A stretch of 64,000 nucleotides of DNA from an uncultured Spirochaetota bacterium. Its GTDB lineage: Bacteria > Spirochaetota > Brevinematia > Brevinematales > JAOACQ01. Below the pieces are notes generated by a model. That model was not told where the DNA came from. It ran no database searches and worked only from the letters and a program-made list of their open reading frames with translations. This document shows, one piece after another, positions 1 through 64,000 of this stretch; position 1 is the stretch's first letter; each line of letters opens with the position of its first letter. Position numbers and translations under genes: made by a program. The stretch is taken from the NCBI GenBank assembly GCA_963768055.1, contig CAVYGN010000002.1:1280001-1344000 (forward strand), written 5' to 3'.

Positions 1-676
1 ATTGATAGGTCATTGAAAGTTCATCGGTAAATGCTGAAATATACTCTTTCATATTGACGCTTGTGTGGTTTTGAGCCTCCTGCAGTATTTCATGAACATG
101 GGCTATCGCTAAAACCCTGTTCTTAATATCGGCAATGGCGGTCCTGCAGCAGTTTTCTTTTTCCATGTTCATCTGTAAGCTCATGATGCTTGAAATGATC
201 TGAAGGTTATTCTTGATCCGGTGGTGAATTTCCTTCATAAGATATTCCTTTTCATCGATCGCTTTCTTAAGGTTTGTTTGAAACTCCTTTCTTTCAATAG
301 AATAACAGATTGTCCTGATCAGAAGTTCCTTATCGAACTCGCCTTTTACCAGATAATCCTGCGCGCCATGCGAGAGAGCTTCCATCCATGCCGATTCGTC
401 GGATAAGCCTGTAAGAATAAGCACAGCAAGATCCGGAAACCTTGAGTTAATTTTATCGAATGTATCGATCCCGCTATTGTCCGGTAAAGACAGGTCCAGT
501 AATACGATATCGTATCTTTTTACCGTGAGCAATTTTAACCCGTCGTTTAAGTAACAGACTGCGTCCGGCGGATTATTAAGGCCTGAATCTTTGAGCATGG
601 TGCCTATTAAAACCTGGTCGCCCCTGTTGTCCTCGATTAAAAGTACCTTTAAATTCTTATATTCATGGAAAGCCAT
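1..676 (-). CDS. Response-regulator receiver + HisKA_2 histidine kinase (3' end runs off window)
   Basis: Manual translation: MAFHEYKNLKVLLIEDNRGD... receiver start, then ...EIHHRIKNNLQIISS, the HisKA_2 H-box; not in ORF track because it is open at the window edge. Confidence 0.85.
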   Translation of the reverse strand, partial: MAFHEYKNLKVLLIEDNRGDQVLIGTMLKDSGLNNPPDAVCYLNDGLKLLTVKRYDIVLLDLSLPDNSGIDTFDKINSRFPDLAVLILTGLSDESAWMEALSHGAQDYLVKGEFDKELLIRTICYSIERKEFQTNLKKAIDEKEYLMKEIHHRIKNNLQIISSIMSLQMNMEKENCCRTAIADIKNRVLAIAHVHEILQEAQNHTSVNMKEYISAFTDELSMTYQ

Positions 677-930
677 AAACCCTGCCGCTGAATTATTGGT
701 TATTGTTTCTTCGCTTTAAAAATATCCATTATTTATTTGATAGTCAAGCGATGAAGCGCATGAATTTGTCGAAGTGAAATCTTGCTGCATGGGAATGGCT
801 CGAAAACTTTCGGATTAAAAAATTAATTTTTGGTCAGGTTTTTTATAAATTATTTGACAAACTATTACGCCGTATATAGTTTTATAGTAAACAAAAATAG
901 TGTTTATAAATTTAATTTTCCGGAGGCGTT

Positions 931-2304
931 ATGGATGACGGCGTATTGGAAGATATCAAGAAGGAAAATTTAAATAAACGTATGAACTTCTTCATCGTGA
1001 TACAGAAGATGTTCAAGGGATATCCTATAGAAATCGGTTTTTTTGACTGCGCTTTTCAGCCCCTGGCTCCTACTTCATTTACTTCCGAAACGGCGAGGCT
1101 TATAGCAAACCTCAGCGGGCAGAAAAAACTGAACATTAAAAAAGATATGAACTACTATTATTTTTCAAAGGTGATATCGTCTGAAAATCTGCCGGCTGAA
1201 GATTTTCCCGACGGTTTTTTCCTTAAGGAATTTCCATCGGAGTTTTATGTCATCGGCAAGGTGGAACATGAAAGCGTTAAATTCGAATTTCTCTTTCGCA
1301 TAATTGAAATGATGGTTGAGATGAATATAAGGAATATCCAGGAACAGGGTATAGCTTCCGGCCTCTTCCGCCAGGCCCTTCAGAATACTATAGATGAATT
1401 GAAAAAATACAACGACAGGGAAATCGAACTTCGCACTTCTTTTCAAAAATATATCCCCGCCAGGGTAGTCAACGAGATCATGAGCAAAAATAAAAACGAT
1501 CTGATGAAGGGGCAGATCAGCGAAGTAACTATCCTGTTTACCGATATCAGAGGATTTTCCTCCCTGGCGGAAAAATATTCGACAGAAAATGTAGTTTCTA
1601 TGCTTAACGACTACTTTTCATTTATGATAGATATTGTGCTTGAAAACGGGGGGGATATATATAAATTCATGGGAGACGGGATGATGGCGGTTTTTGAAAG
1701 CGGAAAAGATAATGCGTTCAAGGCTTTGAATACTGCCCTGCAGATAAAAAAGGGACTGGTATCTTTTAATGATAAAAGGAAGAAGAACGATCAATTTCTA
1801 ATAAATATGGGGATCGGAATCCATACAGGAAAGGTTCTGATCGGAAATATCGGAAATGAAAAACGAAGCGATTATACCTTGATCGGGGATGCTGTAAACA
1901 TAGCGAGCAGGCTGGAAAACCTGACTATAAAATATAACGCCTTCCTGGTAATTACAGATACAACGTATAAATTGATCCAGGACAGGATTGTCGCGAGGGA
2001 ACTTGACAGTATCAGGCTCCGGGGCAGGAAATCCCCTCTCGTTATTTATGACGTCCTTGGTTACCAGGACGAGATCAATGACACGATCATTTCCGCTCTC
2101 AAGGAATATAACCAGGGCCTGATACAGTACAGGATAAAAAGATGGGAAGGCGCGATGGTCCATTTTAACAAAGTCTTGAGCTATTTGAACGAAGACGAAC
2201 CCTCGAATATCTACCTGAAACGCTGCACATTTTATTATTCGAACCCGCCGTCTGAAGAATGGGACGGCGTGATAGATTCGGAAAACCTGGGGTATGATTT
2301 TTAA
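931..2304 (+). CDS. Class III adenylate/guanylate cyclase with C-terminal TPR-like tail
   Basis: ILFTDIRGFS, KFMGDG, GIGIHTG, DYTLIGDAVNIASRLE motifs; C-terminal PP..WDGV; GGAGG RBS. Confidence 0.93.
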   Translation: MDDGVLEDIKKENLNKRMNFFIVIQKMFKGYPIEIGFFDCAFQPLAPTSFTSETARLIANLSGQKKLNIKKDMNYYYFSKVISSENLPAEDFPDGFFLKEFPSEFYVIGKVEHESVKFEFLFRIIEMMVEMNIRNIQEQGIASGLFRQALQNTIDELKKYNDREIELRTSFQKYIPARVVNEIMSKNKNDLMKGQISEVTILFTDIRGFSSLAEKYSTENVVSMLNDYFSFMIDIVLENGGDIYKFMGDGMMAVFESGKDNAFKALNTALQIKKGLVSFNDKRKKNDQFLINMGIGIHTGKVLIGNIGNEKRSDYTLIGDAVNIASRLENLTIKYNAFLVITDTTYKLIQDRIVARELDSIRLRGRKSPLVIYDVLGYQDEINDTIISALKEYNQGLIQYRIKRWEGAMVHFNKVLSYLNEDEPSNIYLKRCTFYYSNPPSEEWDGVIDSENLGYDF

Positions 2305-2307
2305 GCG

Positions 2308-2589
2308 TTCAAACAATATACTGAATTCTTTAGGAAACAATATTTTTATCGAGCAGTACTCGAATGCTTGAGCTGCAACGGCTCAAAACGGCAGCAAGCG
2401 TTGATTGAATGCTTTTTTATTAAAGAAATTTTTATCATCTGTATGAATAGATTAAATACAATGAACGGTCTCGGATAAACGCCTGCTTCGCCGTTTTTCG
2501 CCGGCAGCTCTTATACCCTCCGGGCACAAGCGCTCTTCGTAAGGCTCGATAAAAAAATTGTTTTCCACAAAATTTTATATTGTTTTGAA
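2308..2589. repeat. Long nested-hairpin intergenic element, copy 1
   Basis: Four nested inverted arms (ttcaaacaatata/tatattgttttgaa; ggaaacaatatttttatcgagc/gctcgataaaaaaattgttttcc; gagctgc/gcagctc; aaaacggcagcaagcgtt/aacgcctgcttcgccgtttt); homologous to 46901-47167. Confidence 0.85.
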
Positions 2590-2654
2590 TCGGCAGGAAT
2601 GGGGGGTCTCCGTAACTTCCCGTAAAACCTGTGTAAAATATTTTAATAAAATAC

Positions 2655-2688
2655 TTGAATTTTTGTAAATAACTTTGTAATATAAAGT
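2655..2688 (+). promoter_or_regulatory. Sigma70-type promoter overlapped by palindromic operator ACTTT-N7-AAAGT
   Basis: TTGAAT(2655)-17bp-TAATAT(2678); actttgtaatataaagt at 2672-2688. Confidence 0.65.
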
Positions 2689-2707
2689 AGAAAGGATAGG
2701 AGTTTTT

Positions 2708-3262
2708 ATGCAGGACGAGAGTGTAAATCAATTTGAGAAGCTGGTTGAAAAAAGAAGCGCCAGGGGCAAGATTGCGGGCGGGGAGGTTTTCGCCTTCTGG
2801 GGCATATTGAATTTGATTGGATACTTTACTTATTTCTTTTTATGGACTTCAATAATAGTATGGGTGATAATGATGGTGATAGGGGTAATTGTTCAAATAT
2901 TTTATGTGGAGCGAATTAAAAAAAAAGACGGCTATCAATTATTCTGGACAGGGATAATCAATCAATTATGGCTTTTCATACTCGTCCTATTGCCGTTTCT
3001 TTTTTATATTTTCCCGTTTGTATTTAAAATTTATTCACCGATTGCAATATTCCCTTTAATATTTCTGTGGCTTTCGATCGGATCTTTGATAACAGGCCTG
3101 ATCGTTGAACAATTGAGCTTTACGCTGGGAGGGTTAATATTATTTGTGTCATCGATTTTACTCGTTTTATTTATTGACGAACTGATTATAATTTACCCAG
3201 CTACAATAACAGCAGGCGTTATCATACCGGGTATCTGGAGCAGGTATGAAGAAAAAAAGTGA
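2708..3262 (+). CDS. Multi-pass membrane protein (paralog of 3580-4143)
   Basis: ~6 hydrophobic segments; shares EKR..F..WG.I and G.IIPGI...EEK motifs with the downstream paralog. Confidence 0.8.
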   Translation: MQDESVNQFEKLVEKRSARGKIAGGEVFAFWGILNLIGYFTYFFLWTSIIVWVIMMVIGVIVQIFYVERIKKKDGYQLFWTGIINQLWLFILVLLPFLFYIFPFVFKIYSPIAIFPLIFLWLSIGSLITGLIVEQLSFTLGGLILFVSSILLVLFIDELIIIYPATITAGVIIPGIWSRYEEKK

Positions 3263-3587
3263 AGAAAGAGAGGAGTCAGAGTACTATCTTGACAGTCTCT
3301 TAACTACTGAAATCCGTTTTTTCTTAATGACTATCCTGGCTATGTACGATTCGGCGGATTTTAATTTTTTAAAAAATGAACTTTCGGCAAGCGATGGAAA
3401 CTTAAGCGTGAATCTTACAAAACTTGAAGATGCGGGATATATTTCATCTAAAAAGGAATTCGTGGGGAAAAAACCTAAAACAACCTATAAAATAACCGAC
3501 CTTGGGCTGGAAAAGCTGTCAATGCATATAAACAAGATCGACAGCTTCAAACAATTGCTTGATATTAAGGAGAAAACAGATGGATAA
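3246..3587 (+). CDS. Winged-helix transcriptional regulator (HTH_34 / ArsR-MarR-like)
   Basis: ADFNFLKNEL.ASDGNLSVNLTKLEDAGYI..KKEFVGKKPKTTYKIT.LG is typical of this family. Confidence 0.9.
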   Translation: MKKKSEEREESEYYLDSLLTTEIRFFLMTILAMYDSADFNFLKNELSASDGNLSVNLTKLEDAGYISSKKEFVGKKPKTTYKITDLGLEKLSMHINKIDSFKQLLDIKEKTDG

Positions 3588-4143
3588 AACGTTTGATAAA
3601 CTCAAGGATTTGATAGAAAAACGGAAAGTAAGGATAAAAAATTCGGGAAGTGAAATTTTTATTATTTGGGGCGTGATCTTATTGGCGGGTTATATTGTCA
3701 AGGCATTTATTATTAAATCAGAATGGGTTTTTCTCATTACGATGATTTCGGGAATCATAGCTCAGGTAGCCTTTATTGCGGTAAAAAAGAAGGCTAAAGG
3801 ACATGAATTATTGTGGAATAACACTATGAGTATCATGTGGATTTATACTATTCTTATTATTATTTTGCTGGGGGAGGTTTTTCCGGTTTATTTTAAGCTT
3901 TATTCCGACCAGGCCGGAACAGTCCTTATTTATCTCTTTGTTTGTCCGGCATTGTTCATATCCGGCCTATGGCTTAAAAAATGGAGCATAAAATTAAGCT
4001 GCTTTGTTTTTATCCTGGCTTCCATTTTTATGGTCCTGCCTTTTCCTGAAAATAAAACGATAGTCATTATTGCGGTCATCATTCTGGGGCTTATCATTCC
4101 TGGAATAGCGGGAAAACTGGAAGAAAAATACTCTCGGAATTAA
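3580..4143 (+). CDS. Multi-pass membrane protein (paralog of 2708-3262)
   Basis: Start moved to ATG 3580 after AAGGAG RBS; ~6 TM segments. Confidence 0.8.
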   Translation: MDKTFDKLKDLIEKRKVRIKNSGSEIFIIWGVILLAGYIVKAFIIKSEWVFLITMISGIIAQVAFIAVKKKAKGHELLWNNTMSIMWIYTILIIILLGEVFPVYFKLYSDQAGTVLIYLFVCPALFISGLWLKKWSIKLSCFVFILASIFMVLPFPENKTIVIIAVIILGLIIPGIAGKLEEKYSRN

Positions 4144-4371
4144 AGCGGCATTGAAGATGCTTTCACCGAACCGGCCGGCAAATCGCTTTATTCGATTTAT
4201 TCCCCTTCTCATCATCAAATAACGCCTTCTCATCAAGAAAAGCTATGCAGTCATACTATCCGAATGTTATAATAACTTATCCCAACTTATGAAATCAGGA
4301 ATATTTAAAGCATTTTGGATTGATAATTTGAATTCTTATTGAGATCAAGGAAAATATTTTTTTCAAATCTA

Positions 4372-4405
4372 TTGACAAAATCAAAAGTACTTTATATAAT
4401 AAAGC
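4372..4405 (+). promoter_or_regulatory. Consensus sigma70 promoter overlapped by operator ACTTT-N7-AAAGC
   Basis: TTGACA(4372-4377)-17bp-TATAAT(4395-4400); actttatataataaagc at 4389-4405. Confidence 0.8.
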
Positions 4406-4440
4406 ATATTCATATTATAAAGCTGATTTTGGGATGTTTT

Positions 4441-5673
4441 ATGAAAAAACAAATAATTTTATTCTCGATAATTTTCATTTTTTCAAATGCAGGGGCAGCA
4501 GTGACTATAAATAAAATTAAGGTTATCGGGAATACTCATACGCAAACGGAAACCATACTGGCGTTTGTGCCGGAACTGAAAGAAAAAAGCGAATATAACG
4601 AAGAGGAATTGACCAATATTATTAAAAGAGGCAAAGAGAGGCTGGATATCACGGGCTGGTTTTACAGCACGGAAATTTATATAACTCCTTCGCAGGAGGG
4701 AACCAATTTCAGGAACATTGTCATAGAAGTGGCCGACGGTTTTTTAATCCGTCCCGGCGGAGGCGCTATATACGGTGTTTACGGCATGGATAATATATAT
4801 GGCAACGGTGAGTTTTACTCTGTAGATTTGGGATGGAATGCGCAATATATCGATTTCGGGAGCTATTTTGTTAATAAAGATGTGTTTTTTAAAATCGGCC
4901 TTGGAAATATGCCGTCAGGCTTTTATACAAATACGGAAACGAATGCATATAATTGGAATTCAATACAAAATATCGGAAGTTATCAGGAGATCGGGTGCAG
5001 GTTCAATTATGATTTCAGCCTTAGTTTATCGAATACCGTAAATTATATTTTTTCGGATAATTACTCCTGCATAGGCGGTTACGATTCTATAAGCGTCGCA
5101 GCCCTGCTTGATGCCAGGCCGGATATTTACTCTTCATCCCATGGATATTTTGCCGGGATTACATACAGTTATATCTTTCCATTTGAATCTTGCCTGTATC
5201 CTTTCAACCGTTTTAAATTTGAGGCTGACAAGTATATTTCAATAATTCCAGGATATGATAATTTGACCCTGGCTTTAAAATTAGATGGGCAGTTCCAGGA
5301 TAACGAAACACAGATCTATTATCCGGATTATTTGAAGCTTTCGCTTGCCGGGATCGACGGAATAAGAAGCTTGAACGACCCGGATTTAATTGGAAATATT
5401 TTGCTGGACGGCCATGCTGAATTACGCTGGGATTTTTTTCAAACCGCGTTTTTCGGGATTTTTAATATGGATTTCGAGATACTGTCATTTTTTGATACGG
5501 GCGAGGCCGCAGAAGGCGCCGAGTATTTTACCCGGGATAAAATCCAATACGCCTACGGGGCAGGCCTGAGAATATTTTTCAGGGAGCCTATCTATATTCC
5601 TTTAAGATTCGAATTCGGATGGGATAAATTGGGCGATATGTCGTTTTTTTTCAGCATGAGCGCGCCTTTTTAA
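4441..5673 (+). CDS. Omp85/BamA-TamA family outer-membrane protein with one POTRA domain
   Basis: Signal peptide MKKQIILFS...AGA; POTRA start INKIKVIGNTHT; barrel motifs AELRW, FFDTG, YGAGLRI, PLRFEFGW; terminal Phe. Start set at 4441 because the promoter lies in the ORF-track extension. Confidence 0.85.
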   Translation: MKKQIILFSIIFIFSNAGAAVTINKIKVIGNTHTQTETILAFVPELKEKSEYNEEELTNIIKRGKERLDITGWFYSTEIYITPSQEGTNFRNIVIEVADGFLIRPGGGAIYGVYGMDNIYGNGEFYSVDLGWNAQYIDFGSYFVNKDVFFKIGLGNMPSGFYTNTETNAYNWNSIQNIGSYQEIGCRFNYDFSLSLSNTVNYIFSDNYSCIGGYDSISVAALLDARPDIYSSSHGYFAGITYSYIFPFESCLYPFNRFKFEADKYISIIPGYDNLTLALKLDGQFQDNETQIYYPDYLKLSLAGIDGIRSLNDPDLIGNILLDGHAELRWDFFQTAFFGIFNMDFEILSFFDTGEAAEGAEYFTRDKIQYAYGAGLRIFFREPIYIPLRFEFGWDKLGDMSFFFSMSAPF

Positions 5674-5711
5674 TATAGAGGATAGATAAAAATGATTACG
5701 TGGAGGCAATC

Positions 5712-6461
5712 ATGAAAAATATTATAATAACAATGATATTTGTTTGTTTATATGCCGGGAGGGTATTCCCGACAACCTTCGATGAGTGCAGTTCGCTTGA
5801 AATGTTTTTCGGGAAAGGCCCGGCGGCCTTACATCAAAAGATCGGCGAATACGAGGCCAGGTTAAAGGCCGATAGCGGCGATTATTATGCCGACCTTGCG
5901 CTTGGGATCCTTTACTTCGGCCTGGCATACCCGGCGGATAATAACGAAAAGGGAGCGGGCCAGAAGGCGATAGATTATACCGACAAATTCCTGTCCAGGG
6001 AACATGACAATCCACTGGCTATGATTTACAATGGTGGGGGCCATGGGTTCATCGCCAGGGATTCCGGCAATATCTTTGTAAAAATGCTCGAGGTAAATAA
6101 AGCCTTAGGAATAGAAGACAAAGCCGTAACTTTAGCCCAAGGAAAAAGTTACGAATGGAATATCCGTTTCTTACGCGCTAATTTCTTTATGAACCTCCCG
6201 GATTTCTATAAAAAAAGGGATACGGCGGTAAAAGATTACAGGTTTATCGAAACCGAATATGATAAAAATACCAATAATCATAATATTGAAGGGATCATGG
6301 GCACAGTTTATTTCTATCTCGGCGAAATAGAAAAATCCAATACGAATATCGATAAAGCCGTTGAATACTGGAAAAGATCCGTCAGGTTGAACGCCAGGTA
6401 TTCTTTTAATTCATATGAAGCCAGAAAGGCCAAAAAAGAACTGGAAACCTTATCCGATTAA
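5712..6461 (+). CDS. Secreted TPR-like helical protein, paralog A
   Basis: GGAGG RBS, signal peptide, TPR-like YFYLGEIEK...DKAVEYWKRS; highly similar to next gene. Confidence 0.8.
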   Translation: MKNIIITMIFVCLYAGRVFPTTFDECSSLEMFFGKGPAALHQKIGEYEARLKADSGDYYADLALGILYFGLAYPADNNEKGAGQKAIDYTDKFLSREHDNPLAMIYNGGGHGFIARDSGNIFVKMLEVNKALGIEDKAVTLAQGKSYEWNIRFLRANFFMNLPDFYKKRDTAVKDYRFIETEYDKNTNNHNIEGIMGTVYFYLGEIEKSNTNIDKAVEYWKRSVRLNARYSFNSYEARKAKKELETLSD

Positions 6462-6491
6462 TGATATAATTTTTAGTTAAAGGAGTTATTT

Positions 6492-7241
6492 ATGAAAAGG
6501 ATTATTGCAGCAGCGGTTTTTTTGTGTATGTATGCCGGGTCTGTATTTCCGACTACCTTCGATGAGTGCAGCGGGCTCATAATGTATTTCGGGAAAGGCC
6601 CCGCGGTTTTACATCAAAAGATCGGCGAATACGAGAAGAAGTTAAAAACCGATTCTAACGATTATTATGCCGAACTGGCGCTTGGGATCCTTTACCTGCC
6701 GCTGGCATACCCGGCGGATAGTCATGAAAGCGGCGCCCTTCAAAAATTGATCGATTACACCGGCAAATTCCTGGCAAGGGAACCTGAAAATCCCCTGGCT
6801 CTGATCTATAACGGCGAGGGGCATGGACTTGCTGCCAGGGACACTAACGATCTGCTGGTTAAAATATTCGAGGCCAATAAAGGTGTGGAAGTATGCGATA
6901 AAGCCGTAAAACTTGCCGCGGGAAAAAGTTACGAATGGAATATCCGTTTCTTGAGGGCGAACAGCTATGTAAACTACCCGGAATTTTTCAAAAAAAAGGA
7001 TGTGGCGGCAGCCGATTACCGGTTTGTTGAAACCGAATACAATAAAAATACTAACGATCAGTACATGGAAGGTGTAATGGGCTCAGTTTACTTCTATCTC
7101 GGCGAAATAGAAAAATCCAATACGAATATGGATAAAGCGGTCTTGTACTGGAAAAAATCGGTTAAAATAAACACCAAGTATTCTAACGATTCATATGAAG
7201 CCAGGAAAGCAAAAAAAGAGCTTGAAACTTTTACGGATTAA
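6492..7241 (+). CDS. Secreted TPR-like helical protein, paralog B
   Basis: AGGAG RBS, signal peptide, same PTTFDECS start and SYEARKAKKELET end as paralog A. Confidence 0.8.
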   Translation: MKRIIAAAVFLCMYAGSVFPTTFDECSGLIMYFGKGPAVLHQKIGEYEKKLKTDSNDYYAELALGILYLPLAYPADSHESGALQKLIDYTGKFLAREPENPLALIYNGEGHGLAARDTNDLLVKIFEANKGVEVCDKAVKLAAGKSYEWNIRFLRANSYVNYPEFFKKKDVAAADYRFVETEYNKNTNDQYMEGVMGSVYFYLGEIEKSNTNMDKAVLYWKKSVKINTKYSNDSYEARKAKKELETFTD

Positions 7242-7290
7242 TAAAGTTAATGATGGGGGGCGTCCCTATAAAACAAAAAAGGAGAATAAA

Positions 7291-7953
7291 ATGTTCATAA
7301 GCGTAAACAATGTATCAAAAACCTATAAAATGGATAAGGTTGAGATCCAGGCGTTAAAGAACGTAAGTCTTGATATCGAGGCCGGGGATTTTATCTGCCT
7401 TATGGGACCAAGCGGAGCCGGTAAATCCACCCTTCTTCATATAATAGGATGTATCGAGAACCCGACAGAGGGGGATGTGATAATTCATGGCAGCAATGTA
7501 AAAAAAATGAAAGATAAAACCCTTTCGCTTTTCAGGAACGCTCACATAGGCTTCATCTTTCAGAGTTTTAATCTGTTATCAGTTTTGACAGTTTATGAAA
7601 ATGTGGAATATCCCCTGATGATCAGAGGGGGTAAAGTGGACAGGGAACATGTCATTTCAGTTATCGAATCGGTCGGCCTCAAGGACTACATGAAACACAG
7701 GCCTGACGAGCTTTCAGGAGGACAGAGGCAGAGAGTGGCGGTAGCCAGGGCGCTTGTGACAAGTCCTGACATAATAATAGCAGATGAGCCGACAGCTAAT
7801 CTCGATTCCAAAACCGGCGACAGGATCATAGACCTGCTCCTCGATTTAAACAGGAAGTCCAATACAGCATTCCTGTTTTCGACCCATAACGAAGCCGTCT
7901 CAAAATATGCTAAACGCATAGTGCATATTCTGGATGGGGAATTTCAGGACTAA
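7291..7953 (+). CDS. ABC transporter ATP-binding protein (LolD/MacB-like)
   Basis: Walker A GPSGAGKST, IGFIFQSFNL, LSGGQRQRVAVARAL, ADEPTANLD; start after GGAG RBS. Confidence 0.95.
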   Translation: MFISVNNVSKTYKMDKVEIQALKNVSLDIEAGDFICLMGPSGAGKSTLLHIIGCIENPTEGDVIIHGSNVKKMKDKTLSLFRNAHIGFIFQSFNLLSVLTVYENVEYPLMIRGGKVDREHVISVIESVGLKDYMKHRPDELSGGQRQRVAVARALVTSPDIIIADEPTANLDSKTGDRIIDLLLDLNRKSNTAFLFSTHNEAVSKYAKRIVHILDGEFQD

Positions 7954-7971
7954 CACAACAGGGAGGATCAG

Positions 7972-9195
7972 ATGTTTTATTTCAAGATCGGGTTCAGGAA
8001 TATAATAAAGAATATAAGAAAAACCTCGCTTACAATGGCGACGCTTGTTGTAGGAATGGCGGCGCTTCTGGTCTACAGCGGTAATAATACAAATATGTTC
8101 AGAAATATGAGGGAGATGCTGATTAAAACACAGTACGGGCATTTCCAGGTCTATGCAAAGGGCTTTTTGCAATACGGGAAAGATTTTCCCTTTGACTATC
8201 TTATAGGCGATTATAAAAAGGCTGCTCTAGAAATAAAAAGGATACCGGAAGTCAAATTCGTCGCGCCGAGGCTGTCCTTTACTGGGTTGATTTCAGGAGA
8301 CAAACTAAGCACAGTAGTAATGGGGCTTGCAGGCAGCCCTGAAGAGGAAAAATTGATGAATTCGTCCCTTATAACAAACGGCGATTTTATAAGCTCCGAC
8401 GATCCCTCGGGAATAGTCGCCGGGGATAACCTGCTGCGTAAGCTTTCCGGGGGCCCGGGAGACAGCTTTACGATAATGACCACCATGAAAGGTGGCGGTA
8501 TAAATGGTATGGATGCGACGGTCAGGGGGGTCAGAAAAGGCTTCGGGGAGTTCGACCAGATCGGTAAAATGTTCGTTCTGGCCAACATTGAAAGAGTTCA
8601 AAAGCTCCTGAATGTAGGCGATTCCGCAGGAAGTTTGGTCGTAATGCTGAACAAGACTGAGGATGTCACGAAAGCGGAAAAGCGGATCAGTTCAATATGC
8701 AATAAATTCGGGCTTGAATACAGAAGATGGGACCAGCTGGCGGTATTTTATAAAAGCGTAAAGGCAATGTACGATATGAATATCCTGATCATCACGATCA
8801 TCATACTGGCAATCCTGGTCTTTATAATAGCGAATACGATGTCGATGAACCTTCTTGAAAGAATACGCGAGATCGGGACTATCAGGGCGCTGGGTACGAC
8901 AAGGATGAAAGTTGTCAATATTTTCCTTGCTGAAAGCGCGTTGATAGGGGTCATCGGAAGTATAGCGGGCGCTTTCTTCGGATTACTGCTCGCCGCAGTA
9001 ATAAATGCAAGCGGGGGTATTTATCATGAGGCCAATATGTATGCTCCCAACGGCTATACTACTTTTATCGAACCCGAAACCCTGGGAATAATCGTTTATA
9101 TTGTCCTCTTTATAATAATTGCAGTGGTCTCCGCGTTTGCAACAGCCCGAAAGGCTTCGAAAATGGCAATTGCCGACGCCCTGAGATGGATTTAA
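7972..9195 (+). CDS. ABC permease, FtsX/LolE-MacB family (paralog 1)
   Basis: N-terminal RN..KN.RK + TM, periplasmic domain, ERIREIGTIRALG motif, C-terminal TMs. Confidence 0.92.
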   Translation: MFYFKIGFRNIIKNIRKTSLTMATLVVGMAALLVYSGNNTNMFRNMREMLIKTQYGHFQVYAKGFLQYGKDFPFDYLIGDYKKAALEIKRIPEVKFVAPRLSFTGLISGDKLSTVVMGLAGSPEEEKLMNSSLITNGDFISSDDPSGIVAGDNLLRKLSGGPGDSFTIMTTMKGGGINGMDATVRGVRKGFGEFDQIGKMFVLANIERVQKLLNVGDSAGSLVVMLNKTEDVTKAEKRISSICNKFGLEYRRWDQLAVFYKSVKAMYDMNILIITIIILAILVFIIANTMSMNLLERIREIGTIRALGTTRMKVVNIFLAESALIGVIGSIAGAFFGLLLAAVINASGGIYHEANMYAPNGYTTFIEPETLGIIVYIVLFIIIAVVSAFATARKASKMAIADALRWI

Positions 9196-9208
9196 AGGAG
9201 AATAAATT

Positions 9209-10429
9209 ATGTTCTATTTAAAATTAGGTTTTAGAAACCTCTTAAAAAATAAAAGAAGGACATTGTCGACGATGCTGACGATCATCATCGGTATGTCGGC
9301 TCTTATACTGGCAAAGGGATTTATTAATTACAGCTTATGGGGACTCAGGGAGACGATAATTAACGGCGGGATCGGGCACTTCCAGATATTCAAAAAGGGA
9401 TTTTTAAGCCATGGGGATGAAAAACCCTACGATTACCTTATAACAGGCTATAAGAAGATAATAAGGGAGCTTTTCAATATCCCGGGAATGAAGATCGTTA
9501 CGCCAAGATTGAGGTTCCAGGGCATAATGGCAAGCGCCGATAAGAGCGCAATAGTTTTCGGAACTGCCGGCAACCCTGAAGACGAAGCGCAGTTCACAAC
9601 ATTTACAAGCCTCAACGAGGGGAAGAAGTTGAGCGATACCAACCAGTTCGATTTAACAATAGGAAGCGGCCTTGCAAGGAGCATATCGGGCAAAACAGGC
9701 GATCCATGCACAATCATTGTATCCATGAAAGACGGAGGCGTCAATGCGCTTGATTTTAATATTTCAGGTATAGTCCAGAGCCAGATAGCGGAATTGGATG
9801 ACGTATACGCCCTGGCAAACCTGAAAACGATCCAGAATCTTCTCAACATATCTAATTCGATCGATACCCTCGCCGTCATGCTGACTAAAACCGAGGATGT
9901 GGAGAAGGTTGAACCTGCCATCAACAACCTGTGCAATAAATTCGGGCTTGAATACAGGCGATGGGACCAGATCATGCCTTATTATTATGTCGCGAGGGAT
10001 TTTTACACTTCGGCTATGAACGTAGCCATGCTGATCATCTTCGCGATCGTGATCTTCGCCATTGCAAACACGATGAATATGATACTGTTTGAAAGGATCC
10101 GCGAGATCGGCACGATAAGATCCCTGGGCACCACAAGGATAAAGGTGATGAAAATATTTATGTCGGAGAGCGTTTTATTAGGTTTCTTTGGAGGACTACT
10201 CGGCGTCATTGCAGGGGTGATCCTGGCCCAGATAGTTAATTCGTCTGGCGGGATCCCTATCCCCCCTCCGCCGGGCAATTCCAGGGGATACACGGCCTTT
10301 ATCCATCCGGACTTCCTGGGCTGTTTATTTTATTTTGTTTTGTTCCTGGGGGTATCGGCAATTGCGGTAACTTACCCGGCGTTAAAGGCGGCCAGGATGG
10401 TAATCTCCGACGCCCTTCGCTGGATATAA
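9209..10429 (+). CDS. ABC permease, FtsX/LolE-MacB family (paralog 2)
   Basis: ERIREIGTIRSLG, GGIPIPPPPG, ends DALRWI like paralog 1. Confidence 0.92.
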   Translation: MFYLKLGFRNLLKNKRRTLSTMLTIIIGMSALILAKGFINYSLWGLRETIINGGIGHFQIFKKGFLSHGDEKPYDYLITGYKKIIRELFNIPGMKIVTPRLRFQGIMASADKSAIVFGTAGNPEDEAQFTTFTSLNEGKKLSDTNQFDLTIGSGLARSISGKTGDPCTIIVSMKDGGVNALDFNISGIVQSQIAELDDVYALANLKTIQNLLNISNSIDTLAVMLTKTEDVEKVEPAINNLCNKFGLEYRRWDQIMPYYYVARDFYTSAMNVAMLIIFAIVIFAIANTMNMILFERIREIGTIRSLGTTRIKVMKIFMSESVLLGFFGGLLGVIAGVILAQIVNSSGGIPIPPPPGNSRGYTAFIHPDFLGCLFYFVLFLGVSAIAVTYPALKAARMVISDALRWI

Positions 10430-10451
10430 TAGAAAAAGGAGGCAAATCTAT

Positions 10452-11195
10452 ATGAAGAAAACTATTATTGCCCTTGTTTTCGGGCTTTTTTCGGTCTGCT
10501 CAGGGTATTCGATCACAGCCGATGAAATTCTGCGGAATACCGATGAAACCCGTTCTATAGCTACTAACTTCATAATGACCGACTATATGGAGGACTACCG
10601 CAAGGGGAAGTTATCGGACAAATCGATGTTAAAGGGTTATATAAAGGGGATGGATAAATCCATGGTCATATTTACCGAACCCTCTAATATGAAGGGCAGG
10701 AAAATACTCATGGTGAAAGACGATATGTGGGTATTTATTCCAGACACGAAAAAGCCGGTCCGGACAACTGCTTCCCAGAGGCTTCTCGGCCAGCTTTCGA
10801 ACGGGGATGTTCTCAATGTCAGATTTTCCTATGATTACAGCGCTGTCCTTGAAAAAGAGGAATCCATAGCGGATATAAATTCGGAGAATAGAACATGCTA
10901 TAAACTGGACCTGACGGCCAAGCGGCCGGGAGCCGCATATCACACCCTGACATTATGGGTGGAAAAGGAAACTTTTTATCCTGTTAAAGCCGAATTTTTT
11001 GCTTTGAGCGGAAAAAAGATGAAAACCTCTTTTTACAGCGGCCTGAAGGTAATTGCAGGCAGAAATGTCATAACCAAAACCTCCATTTACGATGAAATAA
11101 TCAAGGATAATTACACAACAAGCGAATTTTTAGACCTTAAAGCCGCGGAAGTGGAAGACAGGTACTTCAACAAGGAATACCTGCAGAGGATGTAA
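10452..11195 (+). CDS. LolA-like 'outer membrane lipoprotein-sorting' protein
   Basis: Signal peptide; F.EP..MKGRKILM..DDMWVFIP..KKPVR....RLLG..SNGD and CYKLDLTAK motifs of the LolA-like family. Confidence 0.88.
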   Translation: MKKTIIALVFGLFSVCSGYSITADEILRNTDETRSIATNFIMTDYMEDYRKGKLSDKSMLKGYIKGMDKSMVIFTEPSNMKGRKILMVKDDMWVFIPDTKKPVRTTASQRLLGQLSNGDVLNVRFSYDYSAVLEKEESIADINSENRTCYKLDLTAKRPGAAYHTLTLWVEKETFYPVKAEFFALSGKKMKTSFYSGLKVIAGRNVITKTSIYDEIIKDNYTTSEFLDLKAAEVEDRYFNKEYLQRM

Positions 11196-11226
11196 ATCCT
11201 GGTAGAGATGTAAATAAGGAGATTAT

Positions 11227-12564
11227 ATGAGGATCGCGCTTTTAACGTTATTTATGGTAACAGCCGCTGCAGCGGTTTTCCGTGGAGAAACGAACGGTTC
11301 CGGGGAAACGAACAATTCCGAGATCACATACAGCGCGAAGATATATAATACGGAGACCTTTTCATCCGTTAAAACTGTCCTTAACCCTGACGGGGTTCTT
11401 AATAATTACAGCAGCTTTCTTGCGGGCGGCCTTTCAGGGGAGGTCAAATACTATCTGGATTTCAGATGGAAATCGGACCCTTTTTCGTTCCAAGCCTCGG
11501 ATATAGGTTATCTTGATGCGGTTACGAATTCCGCTTTCACCAACCTCATGACCGAGGATTACCTTTCATTTAATTTCTGGGAAATTTTCCTGGACGCGGG
11601 CAAGAAAAAGATAACACAAAGCGTGTGTTTTCTCACCACACCCATCGATTTTGCGATTAACGGTTTCAACGATATTTCAAAGAATAAAAGCTACAACCTG
11701 CAATTTTCAGAAGGTAAATACATGGCCAACGCGGACTGGTTTTCAGATTTCGGGGTTATCGGGTTAAGTTATATGCCTGAGTTAGATTTTGCAACTAACG
11801 CTCAGCAGTATTTTTCAAGCTCCCAGATAGAACAGGAGGAATTCCGTTATACGGTCAATATATCGGGCGCAGATATGGGTTTAGCCCTTTCCCATGACAG
11901 CAACTGGCGCGCCGGGGCGAATTTCTCCGCAACGATCGGCGATTATGTCGAAGTCCATGCCGAGTGCGCCTACCTTGAATATATCCCGAGGTTCGGCCTT
12001 GGCACCAATATGACAGCTACCGGCTTCGACCCGGCGAGCATGCAGCCCATATATTCCCCTGAACTGACAATTACCCGGGAGAACGTCAGCAATGTTTACC
12101 AGATCATAGTGGGGGGGACTTACAACGGCGAGTATTTTTCATTGTATGTCGAGTATTATTACAATATGGCAGGGTACAATTACGCCCAATGGTCTAGCAT
12201 CAGGCAATCGATGAGAGACTTCAGGTCGGATTACTATAACAATTCTTCAGGGGTGCTCAATGCGGCGAATCTCGGCACCTTGATGAGTTTTATGGGAACT
12301 AATTCTTTTCTCGATGTCTGCCAGGATTACGCCATGATAAGGGTGACCACTCCGTCGGCTTCAACCGAGAAACTGGGGCTTGCATGGACCACCCTTGTGA
12401 ACCTCGAAGATTTAAGCGGGATGGAAATATTTTCAGCCTCTTACAGCTGGGACAATCTCTCATTGACCGGCCAATTCACATTTGATTTCGGGGACGATTA
12501 TTCCGAATTTAAACTATTGGGACAGGATTGGACCGCCGGCGTTGAAATTGAAATTGGAATTTAA
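11227..12564 (+). CDS. Putative outer-membrane beta-barrel protein
   Basis: Signal peptide, aromatic/Gly/Asn-rich amphipathic strands, EYYYN.AGY motif, terminal strand WTAGVEIEIGI; position after LolA-like gene. Confidence 0.65.
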   Translation: MRIALLTLFMVTAAAAVFRGETNGSGETNNSEITYSAKIYNTETFSSVKTVLNPDGVLNNYSSFLAGGLSGEVKYYLDFRWKSDPFSFQASDIGYLDAVTNSAFTNLMTEDYLSFNFWEIFLDAGKKKITQSVCFLTTPIDFAINGFNDISKNKSYNLQFSEGKYMANADWFSDFGVIGLSYMPELDFATNAQQYFSSSQIEQEEFRYTVNISGADMGLALSHDSNWRAGANFSATIGDYVEVHAECAYLEYIPRFGLGTNMTATGFDPASMQPIYSPELTITRENVSNVYQIIVGGTYNGEYFSLYVEYYYNMAGYNYAQWSSIRQSMRDFRSDYYNNSSGVLNAANLGTLMSFMGTNSFLDVCQDYAMIRVTTPSASTEKLGLAWTTLVNLEDLSGMEIFSASYSWDNLSLTGQFTFDFGDDYSEFKLLGQDWTAGVEIEIGI

Positions 12565-12590
12565 ATATCTCAAAGACTCTTATAAAAGAT

Positions 12591-12666
12591 AAGATAATTT
12601 TTTATCGCGCTGAATTTTGAAAGCGCTTGTGCCCGAAGGATATGTGCCCTAACGGTTCAAAACAAC
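12591..12666. repeat. Partial third copy of the long hairpin element
   Basis: aattttttatcgcgc...agcgcttgtgcccgaaggatat matches reverse complement of ~2513-2560; ttcaaaacaa terminal motif at 12656. Confidence 0.6.
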
Positions 12667-12698
12667 TGTCCTGCCCCTGAATCGGAGGAAAGTTTTTA

Positions 12699-14069
12699 AT
12701 GTCTCTGCGCACTTTTCTCGCTAAAGTCGATAATAAGGACATCAGGCGGGGGTTATATTTTTCCAACCTTGACGGCATAGTCTGGGCTGTGATGTTCGGG
12801 CTCGCGGAGAATTTTATCGTACCTTTCGCGCTGCTGTTCGGCGCTTCTGTCCTCCAGGTCAGCCTGATAACGGGGTTCGGGCAGCTCGGGGTAGGGATCT
12901 CACAGCTGGCCGGGGCGAGGTTCGTAAACTGGCTGAAAAAGAGAAAAATATTATCGACTGTCTGTGAAATTATCCATGCCCTGTCATGGCTGTTAATGTT
13001 CATCTTCACTGCTCTCACAGGGAATCCCTGGTTCGTAGTCGTTTTCTACACCATAGGGCTTACCGTAAACAATTTTGCAGGGCCGGGCTGGCTTTCCTGG
13101 ATGCACGACCTGATGCCTAAAAAAGTAAGGGGCGAATACTGGGGTATCCGCAACCGCTACATGGGCGTGGCTCAATTAATATCGATTACAGCGGCCGGGA
13201 CGGCTCTTTTTATAGCCAGGAGAAATAATTTCGAAGAGCTGGCGTTCGGTTTCCTGCTGGTTGCGGGTTTCGCCTTCAGGTTTTCAGGGGTCTTTTTTCT
13301 TCAAAGGCAATATGAACCCCGGATGAAAGTCACAGAGGAAAGCCATACTTTTAAATTCCATGTATTTTTAACGAAGCTGTTCACGACCAATTTCGGGCGT
13401 TTTGTATTCTTCAGTATAATGCTCACTTTTTCTTCGAACCTGGTGGGGCCGGTCCTGCCCGTTTATTTCCTCCAGAGCGTGCGGCTGAATTATCTCCAGT
13501 TTACTGCCGTGATGATGGCTGGTGCGATAAGTTCCTTCGTTTTCATGACTTACTGGGGCCCATTATCGGATAAATACGGGAATTACAGGGTTCTGATAAT
13601 ATCATCTCTCGCCCTTCCCCTCATAGGTTTCGGATGGGCATTTATCAAGGACTTCTACCTGATGATCCTGCTGCAGATCTTCAGCGGTTTCGTATGGGCG
13701 GGGGTAAACCTCGCGACAAACAATTTTATATTCGACGCAGTAAGAAAGGAAAACATGCCCAAGATCATGTCATATTTCAATATGCTCAATACCTTCTGCA
13801 TTTTCCTCGGGGCCCTGACTGGCGGCGCTTTGATCGAATTCCTTCTCAAATATAAATTCTCTTTCGGTATTTTCAACAGCTTTACGATCATATTTCTTTT
13901 TTCGGCACTGCTGCGGATAGTCGTTATCGCGGTCTGGCGCGGCAGCTTCAAAGAAGTAAGGGATACGGAAAAGTCGCCGAGGTTCCACTATTTCTTTATC
14001 TATAAACCCGCCCTTGAAATGCTCGATTTCATACAGGAAACGAGCGAAAGGATATTCCGGAGAAAGTGA
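12699..14069 (+). CDS. MFS transporter
   Basis: ~12 TM segments; WGPLSDKYGN motif A variant. Confidence 0.9.
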   Translation: MSLRTFLAKVDNKDIRRGLYFSNLDGIVWAVMFGLAENFIVPFALLFGASVLQVSLITGFGQLGVGISQLAGARFVNWLKKRKILSTVCEIIHALSWLLMFIFTALTGNPWFVVVFYTIGLTVNNFAGPGWLSWMHDLMPKKVRGEYWGIRNRYMGVAQLISITAAGTALFIARRNNFEELAFGFLLVAGFAFRFSGVFFLQRQYEPRMKVTEESHTFKFHVFLTKLFTTNFGRFVFFSIMLTFSSNLVGPVLPVYFLQSVRLNYLQFTAVMMAGAISSFVFMTYWGPLSDKYGNYRVLIISSLALPLIGFGWAFIKDFYLMILLQIFSGFVWAGVNLATNNFIFDAVRKENMPKIMSYFNMLNTFCIFLGALTGGALIEFLLKYKFSFGIFNSFTIIFLFSALLRIVVIAVWRGSFKEVRDTEKSPRFHYFFIYKPALEMLDFIQETSERIFRRK

Positions 14070-14075
14070 CGGGTA

Positions 14076-15378
14076 GGAACCACAGATTTCACAGATTGCA
14101 CGGATGGATTGGGATGAATGGGGGTTCACCGAAAAGATGCAAAGGTACGCAGAGAGGGAAAAATCCGCAGATGGATGGGGAATCTTCCGCGAAGCCACGC
14201 GAAGGGACATTAAGATTTTAGGATAAAATTAAGCTTTCAGCCGATTTAAAAATTTCATATTAGATATTCTTAGGAAGTTGCAAGTTAAATCTTTCAAACC
14301 TAACCCCATCACTACTTATAACACTTTCTATAATCTCTTTACCTTCATCATCTTCTCGCGTTATTTCAAATCTTTGCTTTAAATCTGTTAATTTCTCTCT
14401 TTCTTCAATGGGTTTAGATATTAATTCAATTATTCTATTGTTTAATAATAATTCTGGGAAATCTTGTCTACCATATTCAATAATGTTATTATTATAAACA
14501 TTATTATTAAAATAGCTAGAAAGATGTGATGACATAAAATCAAGTAATTTGTGTTCAATAGCTTCTATAATTAATTTTCCAGAGCTATTTAATGGTTTTG
14601 ATGGCTTATTTTGTTCGATCGGTTCTTTTTTCCAAGCTTTTAATAAAGCTTTATTTTCAATAAAAGTGGAAGTTAAAGTTTATATATAAGCCATTCACAA
14701 AATCATAATTAGGGATATTGATTAATTTTTTATTTGTTTCATCATAAATAAAAAAACAATCAAAATTTTCGGAATAATTTAAACTTTTTAATTTTTTTAT
14801 CGAAATGTATAATAAAGAAAATGAACATAATAAAATACCAATAATTAACAATTTTATATTATTTTGATAAAAAAATAAATAATTTGAAATAGTGCTGGTT
14901 CCTAATGCTAAAAGAAAAGCGATAAAGTAAATTTCAAATAAAAGTCCTCTTTGTGTTAAAAATTGTTCAACAACTTTTTTGTTATTAAAACCATCTTTAC
15001 TCAAAGTATTTATCCTTAATTATCAAAAATTCTTAGACATTATAATATAATATTTTGTTTTTGTAAATGCTTAATGAATAATAAAATCGGATATTTCCCA
15101 GTGATTATTTTAAGGGTTTACAGAAAAATTTTAGATAAAGTGTAAATAATTTGATGGTCATTAAAATAATGCGGATTTAACAAATTCCTAAGAAATGGAA
15201 AGCATGGATAGGCTATTTATCAGTGAAATCAATTTCTAATTATCGTATTATATCTTAAGAATGTTATTCGCATGCCTTCGCGGAAAACCATCCCCAAAAA
15301 GAAATGAATGAAAACGTAAGATTCACAACTTACAAAAATTAATGTAAAATCTGCGTAATCTGCGAAATCTGTGGTTCC
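14076..15378. mobile_element. Putative IR-bounded AT-rich gene cassette
   Basis: Outer IR 14076-14105/15349-15378 (26/30 match), inner IR 14185-14203/15267-15285 (17/19 match), strongly AT-rich interior. Confidence 0.55.
14260..15004 (-). pseudogene. AT-rich hypothetical membrane-anchored protein split by a +1 frameshift
   Basis: ORFs 14657-15004 and 14260-14535 join if one base is removed near 14677 (...NLTSTFIENKALLKAWKKEP...LLDFMSSHL...). Confidence 0.6.
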
Positions 15379-15394
15379 AGTCCTCCCCCGTCTA

Positions 15395-16372
15395 TTACCT
15401 CAATCCCCTAATCGCCTTTATCCTCTCCTTCATCAGCATATCGATATCCGCTGACGTCTTGGGGTCCATCTCCCAGTCGGCGGCATGGTAGGTTTCGGCT
15501 ATCTGCTCCGGACGGCGCGCGCCGACAATTGCGGCAGTAAGTTCAGGCCGTCGAAGGACCCATGCTATTGCAAGCTGTGAAACGGTCCTTCCGGCTTGTC
15601 CGGCTATACGGGAAAGTTTTTTCACATAATCAAGGTTTATCGAAAGTTCGGGCTCCTGAAAATGGCTGTCATACCGCCTGTGATCGTCGGGAGGCAGCCC
15701 TTCCATACGTTCGCGCGTGAAGCCTCCTGTTAAAAGCCCCTTATACATCGGGCTGTAAGATATCACCCCTATCTTGTTTTTATAGCAATAGCCTAAAATT
15801 TCATTTTCTATTTCCGGGGAGATCATGCTGTATGGAGGCTGGAGGCTGGTCACGGGGTAAAGTTTTTCTGCCCTTTCAATCTGGTAAGTGTTGAAATTCG
15901 ATAATCCTCCATACCTGACTTTCCCTTCTTTAATAAGCTCGTCGATTGCCAGCCAACCCTCTTCTATTTCATAATCCGGTTCAGGCCAATGTATCTGATA
16001 CAGGTCGATAGCTTCTATTCCGAGGCGTTTAAGGCTCGATTCCGCTTCTCTTTTGATGCTGTTTTTTTTCATGCTTCCGCTGATATTTCCATCTTTATCC
16101 CATACCCTTTCGCATTTTGTGGCTATCAGGGGCTTTTCCTTCATTCCCTTTATAGCCTTTCCGACCATTTCCTCCGAGTGTCCCAGGCCGTAAACTGCCG
16201 CCGTGTCTATCCAGTTGATCCCCACTTCAAGGGCTTTGAATATTGTCTGAACGGACAATTCGTCATCCTGCGGGCCCCAGGAAAACCGCCAATTACCGCC
16301 GCCGATAGCCCATGTCCCGAGGCCGATAATGCTTATCTCCAGAGCGCTCCGGCCAAGTTTTCTCTTTTTCAT
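15395..16372 (-). CDS. Aldo/keto reductase
   Basis: IGLGTWAIGG, IDTAAVYG.GHSE, IDLYQIHWP, SLQPPYS, QLAIAWVL; start after GGAGG. Confidence 0.95.
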   Translation of the reverse strand: MKKRKLGRSALEISIIGLGTWAIGGGNWRFSWGPQDDELSVQTIFKALEVGINWIDTAAVYGLGHSEEMVGKAIKGMKEKPLIATKCERVWDKDGNISGSMKKNSIKREAESSLKRLGIEAIDLYQIHWPEPDYEIEEGWLAIDELIKEGKVRYGGLSNFNTYQIERAEKLYPVTSLQPPYSMISPEIENEILGYCYKNKIGVISYSPMYKGLLTGGFTRERMEGLPPDDHRRYDSHFQEPELSINLDYVKKLSRIAGQAGRTVSQLAIAWVLRRPELTAAIVGARRPEQIAETYHAADWEMDPKTSADIDMLMKERIKAIRGLR

Positions 16373-16506
16373 CGGATCCTCCATTTATATAATATTTATA
16401 AAATAATAAAAATTTTAGAAATCGGGTAAAGAAAGAAGTCAAATGCATCTTTTCCCCTCAGCCTGCACTTAAGCTAAGTATAAATTTAAGCACTTGGAGG
16501 TGCGTT

Positions 16507-17091
16507 ATGAACAGGTTTTCTACATATCTGCTGAGCATTGCAGCTTTGCTTGTCGCAAGTTCTGCAGGCTTTTCACAGATGTCCGATATGGGGCTTGACG
16601 GAGGCCATTTCGGGCCTGGAATGATGGATGGGCGCTCTTTTCATCATGAAATGATGTCCCCTGGATTACATGCCATTATCCGCGAACTGCATCTTGAAAC
16701 AACCCTTGAAACTTTCCATGTCAACGTGGAAAAGATAAGGATCGATGCGGCTGAAAAAAAGATCCCGCTTAAGGAAAAAGCCAGGATTTCCATGAGCAAC
16801 TTAAAGAATCTTGTTAAAAAATATGCGAAAGACAAGACGGTATCCAAGGACATCGTACAGGCTTTGAAGGATTTGAACGGGGCGAGGATCGCGATACGCC
16901 AGATCGACAAGGACACCTTTACCAAGATCCGCGCGTTAAAGGACGGCCTTGATAGCGATATAGATAAGGCTGTAGACTCGTATATTCAGAAACTATCGGC
17001 AGGCGGAGCCGAGCTTGACGATCTTGCCAAGGACTTGGCGAGGGATAGAGCCTACGAAGAAATAAACGTCCCTATGGAGATGGAAAAATAA
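16507..17091 (+). CDS. Secreted helical protein with Met/His/Gly-rich N-terminus (Spy/CpxP-like architecture)
   Basis: Signal peptide then MSDMGLDGGHFGPGMMDGRSFHHEMM followed by coiled-coil sequence. Confidence 0.6.
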   Translation: MNRFSTYLLSIAALLVASSAGFSQMSDMGLDGGHFGPGMMDGRSFHHEMMSPGLHAIIRELHLETTLETFHVNVEKIRIDAAEKKIPLKEKARISMSNLKNLVKKYAKDKTVSKDIVQALKDLNGARIAIRQIDKDTFTKIRALKDGLDSDIDKAVDSYIQKLSAGGAELDDLAKDLARDRAYEEINVPMEMEK

Positions 17092-17105
17092 TAATCTTAC
17101 CCCCA

Positions 17106-17139
17106 AACCCCGCCCCTCTTGAAGGAGCGGGTTTTTTTT
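17106..17139 (+). terminator. Rho-independent terminator
   Basis: GC-rich stem (ccgccc...gagcgg) followed by a T run, just after the stop codon. Confidence 0.75.
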
Positions 17140-17236
17140 GTAAAATTTATATGGAGAATTCTATTGACAAATTTATTATAAAATAGTAACTTAAAGCCAT
17201 GAAATAGTCTGGAAGGATTATGAGCGGAGGGTTATA

Positions 17237-17755
17237 ATGATAGATCAATTTTTCCAGTTCCTTGCGAAAATGGGGTTCGGCGACCCCCTTCATCCTCCTA
17301 TCACGCACATGCCGATAGGCCTGACAGTAGGCGCTCTCGTCTTTTTCCTTTCAGCCTTTTTTTTCAAACAGAAACATTACATTCTTACAGCCCGGCATAT
17401 ATCGATTCTGGCATTTATTTTCGCTTTTCCAACTATATTGCTCGGCGTTATCGATTGGATCCATTTTTACCATGCGGCTTTATTCCTGCCTATAAAGATT
17501 AAAATTGTCCTTGCATCCATTCTGCTTATAGTTCTAGGTACTGGTATAATTCTCGGCAGTGAAATTAAAGTCCATTCGATGACAATGGCTATTCTTTATA
17601 TAATAGCGTTCTTCTGCGTATTCGGACTCGGTTATTTCGGAACATCGATCATCTACGGGCGGGGCCTTTTAGAGAAATCCAGCGCTGTTACCAATGTTTC
17701 GCCCGCGCATGATATTGCAAAAGAACCGGAAGGGCACAGGATTTTATTAAAATAG
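17237..17755 (+). CDS. DUF2231-like membrane protein
   Basis: PLHPPITHMPIGL N-terminal motif, 4 TM helices, GYFG..IIYG. Confidence 0.7.
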   Translation: MIDQFFQFLAKMGFGDPLHPPITHMPIGLTVGALVFFLSAFFFKQKHYILTARHISILAFIFAFPTILLGVIDWIHFYHAALFLPIKIKIVLASILLIVLGTGIILGSEIKVHSMTMAILYIIAFFCVFGLGYFGTSIIYGRGLLEKSSAVTNVSPAHDIAKEPEGHRILLK

Positions 17756-17773
17756 AAGATTGAGGAGGCGGCT

Positions 17774-18559
17774 ATGATTTTAAGGTCCCTGCTTTTCTTA
17801 ACAATCATCTCGGGCTGCTGCAATATCATATTCGCCCACGAAGAAGAAACAAACGGTAATGTCGGTTTTGAAGAAAAGGCGGGCGCATTTATACCCCTGG
17901 ACATTCCCTTTGTTGATGAAACCGGAGCCGGGGTAAAACTCGGGGACGTTGTCAGGGGGCCGACAATCCTTTCATTCGTTTATTATAAATGCCCGAATGC
18001 TTGCGATTTCCTGCTTTCCGGCATGGCCGGCGCATTGAGGCCGTTTACCGATAAACCCGGTTCGGAGCCAAACCTTGTAACGATAACGATCGACGATCGC
18101 GAAACCATATCGGACGCGCTAAGATCGAAGAAAATCGCGTTCGAATCCATACAGAAGCCGTATCCGGAAGATAAATGGCATTTTCTGACCGGCAGTGCTC
18201 AGAGCATAAGGGAGGCCACTGATGCGGCGGGATTTCGTTATGCCAGGCAGGGCGACGAATTCGATCATCCGATCGGCATTATAATAATTTCGCCGAAGGG
18301 CAAAATAGTGCGTTATATTATCGGAACAGAGATATTGCCTATGGACCTTGCGATATCCCTGATGGAAGCGTCGAGCGGAACCGTCAGCCCGACGGTCGCA
18401 AGGGTTATCCGCTTCTGTTTCAGCTATAATCCGAAAAGCCATCAGTATGTCTTCAATATCCTTCAGGTAAGCGGTACTACGATCTTTGCAATCATAGGCT
18501 GTTTTGCGCTATACCTGGCCGTATCAGGCAGGAAAAAACGGAAAGCTGAGGTTAAATAA
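17774..18559 (+). CDS. SCO1/SenC copper chaperone
   Basis: CPNAC motif, WHFLTG, FDHP. Confidence 0.92.
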   Translation: MILRSLLFLTIISGCCNIIFAHEEETNGNVGFEEKAGAFIPLDIPFVDETGAGVKLGDVVRGPTILSFVYYKCPNACDFLLSGMAGALRPFTDKPGSEPNLVTITIDDRETISDALRSKKIAFESIQKPYPEDKWHFLTGSAQSIREATDAAGFRYARQGDEFDHPIGIIIISPKGKIVRYIIGTEILPMDLAISLMEASSGTVSPTVARVIRFCFSYNPKSHQYVFNILQVSGTTIFAIIGCFALYLAVSGRKKRKAEVK

Positions 18560-20205
18560 TGGAGGAAAAAACTGTGCAGTCAAATCACGGGGATTACATT
18601 CCGTATTATGCCGATAAGGGGAAATTCCCCGGGATTTTCGGCTGGATCTTTGCAACAGACCACAAAAGGATCGGTATACTTTATCTTGTTCTGATCATAT
18701 CTTTCTTTACAATTGCCGTTTTTTTCGGGGTATTTATGCGTCTCAACATGATCCCCGGTTTGAAGATAATGACCGCCCAGCAGTACAACGCGCTTTTCAC
18801 CCTTCATGGAATAATCATGATCTTCCTTGTGGTGATCCCTGCGGTTCCCACAATTTTCGGAAATTTTTTCCTTCCGATCCTTATAGGCGCCAACGATATG
18901 GCTTTTCCGCGCTTGAACCTGTTCACATGGTATCTCTTTGCTGCCGGCGCGACCCTTGTTTTCGTATCGGTTTTTACCGGGGGAGGTCCGGTCGATACGG
19001 GCTGGACTTTCTACGTGCCTTTCAGCCTTAGAACGACTGTAAATGTTCCCCTTGCCACATTTTCCGTATTCGTCCTTGGAATGTCTTCAATACTCACAGG
19101 CATCAATATTGTAACCACTGTTCACCAGTTGAGGGCTCCCGGGATGGGATTCTTCAAAATGCCCCTCTCGGTATGGGGTTTTTATGCCACTGCATGGGTC
19201 CAGATCCTGGCCACACCGATCATAGGGATAACGATGGTTCTTATAGTTGTCGAGAGGTTCTTCGGAATAGGGGTTTTCGACCCCGTAAAGGGGGGCGATC
19301 CCCTGCTTTACCAGCACCTCTTCTGGATCTACTCGCATCCTGCTGTGTATATAATGATACTGCCTGCGATGGGAGTGATGTCCGATATTTTCCCGGTGTT
19401 CTCCCGGAAAAACATCTTCGGTTACAAAATGATAGCTTTTTCCAGCATAGCTATTGCGGCGGTGGGTTCCCTCGTATGGGGCCACCATATGTACGTGAGC
19501 GGCCAGAGCGATCTTGCTGGTATAATATTCTCGCTTCTAACCTTTCTCGTAGCCGTTCCGAGCGCGATTAAGGTTTTCAACTGGCTGGCCACCATGTACA
19601 AGGGCTCGATAAGGCTGGAACCGCCCTTTCTATACGCCCTTTCTTTCATTTTTCTCTTTTCGATCGGCGGATTGACCGGGCTTCTCATAGGCGCATTGTC
19701 GACCAATGTACACCTTCATAATACTTATTTTATTGTCGGCCATTTCCATTATGTAATATTCGGGGGAATGGGTTTCGGGATGTTCGCGGCTTTCCACTAC
19801 TGGCTCCCCAAGATAACGGGGCGAATGTACGCTAAAAATATCGCAGTGATCGCCTGGTTCATACAGTTCGCAGGGTTTAATATATTTTATTTTACCATGT
19901 TTATACTGGGCTGGGAGGGGATGCCGAGGCGCTATTACGATTATTTGCCGCAATACTCGGAACTGCATACAATAGCCAGCATAGGGGCTTTTATTATGGT
20001 TGCAGGTTTTATTTTAATGGCTTTTAACCTCCTTCGAGGGGTATTCAGGGGCAGTATCGCCCCGTCGAACCCATGGGAGGGCGCGACCCTTGAATGGTCC
20101 CTGCCGTCGCCCCCTGAAACCGAGGATTTCAGAGAAACGCCTGTAATTGCCAGAGGGCCTTACGATTTCTCTGATTTCAGGGAGAAAAATAATGCCGGAA
20201 AATAA
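18559..20205 (+). CDS. ctaD: Cytochrome c oxidase subunit I (A2 family)
   Basis: TDHKRIG, HGIIMIF, TGWTFY.P, FWIYSHPAVY, WGHH, HFHY, GMPRRY. Confidence 0.97.
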   Translation: MEEKTVQSNHGDYIPYYADKGKFPGIFGWIFATDHKRIGILYLVLIISFFTIAVFFGVFMRLNMIPGLKIMTAQQYNALFTLHGIIMIFLVVIPAVPTIFGNFFLPILIGANDMAFPRLNLFTWYLFAAGATLVFVSVFTGGGPVDTGWTFYVPFSLRTTVNVPLATFSVFVLGMSSILTGINIVTTVHQLRAPGMGFFKMPLSVWGFYATAWVQILATPIIGITMVLIVVERFFGIGVFDPVKGGDPLLYQHLFWIYSHPAVYIMILPAMGVMSDIFPVFSRKNIFGYKMIAFSSIAIAAVGSLVWGHHMYVSGQSDLAGIIFSLLTFLVAVPSAIKVFNWLATMYKGSIRLEPPFLYALSFIFLFSIGGLTGLLIGALSTNVHLHNTYFIVGHFHYVIFGGMGFGMFAAFHYWLPKITGRMYAKNIAVIAWFIQFAGFNIFYFTMFILGWEGMPRRYYDYLPQYSELHTIASIGAFIMVAGFILMAFNLLRGVFRGSIAPSNPWEGATLEWSLPSPPETEDFRETPVIARGPYDFSDFREKNNAGK

Positions 20206-20791
20206 AGGGAAAAAAGCCGACGGTAGGGTCGGAATGTGGCTTTTTATTTCTACGGAAGTCTTATTATTCGGCGGTTTGTTCCTTCTTTATTCGATGTACA
20301 GATTTAAACACGCGGTGGATTTTCATAACGGGTCTCTGGAGCTTTCCAGATTTGACGGAGCCCTGAATACATGCATCCTGATAACCAGCAGTCTTTTTAT
20401 AGCGCTTTCAATCTATTTCATGAACAGGAAAATGGAAAAGACCGCAGGGATCTACCTTTTATTGACAATATCGATGGCTTTCGGGTTTCTGATCGTAAAG
20501 GCGTTCGAGTGGGGCGCAAAATTCGAACATGGGCTTTACCCCGGGGCGAAGTATCTCCTCACTCTTCCAAAAGGGGAAATACTTTATTTCGGCCTTTATT
20601 TCATGATGACGGGACTCCATGCCCTTCACGTAATTGTCGGGATTGGAGTTTTGTCGTTAATGTATATTTTTCTACGCAGGGGCGTCCTTACGAAAATTTC
20701 CCCGGTAATGCTTGAAAATTCGGGGCTTTACTGGCATCTAGTCGATATTATCTGGATATTCCTCTTTCCGCTTTTCTATCTTATTACTTAG
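20192..20791 (+). CDS. ctaE: Cytochrome c oxidase subunit III
   Basis: GMWLFISTEVLLFGGLF, NT.ILITSS, TGLHALHV, GLYWHLVDIIW. Confidence 0.93.
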   Translation: MPENKGKKADGRVGMWLFISTEVLLFGGLFLLYSMYRFKHAVDFHNGSLELSRFDGALNTCILITSSLFIALSIYFMNRKMEKTAGIYLLLTISMAFGFLIVKAFEWGAKFEHGLYPGAKYLLTLPKGEILYFGLYFMMTGLHALHVIVGIGVLSLMYIFLRRGVLTKISPVMLENSGLYWHLVDIIWIFLFPLFYLIT

Positions 20792-20800
20792 GAGGCGCTT

Positions 20801-21089
20801 ATGGGTGAAAAGAGCGTTAAAGAAGCAGGGATAGGCACATATCTCACTATCTGGGCCGCACTTATTATCTTTACAGGAATCACGGTTACCACGGCGAGCT
20901 TAAATCTGGGGCAGATAGGCATTGTGATCGTGCTTTCCATAGCGGCAATTAAATCGACCCTGGTGCTGCTCTATTTTCATGCACCTGCGCTACCAGAAGA
21001 TGACATTAATAAAACTTGTTATTCCTATAGCGATCGTTGTTCTCGCTATTTTTATCGGCTTGACATATTCCGACGTCGTCTCAAGGTAA
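20801..21089 (+). pseudogene. ctaF: Cytochrome c oxidase subunit IV, frameshifted as sequenced
   Basis: Removing one T from TTTT 20974-20977 restores KSTLVLLYFMHLRY...GLTYSDVVSR*, the family motif. Confidence 0.75.
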
Positions 21090-21104
21090 GGAGGGATATA
21101 AAGT

Positions 21105-22022
21105 ATGTCAACATCGGCTGTCGAAGTTAACGGCGCATTGATATATATACTCGCCATTTCACTACTCATGTTCTTCCTGATAGTTTTCTTCATGGTGTAT
21201 TTTCTTGTCCGCTACAGGCGTTCAAGGAACCCGGTGCCCGAGGAATTGCATGGCGATGTTTTTCTTGAGACGGTATGGGTGATCGTTCCCATGCTGATAA
21301 TGCTTTCGATGTTTTATTACGGAATGACAGGGTTCGTATTCCTCAGGAATCCTCCGGCTAATTCCATAAATGTCAAAGTTCATGCGAGACAGTGGTCATG
21401 GCTCTTCGAATATGCCAACGGCACAAAAAGCCCCGATCTTGTCATTCCTCTCGGGAAAAATATAAGATGCGAACTTTCTTCCGACGACGTTATCCATGGG
21501 TTTTACATCCCGGCCTTCCGTATACAGCAGGATGCGCTGCCGGGATTCAAAACCGAAGCCTGGTTCAATGCGACGGTTCCCGGAACTTATGATATTTTAT
21601 GTTCCCAATACTGCGGTTTGAAACATTCGGACATGCTTGCGAAACTTGTCGTGGTTTCTTCCGATCAGTTCGATACATGGCTCGCGGGCGGGAAAATAAG
21701 CTATCCGGGAAAATCCCAGCCTTCGGGCATGCCCCCCGGATACATGCTGATCAGGGAGCGGGGATGCCTTTCGTGCCATTCCCTGGAAGGCGTAACCATG
21801 AGCGGGCCGCCTCTTAACGGTCTTTACGGTTCACAGGTTAAGGTTGTTACCGGAGGTGTCGAAAGGGTCCTCACCGCCGACGACGAATATATAGAAAAGC
21901 ATATCATTACACCGGGGGTTGATGTGGTGGAAGGGTTCCCGAATATTATGCCTTCCGGGAGAAACGAGCTTTCAGACAAGGAAATAGACGAAATTATTAA
22001 ATATCTTAAAACCCTGAAGTGA
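21105..22022 (+). CDS. ctaC: Cytochrome c oxidase subunit II with fused cytochrome c
   Basis: RQWSW, DVIHGF, CSQYCGLKHSDM CuA site; CLSCH heme c motif. Confidence 0.95.
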   Translation: MSTSAVEVNGALIYILAISLLMFFLIVFFMVYFLVRYRRSRNPVPEELHGDVFLETVWVIVPMLIMLSMFYYGMTGFVFLRNPPANSINVKVHARQWSWLFEYANGTKSPDLVIPLGKNIRCELSSDDVIHGFYIPAFRIQQDALPGFKTEAWFNATVPGTYDILCSQYCGLKHSDMLAKLVVVSSDQFDTWLAGGKISYPGKSQPSGMPPGYMLIRERGCLSCHSLEGVTMSGPPLNGLYGSQVKVVTGGVERVLTADDEYIEKHIITPGVDVVEGFPNIMPSGRNELSDKEIDEIIKYLKTLK

Positions 22023-22876
22023 AAAAAATAAAATATTTAGGCATACTTGGAGAACTGGCGAGGGTTAATCTTTCCCTTGCCGTGTCTTTTTCCGCGGCCG
22101 CCTGTTATTTTATGAAAAGACAAAGGGTAGATTGGGCGGCTTTGTATACATTCCTGGGGGTTTTTTTATTATCCGCCTCGGCTTCGGCGTTAAATCAATA
22201 CCAGGAAAGGGCCTTCGATGCGATCATGGGGAGGACGAAGGGGCGTCCAATTCCTTCCGGAAGGCTGTCTCCTGCGGCGGCTGTTTACACGGCTTTCATC
22301 TTCGGGATTGCCGGGTTTTCCATCCTCTTTTTCAGCGTATCGCCCGTACCGGCTTTTCTCGGGATTTTGACACTTTTATGGTATAACGTTTTATATACTC
22401 CCTTAAAAAGGGCTTGGCCTTACGCGTTTATTGCAGGGGCTTTTTCAGGAGCGATCCCTCCAATTATAGGCTGGTCGGCGGCCGGGGGCGGACTTTTCGA
22501 CCATGCGATTTTAATTGTTTCATTATTCATGTATTTATGGCAGATACCCCATTTTCTATTGCTTAATCTGGAGTATCGCGAAGAATATTCGTCGGCAGGG
22601 TTCCCCTCGGTTTTTAAAGGGAGGGATGGAAATAATGCGGTCAGGATTATTTTTTTCTCCCTTATCGGTGCGGCGGCTGTAACATTTTTCTTTCCCCTGT
22701 TTAAAGCTGTATCGGGTATAATCGTTCCGGGGGTCATGATACTTGCAGGTTTGGCGGTAATATTATACTTTTACATCAATACTTTCACCCTGAAAAATGC
22801 TTTCGAATTTAAAAGATGTGTAAAGGCTCTTTATTATTACCAGGCGGCGGTTCTTATATTGATAATGCTAAAGTGA
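22019..22876 (+). CDS. ctaB: Protoheme IX farnesyltransferase (heme O synthase)
   Basis: LNQYQE..FDAIMGRT.GRPIPSGR, LYTPLKR, GA.PP.IGW, WQIPHF. Confidence 0.93.
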   Translation: MKKIKYLGILGELARVNLSLAVSFSAAACYFMKRQRVDWAALYTFLGVFLLSASASALNQYQERAFDAIMGRTKGRPIPSGRLSPAAAVYTAFIFGIAGFSILFFSVSPVPAFLGILTLLWYNVLYTPLKRAWPYAFIAGAFSGAIPPIIGWSAAGGGLFDHAILIVSLFMYLWQIPHFLLLNLEYREEYSSAGFPSVFKGRDGNNAVRIIFFSLIGAAAVTFFFPLFKAVSGIIVPGVMILAGLAVILYFYINTFTLKNAFEFKRCVKALYYYQAAVLILIMLK

Positions 22877-22881
22877 TGCGA

Positions 22882-23094
22882 TTAAGCGGTTTCGTCAAAA
22901 TTATTGCCCAGGTTCGGTTCTTCGAGGGGCCTTTCCCTTGCGGGTTCCCTTTCCCTTGCCTGAGGGTTGTCAGCTTCAGTTTCTTTCACAGTCTCCTGTT
23001 CATTAATCTGCCTGGCTTCCTCGGCTTTTATCTGCTCTCTTTGCTGCGGTTCCAATATCGTTTCGAAAGGCTGCTGCACCTGTGAAATGATCAT
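22882..23094 (-). CDS. Small acidic protein with C-terminal LG..D..A motif
   Basis: 70 aa, GGA-type RBS, similar to 27881-28084. Confidence 0.6.
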   Translation of the reverse strand: MIISQVQQPFETILEPQQREQIKAEEARQINEQETVKETEADNPQAREREPARERPLEEPNLGNNFDETA

Positions 23095-23137
23095 ATTAAT
23101 TTCCTATAATATAATCTAATTTCAAGCGGGAAATAAG

Positions 23138-24067
23138 TCAATTCACGCTTCTTATAAGAAAAGCAAGTTCCATCCTGCTGTTTACATGGGTTTTGCTGTA
23201 AATATGATGGATATGGTTTTTAACGGTTTTTGGAGAAATGAAAAGTTTATCGCTCATCTCGCGGTTATTCAACCCCCTGAGGATTAACAGGAGAATCTCC
23301 TGTTCGCGGCCGGAAATGCCGTATTTTTCGTAAAAGGCTTTACCCGGCTCGTTTAACGGCGATGTTTCGGGAAAACGAGGGAAAAATCGTATAGTTATGA
23401 TCAGGAAAAAAAGGTTCAAGAGGAAATAAAAAGAGAGTTGAAAAACAAGGCCTCCTATATTTCCCATATCAAGATATCCTCCCGCAATCCGTGAGGAAAA
23501 CCAATCGAATATAAGAAATCCGTAGTAAAAAATTAAAGCGGCCCATAACATCCATGAAACAATTTCATTTTTTACGATATTTTTACGGTAGACTACGGCT
23601 ATAACCGGAAGAGAGACTGCGATAAGTATCTGAACTCCTGAAGTAAACCATTCCAGTATTGAAAAAAGCAAAGCCCCTCCGGTAATAGTACCGGAAAATA
23701 AATAAGGGATTGAGAATGCCGCCGCCGTTGTTAAAGCAAAAATCGTGACAGTAATAATTCCCCCTTTTTCATACTTTAAGGCCAGCAGATGCATCAGCAT
23801 TGCCGGAATGAAGAATAAAAAAAGACGGCTTAAATCTTCAATTAAATTGTAAAGAACCATGGTAGTAATGTAATAAACCGACCGGTCCAATCTGACCGAA
23901 AAGAGCAATCCGAAAAGAATAACCCTTAATGTAAAGATCAACAGGAATACCATATAAAACAGAACAGTGCGGTTCCTGTATTTTAAATAATAAATTATGG
24001 AGACAACGAGAGATGCAAATCCCATTGAAAAGGATGCGATTTGTATATATATAAGCAATTCTAACAT
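23138..24067 (-). CDS. Membrane-anchored LuxR-family regulator
   Basis: ~7 TM segments + C-terminal ISGREQEIL...LNNREMS.KLFISPKTVKNH. Confidence 0.9.
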   Translation of the reverse strand: MLELLIYIQIASFSMGFASLVVSIIYYLKYRNRTVLFYMVFLLIFTLRVILFGLLFSVRLDRSVYYITTMVLYNLIEDLSRLFLFFIPAMLMHLLALKYEKGGIITVTIFALTTAAAFSIPYLFSGTITGGALLFSILEWFTSGVQILIAVSLPVIAVVYRKNIVKNEIVSWMLWAALIFYYGFLIFDWFSSRIAGGYLDMGNIGGLVFQLSFYFLLNLFFLIITIRFFPRFPETSPLNEPGKAFYEKYGISGREQEILLLILRGLNNREMSDKLFISPKTVKNHIHHIYSKTHVNSRMELAFLIRSVN

Positions 24068-24123
24068 GGGCAGTTCCTCATAATATTTTATTCCGAGTAT
24101 GGCGAATAGTCAAAACAATATTA

Positions 24124-24163
24124 AAATGAACCGGTATTACCATGCAAATGAACCGTTTTACCC
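24124..24163. promoter_or_regulatory. Direct repeat AAATGAACCG x2 (22-bp spacing), putative regulator site
   Basis: Copies at 24124 and 24146 in the divergent intergenic region. Confidence 0.55.
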
Positions 24164-24218
24164 ATTGTTAAATTGCGTTTAAAATGCTACCATTATTTCA
24201 TTAAAGGAGGATCGGACA

Positions 24219-25100
24219 ATGAGTAAAAAGTTTAAAATTCTTTTAATGTCGTTTTGTTTCTGCTCATTTCTAGTCGCAGCAGTTTTTTCTATGGGCGGCA
24301 AAGTAGAAAATATTCCTATAAAGCCTTATTCGCGTATTAATATTCATGACGGCGAATTTCTGAAATATGTAAATTATGAGGACGGAGGGGGAATAGGCGG
24401 AGTATTTTACCAGGTAACCAGGATTGAAACCAATAAGGCTGGAAATATTTTATACAGGATCTATCAATGCATACTTTCCGCTAAAGACTTTAAAAAATCC
24501 CCGGGATACTATAAAAATTGGCCTTCGTATTACCTGATAGACCCGAAGTTGGGTTCTGTAATCGAATCATTGACCGTTTACAACACAAACGATACGAAAA
24601 ATGAAGTTAATTACAGTATGGGATTCGAGGGGATGGTATACTGGCATTATAAATTTGATTATGAAACAGGGCATATTGAAAATGTTACAAAATATGTAAA
24701 AGATACTCTAACGAACACGAAAACATGCAGTGTAAACGTGAATCCCGATATACCTGCCTGGGACCCGACTTCCCTCATATATTTTCTTGGAAGGTTCTTA
24801 GATCCGCGAAGCCCCGGAATTTTTTATATGGTGGCTCCTGAAATTATGAAGAATCCCATCCCTTTTTCGATAAAGCTGGCTAAAAAGGAAAACATAAGTA
24901 CAAAAGCAGGTAATTTTATAGCAAACAAAGTTAATACTATCTCCGGCGATCCGTTTATAGGGAAACTGATGGAACCTTTCATAAAAAATTGGATAATCTG
25001 GGTTGCCGATTCGGACAGCAGGCTTATAGTTAAATTACGTCCCCCGGCCGGAGGGCTTAGTATTGTTCTCGAAGAGATTTCAAACGTGAATGTTAAGTAG
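24219..25100 (+). CDS. Secreted hypothetical protein (DUF3108-like C-terminus)
   Basis: Signal peptide, AAGGAGG RBS, E.I.TKAG.F and IWVA...R.IVK motifs. Confidence 0.6.
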   Translation: MSKKFKILLMSFCFCSFLVAAVFSMGGKVENIPIKPYSRINIHDGEFLKYVNYEDGGGIGGVFYQVTRIETNKAGNILYRIYQCILSAKDFKKSPGYYKNWPSYYLIDPKLGSVIESLTVYNTNDTKNEVNYSMGFEGMVYWHYKFDYETGHIENVTKYVKDTLTNTKTCSVNVNPDIPAWDPTSLIYFLGRFLDPRSPGIFYMVAPEIMKNPIPFSIKLAKKENISTKAGNFIANKVNTISGDPFIGKLMEPFIKNWIIWVADSDSRLIVKLRPPAGGLSIVLEEISNVNVK

Positions 25101-25192
25101 ATAGGAGTATTTTAGCGGTTATATGCTTGAAATTTTTTCTTGCATTGAATAAAATATTATCCTGAATCGAATTTTTTGATGGAGGTGATCCG

Positions 25193-26428
25193 ATGGACTC
25201 TCAAAAAGTAATAGTCTATCCCTACAGATGGGTGATTCTCTTATCCTACATGATAATAATGGCGCTGCAACAGCTCCTCTGGATAACTTTTGCAAATATT
25301 ACTGTGGAAGCAGCGGCATTCTATAATGTTTCCGATATCAGTATCGGCCTGTTATCGATGGTATTTATGATAGCATATGTATTCGTATCAATACCCTGTT
25401 CCTGGCTGATCGACACCAAGGGTTTCCGTTTCGCAGTAGGGCTGGGGGCGGTAATTACAGGCGTATTCGGCCTTCTGCGCGGCATATTCGCCGGGAACTT
25501 CATAATCGTTTTTCTCTGCCAGATGGGCATAGCCGTAGCTCAGCCGCTTGTCATTAACGCCGTAACCAGGGTTTCATACAGGTGGTTCCCCATGAGCGAA
25601 AGGGCCACCGCGGGGGGTTTAGCCTGGCTTGGCGCATATGCCGGCATTATAATCGGCCTGACCCTCACGCCTTTTCTGGCTAAAGTTCAGGGGATAAGCG
25701 GCATGCTCATAGATTACGGAGTGGTATCCGCCGCCGCCGCCATATTATTTATATTTACGGCAAAGGAAAATCCTCCTACTCCCCAGAGCCCTCTTGAACA
25801 GGAGGAAAAGACTTTAGTATTCGAAGGGTTGAGAAGGCTTATTGCAAAAAAAGACTTCGTTTTCCTGATGCTTATATTTTTTGTCGGCCTCGGGGTTTTT
25901 AACGCCATTGCGACATGGCTCGAGGAAATAGTAAAACCGAGGGGCTTCACGTCCGAACAGGCGGGGATAATGGGCGGAGTGATGGTAGCCAGCGGCATAT
26001 TGGGGTCGGCCGTTGTACCCATGCTCTCGGACAGATTCAGGAACCGCACCCGTTTCATCCTTCTGGCGGTGGCCGGATCGATTCCGGGGCTACTTGGGAT
26101 AGCTTTTTCGACCAGTTACCCTGTAATACTCCTGTCATCTGCAATCCTGGGATTTTTCCTGCTGAGCACCGCACCTGTCGGGTTTCAGTACGGTTCGGAG
26201 ATTGCAAAACCGGCCCCGGGTGGAACCTCTACCGGAGTGCTCATGATGATGGGTCAGGTTTCCGGGATAGCCTTCATCTTCGGCATGGATATTTTTAAAT
26301 CGCCCATCACCGGGTCGATGACATCCCCGATGGTAGTTCTTATCCTCCTGATGATCATCTGCATAATGCTTGCGATATTCCTTAAGGAATCGGGGCTTAT
26401 GCGGGGGGAAAAAGAAAAGGCGGACTAA
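25193..26428 (+). CDS. MFS transporter
   Basis: YPYRWVIL start, 12 TM, WFP.SERATA, LSDRF. Confidence 0.92.
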   Translation: MDSQKVIVYPYRWVILLSYMIIMALQQLLWITFANITVEAAAFYNVSDISIGLLSMVFMIAYVFVSIPCSWLIDTKGFRFAVGLGAVITGVFGLLRGIFAGNFIIVFLCQMGIAVAQPLVINAVTRVSYRWFPMSERATAGGLAWLGAYAGIIIGLTLTPFLAKVQGISGMLIDYGVVSAAAAILFIFTAKENPPTPQSPLEQEEKTLVFEGLRRLIAKKDFVFLMLIFFVGLGVFNAIATWLEEIVKPRGFTSEQAGIMGGVMVASGILGSAVVPMLSDRFRNRTRFILLAVAGSIPGLLGIAFSTSYPVILLSSAILGFFLLSTAPVGFQYGSEIAKPAPGGTSTGVLMMMGQVSGIAFIFGMDIFKSPITGSMTSPMVVLILLMIICIMLAIFLKESGLMRGEKEKAD

Positions 26429-26536
26429 AATCATTCCGCCGTTTGGTCCGAGCTCGGAGCTCGGGCTCCGGGCATGCCGGCAATAATCGACGCCGCTAGT
26501 GAAAGTAGAAAAGGGCCGAAGGCTAACGATTTCGGG

Positions 26537-27031
26537 TTAGATAGGGATTTGAGGAGAAGGCAATACGAAAAGCTCTTCCCAGGGCATAAGCTTCATTCGT
26601 GTATAAAGCCCGAATCGTCCAGCGCCGAATTTTTCTTTAAGGGCGGACCTGCTTATGGGCAGGAATCCGATCTTTTTCAGCATTTCCCTGGAAGGCCTGT
26701 TTTTCTTTTCTGCGGCCGCGAAAATCTCAGCCGGCCCGATATCATTTATTATGGAATCGTTTGCCCTGAGGATCAGTCTTTCTCCGGTTCCTTTTCTCCT
26801 GAAGGCGGGATGCACCGCAAGGTAGTAAAGATAGCCCATTTTTTTGTTTTCAAGATCGATTATCAGGTAGTCGATCGCCCCGATTATTTCAGCGCCTTCT
26901 TCCGCGACAATGGCATTCCTGAGAATGGAAAAGCTCATTTTAGCGAAATAGGCGTAAATAGGGCTGAAAGAAAGTGTGAGGATCTCGTTTATCGCCGGCA
27001 GGTCGTTTTGCACCGGCGCTCTGAAAGTCAT
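26537..27031 (-). CDS. GNAT family N-acetyltransferase
   Basis: LAVHPAFRRKGTG acetyl-CoA motif; N..S..M.KKIGF. Confidence 0.88.
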   Translation of the reverse strand: MTFRAPVQNDLPAINEILTLSFSPIYAYFAKMSFSILRNAIVAEEGAEIIGAIDYLIIDLENKKMGYLYYLAVHPAFRRKGTGERLILRANDSIINDIGPAEIFAAAEKKNRPSREMLKKIGFLPISRSALKEKFGAGRFGLYTRMKLMPWEELFVLPSPQIPI

Positions 27032-27255
27032 AAGCCCTCTTATTAATTGTAAATATAATCGGATCGGATGTAAATATAATGAACCTTTCCAAAGCAAAAA
27101 AATCCGCAGAGCTTCGGTGCAGATTCCCCACTATAAGGGAGCGCTTACAATCGGGTCCTTACCGGCTCAGCTTGATCTTATAAGTGTAACTAATTATACT
27201 GAAAGTAATAAATAATGAAAAACTTTACAAAATCTCATTCAGAAAGGAGCTTCTT

Positions 27256-27675
27256 ATGAAAAAATTGCTGTTATTCACTCTCGCAATACTTGCAATCTCC
27301 CCCTTAATTTTTGCCGGAGAAACGAATTATGTAGATAAGCTTGCAGTAAAATCCTGTGATTCTATCGTTATGACAATTGACAAAGGCGATTATAACAGGA
27401 GTTATGAACTATCTGCAAAATACTTTAAAAACTCGTTGGGGTCAAGCGACAAATGGACAGAGATGTTAAATACGGTGAGAAAACCGTTAGGGAAGAGCCT
27501 GTCAAGGGAACTTATATCGTCAAATTCCATGAACCAGGTACCGGGAGCGCCTGACGGCGATTATGTTCAGGTAAAATATAAAACATCTTTTGAAAATAAA
27601 AAAGAATCCGTTGAAACAGTCGTTGTGATTAAAGAAGACAATAAATGGAAACTGGACGGATATTTTATTAAATGA
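27256..27675 (+). CDS. DUF4019-like exported protein
   Basis: Signal peptide; RKPLG....R, PGAPDGDYV..KY.TSFENK..SVETV, W.L.GYFI. Confidence 0.85.
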   Translation: MKKLLLFTLAILAISPLIFAGETNYVDKLAVKSCDSIVMTIDKGDYNRSYELSAKYFKNSLGSSDKWTEMLNTVRKPLGKSLSRELISSNSMNQVPGAPDGDYVQVKYKTSFENKKESVETVVVIKEDNKWKLDGYFIK

Positions 27676-27818
27676 AATTCTAGCGGCAACCCGGATGGTA
27701 TATGACAAAAATCAAACCGGACAATTGAATTCATTGTTACTTACGAACTCACACCGGTCCTCAACGCCCTTAAAAAGCTGCTGGAAAGCGATTGAATTTT
27801 GTGAAGATGGATTCCATC

Positions 27819-27847
27819 TTGACATAAAATGAGAAAAAAAGTATATT
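27819..27847 (+). promoter_or_regulatory. Sigma70-type promoter
   Basis: TTGACA-17bp-TATATT upstream of 27881. Confidence 0.6.
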
Positions 27848-27880
27848 GAATATGGAATGAATCGAGACAGGGAGGTATTT

Positions 27881-28084
27881 ATGATCATTAATCCTGTTCA
27901 GCAGTTTAATGAATTAACCGCTACCCAGAAACAAAAACAGGAAATGGAGGCAATTGAAGAAAAAAAGGCAGATCAGGCAGACCAGCAGAACAAAGCCCGT
28001 AAAGAGGAGGAGTTAAAGCCTCCGGACCAGAAGCCGACAATGGTTAAGGAACAATTGGGCAGAATAATCGATACAACGGTCTGA
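27881..28084 (+). CDS. Small charged protein with C-terminal LG..ID..V motif
   Basis: GGAGG RBS, own promoter, similar to 22882-23094. Confidence 0.65.
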   Translation: MIINPVQQFNELTATQKQKQEMEAIEEKKADQADQQNKARKEEELKPPDQKPTMVKEQLGRIIDTTV

Positions 28085-28101
28085 TAAGACCGCAGATCAT
28101 G

Positions 28102-28209
28102 CTATATATTTTTTTCTGATTTTTTCTGTTGTTTCTCTTTCCTCTTTTCTTTCAGGGTCTTTTGCGGAGGTTTTTTTGTTTCTTTAGCTCCCTTGTTCTT
28201 TTCTCCCAT
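28102..28209 (-). CDS. 35-aa Lys-rich small protein
   Basis: AGGAG RBS; MGEKNKGAKETKKPPQKTLKEKRKEKQQKKSEKNI*. Confidence 0.6.
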   Translation of the reverse strand: MGEKNKGAKETKKPPQKTLKEKRKEKQQKKSEKNI

Positions 28210-28321
28210 AGTTTTCTCCTTATTCTGAATATGGTTTTCTTTCGTTATGAATATTAAAAAATATCATAAAAAAAATCAAGTAAAATTTTAACTTAAAAAC
28301 ATAAATTCCTTCGATCAGGAA

Positions 28322-29539
28322 TTACCTATTAATTTCATTTTCAGGGAATTTTTTATTGAAAACAGCCATGTCGGGATCATTATCAACTGCCTTTCCGGTT
28401 ATGGATAAATACTGGATTGTATTGTTCGAATAGCATAAAACATTGATTAATTTCGAAAAAGCCTGTTCGGAGAAATTTTCATCATCCCGGAAATAAAAGT
28501 TTGTGATCCTATGATTATCTGAAATCATTTTTGAAAGCATGTCCATTTGATTATCGTTGATAATACAGTTTATAACATGGAAAGCTTCAATGTAACTTTT
28601 ATTCAGCCGGCTGAATAAAAAGCCGGCATTTTTATCGCCGAAAGTGCTTTTATTCATTATTAATGATTTGAGATTGCTTGAATAGGTAAAAGAATCAAAG
28701 AAGTAGCCCGCGTCAATGTTTGAGAAATCCGCCTGAGTTATATAAACGCTGTCGATTATAAGGGAATTTCTGATTAAATCTCCAAGAACTATCGAATCAT
28801 AATTTAAGTCATTCGTATCTGTGTCAATTAAATAAGTAGAATTGAAGAAAATCAGGTCATATGGAATAGTTAGGTTGTCCTCGAATTTATAGGGGATCCT
28901 CAGCATTTTCCTGTCGATTCTGAAAAAATTCAGGAATTTTTTATAGACGGGAAGATTATTATTATAACAGGAATTAAGATAAATATTTACATTGTCCTCC
29001 CAGGGGCTTTTTTTATCGAGATCGATTAAATTGATCTTATTGCTTTTATCTGAGATAGTTTTTTTCAGCAGCTCTTTGCCCTTATCGGCTATAGAACAAT
29101 TTCGAAATTCTACTGTCTTGATCGTATTATTTACGTTTAATAGATCCGATAGCATTTTTGCCCCGACATCGCCGATAAAGTTGCCGTCTAAAACAAGATA
29201 AACGACTGTTTTATTTATCCTCAAGGAATAAAAAATCGGCTCGAATTCCCTGAATGTAAGTCCGAAATTTCTTAAGTTTATCCGTATTTTCCCTTCGCCG
29301 ATCTGGTCCTCGAAATTTGTAATTTCCTTTATCTGATCGTTTGTGCATTGATTTTTATAGATCTGCACCGTTAAATTGATATTTTCGCTTATGCCGGGGA
29401 TATTTTTATCTGCATTCGGATACATTATCGATTCGGCAATCCAATCCAAACTTAACCAATCAGGCAAACCAGTACAAAATGCCGGATTGATAAAAATGAT
29501 GAATAATAATACTATGGGAATTACCTTGGCAATTTTCAT
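28322..29539 (-). CDS. Secreted leucine-rich-repeat protein (RI-like)
   Basis: Signal peptide; LVLDGNFIGDVGAKMLSDLLNVNNTIKTVEFRNCSIADKG repeats. Confidence 0.75.
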   Translation of the reverse strand: MKIAKVIPIVLLFIIFINPAFCTGLPDWLSLDWIAESIMYPNADKNIPGISENINLTVQIYKNQCTNDQIKEITNFEDQIGEGKIRINLRNFGLTFREFEPIFYSLRINKTVVYLVLDGNFIGDVGAKMLSDLLNVNNTIKTVEFRNCSIADKGKELLKKTISDKSNKINLIDLDKKSPWEDNVNIYLNSCYNNNLPVYKKFLNFFRIDRKMLRIPYKFEDNLTIPYDLIFFNSTYLIDTDTNDLNYDSIVLGDLIRNSLIIDSVYITQADFSNIDAGYFFDSFTYSSNLKSLIMNKSTFGDKNAGFLFSRLNKSYIEAFHVINCIINDNQMDMLSKMISDNHRITNFYFRDDENFSEQAFSKLINVLCYSNNTIQYLSITGKAVDNDPDMAVFNKKFPENEINR

Positions 29540-29558
29540 AAACCGCTCCCATTGATTT

Positions 29559-29719
29559 TTATACTTTGCAGTTGCTTTTTCTCAGGCAGATTGCGCACCT
29601 TTCGCAGCTGCAAAACCCGCATTCGTAGCAGTCCCTGCAGTCATGCTTTTTTTCTTCGCAGGTTCTTCATCGGGAGTATAAACCAGGCCGGTGACACCGG
29701 GCATTTCGACAAAAGCCAT
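29559..29719 (-). pseudogene. Small Cys-rich (8 Cys) protein, frameshifted at an A7 run as sequenced
   Basis: GGAG RBS, MAFVEMPGVTGLVYTPDEEPAKKK then, in the -1 frame, HDCRDCYECGFCSCERCAICLRKSNCKV*. Confidence 0.6.
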
Positions 29720-29759
29720 TTTTACTCCATTTTTATTGACATACTGGAAATCAACAGGC

Positions 29760-31640
29760 TCACTTCTTTATAGCAATGACAACACCTTCCTCGACAGGCA
29801 AAAAGAGCGTCTCGAAGCCGCTTCCCCGAGCCAGTTCCTCGTTGAAGAGCCTGAGGAGCATAACTGCTTCCCTTCTCTCCGGAGACCCATCGAAAAGAAA
29901 ATTATCGGCGAATAATACGCCGCCCTTTTTCATCCTTTTTTTCAACAATTCGAGATAAGCCGGGTAGTCCCTCTTTTGAGCGTCGAGGAAAACAAAATCG
30001 TAAATTTCATTGCTGTTAGACAGGAAATCCATGGCGTCGCCGTTAATGATCGATAGACGGGGATTGCCCCCGAAAAGCTGTTTGGCTTTAAGATACCTCT
30101 TTAAGTCTCTTTCGATCGTGGTGATCCTGGCGGCCGGGCCTATGCCCCTTATTATCCACAGGGTCGAATAGCCGCTTCCCGTCCCTATCTCTAGAATATT
30201 CCGGGGTCCGGCGAGCCTGATAAAAAAGTAAAGGAGCCTGGCGGAAACCGGCCTTAAAACCGGAATATCCTGCCTCACCGCCTCGTCAAAGAGCTCTTCC
30301 CATTCAGGGATGTCGAGGCAGCCGTTAAGAAATGCGGCGTATTCACACCTTCCCGTCGAAATATTTTCAAGCACCTTATCGATAATTTGAAAAGACCCTG
30401 TAAATATGTTCAATAATCCCTCTTCATGCGAAACCGGGGGTATCGAAGCGCTGTACTCCGACTGGGGCAGGCGGGATACCAGTTCGAATAAAGCCTTGCC
30501 GCCGCTCATCCTTGGCGATGGAAAATCAAAAACAATTATCTTTCGGAACATTTTTTCGTTTGCAATGATTTTTTCCGCGATCCTCCGAAGTTCCTTGTCC
30601 GATAGAATTCCTATATGAAGCGTCACAAGCGCCGGTCTGAAATATTCCTTAACTGTTTTAAAAAGGCTTTCAAGGGAACTGTCGTTATGGGCGACATCGA
30701 TGAGGCAGTCACCCCGCTTTTCCATTCTGAAAGGAATGCGTATCCTGGCAGTCTCCCGGATGGACTTTTCTGAAAACTCCAGTCCGGCTGCGGCCAGGGC
30801 CAACACGGAAAGCAGGAAATTTTCAACGAAAACATCCCCTGGCTGTGAAATATAAATATTTTCGAAGCCGCTCTCTTTTTTTCCCGATTTCATCCTGAAA
30901 TCAAAAATCCCTCCGCGAGGATTTCGTTCTTTTATTTTATAGCTTATATAATCAGGAAAATAATATAATCGGGAACCCTTTAATTTAGCCTCTTCACTCA
31001 CCCTTTCCAGGGCTTCATCCGGCAGAAAGGATGCGGCAGTCGGCCTTTTTTCTTTTATTATGCCGGCTTTTTCCCCTGCTATTTCTTTAAGTGAACTGCC
31101 GAGAAGGGCTGTATGGTCGTACCCGATGGAGCTTATTACAGATACCTCGGGCATGCAGAAATTAGTGGAATCCAGCCTTCCTCCGAGGCCGGTTTCAAGC
31201 ACGGCCCAGCTGCAGCGGTTATCTATGAAATAAACCATCGCCAGAAATGTCAGTATGTCGAAATAAGTGGGTTTTTCACTTTCCCTGTATTCATTGATGA
31301 AAGTGGAATGTTTTTCAATAAGATGAACGAGTTCCGTATCAGATATCGGTTCCCTGTTTATGCTGAACCGTTCGTTAATTCTGAGTACATGCGGGGATGT
31401 ATAGAGGCCGATTTTATCTTTTCCGCATGACTCGAGTAAAGAACATGTGTAGTGGGCGGTGCTGCCTTTGCCTTTTGTACCCGCTATATGTACGATCCTG
31501 ACCCCCCCGGGGTCAAATCCCGCCCCGCCCAGCATTCTCCCGACCCTATCGGGGGTGTAATGCTCCGACCTGTATTTCCCGGGGGTATTTTCGCGGTTGA
31601 TAAAAGAGTCGAGAAATTCAAGGGCGTTTGCCATGGTCAT
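29760..31640 (-). CDS. folC: Folylpolyglutamate synthase/dihydrofolate synthase fused to a class I O-methyltransferase
   Basis: HIAGTKGKGST, YTSPH, ETGLGGRLDSTN, IGYDH, DVAHN; C-terminal LEIGTGSGYS, FLDAQK, ADN. Confidence 0.88.
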   Translation of the reverse strand: MTMANALEFLDSFINRENTPGKYRSEHYTPDRVGRMLGGAGFDPGGVRIVHIAGTKGKGSTAHYTCSLLESCGKDKIGLYTSPHVLRINERFSINREPISDTELVHLIEKHSTFINEYRESEKPTYFDILTFLAMVYFIDNRCSWAVLETGLGGRLDSTNFCMPEVSVISSIGYDHTALLGSSLKEIAGEKAGIIKEKRPTAASFLPDEALERVSEEAKLKGSRLYYFPDYISYKIKERNPRGGIFDFRMKSGKKESGFENIYISQPGDVFVENFLLSVLALAAAGLEFSEKSIRETARIRIPFRMEKRGDCLIDVAHNDSSLESLFKTVKEYFRPALVTLHIGILSDKELRRIAEKIIANEKMFRKIIVFDFPSPRMSGGKALFELVSRLPQSEYSASIPPVSHEEGLLNIFTGSFQIIDKVLENISTGRCEYAAFLNGCLDIPEWEELFDEAVRQDIPVLRPVSARLLYFFIRLAGPRNILEIGTGSGYSTLWIIRGIGPAARITTIERDLKRYLKAKQLFGGNPRLSIINGDAMDFLSNSNEIYDFVFLDAQKRDYPAYLELLKKRMKKGGVLFADNFLFDGSPERREAVMLLRLFNEELARGSGFETLFLPVEEGVVIAIKK

Positions 31641-31706
31641 TTTATTATCCTTTTATTGATTGAATATTTTAAAGGAATACCCGGGATTTATCAATACTTC
31701 AGTCTG

Positions 31707-31780
31707 CAGTCGATAGTCGACACTCGATAGTCGGTAGCATTATGGCCGGCTGTTGACTTTCGACCGATGACTGTCGACTG
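31707..31780. repeat. Imperfect hairpin built of ~7-bp AGTCGAT-like units
   Basis: cagtcgatagtc...gactgtcgactg; related motif at 60343-60366. Confidence 0.55.
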
Positions 31781-31864
31781 ATTATATATTTTGCTTTATT
31801 TTTTATAAAAACCATGTTAGAATATATGTAGGTATTGGGGGTAATAGCGGGGGAGGAGGAATAA

Positions 31865-32275
31865 ATGAAAAGGGCCATTTATTTTTGCGTTTTATGCCTG
31901 CCTTTGTCGTTTATCTTATATTGCAGTATAACTAACGATAATTCAAGGATCGAGGGAAACTGGTGGCAGAACAATAATGTCAGCCCGGGCAGCACGGTTT
32001 CCGCCGAAACTAAAGAGGGTTCGTCGAACCAGATTGTATTCGGCGCCGACAGGAGTTACAGTTCTTTAAACCCTTTTACCGGAGAACAGCAGACAGGCAC
32101 CTGGACAATCGATCCGACTATGCGCGTCATAACAGTTTACATTAATCCTTTGGCCGGAAACAGCAATTCCAACAACCTTGTCATATCGAACAGGTATGAT
32201 TTTCCTGAAAGCGGTATGTTAAAGCTTATCAATCCTTCCAATTCTTCTTATTTTATCGTGTTAAAACGCGGCTGA
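31865..32275 (+). CDS. Putative lipoprotein, lipocalin-like
   Basis: Hydrophobic leader ending ILYC; IEGNW and GTWTID motifs. Confidence 0.65.
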   Translation: MKRAIYFCVLCLPLSFILYCSITNDNSRIEGNWWQNNNVSPGSTVSAETKEGSSNQIVFGADRSYSSLNPFTGEQQTGTWTIDPTMRVITVYINPLAGNSNSNNLVISNRYDFPESGMLKLINPSNSSYFIVLKRG

Positions 32276-32280
32276 CCCTT

Positions 32281-34017
32281 TTAGAAACCGAGACGCTTGA
32301 ACTGCTTTTCTATATCATGTTTTGAAATACTGAATGCGACCGGCCTCCCATGGGGGCATGAGAAACGGTTCGGGGTATCTTCCCAATCACTTATAAGCGA
32401 TATCGCTTCCTCCCTGGAAATCGATTCTCGGGCGCGGACTGACCGTTTGCAGGCCATTTGCTTCATCGCCTTATCTATGAAATCTATGGATTTCGCTCCC
32501 GGATTATCCTCCAGGGTCTCTATGAATCCGGTCAGAGCGTCGGCCGCGTCTCTGTAATCGATGAATGGCGGCGCTGCGCTGATCAGAAACCTCGGTCCCC
32601 CGAAGTGTTCGACAGAAAAGCCCATAGACTGGAGAATGGGAAGGTTATCGATCAGATCATCAACGATGCCGGTGGGAACGTCGACGTTTACCGGGTTAAG
32701 AAATTCCTGAGCCTCCAGAAGGTGCTTTTCAAAACTATCCTTTAATTTTTCGTAATTGATCCTTTCATGCGCGGCATGCTGGTCGATCATTATCATCTCT
32801 TCTTCATTTTCGAATAAAAGATATGTCATAAACACGGCGCCGATATACCGGCATTCGGAAACTCTAACCGCCCTCCCGGGTTTAAAGAGGCCGGGATCGG
32901 GGCCGGCGGCATTTGGCGCGGCAGGAGTGTAAGCTCCGTCTTTATTTACCATAAAGTTTGAGATCGCGGCGCTTATCCGTGCTTCGAAGGGAGTAAAACG
33001 GACCTCTCCGTCATCGCTTTCATTTATTCCAGTATTTGAATAGAGAGATTTTTTTATGGCGTCTCCCACAGCCTTCGTTATAATAGCCTCTTCCCTGAAG
33101 CGGACCTCTTTTTTCATTGGATGAACATTAACGTCTATATATGAGGGGTTGATTGTGAGAAATATAAAAGCGCCGGGATAATATCCCTTGGGAATGAGAT
33201 TGCCATAGGCATTGCTGATCAGGAAAAAGAAATTTCTCCATTCCACGGCCCTTCTGTTCACATAAAAGGCCTGGTACATCCTGTTAGGCCGCAGGAAAAC
33301 CGGTTTTGTAACAAATCCTGTGACGTTGAAATTTTCACCCATTCCCTCGACAGGGATAAGATGCGCGGCTGCGTCGGAATAAAAATCAGCTATTCTCTCA
33401 AGATGGGTCGTTTTTTTCGGTGAAATATATTTTCTTTTTCCCTCTGAAATAAATTCGAAACTGATCTCAGGGAACGCCAGGGCTTTTTTTACTATTTCCT
33501 TTTCCAGCATTTTTTGTTCGGAACTGGACCCGGAAAGAAATTTTTCCCGTGCGGGAAGGTTGTAAAAGAGATCTTTAACTATAACTGTTGTGCCTGTGTT
33601 CATTCCCGTCTCGTCGATCGGCAGTGTTTTACCGTCCCTTATTTCCAGGTGAAAACCCCCGGGCGAGCCTTCGCGCCTTGATAGTATGGAAACCCGGGAC
33701 ACTTCTGTAATGCTGGATAGGGCTTCGCCCCTGAAACCGAGGGTCTTCAAGGAGTCGATATCTTCGAAAACGGATATTTTACTCGTCGCATGATTTTTTG
33801 TGCATAACGCGAGATCGTCTTTGTCCATTCCCCTGCCGTTATCCTGGACCTCAATATAGGTTTTTCCCCCGTTTGAGACCCCGACCGAAATCCTGTCTGC
33901 GCCGGCATCAATGGAATTATCGAGGAGCTCCCTGACCACGGACGCAGGCCTTTCTATGATTTCGCCCGCTGCGATCTTGACGACTGTATTGTAATCCAGT
34001 TCATGGATCAAGCCCAC
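32281..34017 (-). CDS. mutL: DNA mismatch repair protein MutL
   Basis: IAAGEIIERPASVVRELLDN, GFRGEAL, DVNVHP.K.EV, DQHAAHERI, ACK, CPHGRP. Confidence 0.98.
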   Translation of the reverse strand: MGLIHELDYNTVVKIAAGEIIERPASVVRELLDNSIDAGADRISVGVSNGGKTYIEVQDNGRGMDKDDLALCTKNHATSKISVFEDIDSLKTLGFRGEALSSITEVSRVSILSRREGSPGGFHLEIRDGKTLPIDETGMNTGTTVIVKDLFYNLPAREKFLSGSSSEQKMLEKEIVKKALAFPEISFEFISEGKRKYISPKKTTHLERIADFYSDAAAHLIPVEGMGENFNVTGFVTKPVFLRPNRMYQAFYVNRRAVEWRNFFFLISNAYGNLIPKGYYPGAFIFLTINPSYIDVNVHPMKKEVRFREEAIITKAVGDAIKKSLYSNTGINESDDGEVRFTPFEARISAAISNFMVNKDGAYTPAAPNAAGPDPGLFKPGRAVRVSECRYIGAVFMTYLLFENEEEMIMIDQHAAHERINYEKLKDSFEKHLLEAQEFLNPVNVDVPTGIVDDLIDNLPILQSMGFSVEHFGGPRFLISAAPPFIDYRDAADALTGFIETLEDNPGAKSIDFIDKAMKQMACKRSVRARESISREEAISLISDWEDTPNRFSCPHGRPVAFSISKHDIEKQFKRLGF

Positions 34018-34835
34018 AATTCATTCCTCTTGTTTAACTTTAAAGAAATGTATATCCCCGAAGCCCCTATAAGGATCATAGGAATGCATAGAACCATTCC
34101 CATCGTAAGCCAGCCCCAGGCGAGGTAGCCTAGCTGGGCGTCAGGCTCCCTGAAAAATTCCACAAATCCCCTGAAAAATCCGTAACCTAAGAAAAAAGAG
34201 GAAATTAAGAGGCCCCTGGGCTTATGTTTCAGCCTGGATATAAATAATAGTATTATGAACAGTAGAAGCCCTTCCAGGGCCATTTCGTAAAGCTGGGAGG
34301 GGTGCCGGGGAAGGCTCCCGGGAGCGTTCCGGAATATCATGCCCCATGGGACAGTTGTCGGCCGCCCCCAAAGTTCCCCGTTGACGAAATTTCCCCACCT
34401 CCCCAGAAAAAGGCAGAAAGGGACGGGAATTATGCAAATATCCGCAAAATCGAAGAAATTTTTTTTTCCGGCGGAAAGGTATATCCATCCCGAGGTAAGA
34501 ACCCCTATGAAAGCCCCATGGAAAGAAAGCCCCCCTTCCCAGATTTTAAAGATGTCCCCTGGGTTCTGCAGGTAATAGTTTAGATTATAAAAGAGAACGT
34601 AGCCGAGCCTTCCCCCGATTATCACTCCGAGAAATGTGTAAAAAATAATGTCCGAAAGTTCCGATTCGGTGATCTTTATCCTGCCCTTTTTTATCTGGAA
34701 ATAGATAAAAAAATAGGAGAACAGGAAGCCCAAAACGTACATAAGACTGTACCATCGTATGGCGAAAGGGCCCCATATCTGCAATATAAGGGGATTGATA
34801 TCAGGCTGGATTAGGGAAGCTGCGATTGGATTCAT
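34008..34835 (-). CDS. lgt: Prolipoprotein diacylglyceryl transferase
   Basis: IRWYSLMY, GGRLGY, GGLSFHG, GRWGNFVNGELWGR, RHPSQLYE, EFFREPD. Confidence 0.97.
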   Translation of the reverse strand: MNPIAASLIQPDINPLILQIWGPFAIRWYSLMYVLGFLFSYFFIYFQIKKGRIKITESELSDIIFYTFLGVIIGGRLGYVLFYNLNYYLQNPGDIFKIWEGGLSFHGAFIGVLTSGWIYLSAGKKNFFDFADICIIPVPFCLFLGRWGNFVNGELWGRPTTVPWGMIFRNAPGSLPRHPSQLYEMALEGLLLFIILLFISRLKHKPRGLLISSFFLGYGFFRGFVEFFREPDAQLGYLAWGWLTMGMVLCIPMILIGASGIYISLKLNKRNELWA

Positions 34836-35021
34836 AATATTCTCCTTATGTCGCCATAATTTTAATTAATATGTTAATAATAAGTCAAAATTTATATAAC
34901 ATTTAACTATAGGGCCCTTCTAATAACCGTCTTTTCACGCCGAGCAAGTCGGCACAAGGGCGGCAAGGTTTGGCCCATAGAGTTTATGCCCGTAGGGTGC
35001 GGTTTCATTACGATTTGAACA

Positions 35022-36806
35022 TTATTTATTAATGACATAGTTAGTTTTTGGAACCGCCCTATAGTCATTTTTCTTTCTCATCACCGGGCTCTTCGAAATG
35101 ACAGAAACGACCTTCATTTTCTGCCGTTCCTTTTTTTCCCGGTCTTTTTCCACAAAAAGCTTTTCTCCTGTAAACGGGTCGGTCCCGGTATAATACATGA
35201 CTGTCGAATAAGTAGAAGGCGTCGGGGTGAATATCTGGACCTGTTCGGGCCTGATGTGCAGCCCCTTTGATATGGAAATGCTTAAATTTCTCATCGAGGC
35301 TTCAGTGCACCCGGGATGGGCGGCGATGAAGTAATAAGTCAGAAACTGTTTTCTTCCCGTTTCATTATTTATACGGTCGAAAATATTTTTAAAAGAGATT
35401 ATTTTATCCCAGCCCGGCTTTCCCATAAGAGACAGAACACTGTCATCGCAGTGTTCGGGGGCAAGTTTCATCTGCCCTGACGTATGATCTTTAATCAAAA
35501 TCCTGAGATAGTCTTCGCCGTATTTCCTGTCAAGCAACACAAGGTCATGGCGGATTCCCGAAGTCACGAAAACATTGAAATTTCTTCCCTTTTCAGTTTT
35601 CATTTCTTTTAATTTCTTTAAGAGGCCGATCTGATTCTTATGTGAAAGCTTCAAATTCGGGCATGGCCGGGGAAAAAGGCAGGACCCGGATTCGCAGCCC
35701 GGGAGATCAGGCGGGCGGTTGCAGCCGGTGCCGTACATATTAGCCGTCGGGCCGCCGGCAAGCTGCAGCGTTCCCCTGAAATAAGGGTGTTTAATAAAGG
35801 AAGCCGCTTCTTTCAATATGGAATCCTCGCTCCTTGAAACGACGGTCCTGCCCTGGTGTACGGAAATGGAACAAAAACGGCATCCCCCGTAGCACCCCCG
35901 GTGTGTGGCGATTGAAAACCTTATAGTTTCAATAGCGCGCACCTCGCCCATTTTTTTATAAAAAGGATGTACGTCTCGTTCATAACCGATATTATAAACC
36001 TCGTCGAGTTCCTCTCCTGTTGAAGGCGGTGAAGGGGGATTATGAACCAGGAACCTGTTCCCGGTTCTCTGGAGAAGGCCTGTGCTGCTTAAATCTCCGC
36101 AATTAGAATAAAAAATCCTGAACATATCGATGAATTTCTGCTTGTCTTGAAGCACCTCATCGTAATCCGGCAGCCTTATGTAATCCTTAAAAATACCTGT
36201 TTCCTTTTCACCTGAAATAAAACATATCCCTTTGATATCGTTCCAGGGCTTATTATCTTTCAAGCGCTCTGCGAGAAGAACGGCCTGCTTTTCTCCCATT
36301 CCGTAGATTAGAATGTCGGCCTTTGAATCGAATAAAACCGGCCTTCTTATCGCATCGTCCCAGTAGTCGTAATGAGCAATACGGCGGAGGCTGGCTTCGA
36401 TCCCGCCGAGCACGATAGGCTTTGTATTTTTGTAATACCTTCTTATAAGGTTAACGTAGGCGATGAGAGCCCTGTCCGGTCTTTTATTATTAATGCCGCA
36501 GGGTGTAAAATCGTCGGTGCGTCTTTTTTTTAAAGAAGGTGTGTAATTTGCGACCATGGAATCGACACAACCTGCGCTTACGCCCCAGTAAAGCGAGGGT
36601 TCTCCCAGCCTGGTAATATCTCCGGGGCTTTTTATATCCGGCTGGGAAATAATTCCAACCCTAAAGCCTTTTTTAATGAGAAGTTGGCCGATTATGGCGC
36701 ATCCGTCGAAAGGACTGTCAATGTATGCGTCGCCGCTGACAAGGATAATATCAAGGGTTTTCCAGCCCAACCCGGCGAGCTCTTCAGGTGTTGTCGGTAT
36801 GAACAT
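35022..36806 (-). CDS. YgiQ-family radical SAM protein
   Basis: SGDAYIDSP, DSMVANYT, GGIEASLRRIAHYDYW, CYGGCRFC, YFIAAHPG, QVQIFTPTP; start moved to MFIPTT. Confidence 0.93.
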   Translation of the reverse strand: MFIPTTPEELAGLGWKTLDIILVSGDAYIDSPFDGCAIIGQLLIKKGFRVGIISQPDIKSPGDITRLGEPSLYWGVSAGCVDSMVANYTPSLKKRRTDDFTPCGINNKRPDRALIAYVNLIRRYYKNTKPIVLGGIEASLRRIAHYDYWDDAIRRPVLFDSKADILIYGMGEKQAVLLAERLKDNKPWNDIKGICFISGEKETGIFKDYIRLPDYDEVLQDKQKFIDMFRIFYSNCGDLSSTGLLQRTGNRFLVHNPPSPPSTGEELDEVYNIGYERDVHPFYKKMGEVRAIETIRFSIATHRGCYGGCRFCSISVHQGRTVVSRSEDSILKEAASFIKHPYFRGTLQLAGGPTANMYGTGCNRPPDLPGCESGSCLFPRPCPNLKLSHKNQIGLLKKLKEMKTEKGRNFNVFVTSGIRHDLVLLDRKYGEDYLRILIKDHTSGQMKLAPEHCDDSVLSLMGKPGWDKIISFKNIFDRINNETGRKQFLTYYFIAAHPGCTEASMRNLSISISKGLHIRPEQVQIFTPTPSTYSTVMYYTGTDPFTGEKLFVEKDREKKERQKMKVVSVISKSPVMRKKNDYRAVPKTNYVINK

Positions 36807-36933
36807 AATAATCTCTATCAGCATTTTAGCATTATATTGCTGAAATTGAAAGAAACCGAATTGTTTAGTTCGACCGCAGAAAATTAACCTCCGATTTTGT
36901 TGCAATTTTGATAGGTAGTATTAAAATTGTTAT

Positions 36934-39192
36934 ATGGTTAAAGCAAAGAAAAGGTTGACGATAGGCTTGCAGATCAATAACCTGATTCATGATTATCCAA
37001 AACCGATCTTCAAGGGTGTTTCCGATATGGCGGAAGAACTCGATGTCAATTTAATCGTTTTCAGGGGCGAGTCTCCGAATACTCCTTCAGGGTACGGTTA
37101 TCAATGCAATATAGTTTACGACCTTATTCATCCCAATTACATAGATGCGCTGATTATAACTTCCGGTACAATCTGCAATTTTATTTCGCTGAAAGAATTC
37201 AAAGCCTTTATTTCCAGATTCAAGCCGATACCGCTTGTAAGTATTTCGATTCCGATCCCCGGAGTACCGAGCTTACTGATCGATAACGCGAAAGGCATCA
37301 GAGAATCGGTAAAACACCTGGTTAAATACCACAAAAGAAAGAAAATAGCCTTTCTCAAGGGGCCGAAATCAAACCCGGAAGCGATAATAAGGTACAAGGC
37401 GTTCTGCGATGAATTGGATAACTGCAGCCTGGGAGTCGATGAAAAACTGGTATATTGCGGGAATTGGTCAGAATGGTCGGGAAAAGACGCGATCATAGAA
37501 TTTCTTGATAAAAGGAAGGTGGAATTTGACGCCCTGATCTCCTCCAACGACGATATGGCGATAGGGGCAATGAAGGAACTCACTTCAAGGGGCATCGAAC
37601 TGCCTTACCAGATATCTATTATGGGATTCGACGATATTCAGGATTGTGAATATTCGATCCCTGCGCTCTCGACAGTCAAGCAGCCTTTATACCAGCAGGG
37701 CAGGCTTGCAATGAAATGCGCTTATGATTTACTTCAAGGGAAAAAAGTCCCGGATAGGATAGTTCTCCCCACGAAACCGGTCCTTCGGACCTCCTGCGGC
37801 TGTATCGACCTTTTATTCAAGAAAACAAATGGAAAGTGCGTAAACATCGAAGCCGACATAAACGAAATCATTATAATGTCAGACGACCTTGTGCCTGTAA
37901 AGCAGGAGATCTTTGATATAGTTAAAAAACTTATAGATATTTCTACAAAAAAGTCGAAACCCGATCATGATGAAACGTTGAAATATATATCCAGGACAAT
38001 TACCTCACAGCTAAAAACCGGGAAAGATATTACGATCTGGAAATCCATCTTTAATGTTTTAAACTCATATATAGCAGGCACGAATTCGCCGTGTAAAAGC
38101 GCTGTAAAAAAGATTATTGAAGATTCCCTTATTATTGTCAGGGAGCTGTTTTACAGCAGGGAAGTCTCTAACAGGATAACGGTTGAAAGATCTATTATCA
38201 ATACCAGGACATCCGTTCTTGAAATAACTGCAGCGATTTCAACCGAGGAATTGTGCAACAAGATAATTGAAAATGTTAAGGTATTCGGCCTCAAGGGCTG
38301 TTATATTTTCAATTTCGACAGGATCTATGAGCATAAGAAAAATATGGTATGGAAAATGCCTGAAAAAGTAATGCTCTTCCTTGCATACAATGAGAAAATC
38401 AACCTGAACGTAAATACGGCGAAAGATTATTATTTTTCCCCGTACGAATTCATACCAAAAAAGCTATACGATTCTTCTAAAAGTCATATATTCCTTGTCT
38501 CTCCGAATTATTATTTACTGGATCAGTACGGATATATAATTTACGACATGAGCATAAAAGACGGATACGTTTATGATTTTATAACTATGGCGATAAGCAG
38601 CACATTAAGGAGCGTGCTCCTGCTGATGGAAAGAAAAGCGGCGGAAATGAAGCTGAGAAAGGTCCTGTCTGAACTTGAGAGTTCCAACCAGAAACTGGCC
38701 AGCCTCTCAGAAACCGATGAATTAACCGGTTTATTTAATCGGAGGGGCTTTATCCGTTTCGCCAATCAGCAGATTTCTCTGGCGCGCCAGATACAGCAGA
38801 ACGGGATTTTGCTTTATATAGATATGGATGGCTTGAAGAAAATAAACGACAAGTATGGGCATGATGCGGGAGACGCCGCCCTTAAATTAGCCGCGGAAAT
38901 ATTCAAAATTGTTTTCAGGAAAATGGATATTATAGGCCGTATCGGCGGCGACGAATTTGTCGTATTCATGATAAATACCGACGAATATACGATGAAAATC
39001 ATACTCAAAAGGTTATATAATATTATAAATGACAAAAACAAATCCGCCGATAAGGTTTTCAACCTGTCGCTGACTGTCGGAGAAACCTTGTTCAACTATG
39101 AGGAGGATATTTCAATATTCGACCTGATGGAAAGGGCGGACAGGGCAATGTACGACATGAAAAAGGAAAAGGCAACCGGGGAAAACCGTTAA
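36934..39192 (+). CDS. Diguanylate cyclase with N-terminal LacI-type sugar-binding domain
   Basis: DN..G, SNDDMAIG, GFDD, LSTVKQP in the N-terminus; TDELTGLFNRRG and GRIGGDEF in the C-terminus. Confidence 0.93.
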   Translation: MVKAKKRLTIGLQINNLIHDYPKPIFKGVSDMAEELDVNLIVFRGESPNTPSGYGYQCNIVYDLIHPNYIDALIITSGTICNFISLKEFKAFISRFKPIPLVSISIPIPGVPSLLIDNAKGIRESVKHLVKYHKRKKIAFLKGPKSNPEAIIRYKAFCDELDNCSLGVDEKLVYCGNWSEWSGKDAIIEFLDKRKVEFDALISSNDDMAIGAMKELTSRGIELPYQISIMGFDDIQDCEYSIPALSTVKQPLYQQGRLAMKCAYDLLQGKKVPDRIVLPTKPVLRTSCGCIDLLFKKTNGKCVNIEADINEIIIMSDDLVPVKQEIFDIVKKLIDISTKKSKPDHDETLKYISRTITSQLKTGKDITIWKSIFNVLNSYIAGTNSPCKSAVKKIIEDSLIIVRELFYSREVSNRITVERSIINTRTSVLEITAAISTEELCNKIIENVKVFGLKGCYIFNFDRIYEHKKNMVWKMPEKVMLFLAYNEKINLNVNTAKDYYFSPYEFIPKKLYDSSKSHIFLVSPNYYLLDQYGYIIYDMSIKDGYVYDFITMAISSTLRSVLLLMERKAAEMKLRKVLSELESSNQKLASLSETDELTGLFNRRGFIRFANQQISLARQIQQNGILLYIDMDGLKKINDKYGHDAGDAALKLAAEIFKIVFRKMDIIGRIGGDEFVVFMINTDEYTMKIILKRLYNIINDKNKSADKVFNLSLTVGETLFNYEEDISIFDLMERADRAMYDMKKEKATGENR

Positions 39193-39304
39193 AAAAATAT
39201 ATTCAAAGTCGAACCTCTCCCTGTACACGAATACCGCTCCTCTTTGACTTTCAAGAATTACTGATTTATAATTTTTTTTCTTTGAACATACAGGGGTCGT
39301 TTTA

Positions 39305-41050
39305 ATGGAAAATGCTCTTTTTATAATATTTCTTTTTTCCTGTATTTCACTATCCGGCGCTCAGAGCTTCATGGATGTTCAGGATATAAAACCGGGAATG
39401 AAGGGTTACGGGCTTACGGTATTCAGGGGCTGGGAACCCGAAAAGTTCGGGGTGGAAATAATAGATGTAATGAAAAATTCGAACCCGAAAGGCGATATAA
39501 TCCTGGCCAGGCTGTCGGGCCCCGATGTAGAAAAGAGCGGAGTCATCGCAGGCATGAGCGGAAGTCCGGTATATATAGGGGGAAAGCTCTTAGGGGCCGT
39601 AGCTTATACCTGGACTTATACGAAGGAGCCGATTTGCGGCATTACCCCGATAAAGCAGATGATTGCCGAAAAGTACAGCACCGGCAGCGGTAATTTAAAA
39701 ACCGCTTCCTCCGGGCCTTTGAATTTCAAGAAAATAGGGACCCCTGTTTTTTTGAACGGATTCACGGGTGAAGGCGAGGCCTTTGTCAGAAAGGTTTTCG
39801 AAGATAAAACCGGCGGCGGAGGCGAAGAGTTCTTTGTCATGAATACAGGAGATGCCCTGAAAGCCCCTGAAAATGACGGGACTATGAACTTAAAGGCCGG
39901 GGATTCCGTTGCCGTCAACCTTGTCGACGGGGATTACCATGTCGAGGGTATAGGGACAGTAACCTATGTATCGAATGACGATATTTATTTATTCGGTCAT
40001 CCTATGGACCTTTCGGGCATGGTCTCGCTGCCTATCTCGCGTTCATATATTTATACTGTTGTCCCTTCAAGCTATTTTTCCTTTAAACTCGGGACTTCGT
40101 CTGACCCTCTCGGCGCAGCGATATATGACGGCCAGAACGGAGTTTATTGCATAAGAGGCGCTGATATACATATGGTACCGGTAAGCGTGGATATTGGCAG
40201 GGATGGAAATGTCTATCATTATAGCTTCAGGGTCGCGGACAGCAGGTATTATTTCCCCGCGTTATGTTCAGGGGCAGTTTCTTCATCCCTTCTTAACCAT
40301 GCAGGCTATCTTGACGATAAAATGCTTAACCTGAGATATACTGTAGATATGGATTACAAAGGAAAGCATTACCAGGCAAAAAACATATTTAATTATGCTT
40401 TTAATCCGGCTTATTTAAGCGTATATGGAATGATCTCGGATCTGAATGGGCTTTTCGCCGCATTTTATGATAATAATATAGGTGAAATAAAACTTTCGGG
40501 GATCAGCATCGGAATTGATATAATGAAGGGTATTGATTATTATATAGTGGACAATTTGACTGTGGATAAAAGCTATTATAGACCGGGGGAAGTTATCCGC
40601 TGCAGGGTCATGTTAAAAAAATACGGGTCTAAATACGAGCAAAAGGATTTCGAGCTTAAGATACCAATAGAAACAAAGGCAGGGCAGTACTGGCTCCTGG
40701 CCGGGAGCGAACCGTTTTTTTACAACGAAGCGGCGAAGATGTTTCCTAAATATTATACCGTTAACAACATAGATGATCTTATAAGCCTTGTAGAACAGAA
40801 GCAGGATATAACCCGTCTTATCGCGGGTTTTATTTACGCCAGGCAGGGAGTCATGGTCAAAGATAAAAGATTGGAAAACTTCCCGGAGAATTACCGGTTT
40901 TTATTCGGGTTTAACAAACCATGGGATAAGGCAAATACAATGTTGTTTCCCGGATGGGTAAGGGACGATATCCCCGTGGAAAAAGCTGTTTTCGGTATTT
41001 TAAAAATAAGCGTCAACATTGCTGAGAAGCAATCTTTAAATCCGGAGTGA
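39305..41050 (+). CDS. SpoIVB peptidase S55 domain protein
   Basis: IKPGMKGYGLTVF.G, GVIAGMSGSPVY..GKL.GAVAY, GTVTY, FGHP. Confidence 0.88.
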   Translation: MENALFIIFLFSCISLSGAQSFMDVQDIKPGMKGYGLTVFRGWEPEKFGVEIIDVMKNSNPKGDIILARLSGPDVEKSGVIAGMSGSPVYIGGKLLGAVAYTWTYTKEPICGITPIKQMIAEKYSTGSGNLKTASSGPLNFKKIGTPVFLNGFTGEGEAFVRKVFEDKTGGGGEEFFVMNTGDALKAPENDGTMNLKAGDSVAVNLVDGDYHVEGIGTVTYVSNDDIYLFGHPMDLSGMVSLPISRSYIYTVVPSSYFSFKLGTSSDPLGAAIYDGQNGVYCIRGADIHMVPVSVDIGRDGNVYHYSFRVADSRYYFPALCSGAVSSSLLNHAGYLDDKMLNLRYTVDMDYKGKHYQAKNIFNYAFNPAYLSVYGMISDLNGLFAAFYDNNIGEIKLSGISIGIDIMKGIDYYIVDNLTVDKSYYRPGEVIRCRVMLKKYGSKYEQKDFELKIPIETKAGQYWLLAGSEPFFYNEAAKMFPKYYTVNNIDDLISLVEQKQDITRLIAGFIYARQGVMVKDKRLENFPENYRFLFGFNKPWDKANTMLFPGWVRDDIPVEKAVFGILKISVNIAEKQSLNPE

Positions 41051-41053
41051 TTT

Positions 41054-41650
41054 ATGCAATCTAGCGATAAATTCTGGACGATCCCCAATGTTCTGACAAT
41101 GATGCGCATAATTCTTGTAGTTCCTATCGTCCAGCAGATGCGCATAAATACGCTGGAATCGAGTTTTATAGCTTTTATTCTTTTCATGATAGCTTTCCTG
41201 ACCGATTTCTTAGACGGTTTCCTGGCTAGGGCCCTGAAATCGGTCAGCAAGATCGGCCAGTTCATCGATCCCATGGGCGACAAGATCCTTACTGTAACGG
41301 TATCCGCGCTCCTTTATTTCAGCCACAAGACGCACTTTTATTTTTTCCTGCTTATACTCCTGAGAGATCTGGTGATTTCGATGGGCGCTATATACGCCCT
41401 CAATTCTAAGAAAAAGCTGGTTCAACCCCTGCTCAGCGGTAAGATAACCACTTTTATTCTCGGAATTATCCTTGCTCTGTATCTTTTAAAAGATTCATTC
41501 GCTCCCAGCCAGACCGATTTCTACCTGGTTTTGAATACAATAGTGACTTACGGCACCATGCTGACTTCATTAATGCTAATCGTGTCGGGGCTTAATTACG
41601 CGGTTAATTATTACAGAGGATTTCTTGTCCAGAAGTCCGTCGTCAAATAA
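41054..41650 (+). CDS. pgsA: CDP-alcohol phosphatidyltransferase (PgsA-like)
   Basis: TIPNVLT..RI; TDFLDGFLAR...SKIGQFIDPMGDK. Confidence 0.85.
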   Translation: MQSSDKFWTIPNVLTMMRIILVVPIVQQMRINTLESSFIAFILFMIAFLTDFLDGFLARALKSVSKIGQFIDPMGDKILTVTVSALLYFSHKTHFYFFLLILLRDLVISMGAIYALNSKKKLVQPLLSGKITTFILGIILALYLLKDSFAPSQTDFYLVLNTIVTYGTMLTSLMLIVSGLNYAVNYYRGFLVQKSVVK

Positions 41651-41665
41651 AATTACAGGGTTTTT

Positions 41666-42895
41666 ATGAAATATGTCGTGTTTCTGATCGATGGAATGGC
41701 CGATTATCCTCTGGATGAATTGGGGGGGAAAACTCCTCTCGAAGCAGCCCGGACGCCGAATATCGATAAAATGGCGAAAAAAGCGGCCTTCGGTACTTTT
41801 TTATCTCTTCCGGATCAATATCCGACATCGTCTGATGTGGCGAATATGTCCATTCTCGGATGGGATTTATCGAAATATTACAGCGGCAGGGGTGCGATCG
41901 AAAGCTACGGCATGGGCGTACCCCTGGGTCCCGATACTGTCGCTTTCAGGCTGAACCTGGTTACAGTTAAAGACGGAATTCTTACAGATTATTCGGCCGG
42001 TCATATTGAAAATCCTGAATCTGAGCAAATAATTGCGGACCTTGACCGGCATTTCGGAAGTGACAAAATTGAATTCAGGAGCGGTATAAGTTATCGTAAC
42101 CTTCTTTATCTGAATGGGGGGGAATTCAGCCCTGATGTTTTTTACGAAAAACCCGATTCATCCTATGGCAAAGAATGGGAAAAGCTTCTTCCCAGGCCGA
42201 AAACGGCGTCCGGCGAACTGACCTCGAATACCCTGGTGAAATTAATTTATTCAACACGGGAATTCTTAACTGACCACCCGGTGAATATTAAAAGGATGCA
42301 CGAGGGGAAAAATCCGGCAAACCTGATCTGGCCTTGGTCCGGCGGTAAAAGACCGGATATGCCCTCTTTCAAAGAAATGTACGGTCTTGAGGGGGGCATA
42401 ATTTCGGCCGTGGACGTGATCCTCGGAGTTGGAAGGATTGGAAAGATGGAAACTGTAAGGCCCGCGGGTGCCACGGGGTTTATTGATACGAATTATGAAA
42501 ATAAAGCGGTCGCCGCGGTAGGTCTCCTTGAAAATAAGGATTTCGTCTATGTGCATATCGAAGCAGCGGACGAATGTTCCCATCTGGGAGACCTGGAAAA
42601 CAAAATAAAAGTAATAGAGGACTGCGACAGGCGTTTGATCGGGGCTTTTTTCGAAGAGTTCGGAAAACGGATCGGAGGCGTCCCAATCCGCGCGGCTGTA
42701 ATACCAGACCATCCGGTCCCTATAAAGCTTCGTGAACACACCAGGGATGAAGTTCCTTTTATTATTTCAGGAGAAGGAGTTACTCCGGATCCCTCCATTA
42801 CTAAATACTGCGAGAGAGAGTGTCTTAAGGGAAAATTTGTCCACCTGAAGGGAAGGGAGTTTATGGAACTTCTCTTCAGTGAAAAAATCGATTAG
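41666..42895 (+). CDS. apgM: Cofactor-independent phosphoglycerate mutase (archaeal-type)
   Basis: DGMAD...GKTPLEAA.TPN, SDVAN.SILG, HIEAADECSHLG, PDHPVP...HT. Confidence 0.9.
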   Translation: MKYVVFLIDGMADYPLDELGGKTPLEAARTPNIDKMAKKAAFGTFLSLPDQYPTSSDVANMSILGWDLSKYYSGRGAIESYGMGVPLGPDTVAFRLNLVTVKDGILTDYSAGHIENPESEQIIADLDRHFGSDKIEFRSGISYRNLLYLNGGEFSPDVFYEKPDSSYGKEWEKLLPRPKTASGELTSNTLVKLIYSTREFLTDHPVNIKRMHEGKNPANLIWPWSGGKRPDMPSFKEMYGLEGGIISAVDVILGVGRIGKMETVRPAGATGFIDTNYENKAVAAVGLLENKDFVYVHIEAADECSHLGDLENKIKVIEDCDRRLIGAFFEEFGKRIGGVPIRAAVIPDHPVPIKLREHTRDEVPFIISGEGVTPDPSITKYCERECLKGKFVHLKGREFMELLFSEKID

Positions 42896-42904
42896 GGGAT
42901 ATCA

Positions 42905-43699
42905 ATGTTTAATTTACAGAAATATCTTGAATTCACATTTTCCTGCGCTTCTAAAGCGGGAGAAATAATAAAAAAGGGTTTTTACGCTGAAAAAAATGTA
43001 ATCTTTAAAAGTTTCGCGAACCCTGTAACAGAATACGACAGGTCTTCGGAGGAATTGATCGCCGGAATGATCGAAAAAAAATTTCCCTCCCATTCGATTC
43101 TTACTGAAGAAGGCCTTTCAAGCCAGAAAGATGTTTCTATTAAATGGATTATCGATCCGCTCGACGGCACGATAAATTTTACTCATCGTATACCTTTTGT
43201 AAGCGTTTCCATCGGACTTGAAATTGACGGTGAAATCGCCCTTGGAGTCGTTTATAATCCTATGCTTTCAGAATGGTTCTGGGCTGTAAAAGGCGGTGGT
43301 TCGTTTTTCAATAAAAAGAGGGTGAGGGTTTCGGATGTAAAAGATCCCGGACGGGCGCTTATTGTAACAGGGTTTCCATATGAATCCGAGGGCAGGGTAG
43401 ATTTTCTTTTGAAACCCCTTGCAGAGATCAGCCGGAAATTCACCGGTTTCAGAAGGCTGGGATCGGCCTCCATCGATATGTGCTATGTGGCGAGGGGAAG
43501 TTTCGAAGCTTTTTACGAGGAAAATCTAAAACCCTGGGATACTGCAGCAGGAAAGATCATCGTAGAGGAAGCGGGCGGTACTTTGTCCGATTATTCGGGT
43601 GAACAATATGACATTTATAAGAAAACAATAATTGCAGACAACGGGCTCATTCATAGCCCAGTCCTTGATCTGGTAAAAGACGTCACTATACCCGGCTAA
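42905..43699 (+). CDS. suhB: Inositol monophosphatase family protein
   Basis: WIIDPLDGTINF, RRLGSAS.D, PWDTAAG. Confidence 0.9.
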   Translation: MFNLQKYLEFTFSCASKAGEIIKKGFYAEKNVIFKSFANPVTEYDRSSEELIAGMIEKKFPSHSILTEEGLSSQKDVSIKWIIDPLDGTINFTHRIPFVSVSIGLEIDGEIALGVVYNPMLSEWFWAVKGGGSFFNKKRVRVSDVKDPGRALIVTGFPYESEGRVDFLLKPLAEISRKFTGFRRLGSASIDMCYVARGSFEAFYEENLKPWDTAAGKIIVEEAGGTLSDYSGEQYDIYKKTIIADNGLIHSPVLDLVKDVTIPG

Positions 43700-43782
43700 T
43701 TGAAGCCACACATAAGCAGATTAAGCCGTGTTACCCATTCTGTGGAATCAACTGGTTCCGATCCTGTAATATCTTGAAATTG

Positions 43783-43896
43783 TATCAATATTGATATATT
43801 ATTATTGATATAGTTTAAGTTTTCCAACCAGCAATCTTTAACGGAGCCCCGCTGCTATGAATGAAATCACTCTGAATCAATGGTATGAAATTTGCA
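43783..43896 (+). promoter_or_regulatory. Sigma54 promoter with upstream palindrome
   Basis: TGGTAT-N5-TTGCA at 43881-43896 (GG-N10-GC); perfect palindrome TATCAATATTGATA at 43783-43796. Confidence 0.65.
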
Positions 43897-43921
43897 TTCA
43901 TAAATAAAAAAGGGAGCTTAT

Positions 43922-44455
43922 ATGCATGGTATCGGTGCCCAATTTACCGAGTCGATCAAAATTATTTTAACCGTGCTGGGAATTGTTAGCGCGTATCCGG
44001 AAGTATCCAGCGATAATTTCTTCGTTTACAGGAGCCTTAAAAACTCTACTGTTATAAACGGCCAATTCCGATGCGGTAATCTGATCAACACCTCTCTTGA
44101 AGGAATTATAGATAGCGGGATATCGGTAAATATAATTTATGATGTGAAAACAGAGACGGCTGGAAGCTTGATTTATAAAGATACCCTTATCGAACATATC
44201 CATTATAACGGGACGAATTATTTTTTAAATGAAAAAGGTCCTTTTTCTTTCAGTATTATGACTAACATTCTTTCGGTAAAAGAATTCGTGTTTCTTACAA
44301 ACGCGGATACCTATGCCGGACTCGATCTTGAAACCGAGGTGAAGATCCTTTTAAACTGCGATATGGCCCCGGAGATCGTGAATTTATGGGGAAACAGGCC
44401 AAGAGTGGTCTTGAATTATAATTTTACTTCCTCCAGGCAAAAGGATAAAAAATGA
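43922..44455 (+). CDS. Exported hypothetical protein (DUF4390-like position and features)
   Basis: First gene of the HK-RR operon; L...I.SGI.V.I.Y.V segment; ATGA-type overlap with next gene. Confidence 0.55.
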   Translation: MHGIGAQFTESIKIILTVLGIVSAYPEVSSDNFFVYRSLKNSTVINGQFRCGNLINTSLEGIIDSGISVNIIYDVKTETAGSLIYKDTLIEHIHYNGTNYFLNEKGPFSFSIMTNILSVKEFVFLTNADTYAGLDLETEVKILLNCDMAPEIVNLWGNRPRVVLNYNFTSSRQKDKK

Positions 44456-45528
44456 AAATACATTTTATAATAATTTTTATTGCCGCGATGGTTTTTATAC
44501 TGTTGACTTCCCTCCTAGCAAGCTATACTATTATTTCAAATACCCAGAAGGCGTTTGAAAATGAACTTGTATCGATATCGAAATCATCAGCGCAAAGCGC
44601 CGAGGTGCAGCAGAGGGTGTCGCTTTTCAAGGCCTTTTCCGAAAGCCGGGCAATTGATATCACACGCTCAGTTCTGGGAATATTTTTCTTTGAAGCTGTC
44701 GTCATGTCGCTCCTGTATATCTTTTTTATTTTCGGGGTAACCAAACCTATCGGCAAATTATCAAGCGCTGTAAAATATTTTTATTTCGGGGGGAGTGCTA
44801 ACGAACTTTTATTAAAAGAAACCGGGACTGAAGAGATCAGAATTCTTATCAGGACGTTTAACGAAATGGTTATCAAACTCAAGAATTATGAAAAAATCCT
44901 TGGCAACATCCAGAAATACAGGGGCTGGAAGGAAATTTCAAAGATCATCGTTCATGAGATCAATAACATCATCTCTCCTGTCCAGACTTATATGGAATTC
45001 CTGATCGACAAGGTGAATGAAAAGGATAAAGTATTATTTATTCTTGATAAACTCAATGATATGAGGCTTATTTTAATGAAGTTCAGGGAAATATCGCATT
45101 TTCCCGATGCGAATCTGGAGGACAGGAATGTCATTCCCATTATTGAAGAGGTTTGCAGGGAATTTAAAAACGCGAAACTCGTAAGCATAGGGGAAGAGCC
45201 CTTTGTTTTGAAAATCGATACCGTCCTGTTCAAGGAAACGATAAGGAATATAATAAAAAACGGCATAGAGGCCGGGGAAGAATCGATTGTCGATGTAATG
45301 TTGAAAAAAGATGGTAATAAAAAATCCATCATTATCAGGGATACAGGATGCGGAATGAGCTCCGAAACCATAAAAAAGATATTCGAACCCGGGTATTCGA
45401 CAAAAAAGGGCAATATCGGGATAGGCCTTTCCATAGTAAAGAGCCTCACCCAGGAGCAGAATGCCCAGATAGAGGTCGAAAGCGGATTAAACAAGGGGAC
45501 TACGTTCCAGCTGTTATTCCAGGAGTGA
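44452..45528 (+). CDS. HAMP sensor histidine kinase (NtrY-like)
   Basis: 2 TM, HAMP, W.EI.K.IVHEINN, N.IKN..EA, DTGCG, FEPGYSTK, GIGLSI. Confidence 0.92.
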   Translation: MKIHFIIIFIAAMVFILLTSLLASYTIISNTQKAFENELVSISKSSAQSAEVQQRVSLFKAFSESRAIDITRSVLGIFFFEAVVMSLLYIFFIFGVTKPIGKLSSAVKYFYFGGSANELLLKETGTEEIRILIRTFNEMVIKLKNYEKILGNIQKYRGWKEISKIIVHEINNIISPVQTYMEFLIDKVNEKDKVLFILDKLNDMRLILMKFREISHFPDANLEDRNVIPIIEEVCREFKNAKLVSIGEEPFVLKIDTVLFKETIRNIIKNGIEAGEESIVDVMLKKDGNKKSIIIRDTGCGMSSETIKKIFEPGYSTKKGNIGIGLSIVKSLTQEQNAQIEVESGLNKGTTFQLLFQE

Positions 45529-45558
45529 TACTTTCTATTATTTAATAAAGGCGGTATT

Positions 45559-46896
45559 ATGAAATTGCTTATTGTAGACGACAACGAAGATGTAATTTCA
45601 AGTTTAAAAGGCGTATTCGGAGAATATGATATAGTAGGGGCGGATTCAATAAAAAATGCGAAAAAGATACTGGCTCTGGATAGCGATTCAATCGATATAG
45701 CAGTCATAGATATGAAGCTCGGGGATGAGGATGGGATAGAGCTCCTGAATGATATAAAACTGAGGTTTCCATTCATCGAGTGTGTAATGATATCGGGTTA
45801 TTCCAGTGTTGAAAAAGCTGTACTTTCTATAAAAATGGGAGCCTTTGACTTCGTTGAGAAGCCGATATCCTATCAAAAAATGAAGGTGGTTATCAATAAT
45901 GCGATAGAACATAAAATGTTTTCTACTCTTTTAAAAAAAGAAATGGAAAGGTATAAAATCATAGGGGAATCAAGCGCTGTCAAAAAGATGAACGATTTGA
46001 TAGAAAAGGCTTCCCAGATCGATTTTCCCGTGCTTATTACCGGGGAAAGCGGGGTAGGCAAGGAGCATGTCGCCCATCTGATACACCTGAAGAGTAAACG
46101 AGGAAAAAATGAAATGATAAAGCAGAATTGTGCGGCTATCCCGGAAAATCTGTTTGAAAGCGAACTATTCGGGCATGAAAAAGGTGCTTTCACCGGCGCG
46201 GCTTCGGCAAGAAAAGGAAAACTGGAGCTTGCCAGCCTGGGCACTCTCTTCCTTGACGAAGTCGGAGATATGCCGCTTTCACAGCAGGCTAAACTTTTAA
46301 GGGTCCTGGAGGACAGGGAGATCACGCGTGTCGGGGGAGAATCTAAAATCAAGGTCGATTTCAGGCTTATCTGCGCGACCAACAGGAATCTGAAAGAAGC
46401 GGTTGACGAGAATAAATTCAGGGAGGATTTTTTTTACAGGATCGGGGTACTTGTTATCAATATACCGCCCCTCAGGGATAGGAAAGACGATATTAAAATT
46501 CTTGCCGACCATTTTTTAAAACAGGCCTGCATTGAAAATGGGTCCATTATGAAGACTATAAACAGCGAAGCTATGACGCTCATCTGCGAAATCCCCCTGA
46601 AGGGAAACATCAGGGAACTGAAGAATCTCATACAGAGGCTCTTCGCTTTTTCCGAGGTTGAAACAATACGCCCTGAGGATGTAAAGAATATCATGGTTTC
46701 ACAGAACAGGAACGGCGGCGACGCGATATTTCAAAAAACAATGAACTACAGTGAGGCGAAAAAACTCCTGGAAAAAAAATATATAATTACCCAGCTCTCT
46801 CTCAACAACAACAATGTCTCCCGCACAGCTATCCGTCTCGGCATATTGCCAAATAATCTTCTTAGAAAAATGAAAGACCTGGAAATCGTGCTGTGA
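45559..46896 (+). CDS. Sigma54-dependent response regulator (NtrC/NtrX-like)
   Basis: Receiver domain; GESGVGKE, ESELFGHEKGAFTGA, FLDEVGD, GNIRELKN; Fis HTH. Confidence 0.95.
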   Translation: MKLLIVDDNEDVISSLKGVFGEYDIVGADSIKNAKKILALDSDSIDIAVIDMKLGDEDGIELLNDIKLRFPFIECVMISGYSSVEKAVLSIKMGAFDFVEKPISYQKMKVVINNAIEHKMFSTLLKKEMERYKIIGESSAVKKMNDLIEKASQIDFPVLITGESGVGKEHVAHLIHLKSKRGKNEMIKQNCAAIPENLFESELFGHEKGAFTGAASARKGKLELASLGTLFLDEVGDMPLSQQAKLLRVLEDREITRVGGESKIKVDFRLICATNRNLKEAVDENKFREDFFYRIGVLVINIPPLRDRKDDIKILADHFLKQACIENGSIMKTINSEAMTLICEIPLKGNIRELKNLIQRLFAFSEVETIRPEDVKNIMVSQNRNGGDAIFQKTMNYSEAKKLLEKKYIITQLSLNNNNVSRTAIRLGILPNNLLRKMKDLEIVL

Positions 46897-46900
46897 GCCG

Positions 46901-47167
46901 TTCAAAACAACATCCAGCTTTTATGGAGTCAATATTTATCTCGCTGGATTCGAAAACTTGAACTGCATCATCTCAAAAAGGCGGCAAGCGTTTGATTGAA
47001 TACTTTTTTAAGTTAAGAATTTTTTTATTATCTACAAGAATTGGTTAAATGTTATAAATGATCTTGGGTGAAACGCTTGCTTCGCTTTTTTTCGATGGCA
47101 GTTCTACGTTTTCTTCATAAATGCGGGATAAAAATTGACTCCATAAACAACTACATATTGTTTTGAA
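46901..47167. repeat. Long nested-hairpin intergenic element, copy 2
   Basis: Arms ttcaaaacaa/ttgttttgaa; tttatggagtcaatatttatctcgc/gcgggataaaaattgactccataaa; gaactgc/gcagttc; aaaaaggcggcaagcgttt/aaacgcttgcttcgctttttt. Confidence 0.85.
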
Positions 47168-47190
47168 TCCGGCGGAAAGGTTAGGAGACT

Positions 47191-47236
47191 TGTCATTTCG
47201 AGCCCCTCAACGAAATGTTCGGCGACGAGAAATCTT
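47191..47236 (+). repeat. REP-like short repeat GTC(A/G)TTTCGAG...CGAGAAATCT
   Basis: Second copy at 51755-51786. Confidence 0.55.
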
Positions 47237-47305
47237 CCCATATCTTTTGCCAAAAACCCTCTCCTATGATAGAATTATCGCGAATTTTTATTCCGGGACG
47301 GTTTT

Positions 47306-48028
47306 ATGAAGGGTCTGGTTGTCATTCCTACTTATAACGAGGCGGAAAATATCAAGCTTATAGTTCCAGAAGTCCTGAAACAGGGCGACAGCTTCGATGT
47401 GCTTGTAGTCGACGATAATTCTCCCGACGGTACTGGAAATATTGTAAAAGAGATGATGAAGTCCAGCGCAAGGATACTTTTATTGGAACGTACAAAAAAA
47501 TCCGGTCTCGGGAAGGCCTATGTCGCCGGATTCAAGTGGGCGCTGGAACAGGATGCGGGTTACGATTTTCTCTGCGAAATGGACGCCGATTTTTCCCATG
47601 ATCCGGGCGAACTTCACCTTTTCGTAGAGGCGCTGAACGAGGGATACGACGCCGTCTGCGGGTCCCGCTATATCAGGGGCGTCAGGGTCCTCAACTGGGA
47701 CCTCAAGAGGCTCCTTATCAGTATTTTCGGTAACGCTTACGCGCGTTTCGCGACCGGCGTTAAACTTACCGATCTGACGGGGGGGTACAACTGCTACACA
47801 AGAAGGGTTATTGAAAAACTAAACCTGGACACGATAAGTTCAAGCGGATATTCCTTTCAGATTGAGATGAAGGCAAAAACAACCTGGAGGGGATTCAGGA
47901 TCAAGGAAGTGCCCATTATCTTTCGCGACCGCTACGAGGGAACGACGAAGATGAGCGGGGGAATAGTGAACGAAGCTATTATAAAGTGCTGGAAATTCCG
48001 GATCGATAAATGGTTCAAAAGAATATAA
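47306..48028 (+). CDS. Polyprenol-phosphate mannose synthase (GT2, Ppm1/Dpm1-like)
   Basis: VIPTYNEAENI, VVDDNSPDGTG, GLGKAY, MDADFSHDP, GYSFQIEM. Confidence 0.9.
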   Translation: MKGLVVIPTYNEAENIKLIVPEVLKQGDSFDVLVVDDNSPDGTGNIVKEMMKSSARILLLERTKKSGLGKAYVAGFKWALEQDAGYDFLCEMDADFSHDPGELHLFVEALNEGYDAVCGSRYIRGVRVLNWDLKRLLISIFGNAYARFATGVKLTDLTGGYNCYTRRVIEKLNLDTISSSGYSFQIEMKAKTTWRGFRIKEVPIIFRDRYEGTTKMSGGIVNEAIIKCWKFRIDKWFKRI

Positions 48029-49308
48029 AGGTAAGGTTCGCGCCTTCCCCGACCGGTAAGTTACATCTCGGAAGCGCTCGCACCGCTGTTTTTAACTGGC
48101 TTTACGCCCGCCATACCGGTGGTTCCTTTATTCTGAGAATAGAGGACACCGACCTCTCCCGTTCGAACGAATTCTTTACAGACTCTATCATTAAAGACAT
48201 GGCCTGGCTTGGGATGGATTATGACGAGTTTTACAGGCAAAGCGAAAGGTTCGATATTTACAGGCCATATGCCGAAAAGCTTGTTTCGGAAGGCAGGGCT
48301 TATTACCAGGAAGACAGCATCAGGATCGATATTGGTGAACCGAGGGAGATCTCCTTTACGGACAGCGTGAAAAACAGGATCGTTGTTTCCGCCTCGGAGC
48401 TCGACGATTTCGTAATATTGAAAAGCGGGGGCACCCCCACATATAACTTCGCCGTTGTAATAGACGATGCCCTTATGGGTATCACTCATGTTATAAGGGG
48501 TGAAGACCATATTACGAATACGATAAAGCAGCTTATTATTTATGAATATCTTTCACTTGAGCCCCCTGTTTTTGCACATCTGCCGCTGGTTATGGACAGG
48601 GATAAAGCCCCGCTCTCGAAACGGAAAGGTTCGAAAGACATAGAATATTACCGTTCATCCGGTATACTTCCTGAAGCCCTGATCAACGCGATCGCCAGGC
48701 TGGGCTGGTCTTACGGGAATGAAGAAGTATTCAGCATCTCCGACCTCGTAAGCCGTTTCGATATTTCAAGGATCTCAAAGTCGAACGCTGTTTATGACGA
48801 AGAAAAGATGATATGGATCAACGGCAAGCATATGAAATTGACCGGAATCGATAATCTTTACTCTCATTTCCTGGAATTCGCTGCCGCCGCGGGCCTTGAA
48901 ATGAAAGGAAGAATGGCTGATAGTTTATGGCTTATGAAAGCGATCAGCTTTCTCCGCGGCAGGCATAAGACCCTTAAGTCTCTATATGATGAAATTTTCC
49001 TTTACTCGGGTGATGAACTTATTATTGAAGAGGATTCCAAAAAGAATATGGACGAACTAAAAAAGGATCCGGCGGTTCAAAAAGCTTTTAAGGAAGCACG
49101 GGATTACATCTCATCACTTACGCCTGAGGCCGGCCCCGAGATTATAGACAGGGGATTACGAGATATTGCTTTAAAAAACTCTGTAAAATTCGGAGACCTT
49201 GCCGGTTTGATACGTATTTCACTTACAGGAAGGATGGAAAGCCCGGGTTTAAACGTTCTTATAAGCCTTTTAGGTGAAGAAGCTAAGAAAAGGCTTATAC
49301 GCGGTTGA
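48010..49308 (+). CDS. gltX: Glutamate--tRNA ligase
   Basis: RFAPSPTG.LHLG, LRIEDTD, PTYNFA..IDD, HVIRGEDH, LSKR; C-terminal anticodon domain. Confidence 0.92.
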   Translation: MVQKNIKVRFAPSPTGKLHLGSARTAVFNWLYARHTGGSFILRIEDTDLSRSNEFFTDSIIKDMAWLGMDYDEFYRQSERFDIYRPYAEKLVSEGRAYYQEDSIRIDIGEPREISFTDSVKNRIVVSASELDDFVILKSGGTPTYNFAVVIDDALMGITHVIRGEDHITNTIKQLIIYEYLSLEPPVFAHLPLVMDRDKAPLSKRKGSKDIEYYRSSGILPEALINAIARLGWSYGNEEVFSISDLVSRFDISRISKSNAVYDEEKMIWINGKHMKLTGIDNLYSHFLEFAAAAGLEMKGRMADSLWLMKAISFLRGRHKTLKSLYDEIFLYSGDELIIEEDSKKNMDELKKDPAVQKAFKEARDYISSLTPEAGPEIIDRGLRDIALKNSVKFGDLAGLIRISLTGRMESPGLNVLISLLGEEAKKRLIRG

Positions 49309-49316
49309 TCATTTAT

Positions 49317-51137
49317 TTATTTCGATTTTCCATTAAGTATTTCAACCAGGCTTCGGCTGTCTTTTTTAAGGTTCTCAGCGAGTCTTGTGAGGTCCTCCGA
49401 GGCTATGGAGTTTTCCTCGATGGAACTCGATACCTGGTTGATCGAATCTATGATTTTATTTGCCCCCTCTTTCTGATGGGTCATTGCTTGATTTATATCC
49501 ATTGATAGTGATTTTAACGATTCTGAATGTCTCTGGATTTCTAAAGCGGATTTACCCTGTTCCTGGGTAACGGCGGCTATATCGGCGGCCATGTTGTTTA
49601 CGGTTTCTATTGTTTCCATAAGCTGGTCCAGGGATTTGCCCGATTGCCGGGCGGAATCACCGATGTTTTTGGTGTTTGCGCTTCCCGCTTCAAGTTTCGT
49701 TCCGGCGTCCCTGATCCCCTCTTTAATCGAATTTATAATAACACCGATCTCGGTTGCCGACTTTGACGAGCTTTCGGAAAGCTTGCGGACTTCGCTGGCT
49801 ACAATAGCGAACCCCTCTCCGGCGTCTCCGGCATGAGCGGCTTCGATAGCCGCATTCATCGCAAGCATATTGGTTTCGTCCGAGATGCTCCGTATAACTG
49901 TCAGGATCTGGTCGATATTTTCGGAATGTTCCTCGATTTTGCGGATGCTTTTCGATATACCTTCAAGGAATTCCCCGATATTAACAATATTTTTTTCAAA
50001 TGCGCTGAAATTTTCCTTATTTTCTCTGGCGATCCTGGCGTTTTCGACGATAGTTTTCTTCAATTCGCCGATATTCCTGACTATGTTCTGTACGCCGTTA
50101 TTAAGCTGGCCGATCGCCGCTGCGGCGTCCGACACTGTTCCCATCTGTTTTTCTATGTTCGAACTATTGCTTTCCAGGGACTTGAGGTATTCTCCCATCG
50201 TATCGAAGACGCTCCTGCTCGATTCAGCCTGTTTTGCATTCGAAGAGGAAAGAAAGGCGGATTTCGATGAAAGATCCTCGGAATTCAAGTCGATCTTTCC
50301 CGACATTTCCCTTATAACGCCGTAGCTTTCGTTGAGGCGCGTTATTACCTGGTTAAACACCAGGGAAAGTTTGCCAAGTTCATCCTTTGACTGAATGTCG
50401 AGTTTGACGTTAATATCCCCGCTTTCGACCTTTTTTGAAACCATATCGAATTGGGTAACTACGCAGCCGAACCATGATGCTACGGCCCTGACAAGTAATA
50501 ATATTATTATGATAGAAAAAAATATAACGATGCCGAAAATAATTATCGCCTTGATGAAATTTAAGCTCATATTGTTGTAGCTGCTTTTTCCCGAGTATTC
50601 TTCGACATCTTCAAGCGCGCGGAGGTCGTTTTTAAGAAGTGTAAACTTGTTTTCCACGCTGCCGATGGTCATGGCCGCCATCCCCGGATCGGAACTTGCC
50701 ATTTCAATTACAATTTTAGCATCATTGGCGTAAAAGTTGATATCGGACGAGGTTGAAACAAGAAGGGATCTTTCCTCGGGAGTAAGGTCTTTCTGGCTTG
50801 CAAAACCATGAATGCCCGATATCAAGCCGTCGAGTACTTCTCTTTGTTCTTTAACGATTCCGTCAATCTTTTCGGCGGGATAGTTCAAACTCACCCAGCT
50901 TATGAGGCGGTAAAGGTTCATATTCATCGTTTTTAGTTTGTCAGTTATATCTTCAACCTGGTGAAGATGGGATATCCTTACGTCATAGAATGTCCCCATA
51001 ACATATTTTTGCTGGTAGAGATTGATCAGGGAAAAAGTAATGACAATAAAGAGCAAAATGGCGATCGCGATCGGCGCGATCAGGACTTTGACGATCAAAT
51101 TCAAGTCATAAAAAAAATTATTGAAGAATTTAAACAT
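49317..51137 (-). CDS. Methyl-accepting chemotaxis protein (four-helix sensor, HAMP)
   Basis: TNMLAMNAAIEAAHAGDAGEGFAIVASEVRKLS; 2 TM + HAMP. Confidence 0.95.
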   Translation of the reverse strand: MFKFFNNFFYDLNLIVKVLIAPIAIAILLFIVITFSLINLYQQKYVMGTFYDVRISHLHQVEDITDKLKTMNMNLYRLISWVSLNYPAEKIDGIVKEQREVLDGLISGIHGFASQKDLTPEERSLLVSTSSDINFYANDAKIVIEMASSDPGMAAMTIGSVENKFTLLKNDLRALEDVEEYSGKSSYNNMSLNFIKAIIIFGIVIFFSIIIILLLVRAVASWFGCVVTQFDMVSKKVESGDINVKLDIQSKDELGKLSLVFNQVITRLNESYGVIREMSGKIDLNSEDLSSKSAFLSSSNAKQAESSRSVFDTMGEYLKSLESNSSNIEKQMGTVSDAAAAIGQLNNGVQNIVRNIGELKKTIVENARIARENKENFSAFEKNIVNIGEFLEGISKSIRKIEEHSENIDQILTVIRSISDETNMLAMNAAIEAAHAGDAGEGFAIVASEVRKLSESSSKSATEIGVIINSIKEGIRDAGTKLEAGSANTKNIGDSARQSGKSLDQLMETIETVNNMAADIAAVTQEQGKSALEIQRHSESLKSLSMDINQAMTHQKEGANKIIDSINQVSSSIEENSIASEDLTRLAENLKKDSRSLVEILNGKSK

Positions 51138-51172
51138 TTTTCAACCCTTAAAAGCTCGGGCGTTTTAATCGC

Positions 51173-51628
51173 TTATTTATAAAATCCGCATCCTATCCAT
51201 ATGTTATCGACCTTTTCCACATAGGAACTTTTATTCTCAATTTTTTTTGATACGGGGTTTGACCGCTTATAGTCAACCCATCCCGAATTTTTGTCCCTGG
51301 CTGTTTCCAGCATCTCCTTCATATAATATTTACCGTCAGGGTCCTGCATGTTAAGCTCATTCACACCGATAAGGGATTTGTTGCCGTCGCTCCTGGCAAG
51401 GCATACGCCGTTGAAGTCAAATACGAAAACATAATATTCGCCGCTGCGGAATTCTCCCTTAGGGTCGCTGAAAGCCTTGAAGGACACATCCTGGCCGTTG
51501 GCTTTATAAAAAGCGACGGCTTTCTGGACCATGGCTTTGGCTTTTTTAGCGGCTTTCGTCAGGGGCGCTGCAAAAATAAGAGAAGACGCGGTTAAAAGAA
51601 TCGCTGTTATTAAAATTACCCTCTTCAT
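51173..51628 (-). CDS. Stand-alone secreted single Cache domain protein
   Basis: Signal peptide; YVFVFD, D.DGKY, GWVDY...NP, KSSYVEKV...IGCG. Confidence 0.88.
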   Translation of the reverse strand: MKRVILITAILLTASSLIFAAPLTKAAKKAKAMVQKAVAFYKANGQDVSFKAFSDPKGEFRSGEYYVFVFDFNGVCLARSDGNKSLIGVNELNMQDPDGKYYMKEMLETARDKNSGWVDYKRSNPVSKKIENKSSYVEKVDNIWIGCGFYK

Positions 51629-51754
51629 GGTGTTACCCTCCGATTTTAATAATTTTTTAAATCCATTTAATAAAAATAACCGATATTTCCCAAAGTGTAA
51701 AGCAATAAAGCTCCAAAGTCAAAAAAGTGGCCTCTTACCAGTTTGTAAAAAGGG

Positions 51755-51786
51755 GTCGTTTCGAGGGGTTCCGTCCGAGAAATCTT
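51755..51786 (+). repeat. REP-like short repeat, second copy
   Basis: gtcgtttcgag...cgagaaatctt matches 47191-47236 ends. Confidence 0.5.
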
Positions 51787-51858
51787 GAAAGGGGTATCTA
51801 ATAATAATCTTGCATTAAGCTTGATTATTTATAAGAATTAAGCTAATATTAAGTAATA

Positions 51859-53856
51859 TTGGAGTTAAATTTGTCAGAGAAAGTGAAAAATTTAAAAAAG
51901 AAGATACTGCTGGTATACCCGAAGATGCCTTCCACGTACTGGGGTTTTCAGTACAGCGTAAAATTTATCGGGAAAAAAACAACATATCCGCCGCTTGGTT
52001 TAATGACTGTAGCTGCGTTGATCCCTCCGGAATATGATCTGAAGCTAGTAAATTTAAATTCCGAATCCTTAAAGGAAAGCGATATAGCCGGCGCTGATTT
52101 TGTGTTTATATCAGCGATGATTGTTCAAAAAGAATCTTTTGAAGAGGTTGTTAAGCTCTCGCGCAAGCATAACAAAACCGTTGTCGCGGGAGGGCCTTAT
52201 CCGACAGTATTGCACGCCGATATCGAGGGGGTGGACCATTTTGTTCTCGACGAGGCCGAAATGACCCTACCCGATTTTTTCCGGGATCTTAAAGCAGGAA
52301 ACCCTGCGAAAATATACAGAAGCAAGGAAAGGCCGGCTATTGCACTGGCCCCGATACCGCGTTTCGACCTGATAAAAATTAACGATTATGTATCTATGGC
52401 CCTTCAGTTTTCACGAGGATGTCCTTTCAATTGTGAATTTTGCGATATTATCGAACTTTTCGGGCGAGTGCCCAGGACTAAATCGCCGGAACAGTTCATT
52501 AAAGAACTGGAAACGGTTTACGAAACGGGTTACAGAGGTTCTGTTTTCATTGTCGACGATAACTTCATAGGGAACAAGTTCGCTGTAAAACAGCTTCTAA
52601 GGCCCCTGGGAATCTGGCAGAAGGAGAAAGAGTACCCATTTACATTTATGACAGAAGCAAGCGTTAACCTGGCGGAAGATGAAGAATTGATGGATCTTAT
52701 GGCGGAGGCCCTGTTCGAGGGTGTATTTCTCGGGATAGAAACGCCGTCAGAAGAATCCCTTTTACTGGCTAACAAAACGCAGAATACTAAAATTAAGCTG
52801 CTGGACAGCATTCATAAGATCCAGAGGAAGGGGCTTGAAGTTTCCGCGGGTTTTATTTTAGGATTCGACAGCGATAAGGACGATATTTTCGACAGGCAGA
52901 TCAATTTCATCAACGATGCTGCTATTCCTATGGCGATGGTCGGCCTTCTGGCGGCTCTTGGCCAGACCCAGCTTTACACCCGGTTGTTGAAGGAGAACAG
53001 GATACTTAATGAGACGTCGGGAAATCACACCCATGCCCTGGAATTGAATTTTATACCGAAAATGGCTGCAGACAAGCTCATAGAGGGTTACAAAAAGGTA
53101 ATTTCGACTGTTTACGATCCCCCTGTCTATTTCGAGAGATGTTATGATCTTATCAATATTCTTCCAAATAACTACATAAGCGCGAAAAGAGTTACTCTTT
53201 CAAATATTCTCACTTACGGCTATGCTTTTATAAGATCTCTTATATTGCAGGGTTTCGGCTCATACGGTTTTACCTACTTCAAGTTCCTTGCCAGGGTCCT
53301 TATTAAAAAACCCGGCCGGTTCGCTCAAGCCGTAAAGTTTGCCATCTTCGGTTATCATTTTATAAAAATAACTGAAAAGCAGATTAATAAAAAGATGGTC
53401 TTGCTCGATAATTTCAAGGCTTATATCAATAAGCTCATGCTGAAGTTTCAAAAAAGGATTGAATTTGTCCATAACCTGCATTGGGAAAAAGCGGTACGTG
53501 AACTGTTCGTCCTTCGTAAAAAGACATTACCGGCTGTAACCAGAAAATATGCCACTGCATCGAAACTTTCAAACCAATACACCGACAGCGCGCTCAGCAG
53601 ATTGGAAGAGAGTATTTTCGAATATATAGCCCGTATCAGGGATTATCTGATGAAGGCGATAAATAACACCGATATTAATACGGATAATTTTATTAACGAA
53701 TTCAACAAATATGTCACACGATTGTTAAACAGCATAGATAAGAACAAAACGGTTTCACACAGGTTCGGAAAACTTACGGAAGTCATAGATAAAGTATTTC
53801 TCGAACTGCGGATGATCAACTCGAAGGCTGCCGGTTCTGCAGGTGTTTTACACTAA
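51859..53856 (+). CDS. B12-binding radical SAM protein (DUF4070 type) with C-terminal extension
   Basis: PPLGLMTVAA, SAMIVQ, SRGCPFNCEFC, VDDNFIGN, GFILGFD. Confidence 0.9.
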   Translation: MELNLSEKVKNLKKKILLVYPKMPSTYWGFQYSVKFIGKKTTYPPLGLMTVAALIPPEYDLKLVNLNSESLKESDIAGADFVFISAMIVQKESFEEVVKLSRKHNKTVVAGGPYPTVLHADIEGVDHFVLDEAEMTLPDFFRDLKAGNPAKIYRSKERPAIALAPIPRFDLIKINDYVSMALQFSRGCPFNCEFCDIIELFGRVPRTKSPEQFIKELETVYETGYRGSVFIVDDNFIGNKFAVKQLLRPLGIWQKEKEYPFTFMTEASVNLAEDEELMDLMAEALFEGVFLGIETPSEESLLLANKTQNTKIKLLDSIHKIQRKGLEVSAGFILGFDSDKDDIFDRQINFINDAAIPMAMVGLLAALGQTQLYTRLLKENRILNETSGNHTHALELNFIPKMAADKLIEGYKKVISTVYDPPVYFERCYDLINILPNNYISAKRVTLSNILTYGYAFIRSLILQGFGSYGFTYFKFLARVLIKKPGRFAQAVKFAIFGYHFIKITEKQINKKMVLLDNFKAYINKLMLKFQKRIEFVHNLHWEKAVRELFVLRKKTLPAVTRKYATASKLSNQYTDSALSRLEESIFEYIARIRDYLMKAINNTDINTDNFINEFNKYVTRLLNSIDKNKTVSHRFGKLTEVIDKVFLELRMINSKAAGSAGVLH

Positions 53857-56215
53857 TATTTGATCGGCGGGCTTTTTTCACAGGTTTTATTTCTTCCAGC
53901 ATGATCAATTCCAGTACTTCCTCGATCCTTTCTACATAAAAAATGTTGAGATCTTTTAATATCTGCTGGTTCATCTCGCTGATGTCCTTTTCATTGTTTT
54001 TTGGAATAATTACGCTGAAAATTCCGCCTCTTTTCGCGGCGAGAAGCTTTTCCCTGAGGCCGCCGATAGGCAGTACATCGCCCTTGAGAGTTATCTCCCC
54101 GGTCATAGCGCAGTCGTTTCTTGCTTTCTTAGCCGCATATGTGGAAATGATTGAACTTATCATTGTTACACCGGCTGAAGGCCCGTCTTTGGGTATCGCC
54201 CCTTCAGGGACATGAATATGCAGATCGTTCTGCCTGAACAGAGCGGGGTCTATACCGTATTTTTCTGCGACAGACTTGGCATATGAAAAGGCGATCTTTG
54301 CCGATTCCTGCATGACCTCGCCGAGCTGGCCGGTGAGTATGAGGTCTCCTTTACCCTTGAAGATGGAACTCTCAATGTAAAGTACATCGCCCCCGTTCTC
54401 GGTCCATGCGAGGCCGGCGATTACGCCGATTCTCGGTTCCTTCTGGCCGCGGGTAAAGTCGAATTTCCTCACCCCCAGGTGCTTGGATATCTTTTTCGAA
54501 TCTATTTGTATAGATTTGACATCATGCCTGACCTTATCCCTGGCAATTTTTCTGATTACCTTTCCGACGTTTCTCTCCAGGTTTCTTACCCCGGCTTCTT
54601 TTGTGTAAAATCTCACTATATCGAGAATTGAATTATCAGTAAAATTGACCTTTATATCGGACAAACCGTTTTCGATCATCTGTTTGGGTATCAAAAATTT
54701 CTTGGCGATTTCTTTTTTCTCAAGTTCAGTGTATCCCGGTATCTCGATTATTTCCATTCTGTCTCTCAGGGGTATGGGAATATTGTAAAGGTTATTTGCC
54801 GTTGTCAGAAAGAATACATAAGACAGGTCAAAATCGAGGGACAGGTAATGATCGTTAAAGGTATTATTCTGTTCAGGGTCAAGGACTTCCAGAAGCGCAG
54901 AACTCGGATCACCCCTGAAATCCATGCTCATTTTATCTATTTCATCCATCAAAAATACAGGGTTCATTGTACCGGCTTTTTTCATCATCTGGATGATTTT
55001 ACCCGGCAGCGCTCCGACATAAGTCCTTCTATGCCCCCTGATTTCAGCTTCGTCCCTGACTCCGCCCAAAGATACGCGGATGAAATTGCGGTTTAAAGCG
55101 TGAGCGATAGACTTTGCCAGAGAAGTTTTCCCCGTTCCTGGGGGCCCTACAAGGCAGATTATCGGACCCTTTGATTTCGGGTTCAATTGACGGACAGCTA
55201 TGAAATCTATGATCCTTTCCTTGGCTTCCTTAAGGCCGTAATGTTCCTTTTCAAGGATCTCTTCGGCTACCTGCAGGTCTTTATTATCGATAGTATACTT
55301 GCCCCACGGCAGATCGACCAGCCATTCAATGTAATTATAGAGAACTGTGTATTCGGGAGACATATTGGGTATTTTTGACAGCCTTTCAAGTTCACCGTCA
55401 AACTTTTCTTTTACGGATTCAGGCATTTCCTTGCCCTTAGACCTTTCCTTCAACTCTAAAATGCCTTCATCCTGCGATTCGCCTTCATCGAGTTCCTTTC
55501 TTATTTCTTTAAGCTGCTCGTTTAAAAAATATTTTTTCTGCATTTTTTCCATTCGGTCCTGGACGCGTTTATTGATATCGTCCTCGATCTTCAGTACATC
55601 GATTTCCTTATGCACGAGGGCAAGGGTTTTTGTCAGCCTTTCATTAATATCGTTTTCTTCAAGGATAGCCTGTTTATCGGCGACCTGTGAAGGTATATTC
55701 GCCATAACAGCGTCTATTAATTTTTCTGAATCGTCGATTGATACGATGGATGCGGCGGTATCTTTAGGAATCTTTGGGTTAAGCGAAATATATTCGACAA
55801 ACTTGTCTTTCAAAGTTCTGATAAGGGCTTCAAGCTCGTTGCTGTTGAGGACCTTAGTTTCAAGATCATCCACCTCGGCAAGGGAAAAACCTTCATCCTG
55901 GATATATTTTGATATTTTTCCTCTTTTAAGCCCCTCTACCAGTATCCTGACCATTCCGTTAGGCATATTGATCAGTTCCAGAATGGTTGAAACGCAGCCG
56001 ACAGAGAAAATATCTTCATCGGAAGGATTTTCCACATCCTTGCTTTTTTGCGCGGAAAGGAACAACGGCAGGTTGTTTTCGAAGGCATGCATTACGGCTT
56101 TAACTGAGGTATTGCGGCCGATAATAAGAGGTACGACCATGAACGGGAATACTACAATACCCCTCAGGGGTATAAGCGGGAACTTTTCCTTTTTTTTGTT
56201 TTCGGATTCGACCAT
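53816..56215 (-). CDS. lon: ATP-dependent Lon protease
   Basis: PLRGIVVFP, GPPGTGKTS, GGVRDEAEIRGHRRTY, PKDGPSAG. Confidence 0.98.
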   Translation of the reverse strand: MVESENKKKEKFPLIPLRGIVVFPFMVVPLIIGRNTSVKAVMHAFENNLPLFLSAQKSKDVENPSDEDIFSVGCVSTILELINMPNGMVRILVEGLKRGKISKYIQDEGFSLAEVDDLETKVLNSNELEALIRTLKDKFVEYISLNPKIPKDTAASIVSIDDSEKLIDAVMANIPSQVADKQAILEENDINERLTKTLALVHKEIDVLKIEDDINKRVQDRMEKMQKKYFLNEQLKEIRKELDEGESQDEGILELKERSKGKEMPESVKEKFDGELERLSKIPNMSPEYTVLYNYIEWLVDLPWGKYTIDNKDLQVAEEILEKEHYGLKEAKERIIDFIAVRQLNPKSKGPIICLVGPPGTGKTSLAKSIAHALNRNFIRVSLGGVRDEAEIRGHRRTYVGALPGKIIQMMKKAGTMNPVFLMDEIDKMSMDFRGDPSSALLEVLDPEQNNTFNDHYLSLDFDLSYVFFLTTANNLYNIPIPLRDRMEIIEIPGYTELEKKEIAKKFLIPKQMIENGLSDIKVNFTDNSILDIVRFYTKEAGVRNLERNVGKVIRKIARDKVRHDVKSIQIDSKKISKHLGVRKFDFTRGQKEPRIGVIAGLAWTENGGDVLYIESSIFKGKGDLILTGQLGEVMQESAKIAFSYAKSVAEKYGIDPALFRQNDLHIHVPEGAIPKDGPSAGVTMISSIISTYAAKKARNDCAMTGEITLKGDVLPIGGLREKLLAAKRGGIFSVIIPKNNEKDISEMNQQILKDLNIFYVERIEEVLELIMLEEIKPVKKARRSNISVKHLQNRQPSS

Positions 56216-56227
56216 TTCCTTACCTCG

Positions 56228-57520
56228 TTAAGCTATTTTAGGCTCTTTTCCTAAGGTTACCACGTCCTTGTCAATAATGCAATGCCTTACATCATTCATC
56301 GAGGGTATTTCGTACATAATATCGAGCATGACTTCCTCTATAACGGACCTCAATCCTCTCGCCCCCGTTTTCTTTTCCTTGGTTTTATGCACAATCTCGG
56401 TAATCGCATCATCGGTAAATTCCAGTTCAACATTTTCAAGCCCCATGAGCTTTTGATACTGTTTAATTATTGCATTTTTCGGGTCGGTAAGTATTCGTTT
56501 CAGCTCATCGTCTTTCAATTCGTGAAGAATGGCTGTAATCGGCAATCTTCCAACGAGTTCGGGAATAAGTCCGTATTTAATAAAATCGTGGGGTATTACA
56601 TCCTTCAAAACTTTTTCAGGGTCTGTCCTTGTCTTTGAATGATTGCTTTTAAAGCCGACTTCCTTCTTTCCCAGCCTTGTTTTTACAATATCCTCCAGGC
56701 CAACAAATGCTCCACCTACTATAAAAAGAATATTGGAAGTGTTAACCATTATATTTTTCTGCTGGGGGTGTTTTCTGCCCCCGTAAGCCGGGACCGATGC
56801 ATCAGTACCCTCTATTAATTTTAAAAGGGCCTGCTGAACACCCTCGCCGGAAACATCTCTGGTTATGGACACATTCTCGCTTTTTCTGGAAATCTTGTCG
56901 ATTTCGTCTATATAGACAATACCAACTTCCGCCCTTGAAATCAAGTGCTCGAGTTCTTTTGATTCGGGATCGAAATAACCTCCTGCCGCGTTCTGCAGGA
57001 GCCTTAAAAGAACGTTTTCAACGTCATCCCCGACATAACCCGCTTCAGTAAGGGTCGTGGCGTCGGCAATGGCAAATGGAACGTCCAGCATCCTGGCAAG
57101 GATCTTGGCAAGCAGGGTTTTTCCGCTTCCGGTAGGCCCTAAAAGAATGACATTGCTCTTCTCGATTTCGACCTCATTCTTATCGTCGTCGAATGAGTTT
57201 GAAAAAATCCTTTTATAGTGGTTGTAAACTGCAACCGAAAGTATTTTTTTAGCATTGTCCTGCCCTATGACATACTGGTCAAGAAACTCCTTCATCTCCT
57301 TCGGCCTCGGGAGTTTGTTAACGGTGTTCATAGTGTTATTCTTGTGTTCTACCTGGATGGCCTGATAAGAATTGTAAAGACAGTTGTCGCATATATACAC
57401 TTCTCCCTCGCCCTTTACCATCCTGTATACCTCTGTCGAAGAGGCCCCGCAAAAGCTGCATTGAACTGTTCTTTTATACCTTGGAACGCTGTTTTCATCG
57501 TCCTTTCTTGAAGCCATCAT
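56228..57520 (-). CDS. clpX: ATP-dependent Clp protease ATP-binding subunit ClpX
   Basis: CSFC..CDNC zinc finger, [28 protein letters not shown]. Confidence 0.98.
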
Positions 57521-58101
57521 TATTTCCTTTTATCTATTATTTCATCGATGATCCCGTATTTCTTCGCTTCATCACCCGACATAAAAAAATCCCTGTCGGT
57601 ATCGGATTCAATCTTATCCAGCTGCTGGCCTGTATGTTTTACCAGGATGCTGTCAAGCATGGTTTTGGTCCTGAGCATTTCTTCAGCCTGAATTTTAATA
57701 TCCGTTGCCTGTCCCTGAGTGCCGCCGGAGGGCTGATGGATAATAATACGGGAATGGGGCAGAGTAAAGCGTTTTCCCTGTTTCCCGGCTGCCAGAAGGA
57801 CCGCGCCCATTGAAGCTGCTTCTCCGATGCAGATAGTCGAAACATCGCATTTTATGTACTGCATGGTATCGTAAATCGCAAGTCCGGAAGTAACTACCCC
57901 GCCGGGTGAATTGATGTAAAGGTTAATGTCTCTTTCCGGGTCTTCGGCCTCGAGAAATAAAAGCTGTGCTATTACAAGATTAGCCACATCGTCGTCGATT
58001 GCAGAGCCTAAAAACACGATCCTGTCTTTCAAGAGTCTTGAATATATATCATAAGCCCTTTCACCCCTGTTGCTCTGTTCAATCACCATAGGTATAAGCA
58101 T
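57520..58101 (-). CDS. clpP: Clp protease proteolytic subunit
   Basis: [30 protein letters not shown]. Confidence 0.98.
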
Positions 58102-58225
58102 AATTAACCCCTTTATCAAAAATTATAGAATGTTCTAAAATCTCGGTATAAATATAATTAATATAACATATAAAGTAAAATATTGGAAGCTGAAGATGCG
58201 GCCACATCACAGGGGCGTACCCCGC

Positions 58226-58987
58226 TTATGCCACTGTGTTCACCAGGTCGTCCATCCCGTCGATCCTTATGATAATCTCATCACCCTTCTTCATTTCCCC
58301 GACACCCTCCGGCGTACCTGTGGCTATTATATCTCCCGGATAAAGGGTCATCACTCTGCTGACGAAACTTACCAGAGTATATACATCGAAGATCATTTCA
58401 GCCGTGTTTGAATCCTGCCTGACCTTGCCGTTGAGTATCGCCTGGATCCGAAGCTTTTGAGGATCTCCAATCTTTGTTTCGATAAAAGGCCCGAAAGGAG
58501 CAAAGGTGTCGAAACCCTTGGCCCTTGTCCATTGTCCGTCAAGGGCCTGAAGATCGCGGGCCGTTACATCGTTAAAAGCCGTATAACCCAGGATATAATT
58601 AACAGCCTCGCCGGGAGGAACTTGTTTCGCTGTATGTTTTATAACAACTGCAAGTTCGGCTTCATAGTCTAACCTTCCTGATTCGGCCGGATATATGATT
58701 TTGCCCTTATGGGGCAGGATGCTTGAAGAGGGTTTTAAAAACAGCAACGGTGTTTTAGGAATATCGAATTTCAATTCTTCGGAATGGCGCCTGTAATTTA
58801 AACCTACGGCCACTATTTTGGAGGGTTTTTCAGGAGTTAGTATTTCCAACTCTGAAAGACTTTCCTCCCCCTTCCCGGTCCTTTGAAAATCAGGACTGAG
58901 CCTTATTACGCTTTCCCCTATGACCTCTCCGAAAAAACCCCTTAAGCCTTCGATTTCTCCTTTTTTATTAAAAAAACCGATTTTCAA
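58226..58987 (-). CDS. Fumarylacetoacetate hydrolase family protein
   Basis: GLNY..H, FLKP, DYEAEL, NDVTARD, KGFDTF, TGTPEGVG. Confidence 0.95.
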   Translation of the reverse strand: MKIGFFNKKGEIEGLRGFFGEVIGESVIRLSPDFQRTGKGEESLSELEILTPEKPSKIVAVGLNYRRHSEELKFDIPKTPLLFLKPSSSILPHKGKIIYPAESGRLDYEAELAVVIKHTAKQVPPGEAVNYILGYTAFNDVTARDLQALDGQWTRAKGFDTFAPFGPFIETKIGDPQKLRIQAILNGKVRQDSNTAEMIFDVYTLVSFVSRVMTLYPGDIIATGTPEGVGEMKKGDEIIIRIDGMDDLVNTVA

Positions 58988-59016
58988 AAATCTCTCCTGA
59001 ATTTACAAAAACTCCC

Positions 59017-59355
59017 TCACTCAAAATCTTCTCTTGCGTTTCGGCCGGTCTGGAGTATTAGATTCCCTACGAAATGATCGAGCTTTTCAACATTATCGTT
59101 GGAGATCTCTTCATATTTGATTCCTATCATATTACCGCTAACACTCTTGACTATACCCCAAAAATCGATTGCCTCGTTAGACGAATCGGGAAGACGGAAA
59201 ATAATCCTTACAAGATCGCCGATTACAAAAATCTGTTTTACTTCTAAGGCAAGGCCGCCTGTTGAAATATCCACTATTGTCCCTTCGCCCTCGCAGTTTC
59301 TCAGTGTATAATTCGCTTTTAAATTTACAGTGATCCTTGTCGGCCTTAAAGGCAT
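59017..59355 (-). CDS. PilZ domain protein
   Basis: RPTR and DISTGG motifs. Confidence 0.85.
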   Translation of the reverse strand: MPLRPTRITVNLKANYTLRNCEGEGTIVDISTGGLALEVKQIFVIGDLVRIIFRLPDSSNEAIDFWGIVKSVSGNMIGIKYEEISNDNVEKLDHFVGNLILQTGRNAREDFE

Positions 59356-59382
59356 TGGAGCCTCCTGTAATATTTCCGCATT

Positions 59383-59634
59383 TTATTTAAATAATCCGAT
59401 ATCGAGTTCGGAATCCTCGCCGCTTGCCAGTCGGGAAATATTTTTTACTTCATACACTTTTTTTTCGATATCGGAAAGTTTTAATTCAAGCTTGCCTGAA
59501 AGTTTCATTCCTTCCTCATAGAGAATAAGAGCTTCTTCTACCGGGACGCCGTTATCGAGTTTCATAACGATCTCTTCAAGGCGCTTCATATCTTCTTCAA
59601 AGCTCCGGCCGTTTTTTTCTAATCTTTTTGGCAT
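59383..59634 (-). CDS. xseB: Exodeoxyribonuclease VII small subunit
   Basis: SFEE.M.RLEEIV.KL..G.P.EEAL.LYEEGMKL. Confidence 0.9.
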   Translation of the reverse strand: MPKRLEKNGRSFEEDMKRLEEIVMKLDNGVPVEEALILYEEGMKLSGKLELKLSDIEKKVYEVKNISRLASGEDSELDIGLFK

Positions 59635-59768
59635 TATTTGCCTGCCGTTAAATAAAACTTTCATCCAATTATAAAGTAAAAATTATAAAAAATAAAGAAA
59701 AAATAAAATCCCCCTTCTTTGCAGTTGACAACGAAATAAAGGTATGATAAAGTTTGAAAGGGTAAAAA

Positions 59769-60170
59769 ATGAAAAATTTTTTTGAACTATCATTATCCAC
59801 AGGTAAAAGTAACGAATTTATTAATATTACATCGACAATTCAAAAATGTATAACAGAAACGGGTATAAGGGAAGGCCTTTGCATTATATTTGTTCCTCAT
59901 ACTACTGCCGGGGTGACGGTCAATGAAAACGCCGATCCGGATGTTGTTTATGATGTTATCAATCACCTTTCCAGGACTATTCCCCCCGGCGGTTACGCGC
60001 ATTCGGAAGGGAATTCCGACGCTCATATCAAATCGAGTCTCATCGGCCCTTCACAGTACCTGATCATTTCGGGAGGGAGGGCCGTTCTTGGCACATGGCA
60101 GGGCGTTTATTTTACTGAGTTCGATGGTCCAAGGCACAGGAAATATTATGTGAAATGCCTCGAAGGGTAA
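59769..60170 (+). CDS. yjbQ: YjbQ/UPF0047 family protein
   Basis: PHTTAG.TVNENADPDV, H.EGNSDAHIKSSL, LGTWQG...EFDGPR. Confidence 0.92.
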   Translation: MKNFFELSLSTGKSNEFINITSTIQKCITETGIREGLCIIFVPHTTAGVTVNENADPDVVYDVINHLSRTIPPGGYAHSEGNSDAHIKSSLIGPSQYLIISGGRAVLGTWQGVYFTEFDGPRHRKYYVKCLEG

Positions 60171-60277
60171 TAGCAATATTCCGAAAGGTTAATGCAATAA
60201 ACCTTGAGGAATAATTGCTATTATACCAATATCCCGAAAGGCTAAAGTTAATTAGCCTTGAGGAATAATTGGCATTA
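60168..60277. repeat. Two tandem ~55-nt hairpin units
   Basis: caatat(t/c)ccgaaagg(t/c)t...a(a/g)ccttgaggaataattg repeated twice. Confidence 0.75.
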
Positions 60278-60357
60278 TGCCGAAAGTCTGCGGTCATCAG
60301 TTGGCGGTCTGCAAATAAAGAGACTGTGCACTTCAGACCAATGACTATCGATGCTGA

Positions 60358-60921
60358 CTATCGACTAAAGTACATATATGGGGAGTTCTCTCCAAAGTAA
60401 TAATCTCTTGCACTGTCCTGGTATTTGTACTGGGCTGTGAGGCCCTGGAGGCCGTACCCCTGGAAATAAGAAAGCTCCATTTTATAATATCCCCTGGCCA
60501 GGAATACATTATACTGGTTGCTTCCAAAAGCCCTGTTCGAAATAAATTCGCCAATAAGGCGGTCATTGAGCTTCAGCCGGAATCCGTCATCTGAAGCTAT
60601 GGTAAATAAGTAAAGTCCGTCTTTTTCTACATGGATCGTGGAATATAAAAAAAGATAAAAATTAAGGGTATATGAAAAATTTCCAATATCGTTATGATCG
60701 AGAATAGACCCCTGTTTGAAATTTATAGTATTAATATAATATGTGTTGGTAAAATCAGGAACAATCGGAGTATCCAGTGTAATAATATCGCCCTTCTGTT
60801 TTATGATCGTCATTTTAATATTTGTATTGAAAACAACGGGAGACAGCATCCGGTATATAAAGAATATCGCAAATAATAAACAGCCGGCCAGGAAAATCAT
60901 CTTCTTATCGATAGGTTTCAT
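60358..60921 (-). CDS. Membrane-anchored PA14 domain protein
   Basis: N-terminal TM; G.Y.F..ASDDGFRL, L..GYY...L.YFQG.G. Confidence 0.88.
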   Translation of the reverse strand: MKPIDKKMIFLAGCLLFAIFFIYRMLSPVVFNTNIKMTIIKQKGDIITLDTPIVPDFTNTYYINTINFKQGSILDHNDIGNFSYTLNFYLFLYSTIHVEKDGLYLFTIASDDGFRLKLNDRLIGEFISNRAFGSNQYNVFLARGYYKMELSYFQGYGLQGLTAQYKYQDSARDYYFGENSPYMYFSR

Positions 60922-60937
60922 TCATTGCTCCGATTAT

Positions 60938-62479
60938 TCAGAAATTTACAGGAACAAGACCCCAAACCGAAAGCCATGCCCTTTTAAAAAAACTAAGGCT
61001 ATCCAGGGAAACGAAATAACTGAAAGGAGCGTAGAAAAGGAAAACGCAGAATATCTCCGCTAAGAAAAAAATTGAGATATTGCGTAGCATTTTGTCGTTT
61101 GTCTTCATTTCATCCCTGAAATAATACTGGAAAATCATGAAAGCCAGGAAAAAGGAAAATATCAAGGGTATAAAATAATGATATAAGTACATTACCCTCT
61201 CGATAGTCAACATCGTTGCCATGTATATAAAATAAAGTATTGTAAAATAAACCATGATATGGAATTCCTGTTTATTGCCGGCCGGAGCTTTGAATAAAAT
61301 TACTCCGCACACGAATACCGTTGCCATAATTATACCTAATAACCCGGAAAACCAGATCAGGGGATTTCCCTGGAGATATAGATATGCTACCTTGCCCCCG
61401 AATTTACTCCAGCGGTAATTGATACTTTTATACCCGAAAGGCCAGCCGAAGGGAGGGCTGCCGTTTTCATCTACCTTTGAAGGAGTCCATTTCGGAACCC
61501 CCTTTTCATAATTATGAATAAAAGCGAAATAATCCCTCAGCATAATAAAAAAATGGACAGGATTGGCTGTTTCCTTCGAGTTGAGAATAGCTCCGTATTC
61601 ACTCGAAGCAAGATAAGACCTCCCTTTCTCAACGCGGGAGGCGATGGAAAAATGAATATAAAAGGTTATGAAAAAGATAAGCAAGACTCCGGCTGCCGAT
61701 AATACGGCTTTATTTATGAAATCGGCCAAATCTTTCCATGTAATCTTGAAAGGAAGAATTAAAGGGCTGAAATCCTCATATGCGAGAAAAATAAAGAATA
61801 CAAGCAGGATGGAACTGTTGAGTTTAACGGAAATTGCTACTCCGGTTAGCAGCCCGAGTATTAAATATTCCTGCGCTTTTCTTTTGTCTTTTTTTTGAAG
61901 AAGGATTAAAAAATATAAAACAGCCAGGAGGATGAAGAAAATCTGTATGCCTTCCAGCATGGCGCCCCTCAAATGAACGAGAAGGGCGTTATCGAATAAA
62001 AAAAACGATGTGAAACCCAATGCGTAATCTACCGATACGGAGAACCGGGCCAGAATGAGAAAAAATAGAACTGCGGATAAAGCCGAGAAAAGCACGGGGA
62101 AAAAACGAACGCCGGCAAATGAATAATTGGCCGGGAAGGAATTTATAAAATCGGTGTCGAGAAATGAGGATGTATCGATATTTTTATTAGGATTTATCAA
62201 TCTTTCGCCTAGCGCTATGATCAATTTACCGAGGGGAGGGTGGGGTTCCATGAAAAAAACGCCATTAATATATTTCTGCGCCGAGGCGATGTGGTAGTTT
62301 TCATCCCAGTAAGGTCCGTCAGGGAAGCTGTAGCCGCCCACGAACTTTGTGTTTTTTGTAATTGTGTCTGTTTCGACATATACCGGCATAATAAAATAAA
62401 AAAACAGGGCTGCGGCCAGTATCAAACAGGAATATAAAAAGGAATAATTTTTTTTATTGATCTTTGATGCATTGTCCAT
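60938..62479 (-). CDS. Protein O-mannosyltransferase-like GT-C (PMT/GT39)
   Basis: YWDENYH, HPPLGKL, RFFP..F, S.P.GWP, GNPLIW, RVMYLYHY. Confidence 0.88.
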   Translation of the reverse strand: MDNASKINKKNYSFLYSCLILAAALFFYFIMPVYVETDTITKNTKFVGGYSFPDGPYWDENYHIASAQKYINGVFFMEPHPPLGKLIIALGERLINPNKNIDTSSFLDTDFINSFPANYSFAGVRFFPVLFSALSAVLFFLILARFSVSVDYALGFTSFFLFDNALLVHLRGAMLEGIQIFFILLAVLYFLILLQKKDKRKAQEYLILGLLTGVAISVKLNSSILLVFFIFLAYEDFSPLILPFKITWKDLADFINKAVLSAAGVLLIFFITFYIHFSIASRVEKGRSYLASSEYGAILNSKETANPVHFFIMLRDYFAFIHNYEKGVPKWTPSKVDENGSPPFGWPFGYKSINYRWSKFGGKVAYLYLQGNPLIWFSGLLGIIMATVFVCGVILFKAPAGNKQEFHIMVYFTILYFIYMATMLTIERVMYLYHYFIPLIFSFFLAFMIFQYYFRDEMKTNDKMLRNISIFFLAEIFCVFLFYAPFSYFVSLDSLSFFKRAWLSVWGLVPVNF

Positions 62480-62623
62480 TAACAGCCTCTCGAAAAATTT
62501 TAATTTCCATATCTGAAAAAGTCAATCTGGAGATAAGAAATACCCGAGTTAAGAAATACTTGACAAATTCCGAAAATATATCAAAATATGAGTGACTTTA
62601 ATAGTCATCATGAGGAGTTATTT

Positions 62624-63337
62624 ATGAAGAACTCACCGGTAATATTGCTAGCGCTTTCATTTTTATTTTCTTCCGGGTTGTTTTATGGCGCTCATAATAT
62701 AACTGAAGACGCAGTGAGTACGGTCGGCCCGGACGGCATACCCCAGCTTATAGAGGTCATCCGTTCATCGGACCCTGCCGATGACGACATAAGGGTGAAG
62801 GCTATGAAAAGACTGGGTGAGTTGAAAGCCAAGGAAGCGACCGATATGCTGATTGAAATGCTTGAAACAAAAAGGCTTGTTCTCGGCGGTAAAGAAATAT
62901 ATAACTGGAAGCTTAAAGTTGAGGCCGCAAAAGCCCTCGCTGCAATAGGCGACGATAGAGCGGCCGTATACCTCGTTGAAATGCTCCGGTATGAAGACGA
63001 TAATACTGTCAGAAGGGCCGCTTCCCAGGCCCTTGGAGACATGGGAGAAGCCGCAAGAAAAATGACGGTCCTGGATGTTATGCACACCGAGCTTGAAGGC
63101 GCGAGAGATAACGGCCTTGTGGCGGACTTGTGTGACGCCCTCGGGAAAATAGGCGATAAAGCTTCTTTTGTTTATCTTCTTAGGGTGACTCAGGGGCCAT
63201 GGCTTAACTTTGTGAAGGAAACTGCCCAAAAAAGCATTGGAATGATCAAATGGGATAAAGCCTCTGTTTATGGTGAGGAAAACACTGCAAATACCGCTTC
63301 TTCAACCTCATCGACAAATGAAACAAAACACAAATAA
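62624..63337 (+). CDS. Secreted HEAT-repeat protein
   Basis: GAGGAG RBS, signal peptide, VRRAASQALG / AAKALAAIGD / DALGKIGD repeats. Confidence 0.85.
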   Translation: MKNSPVILLALSFLFSSGLFYGAHNITEDAVSTVGPDGIPQLIEVIRSSDPADDDIRVKAMKRLGELKAKEATDMLIEMLETKRLVLGGKEIYNWKLKVEAAKALAAIGDDRAAVYLVEMLRYEDDNTVRRAASQALGDMGEAARKMTVLDVMHTELEGARDNGLVADLCDALGKIGDKASFVYLLRVTQGPWLNFVKETAQKSIGMIKWDKASVYGEENTANTASSTSSTNETKHK

Positions 63338-63361
63338 TACCAATTTTGACTAAAACGGAGC

Positions 63362-63406
63362 GGCCTGTCCCTCCCCTTTAAAAAGGGAAGTGACGGGCCT
63401 TTTTTA
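63362..63406 (+). terminator. Rho-independent terminator
   Basis: ggcctgtc...gacgggcc stem followed by a T run. Confidence 0.7.
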
Positions 63407-63427
63407 TAAATGGGGGGACTGTAATTT

Positions 63428-64000
63428 ATGAGAAAGAATTCAAAGCTTCAGCATAGGCTCGATACGATTCAGGATAATTTTATCGACAAGGGAAAGTTTA
63501 AACCCGCAATCGAAGACCTTCTGGCCCTGGAAAAAGAGGCCGGCAGTCATGACCTTATTTCCTATTATCTCGGGATCTGCTATTTAAACACTGACGATTA
63601 TAATAAGGCTGCGAACTGCCTCAAGGATATCTTTGCTTCGGCGGATCTTTCCATCATACAGCTCATCCAGTGCAATATGCTGCTGGGACTCATATATACT
63701 GAACTGGGATCATATACAAAAGCCGAGAAATTTTTTAAGAAAACCCTGGAGATAAACCCTGAAAGTTCGATGTCATTCTCAGCCTTGGGGTATGTATATT
63801 TTCTGACAAAAAAGTTCGATATGGCTATTTTTAATTTCAAGAAGGCTATTCAAAGCGATCCGAACAATGCAAGCGCTCATAATAATCTGGGATATACCCT
63901 GGCTGACCTTGGAATAAACCTTAATGAAGCTGTCAATGAATGCAGAAAAGCCGTAGCCTTGAACCCTAATTCCGGCGCATACAGGGACAGCCTGGGCTGG
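63428..64000 (+). CDS. TPR protein (runs off window end)
   Basis: Manual translation MRKNSKLQ...ALGYVYF...AHNNLGYTLAD...AYRDSLGW; multiple TPRs. Confidence 0.88.
   Translation, partial: MRKNSKLQHRLDTIQDNFIDKGKFKPAIEDLLALEKEAGSHDLISYYLGICYLNTDDYNKAANCLKDIFASADLSIIQLIQCNMLLGLIYTELGSYTKAEKFFKKTLEINPESSMSFSALGYVYFLTKKFDMAIFNFKKAIQSDPNNASAHNNLGYTLADLGINLNEAVNECRKAVALNPNSGAYRDSLGW

Follow-up and report, generated by a model that had tools for sequence, protein, structure and literature searches.

A structured, possibly REPIN-like intergenic repeat of Brevinematales (Spirochaetota) with apparent relatives in other bacterial phyla

In the present study, we describe a gene-less intergenic repeat that occurs in many copies in an uncultured Brevinematales bacterium, is present or absent at corresponding sites of related genomes, keeps fixed loops within covarying stems, and is placed with a marked polarity relative to genes. 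On balance, we read it as a non-autonomous REPIN-like element that is copied as folded reverse-strand DNA and recognised by its loops and bulges. Judged from shared motifs and spacing, it also seems to represent the long form of a kind of repeat shared by several bacterial phyla. An initial annotation of the window (that is, the whole stretch of 64,000 nucleotides analysed here) had left the choice between a structured RNA and a MITE/REPIN-like element moving as ssDNA or RNA; our results favour the REPIN-like ssDNA branch, and the branch of an RNA from the upstream gene less.

Two copies in the window

The window belongs to a 3.69-Mb genome (G000; Brevinematales, Spirochaetota; 94.75% complete). 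The two hairpins proposed earlier, here called copies A and B (Table 1), are found where they had been placed, with all quoted words located in them, and their nested helices correspond to strong predicted folds. As RNA, copy A reaches -92 kcal/mol (z -6.87) and copy B -89.8 kcal/mol (z -9.18), with none of 200 shuffles equal in either case; the minus strand of copy A folded as DNA gives z -6.30. Besides its outer arms at 2308 and 2576-2589, copy A has the helices GGAAACAAT (2333) with ATTGTTTTCC (2557), GAGCTGC (2370) with GCAGCTC (2504), and AAAACGGC (2385) with GCCGTTTT (2490). The counterparts in copy B start at 46901 for the outer arm and at 46925/47134, 46960/47098 and 46975/47084 for the helices.

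Both copies begin 3-4 nt after a stop codon (TAA 2302-2304 and TGA 46894-46896) in the orientation of the gene, as had been claimed. The accompanying link to signalling genes is a coincidence of these two copies and not general, since the 97 neighbouring proteins scanned across G000 are mostly housekeeping, have no common function and include no transposase. The response regulator upstream of copy B is also full length (445 aa) in relatives without the element. The half copy in the window is a weak match (E 0.003 for 12595-12669), and the TGTC/CGTC-tagged repeat behind copy B is part of that copy's insertion relative to the empty site. No Rfam model matched the window at gathering score; at seven loci only tRNAs passed, the best model overlapping the element being a miRNA at E 2. 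Around copy A, no terminator-like site was found and promoter-like sites were not in excess.

Table 1. Coordinates of the element copies, their parts and adjoining features in the window
Feature	Position	Strand	Remarks
Upstream host gene, adenylate/guanylate cyclase domain	931..2304	+	Stop adjoins copy A; context, outside the element
Copy A: rod 2308-2589 plus short purine-rich tail	2305..2604	- (inferred folded strand)	Model R1, 168 bits
Outer left arm, copy A	2308..2341		Pairs with 2557-2589; subfamily-specific, missing from the relatives' older form
Inner left arm, copy A	2370..2400		GAGCTGC, 2-nt bulge, CGGC, conserved TC (2383-2384), AAAACGGC, AGCAAGCG
AT-rich centre, copy A	2401..2479		In relatives, long hairpin framed by AACTC and TCRRACA
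Inner right arm, copy A	2480..2510		Conserved TC 2498-2499 opposite TC 2383-2384; tandem GA/GA on - strand
Extra module of ~16 nt, right arm, copy A	2514..2530		Complement in left arm of other copies (L035, L058)
Outer right arm, copy A	2557..2589		
Third, half copy (left arm only)	12565..12672	+	Directly after stop 12562-12564; weak match
Upstream host gene, sigma-54 response regulator	45559..46896	+	Context; 445 aa
Copy B (rod 46901-47167)	46897..47181	-	Model R1, 183 bits
Separate TGTC/CGTC-tagged REP-like repeat	47192..47234	+	In 3' tail of copy B

The family in the host genome

Copies A and B are part of a larger set: an iterated profile search of G000 returned 74 matches at 52 loci, 37 of them longer than 200 nt, against none in the reversed genome. 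After exclusion of four of these 37 as truncated or damaged, the remaining 33 long copies were aligned. Their pairwise identity has a median of 65% and a maximum of 90%, a spread that tends to argue against a recent burst, and all but one fold at z below -3. The copies are mosaic, arms and core having been swapped; for example, three copies with a common variant centre have arms nearest to three different subfamilies. The arms are nested helices of ~95 nt with no short repeated unit, the outer arms vary by subfamily and species, and the AACTC side of the centre is missing from most copies. The 5' junctions are purine-rich (GGGCCG-like), and the 3' ends read AATYCGG followed by a GGAAAG-like sequence. 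The suggestion that TTCAAAACAA marks transposase-type ends was not supported, as the outer arm differs among subfamilies and is replaced by another 5' hairpin in relatives; no transposase sharing these ends was detected. Five alignments of filled with empty sites, the latter from other species, likewise show no target duplication.

Other small repeats accompany the element. The TGTC/CGTC-type REP-like repeat is a separate family of 45 copies in G000, with 15 cases at most 300 nt from the element, 13 of them on its 3' side. It carries GA/GA flanks on the strand as written, which is the opposite strand to that of the long element, and it occupies one site where a relative (G002) carries the long element. 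Short tandem 7-mers of the GACTATG/GACTGTC kind trail several copies in G000 and also trail a different hairpin repeat in G013 (L194, L202).

Filled and empty sites in relatives

The expected empty sites were found in relatives. Three sites of G000 (copy B, dnaN and flgG) are empty, each in two or three genomes of the same genus: that of copy B in G002 and G003, and the other two in G001-G003, with the genes there full length without the element. The copy B site holds an unrelated repeat in G004 and is non-syntenic in G001 and G005. Among the 30 copies of the relatives, six have both flanks syntenic in G000, where four of the sites are empty, one is filled and one is unclear. At a lipid A acyltransferase site the element is present in three species (G000, G001 and G003), each time in the local subtype, a pattern that also fits retention by the host. 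In contigs of related strains, no joint across copy A was found; in one of them the gene is present together with the left arm.

Upstream of the glycosyltransferase gene at the copy B site, G004 carries a CACAGATT-type repeat (L119) and G001 another hairpin (L116); the unrelated repeats there in other species suggest that this site is a hot spot for small repeats. The idea that the element creates stop codons was ruled out, since all three genes tested are full length in relatives lacking it.

Placement relative to genes

Placement was counted with gene calls from a simple custom ORF caller. Of 60 intact 5' ends, 26 fall in the interval from -5 to +25 nt relative to a co-oriented stop (null 8%), and none of 43 3' ends lies that near a convergent stop; given this polar placement, the strand favoured for folding runs antisense to the gene upstream. 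Over a wider range, 31 of the 60 5' ends are at stops, 20 before divergent genes, five in tandem and four elsewhere, and a -35-like word accompanies seven of the 20 divergent cases (null 10.5%). Inverted pairs of elements stand 3'-to-3' at all six such loci in G000, as does a doublet in Variovorax. Strand use is not biased by replichore (21 vs 25, p 0.66). Among the neighbours are core genes such as dnaN, mreB and pheS, which stand in the same order in relatives that lack the element.

Two copies on the minus strand, C2:1719505 and C2:1724203 (L063), are the only ones in G000 with the 5' hairpin of the older form described below, and both lie at junctions of a polymorphic-toxin-like cassette array (DUF3467 and NADase_transloc domains). 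The same arrangement is seen in G003.

Covariation, fixed loops and the folded strand

To assess covariation, 21 sequences from four genomes (L078 and L079 being G002 copies) were aligned and trimmed, and a structure was drawn by hand from one alignment row because RNAalifold, run on the raw alignment of 33 copies, gave only 21 pairs owing to gaps. By statistics that ignore kinship, 27 of 41 pairs change on both sides, which none of 500 shuffles reached, and controls with slid partners gave 10-17 such pairs; the earlier proposal of selection on structure is thus borne out. The three inner helices are 89-92% paired and the two outer ones 52% in this alignment. Stronger evidence for structure than the pair count comes from the copies of G004 and G007, in which the stems are wholly different and the loops and bulges stay in the same places. 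In all, covarying stems with unpaired loops at constant positions are seen across six related genomes.

The inner loop is TC/TC in 17 of the 21 sequences. In 28 of 33 copies, C.T oppositions are more numerous than A.G on the plus strand. Read on the minus strand they are tandem GA/GA, a non-canonical motif that is stable in DNA as well as in RNA. The minus strand also folds better in 27 of the 33 copies as RNA and in 25 as DNA, and a bias of A.C over G.U is weak (16 vs 9 copies). Because the loops read GA/GA on it, we take the reverse strand to be the probable folded strand. Since only the strand opposite the upstream gene has purine-rich conserved loops, ssDNA is favoured over an RNA of that gene as the folded molecule.

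Older and short forms beyond the genome

Model R1 matches six of 11 other genomes of the family (G001-G004, G007 and G009), none of 31 other genomes of the class, and none of 146 genomes outside the family in a phylum sample in which 15 candidates were scored per genome; the named relatives that carry the element are Brevinematales/Spirochaetota MAGs. In G003, G005, G007 and G009 an older form begins with a 5' hairpin (TTTCTTT..AAAGAAAG..AAGAAA) and carries, ~60 nt downstream, a core in which a hairpin is framed by AACTC and TCRRACA. The distance from hairpin to core is 58-62 nt at 11 of 13 Brevinematales loci and 65 and 69 nt at the others, the candidate at the model position having been taken at three loci with several. 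A pattern for the 5' hairpin has matches in 16 of the 401 Spirochaetota genomes searched (control 0), and at 21 loci outside the family selected by this hairpin the core follows downstream in six, compared with two of 1152 random windows. At five loci of other Spirochaetota (L178, L186, L191, L192, L195) the same 5' hairpin precedes different bodies without the AACTC core, and it may therefore be a module common to several repeat families.

A short form with a 7-nt centre was found in Variovorax as an inverted doublet, in Ralstonia wenshanensis (13 matches, control 1), in Ilyobacter (15 matches, control 0), and in 96 viral stretches, 80 of which were examined. Of 58 distinct contexts in plasmids and viruses, the 5' hairpin is present in 26; the rod accompanies it in every one of these, and the spacing is 56-61 nt in 23 of them (null for the loose pattern 0.8%). 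Layout and spacing are common to Ralstonia, Variovorax, Ilyobacter and prophages. R1 gives no score to short forms, and kinship with other phyla therefore rests on motifs and spacing. A DNA search of plasmids with the long form, a search of phages with the short form, and a search of viral contigs with two strict patterns returned nothing, and the exact short core is present in one of 121 Spirochaetota genomes.

The core motif at replication regions

Of the 80 viral loci examined, 35 come from one family of related prophages and have the core motif together with an O-like replication initiator gene. A further 11 are from Vibrio-type inoviruses that carry Zot or Rep_trans genes near the motif. 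Two lineages, rather than 46 independent events, account for these loci. At L301 the motif lies within the O-like replication gene, after tandem repeats. Bare cores at replication regions were seen at this locus and at L304, L317 and L366.

The 13-nt heart of the short-form core, ACTCGCTNCGCTC, is also carried by ColE1 at 1332-1344, where it reads GAGCG.AGCGAGT on the plus strand, the same sense as the inferred folded strand. It lies 141 nt downstream of a run that we take to be the ColE1 origin, in a segment that is presumably the primosome assembly site; the record leaves the site unannotated. The single-strand priming site of ColE1 is downstream of its origin. The full 19-nt core pattern has no match in ColE1 at up to three mismatches, the 13-nt heart has none in G000, where the long form has an AT-rich hairpin instead, and our literature search returned no paper on this. 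The core as a priming signal is thus a lead drawn from sequence comparison. A bolder proposal would be a pan-bacterial class folded as ssDNA (5' hairpin, 60-nt rod, AACTC-hairpin-TCRRACA core) whose core is a phage and ColE1 replication signal, which recruits the host priming machinery with no dedicated transposase, and which marks cassette capture in toxin arrays. We consider this proposal doubtful; if the core were a priming signal, intergenic repeats would be tied to phage and plasmid replication origins.

Search for a mobilising enzyme

G000, at its 94.75% completeness, contains no Y1 (PF01797), RVT_1 or IS110 match, and its best score for the integron integrase IntI (TIGR02249) is 88 bits against a cut-off of 265; the Y2 search gave no match there, and its control likewise gave none. 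Y1 genes occur in five of 11 relatives with a distribution that does not follow the element, and no R1 match lies beside the 11 Y1 loci of these five incomplete genomes. No transposase was found among 48 Ralstonia and Ilyobacter neighbours, no element adjoins a small GIY-YIG gene, and a 342-aa rve IS with 16 close copies in G000 is absent from the scanned neighbours of the element.

The one enzyme gene repeatedly linked to the element is a 429-aa rve ORF, located ~120 nt downstream of it at three of four such loci in G003, where the 5' end of the element abuts Rhs-type fragments cut at different places. A weak remnant (the collapsed ORF start plus the right end; best E 0.01) lies directly 5' of the older-form copy C2:1724203 in G000. 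The protein scores below the IS3 and IS481 cut-offs, and its 29 homologues are named just as transposases; no viral relatives were found, and plasmids gave one match, in Leptospira. Within the family it occurs only in G003 and G006, the latter without an R1 match, and it may therefore be a passenger that targets hairpins. The rve family (L011, L017, L080-L105) has a hairpin-bearing right end without obvious terminal inverted repeats, and is present in 15 of 301 Spirochaetota genomes, often close to other hairpin repeats. In relatives, two other DDE genes and one tyrosine recombinase adjoin single copies. In G005, a divergent copy (L181 / L208) is situated upstream of the gene for an IntI/XerA-like tyrosine recombinase; this protein contains a SAM_4 domain and scores 170 against the integron integrase cut-off of 265.

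Proposed mechanism and alternatives

In the REPIN-like reading, the repeat would move as a single folded DNA strand, the reverse one, and its fixed GA/GA loops and bulges would be read by an enzyme acting in trans. By analogy with REPINs, the mobiliser would be a ssDNA nicking enzyme, most likely of the HUH type. This enzyme has probably been lost from G000, and the copies would have recombined with one another afterwards; that near-identical copies are lacking is in keeping with such a loss.

The recurrent rve ORF allows another explanation, which we regard as unlikely: the element could be either the left end of an IS3/IS481-like DDE (rve) element that builds polymorphic-toxin cassette arrays or a derivative of it without genes, with the dispersed copies as its non-autonomous progeny. 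The three G003 loci, with the 5' end against Rhs-type fragments, and the remnant at C2:1724203 speak for it, yet rve is confined to two genomes of the family whereas R1 also matches G000-G002, G004, G007 and G009. Furthermore, among 24 rve loci the element is upstream only at those of G003, the sides differ (remnant 5' in G000 vs ORF 3' in G003), and an IS that targets hairpins would produce the same picture, IS3-family elements being ones that target REPs. An attC-like recombination site for gene cassettes, with a bottom-strand fold and a tyrosine recombinase as reader, would account for the position after stops, the better fold of that strand, the location between cassettes in toxin arrays, and the G005 copy upstream of an IntI/XerA-like gene. 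This is very improbable, however, given core-gene neighbours (dnaN, mreB, pheS) in unchanged order in relatives lacking the element, no IntI over the cut-off in G000, the low score of the G005 protein, and arm ends without the RYYYAAC/GTTRRRY boxes that characterise attC.

We give little credence to a structured RNA, antisense or stand-alone, that is kept by the host at gene ends and spread by recombination. Tandem GA pairs would be stable in RNA too, and both the placement after stops and before divergent promoters (seven of 20 with a -35-like word, null 10.5%) and the fact that three species have kept an element at the lipid A acyltransferase gene would suit it; against this, the favoured strand is opposite to the upstream mRNA, Rfam gave no match, copy A has neither a terminator-like site nor a promoter excess around it, most sites are lineage-specific, and the neighbours are without a common function. 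It is quite improbable that the element is a neutral palindrome whose arms are matched by arm-to-arm copying and whose structure is unselected. Such correction can yield changes on both sides of a pair without selection, and the distances of the pairing inner arms do correlate best (rho 0.52), with the centre varying independently, but copying would also erase mismatches, and the loops and bulges have stayed while the stems of G004 and G007 turned over. The spacing near 60 nt across phyla is a further argument against neutrality.

Comparison with known systems

In the available text of two reports, REPINs with their RAYT transposases are non-coding, extragenic, multi-copy and hairpin-forming, and occur as inverted doublets, singlets, decayed halves and local clusters (Bertels & Rainey 2011, PMC3116915; PMC8049555). 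The present element is likewise non-coding, multi-copy, extragenic and hairpin-forming, with inverted doublets at six loci, singlets, decayed halves and local clusters. It differs in its length of ~280 nt with no short REP unit as two arms, in its one-way polarity and fixed GA/GA loops, and in that no RAYT/Y1 gene is present in G000 or beside the copies of relatives. REPs are described, in the text available to us, as 20-40 bp long with a GTAG or CGTC tag; both these and TIR families are palindromic and mostly downstream of coding regions, CGTC REPs have no known dedicated transposase, and some REPs accompany longer palindromes (Di Nocera 2013, PMC3733652). The element is similar to CGTC REPs in being palindromic and mostly downstream of coding regions, with a mobiliser not found in G000; unlike REPs, its ends carry neither tag.

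ERIC/IRU and other TIR-MITEs are long imperfect intergenic palindromes of lineage-specific presence, as is the element. In contrast to TIR-MITEs of the ERIC or Correia type, its ends are not constant, no transposase is found among the 97 neighbours, no TA or other target duplication is seen (with empty sites from other species), and the conserved features are internal loops rather than termini. Sites of the attC type fold on the bottom strand, follow stop codons and conserve structure over sequence, and the element does the same; it is longer, flanks core genes, comes without IntI and lies outside cassette arrays at most loci, the toxin arrays being the exception. With the ColE1 priming site it has in common the 13-nt heart of the short-form core, but the 19-nt pattern is unmatched in ColE1, and an AT-rich hairpin replaces the heart in the long form of G000. 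By the features tested, the element is outside the REP/REPIN, TIR-MITE and attC families.

In the literature searched, with most subscription papers outside its range, no description or name for such a repeat class was found. Given how common the short form is, it may already have been published under another name, and such repeats may be listed in the supplements, which lie beyond the available text, of PMC3116915, PMC8049555 and PMC3733652. Even if the core is not a priming signal, this would still be a repeat class for which we found no description. REP-like repeats for which no transposase is known pose an open question, as the available text of Di Nocera 2013 (PMC3733652) states for CGTC REPs. 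The present element offers a tractable case, in that the stems turn over completely and yet the loop positions and the 60-nt spacing stay the same in Spirochaetota, Betaproteobacteria and Fusobacteriota, and these fixed loops and this spacing define what a binding protein must read.
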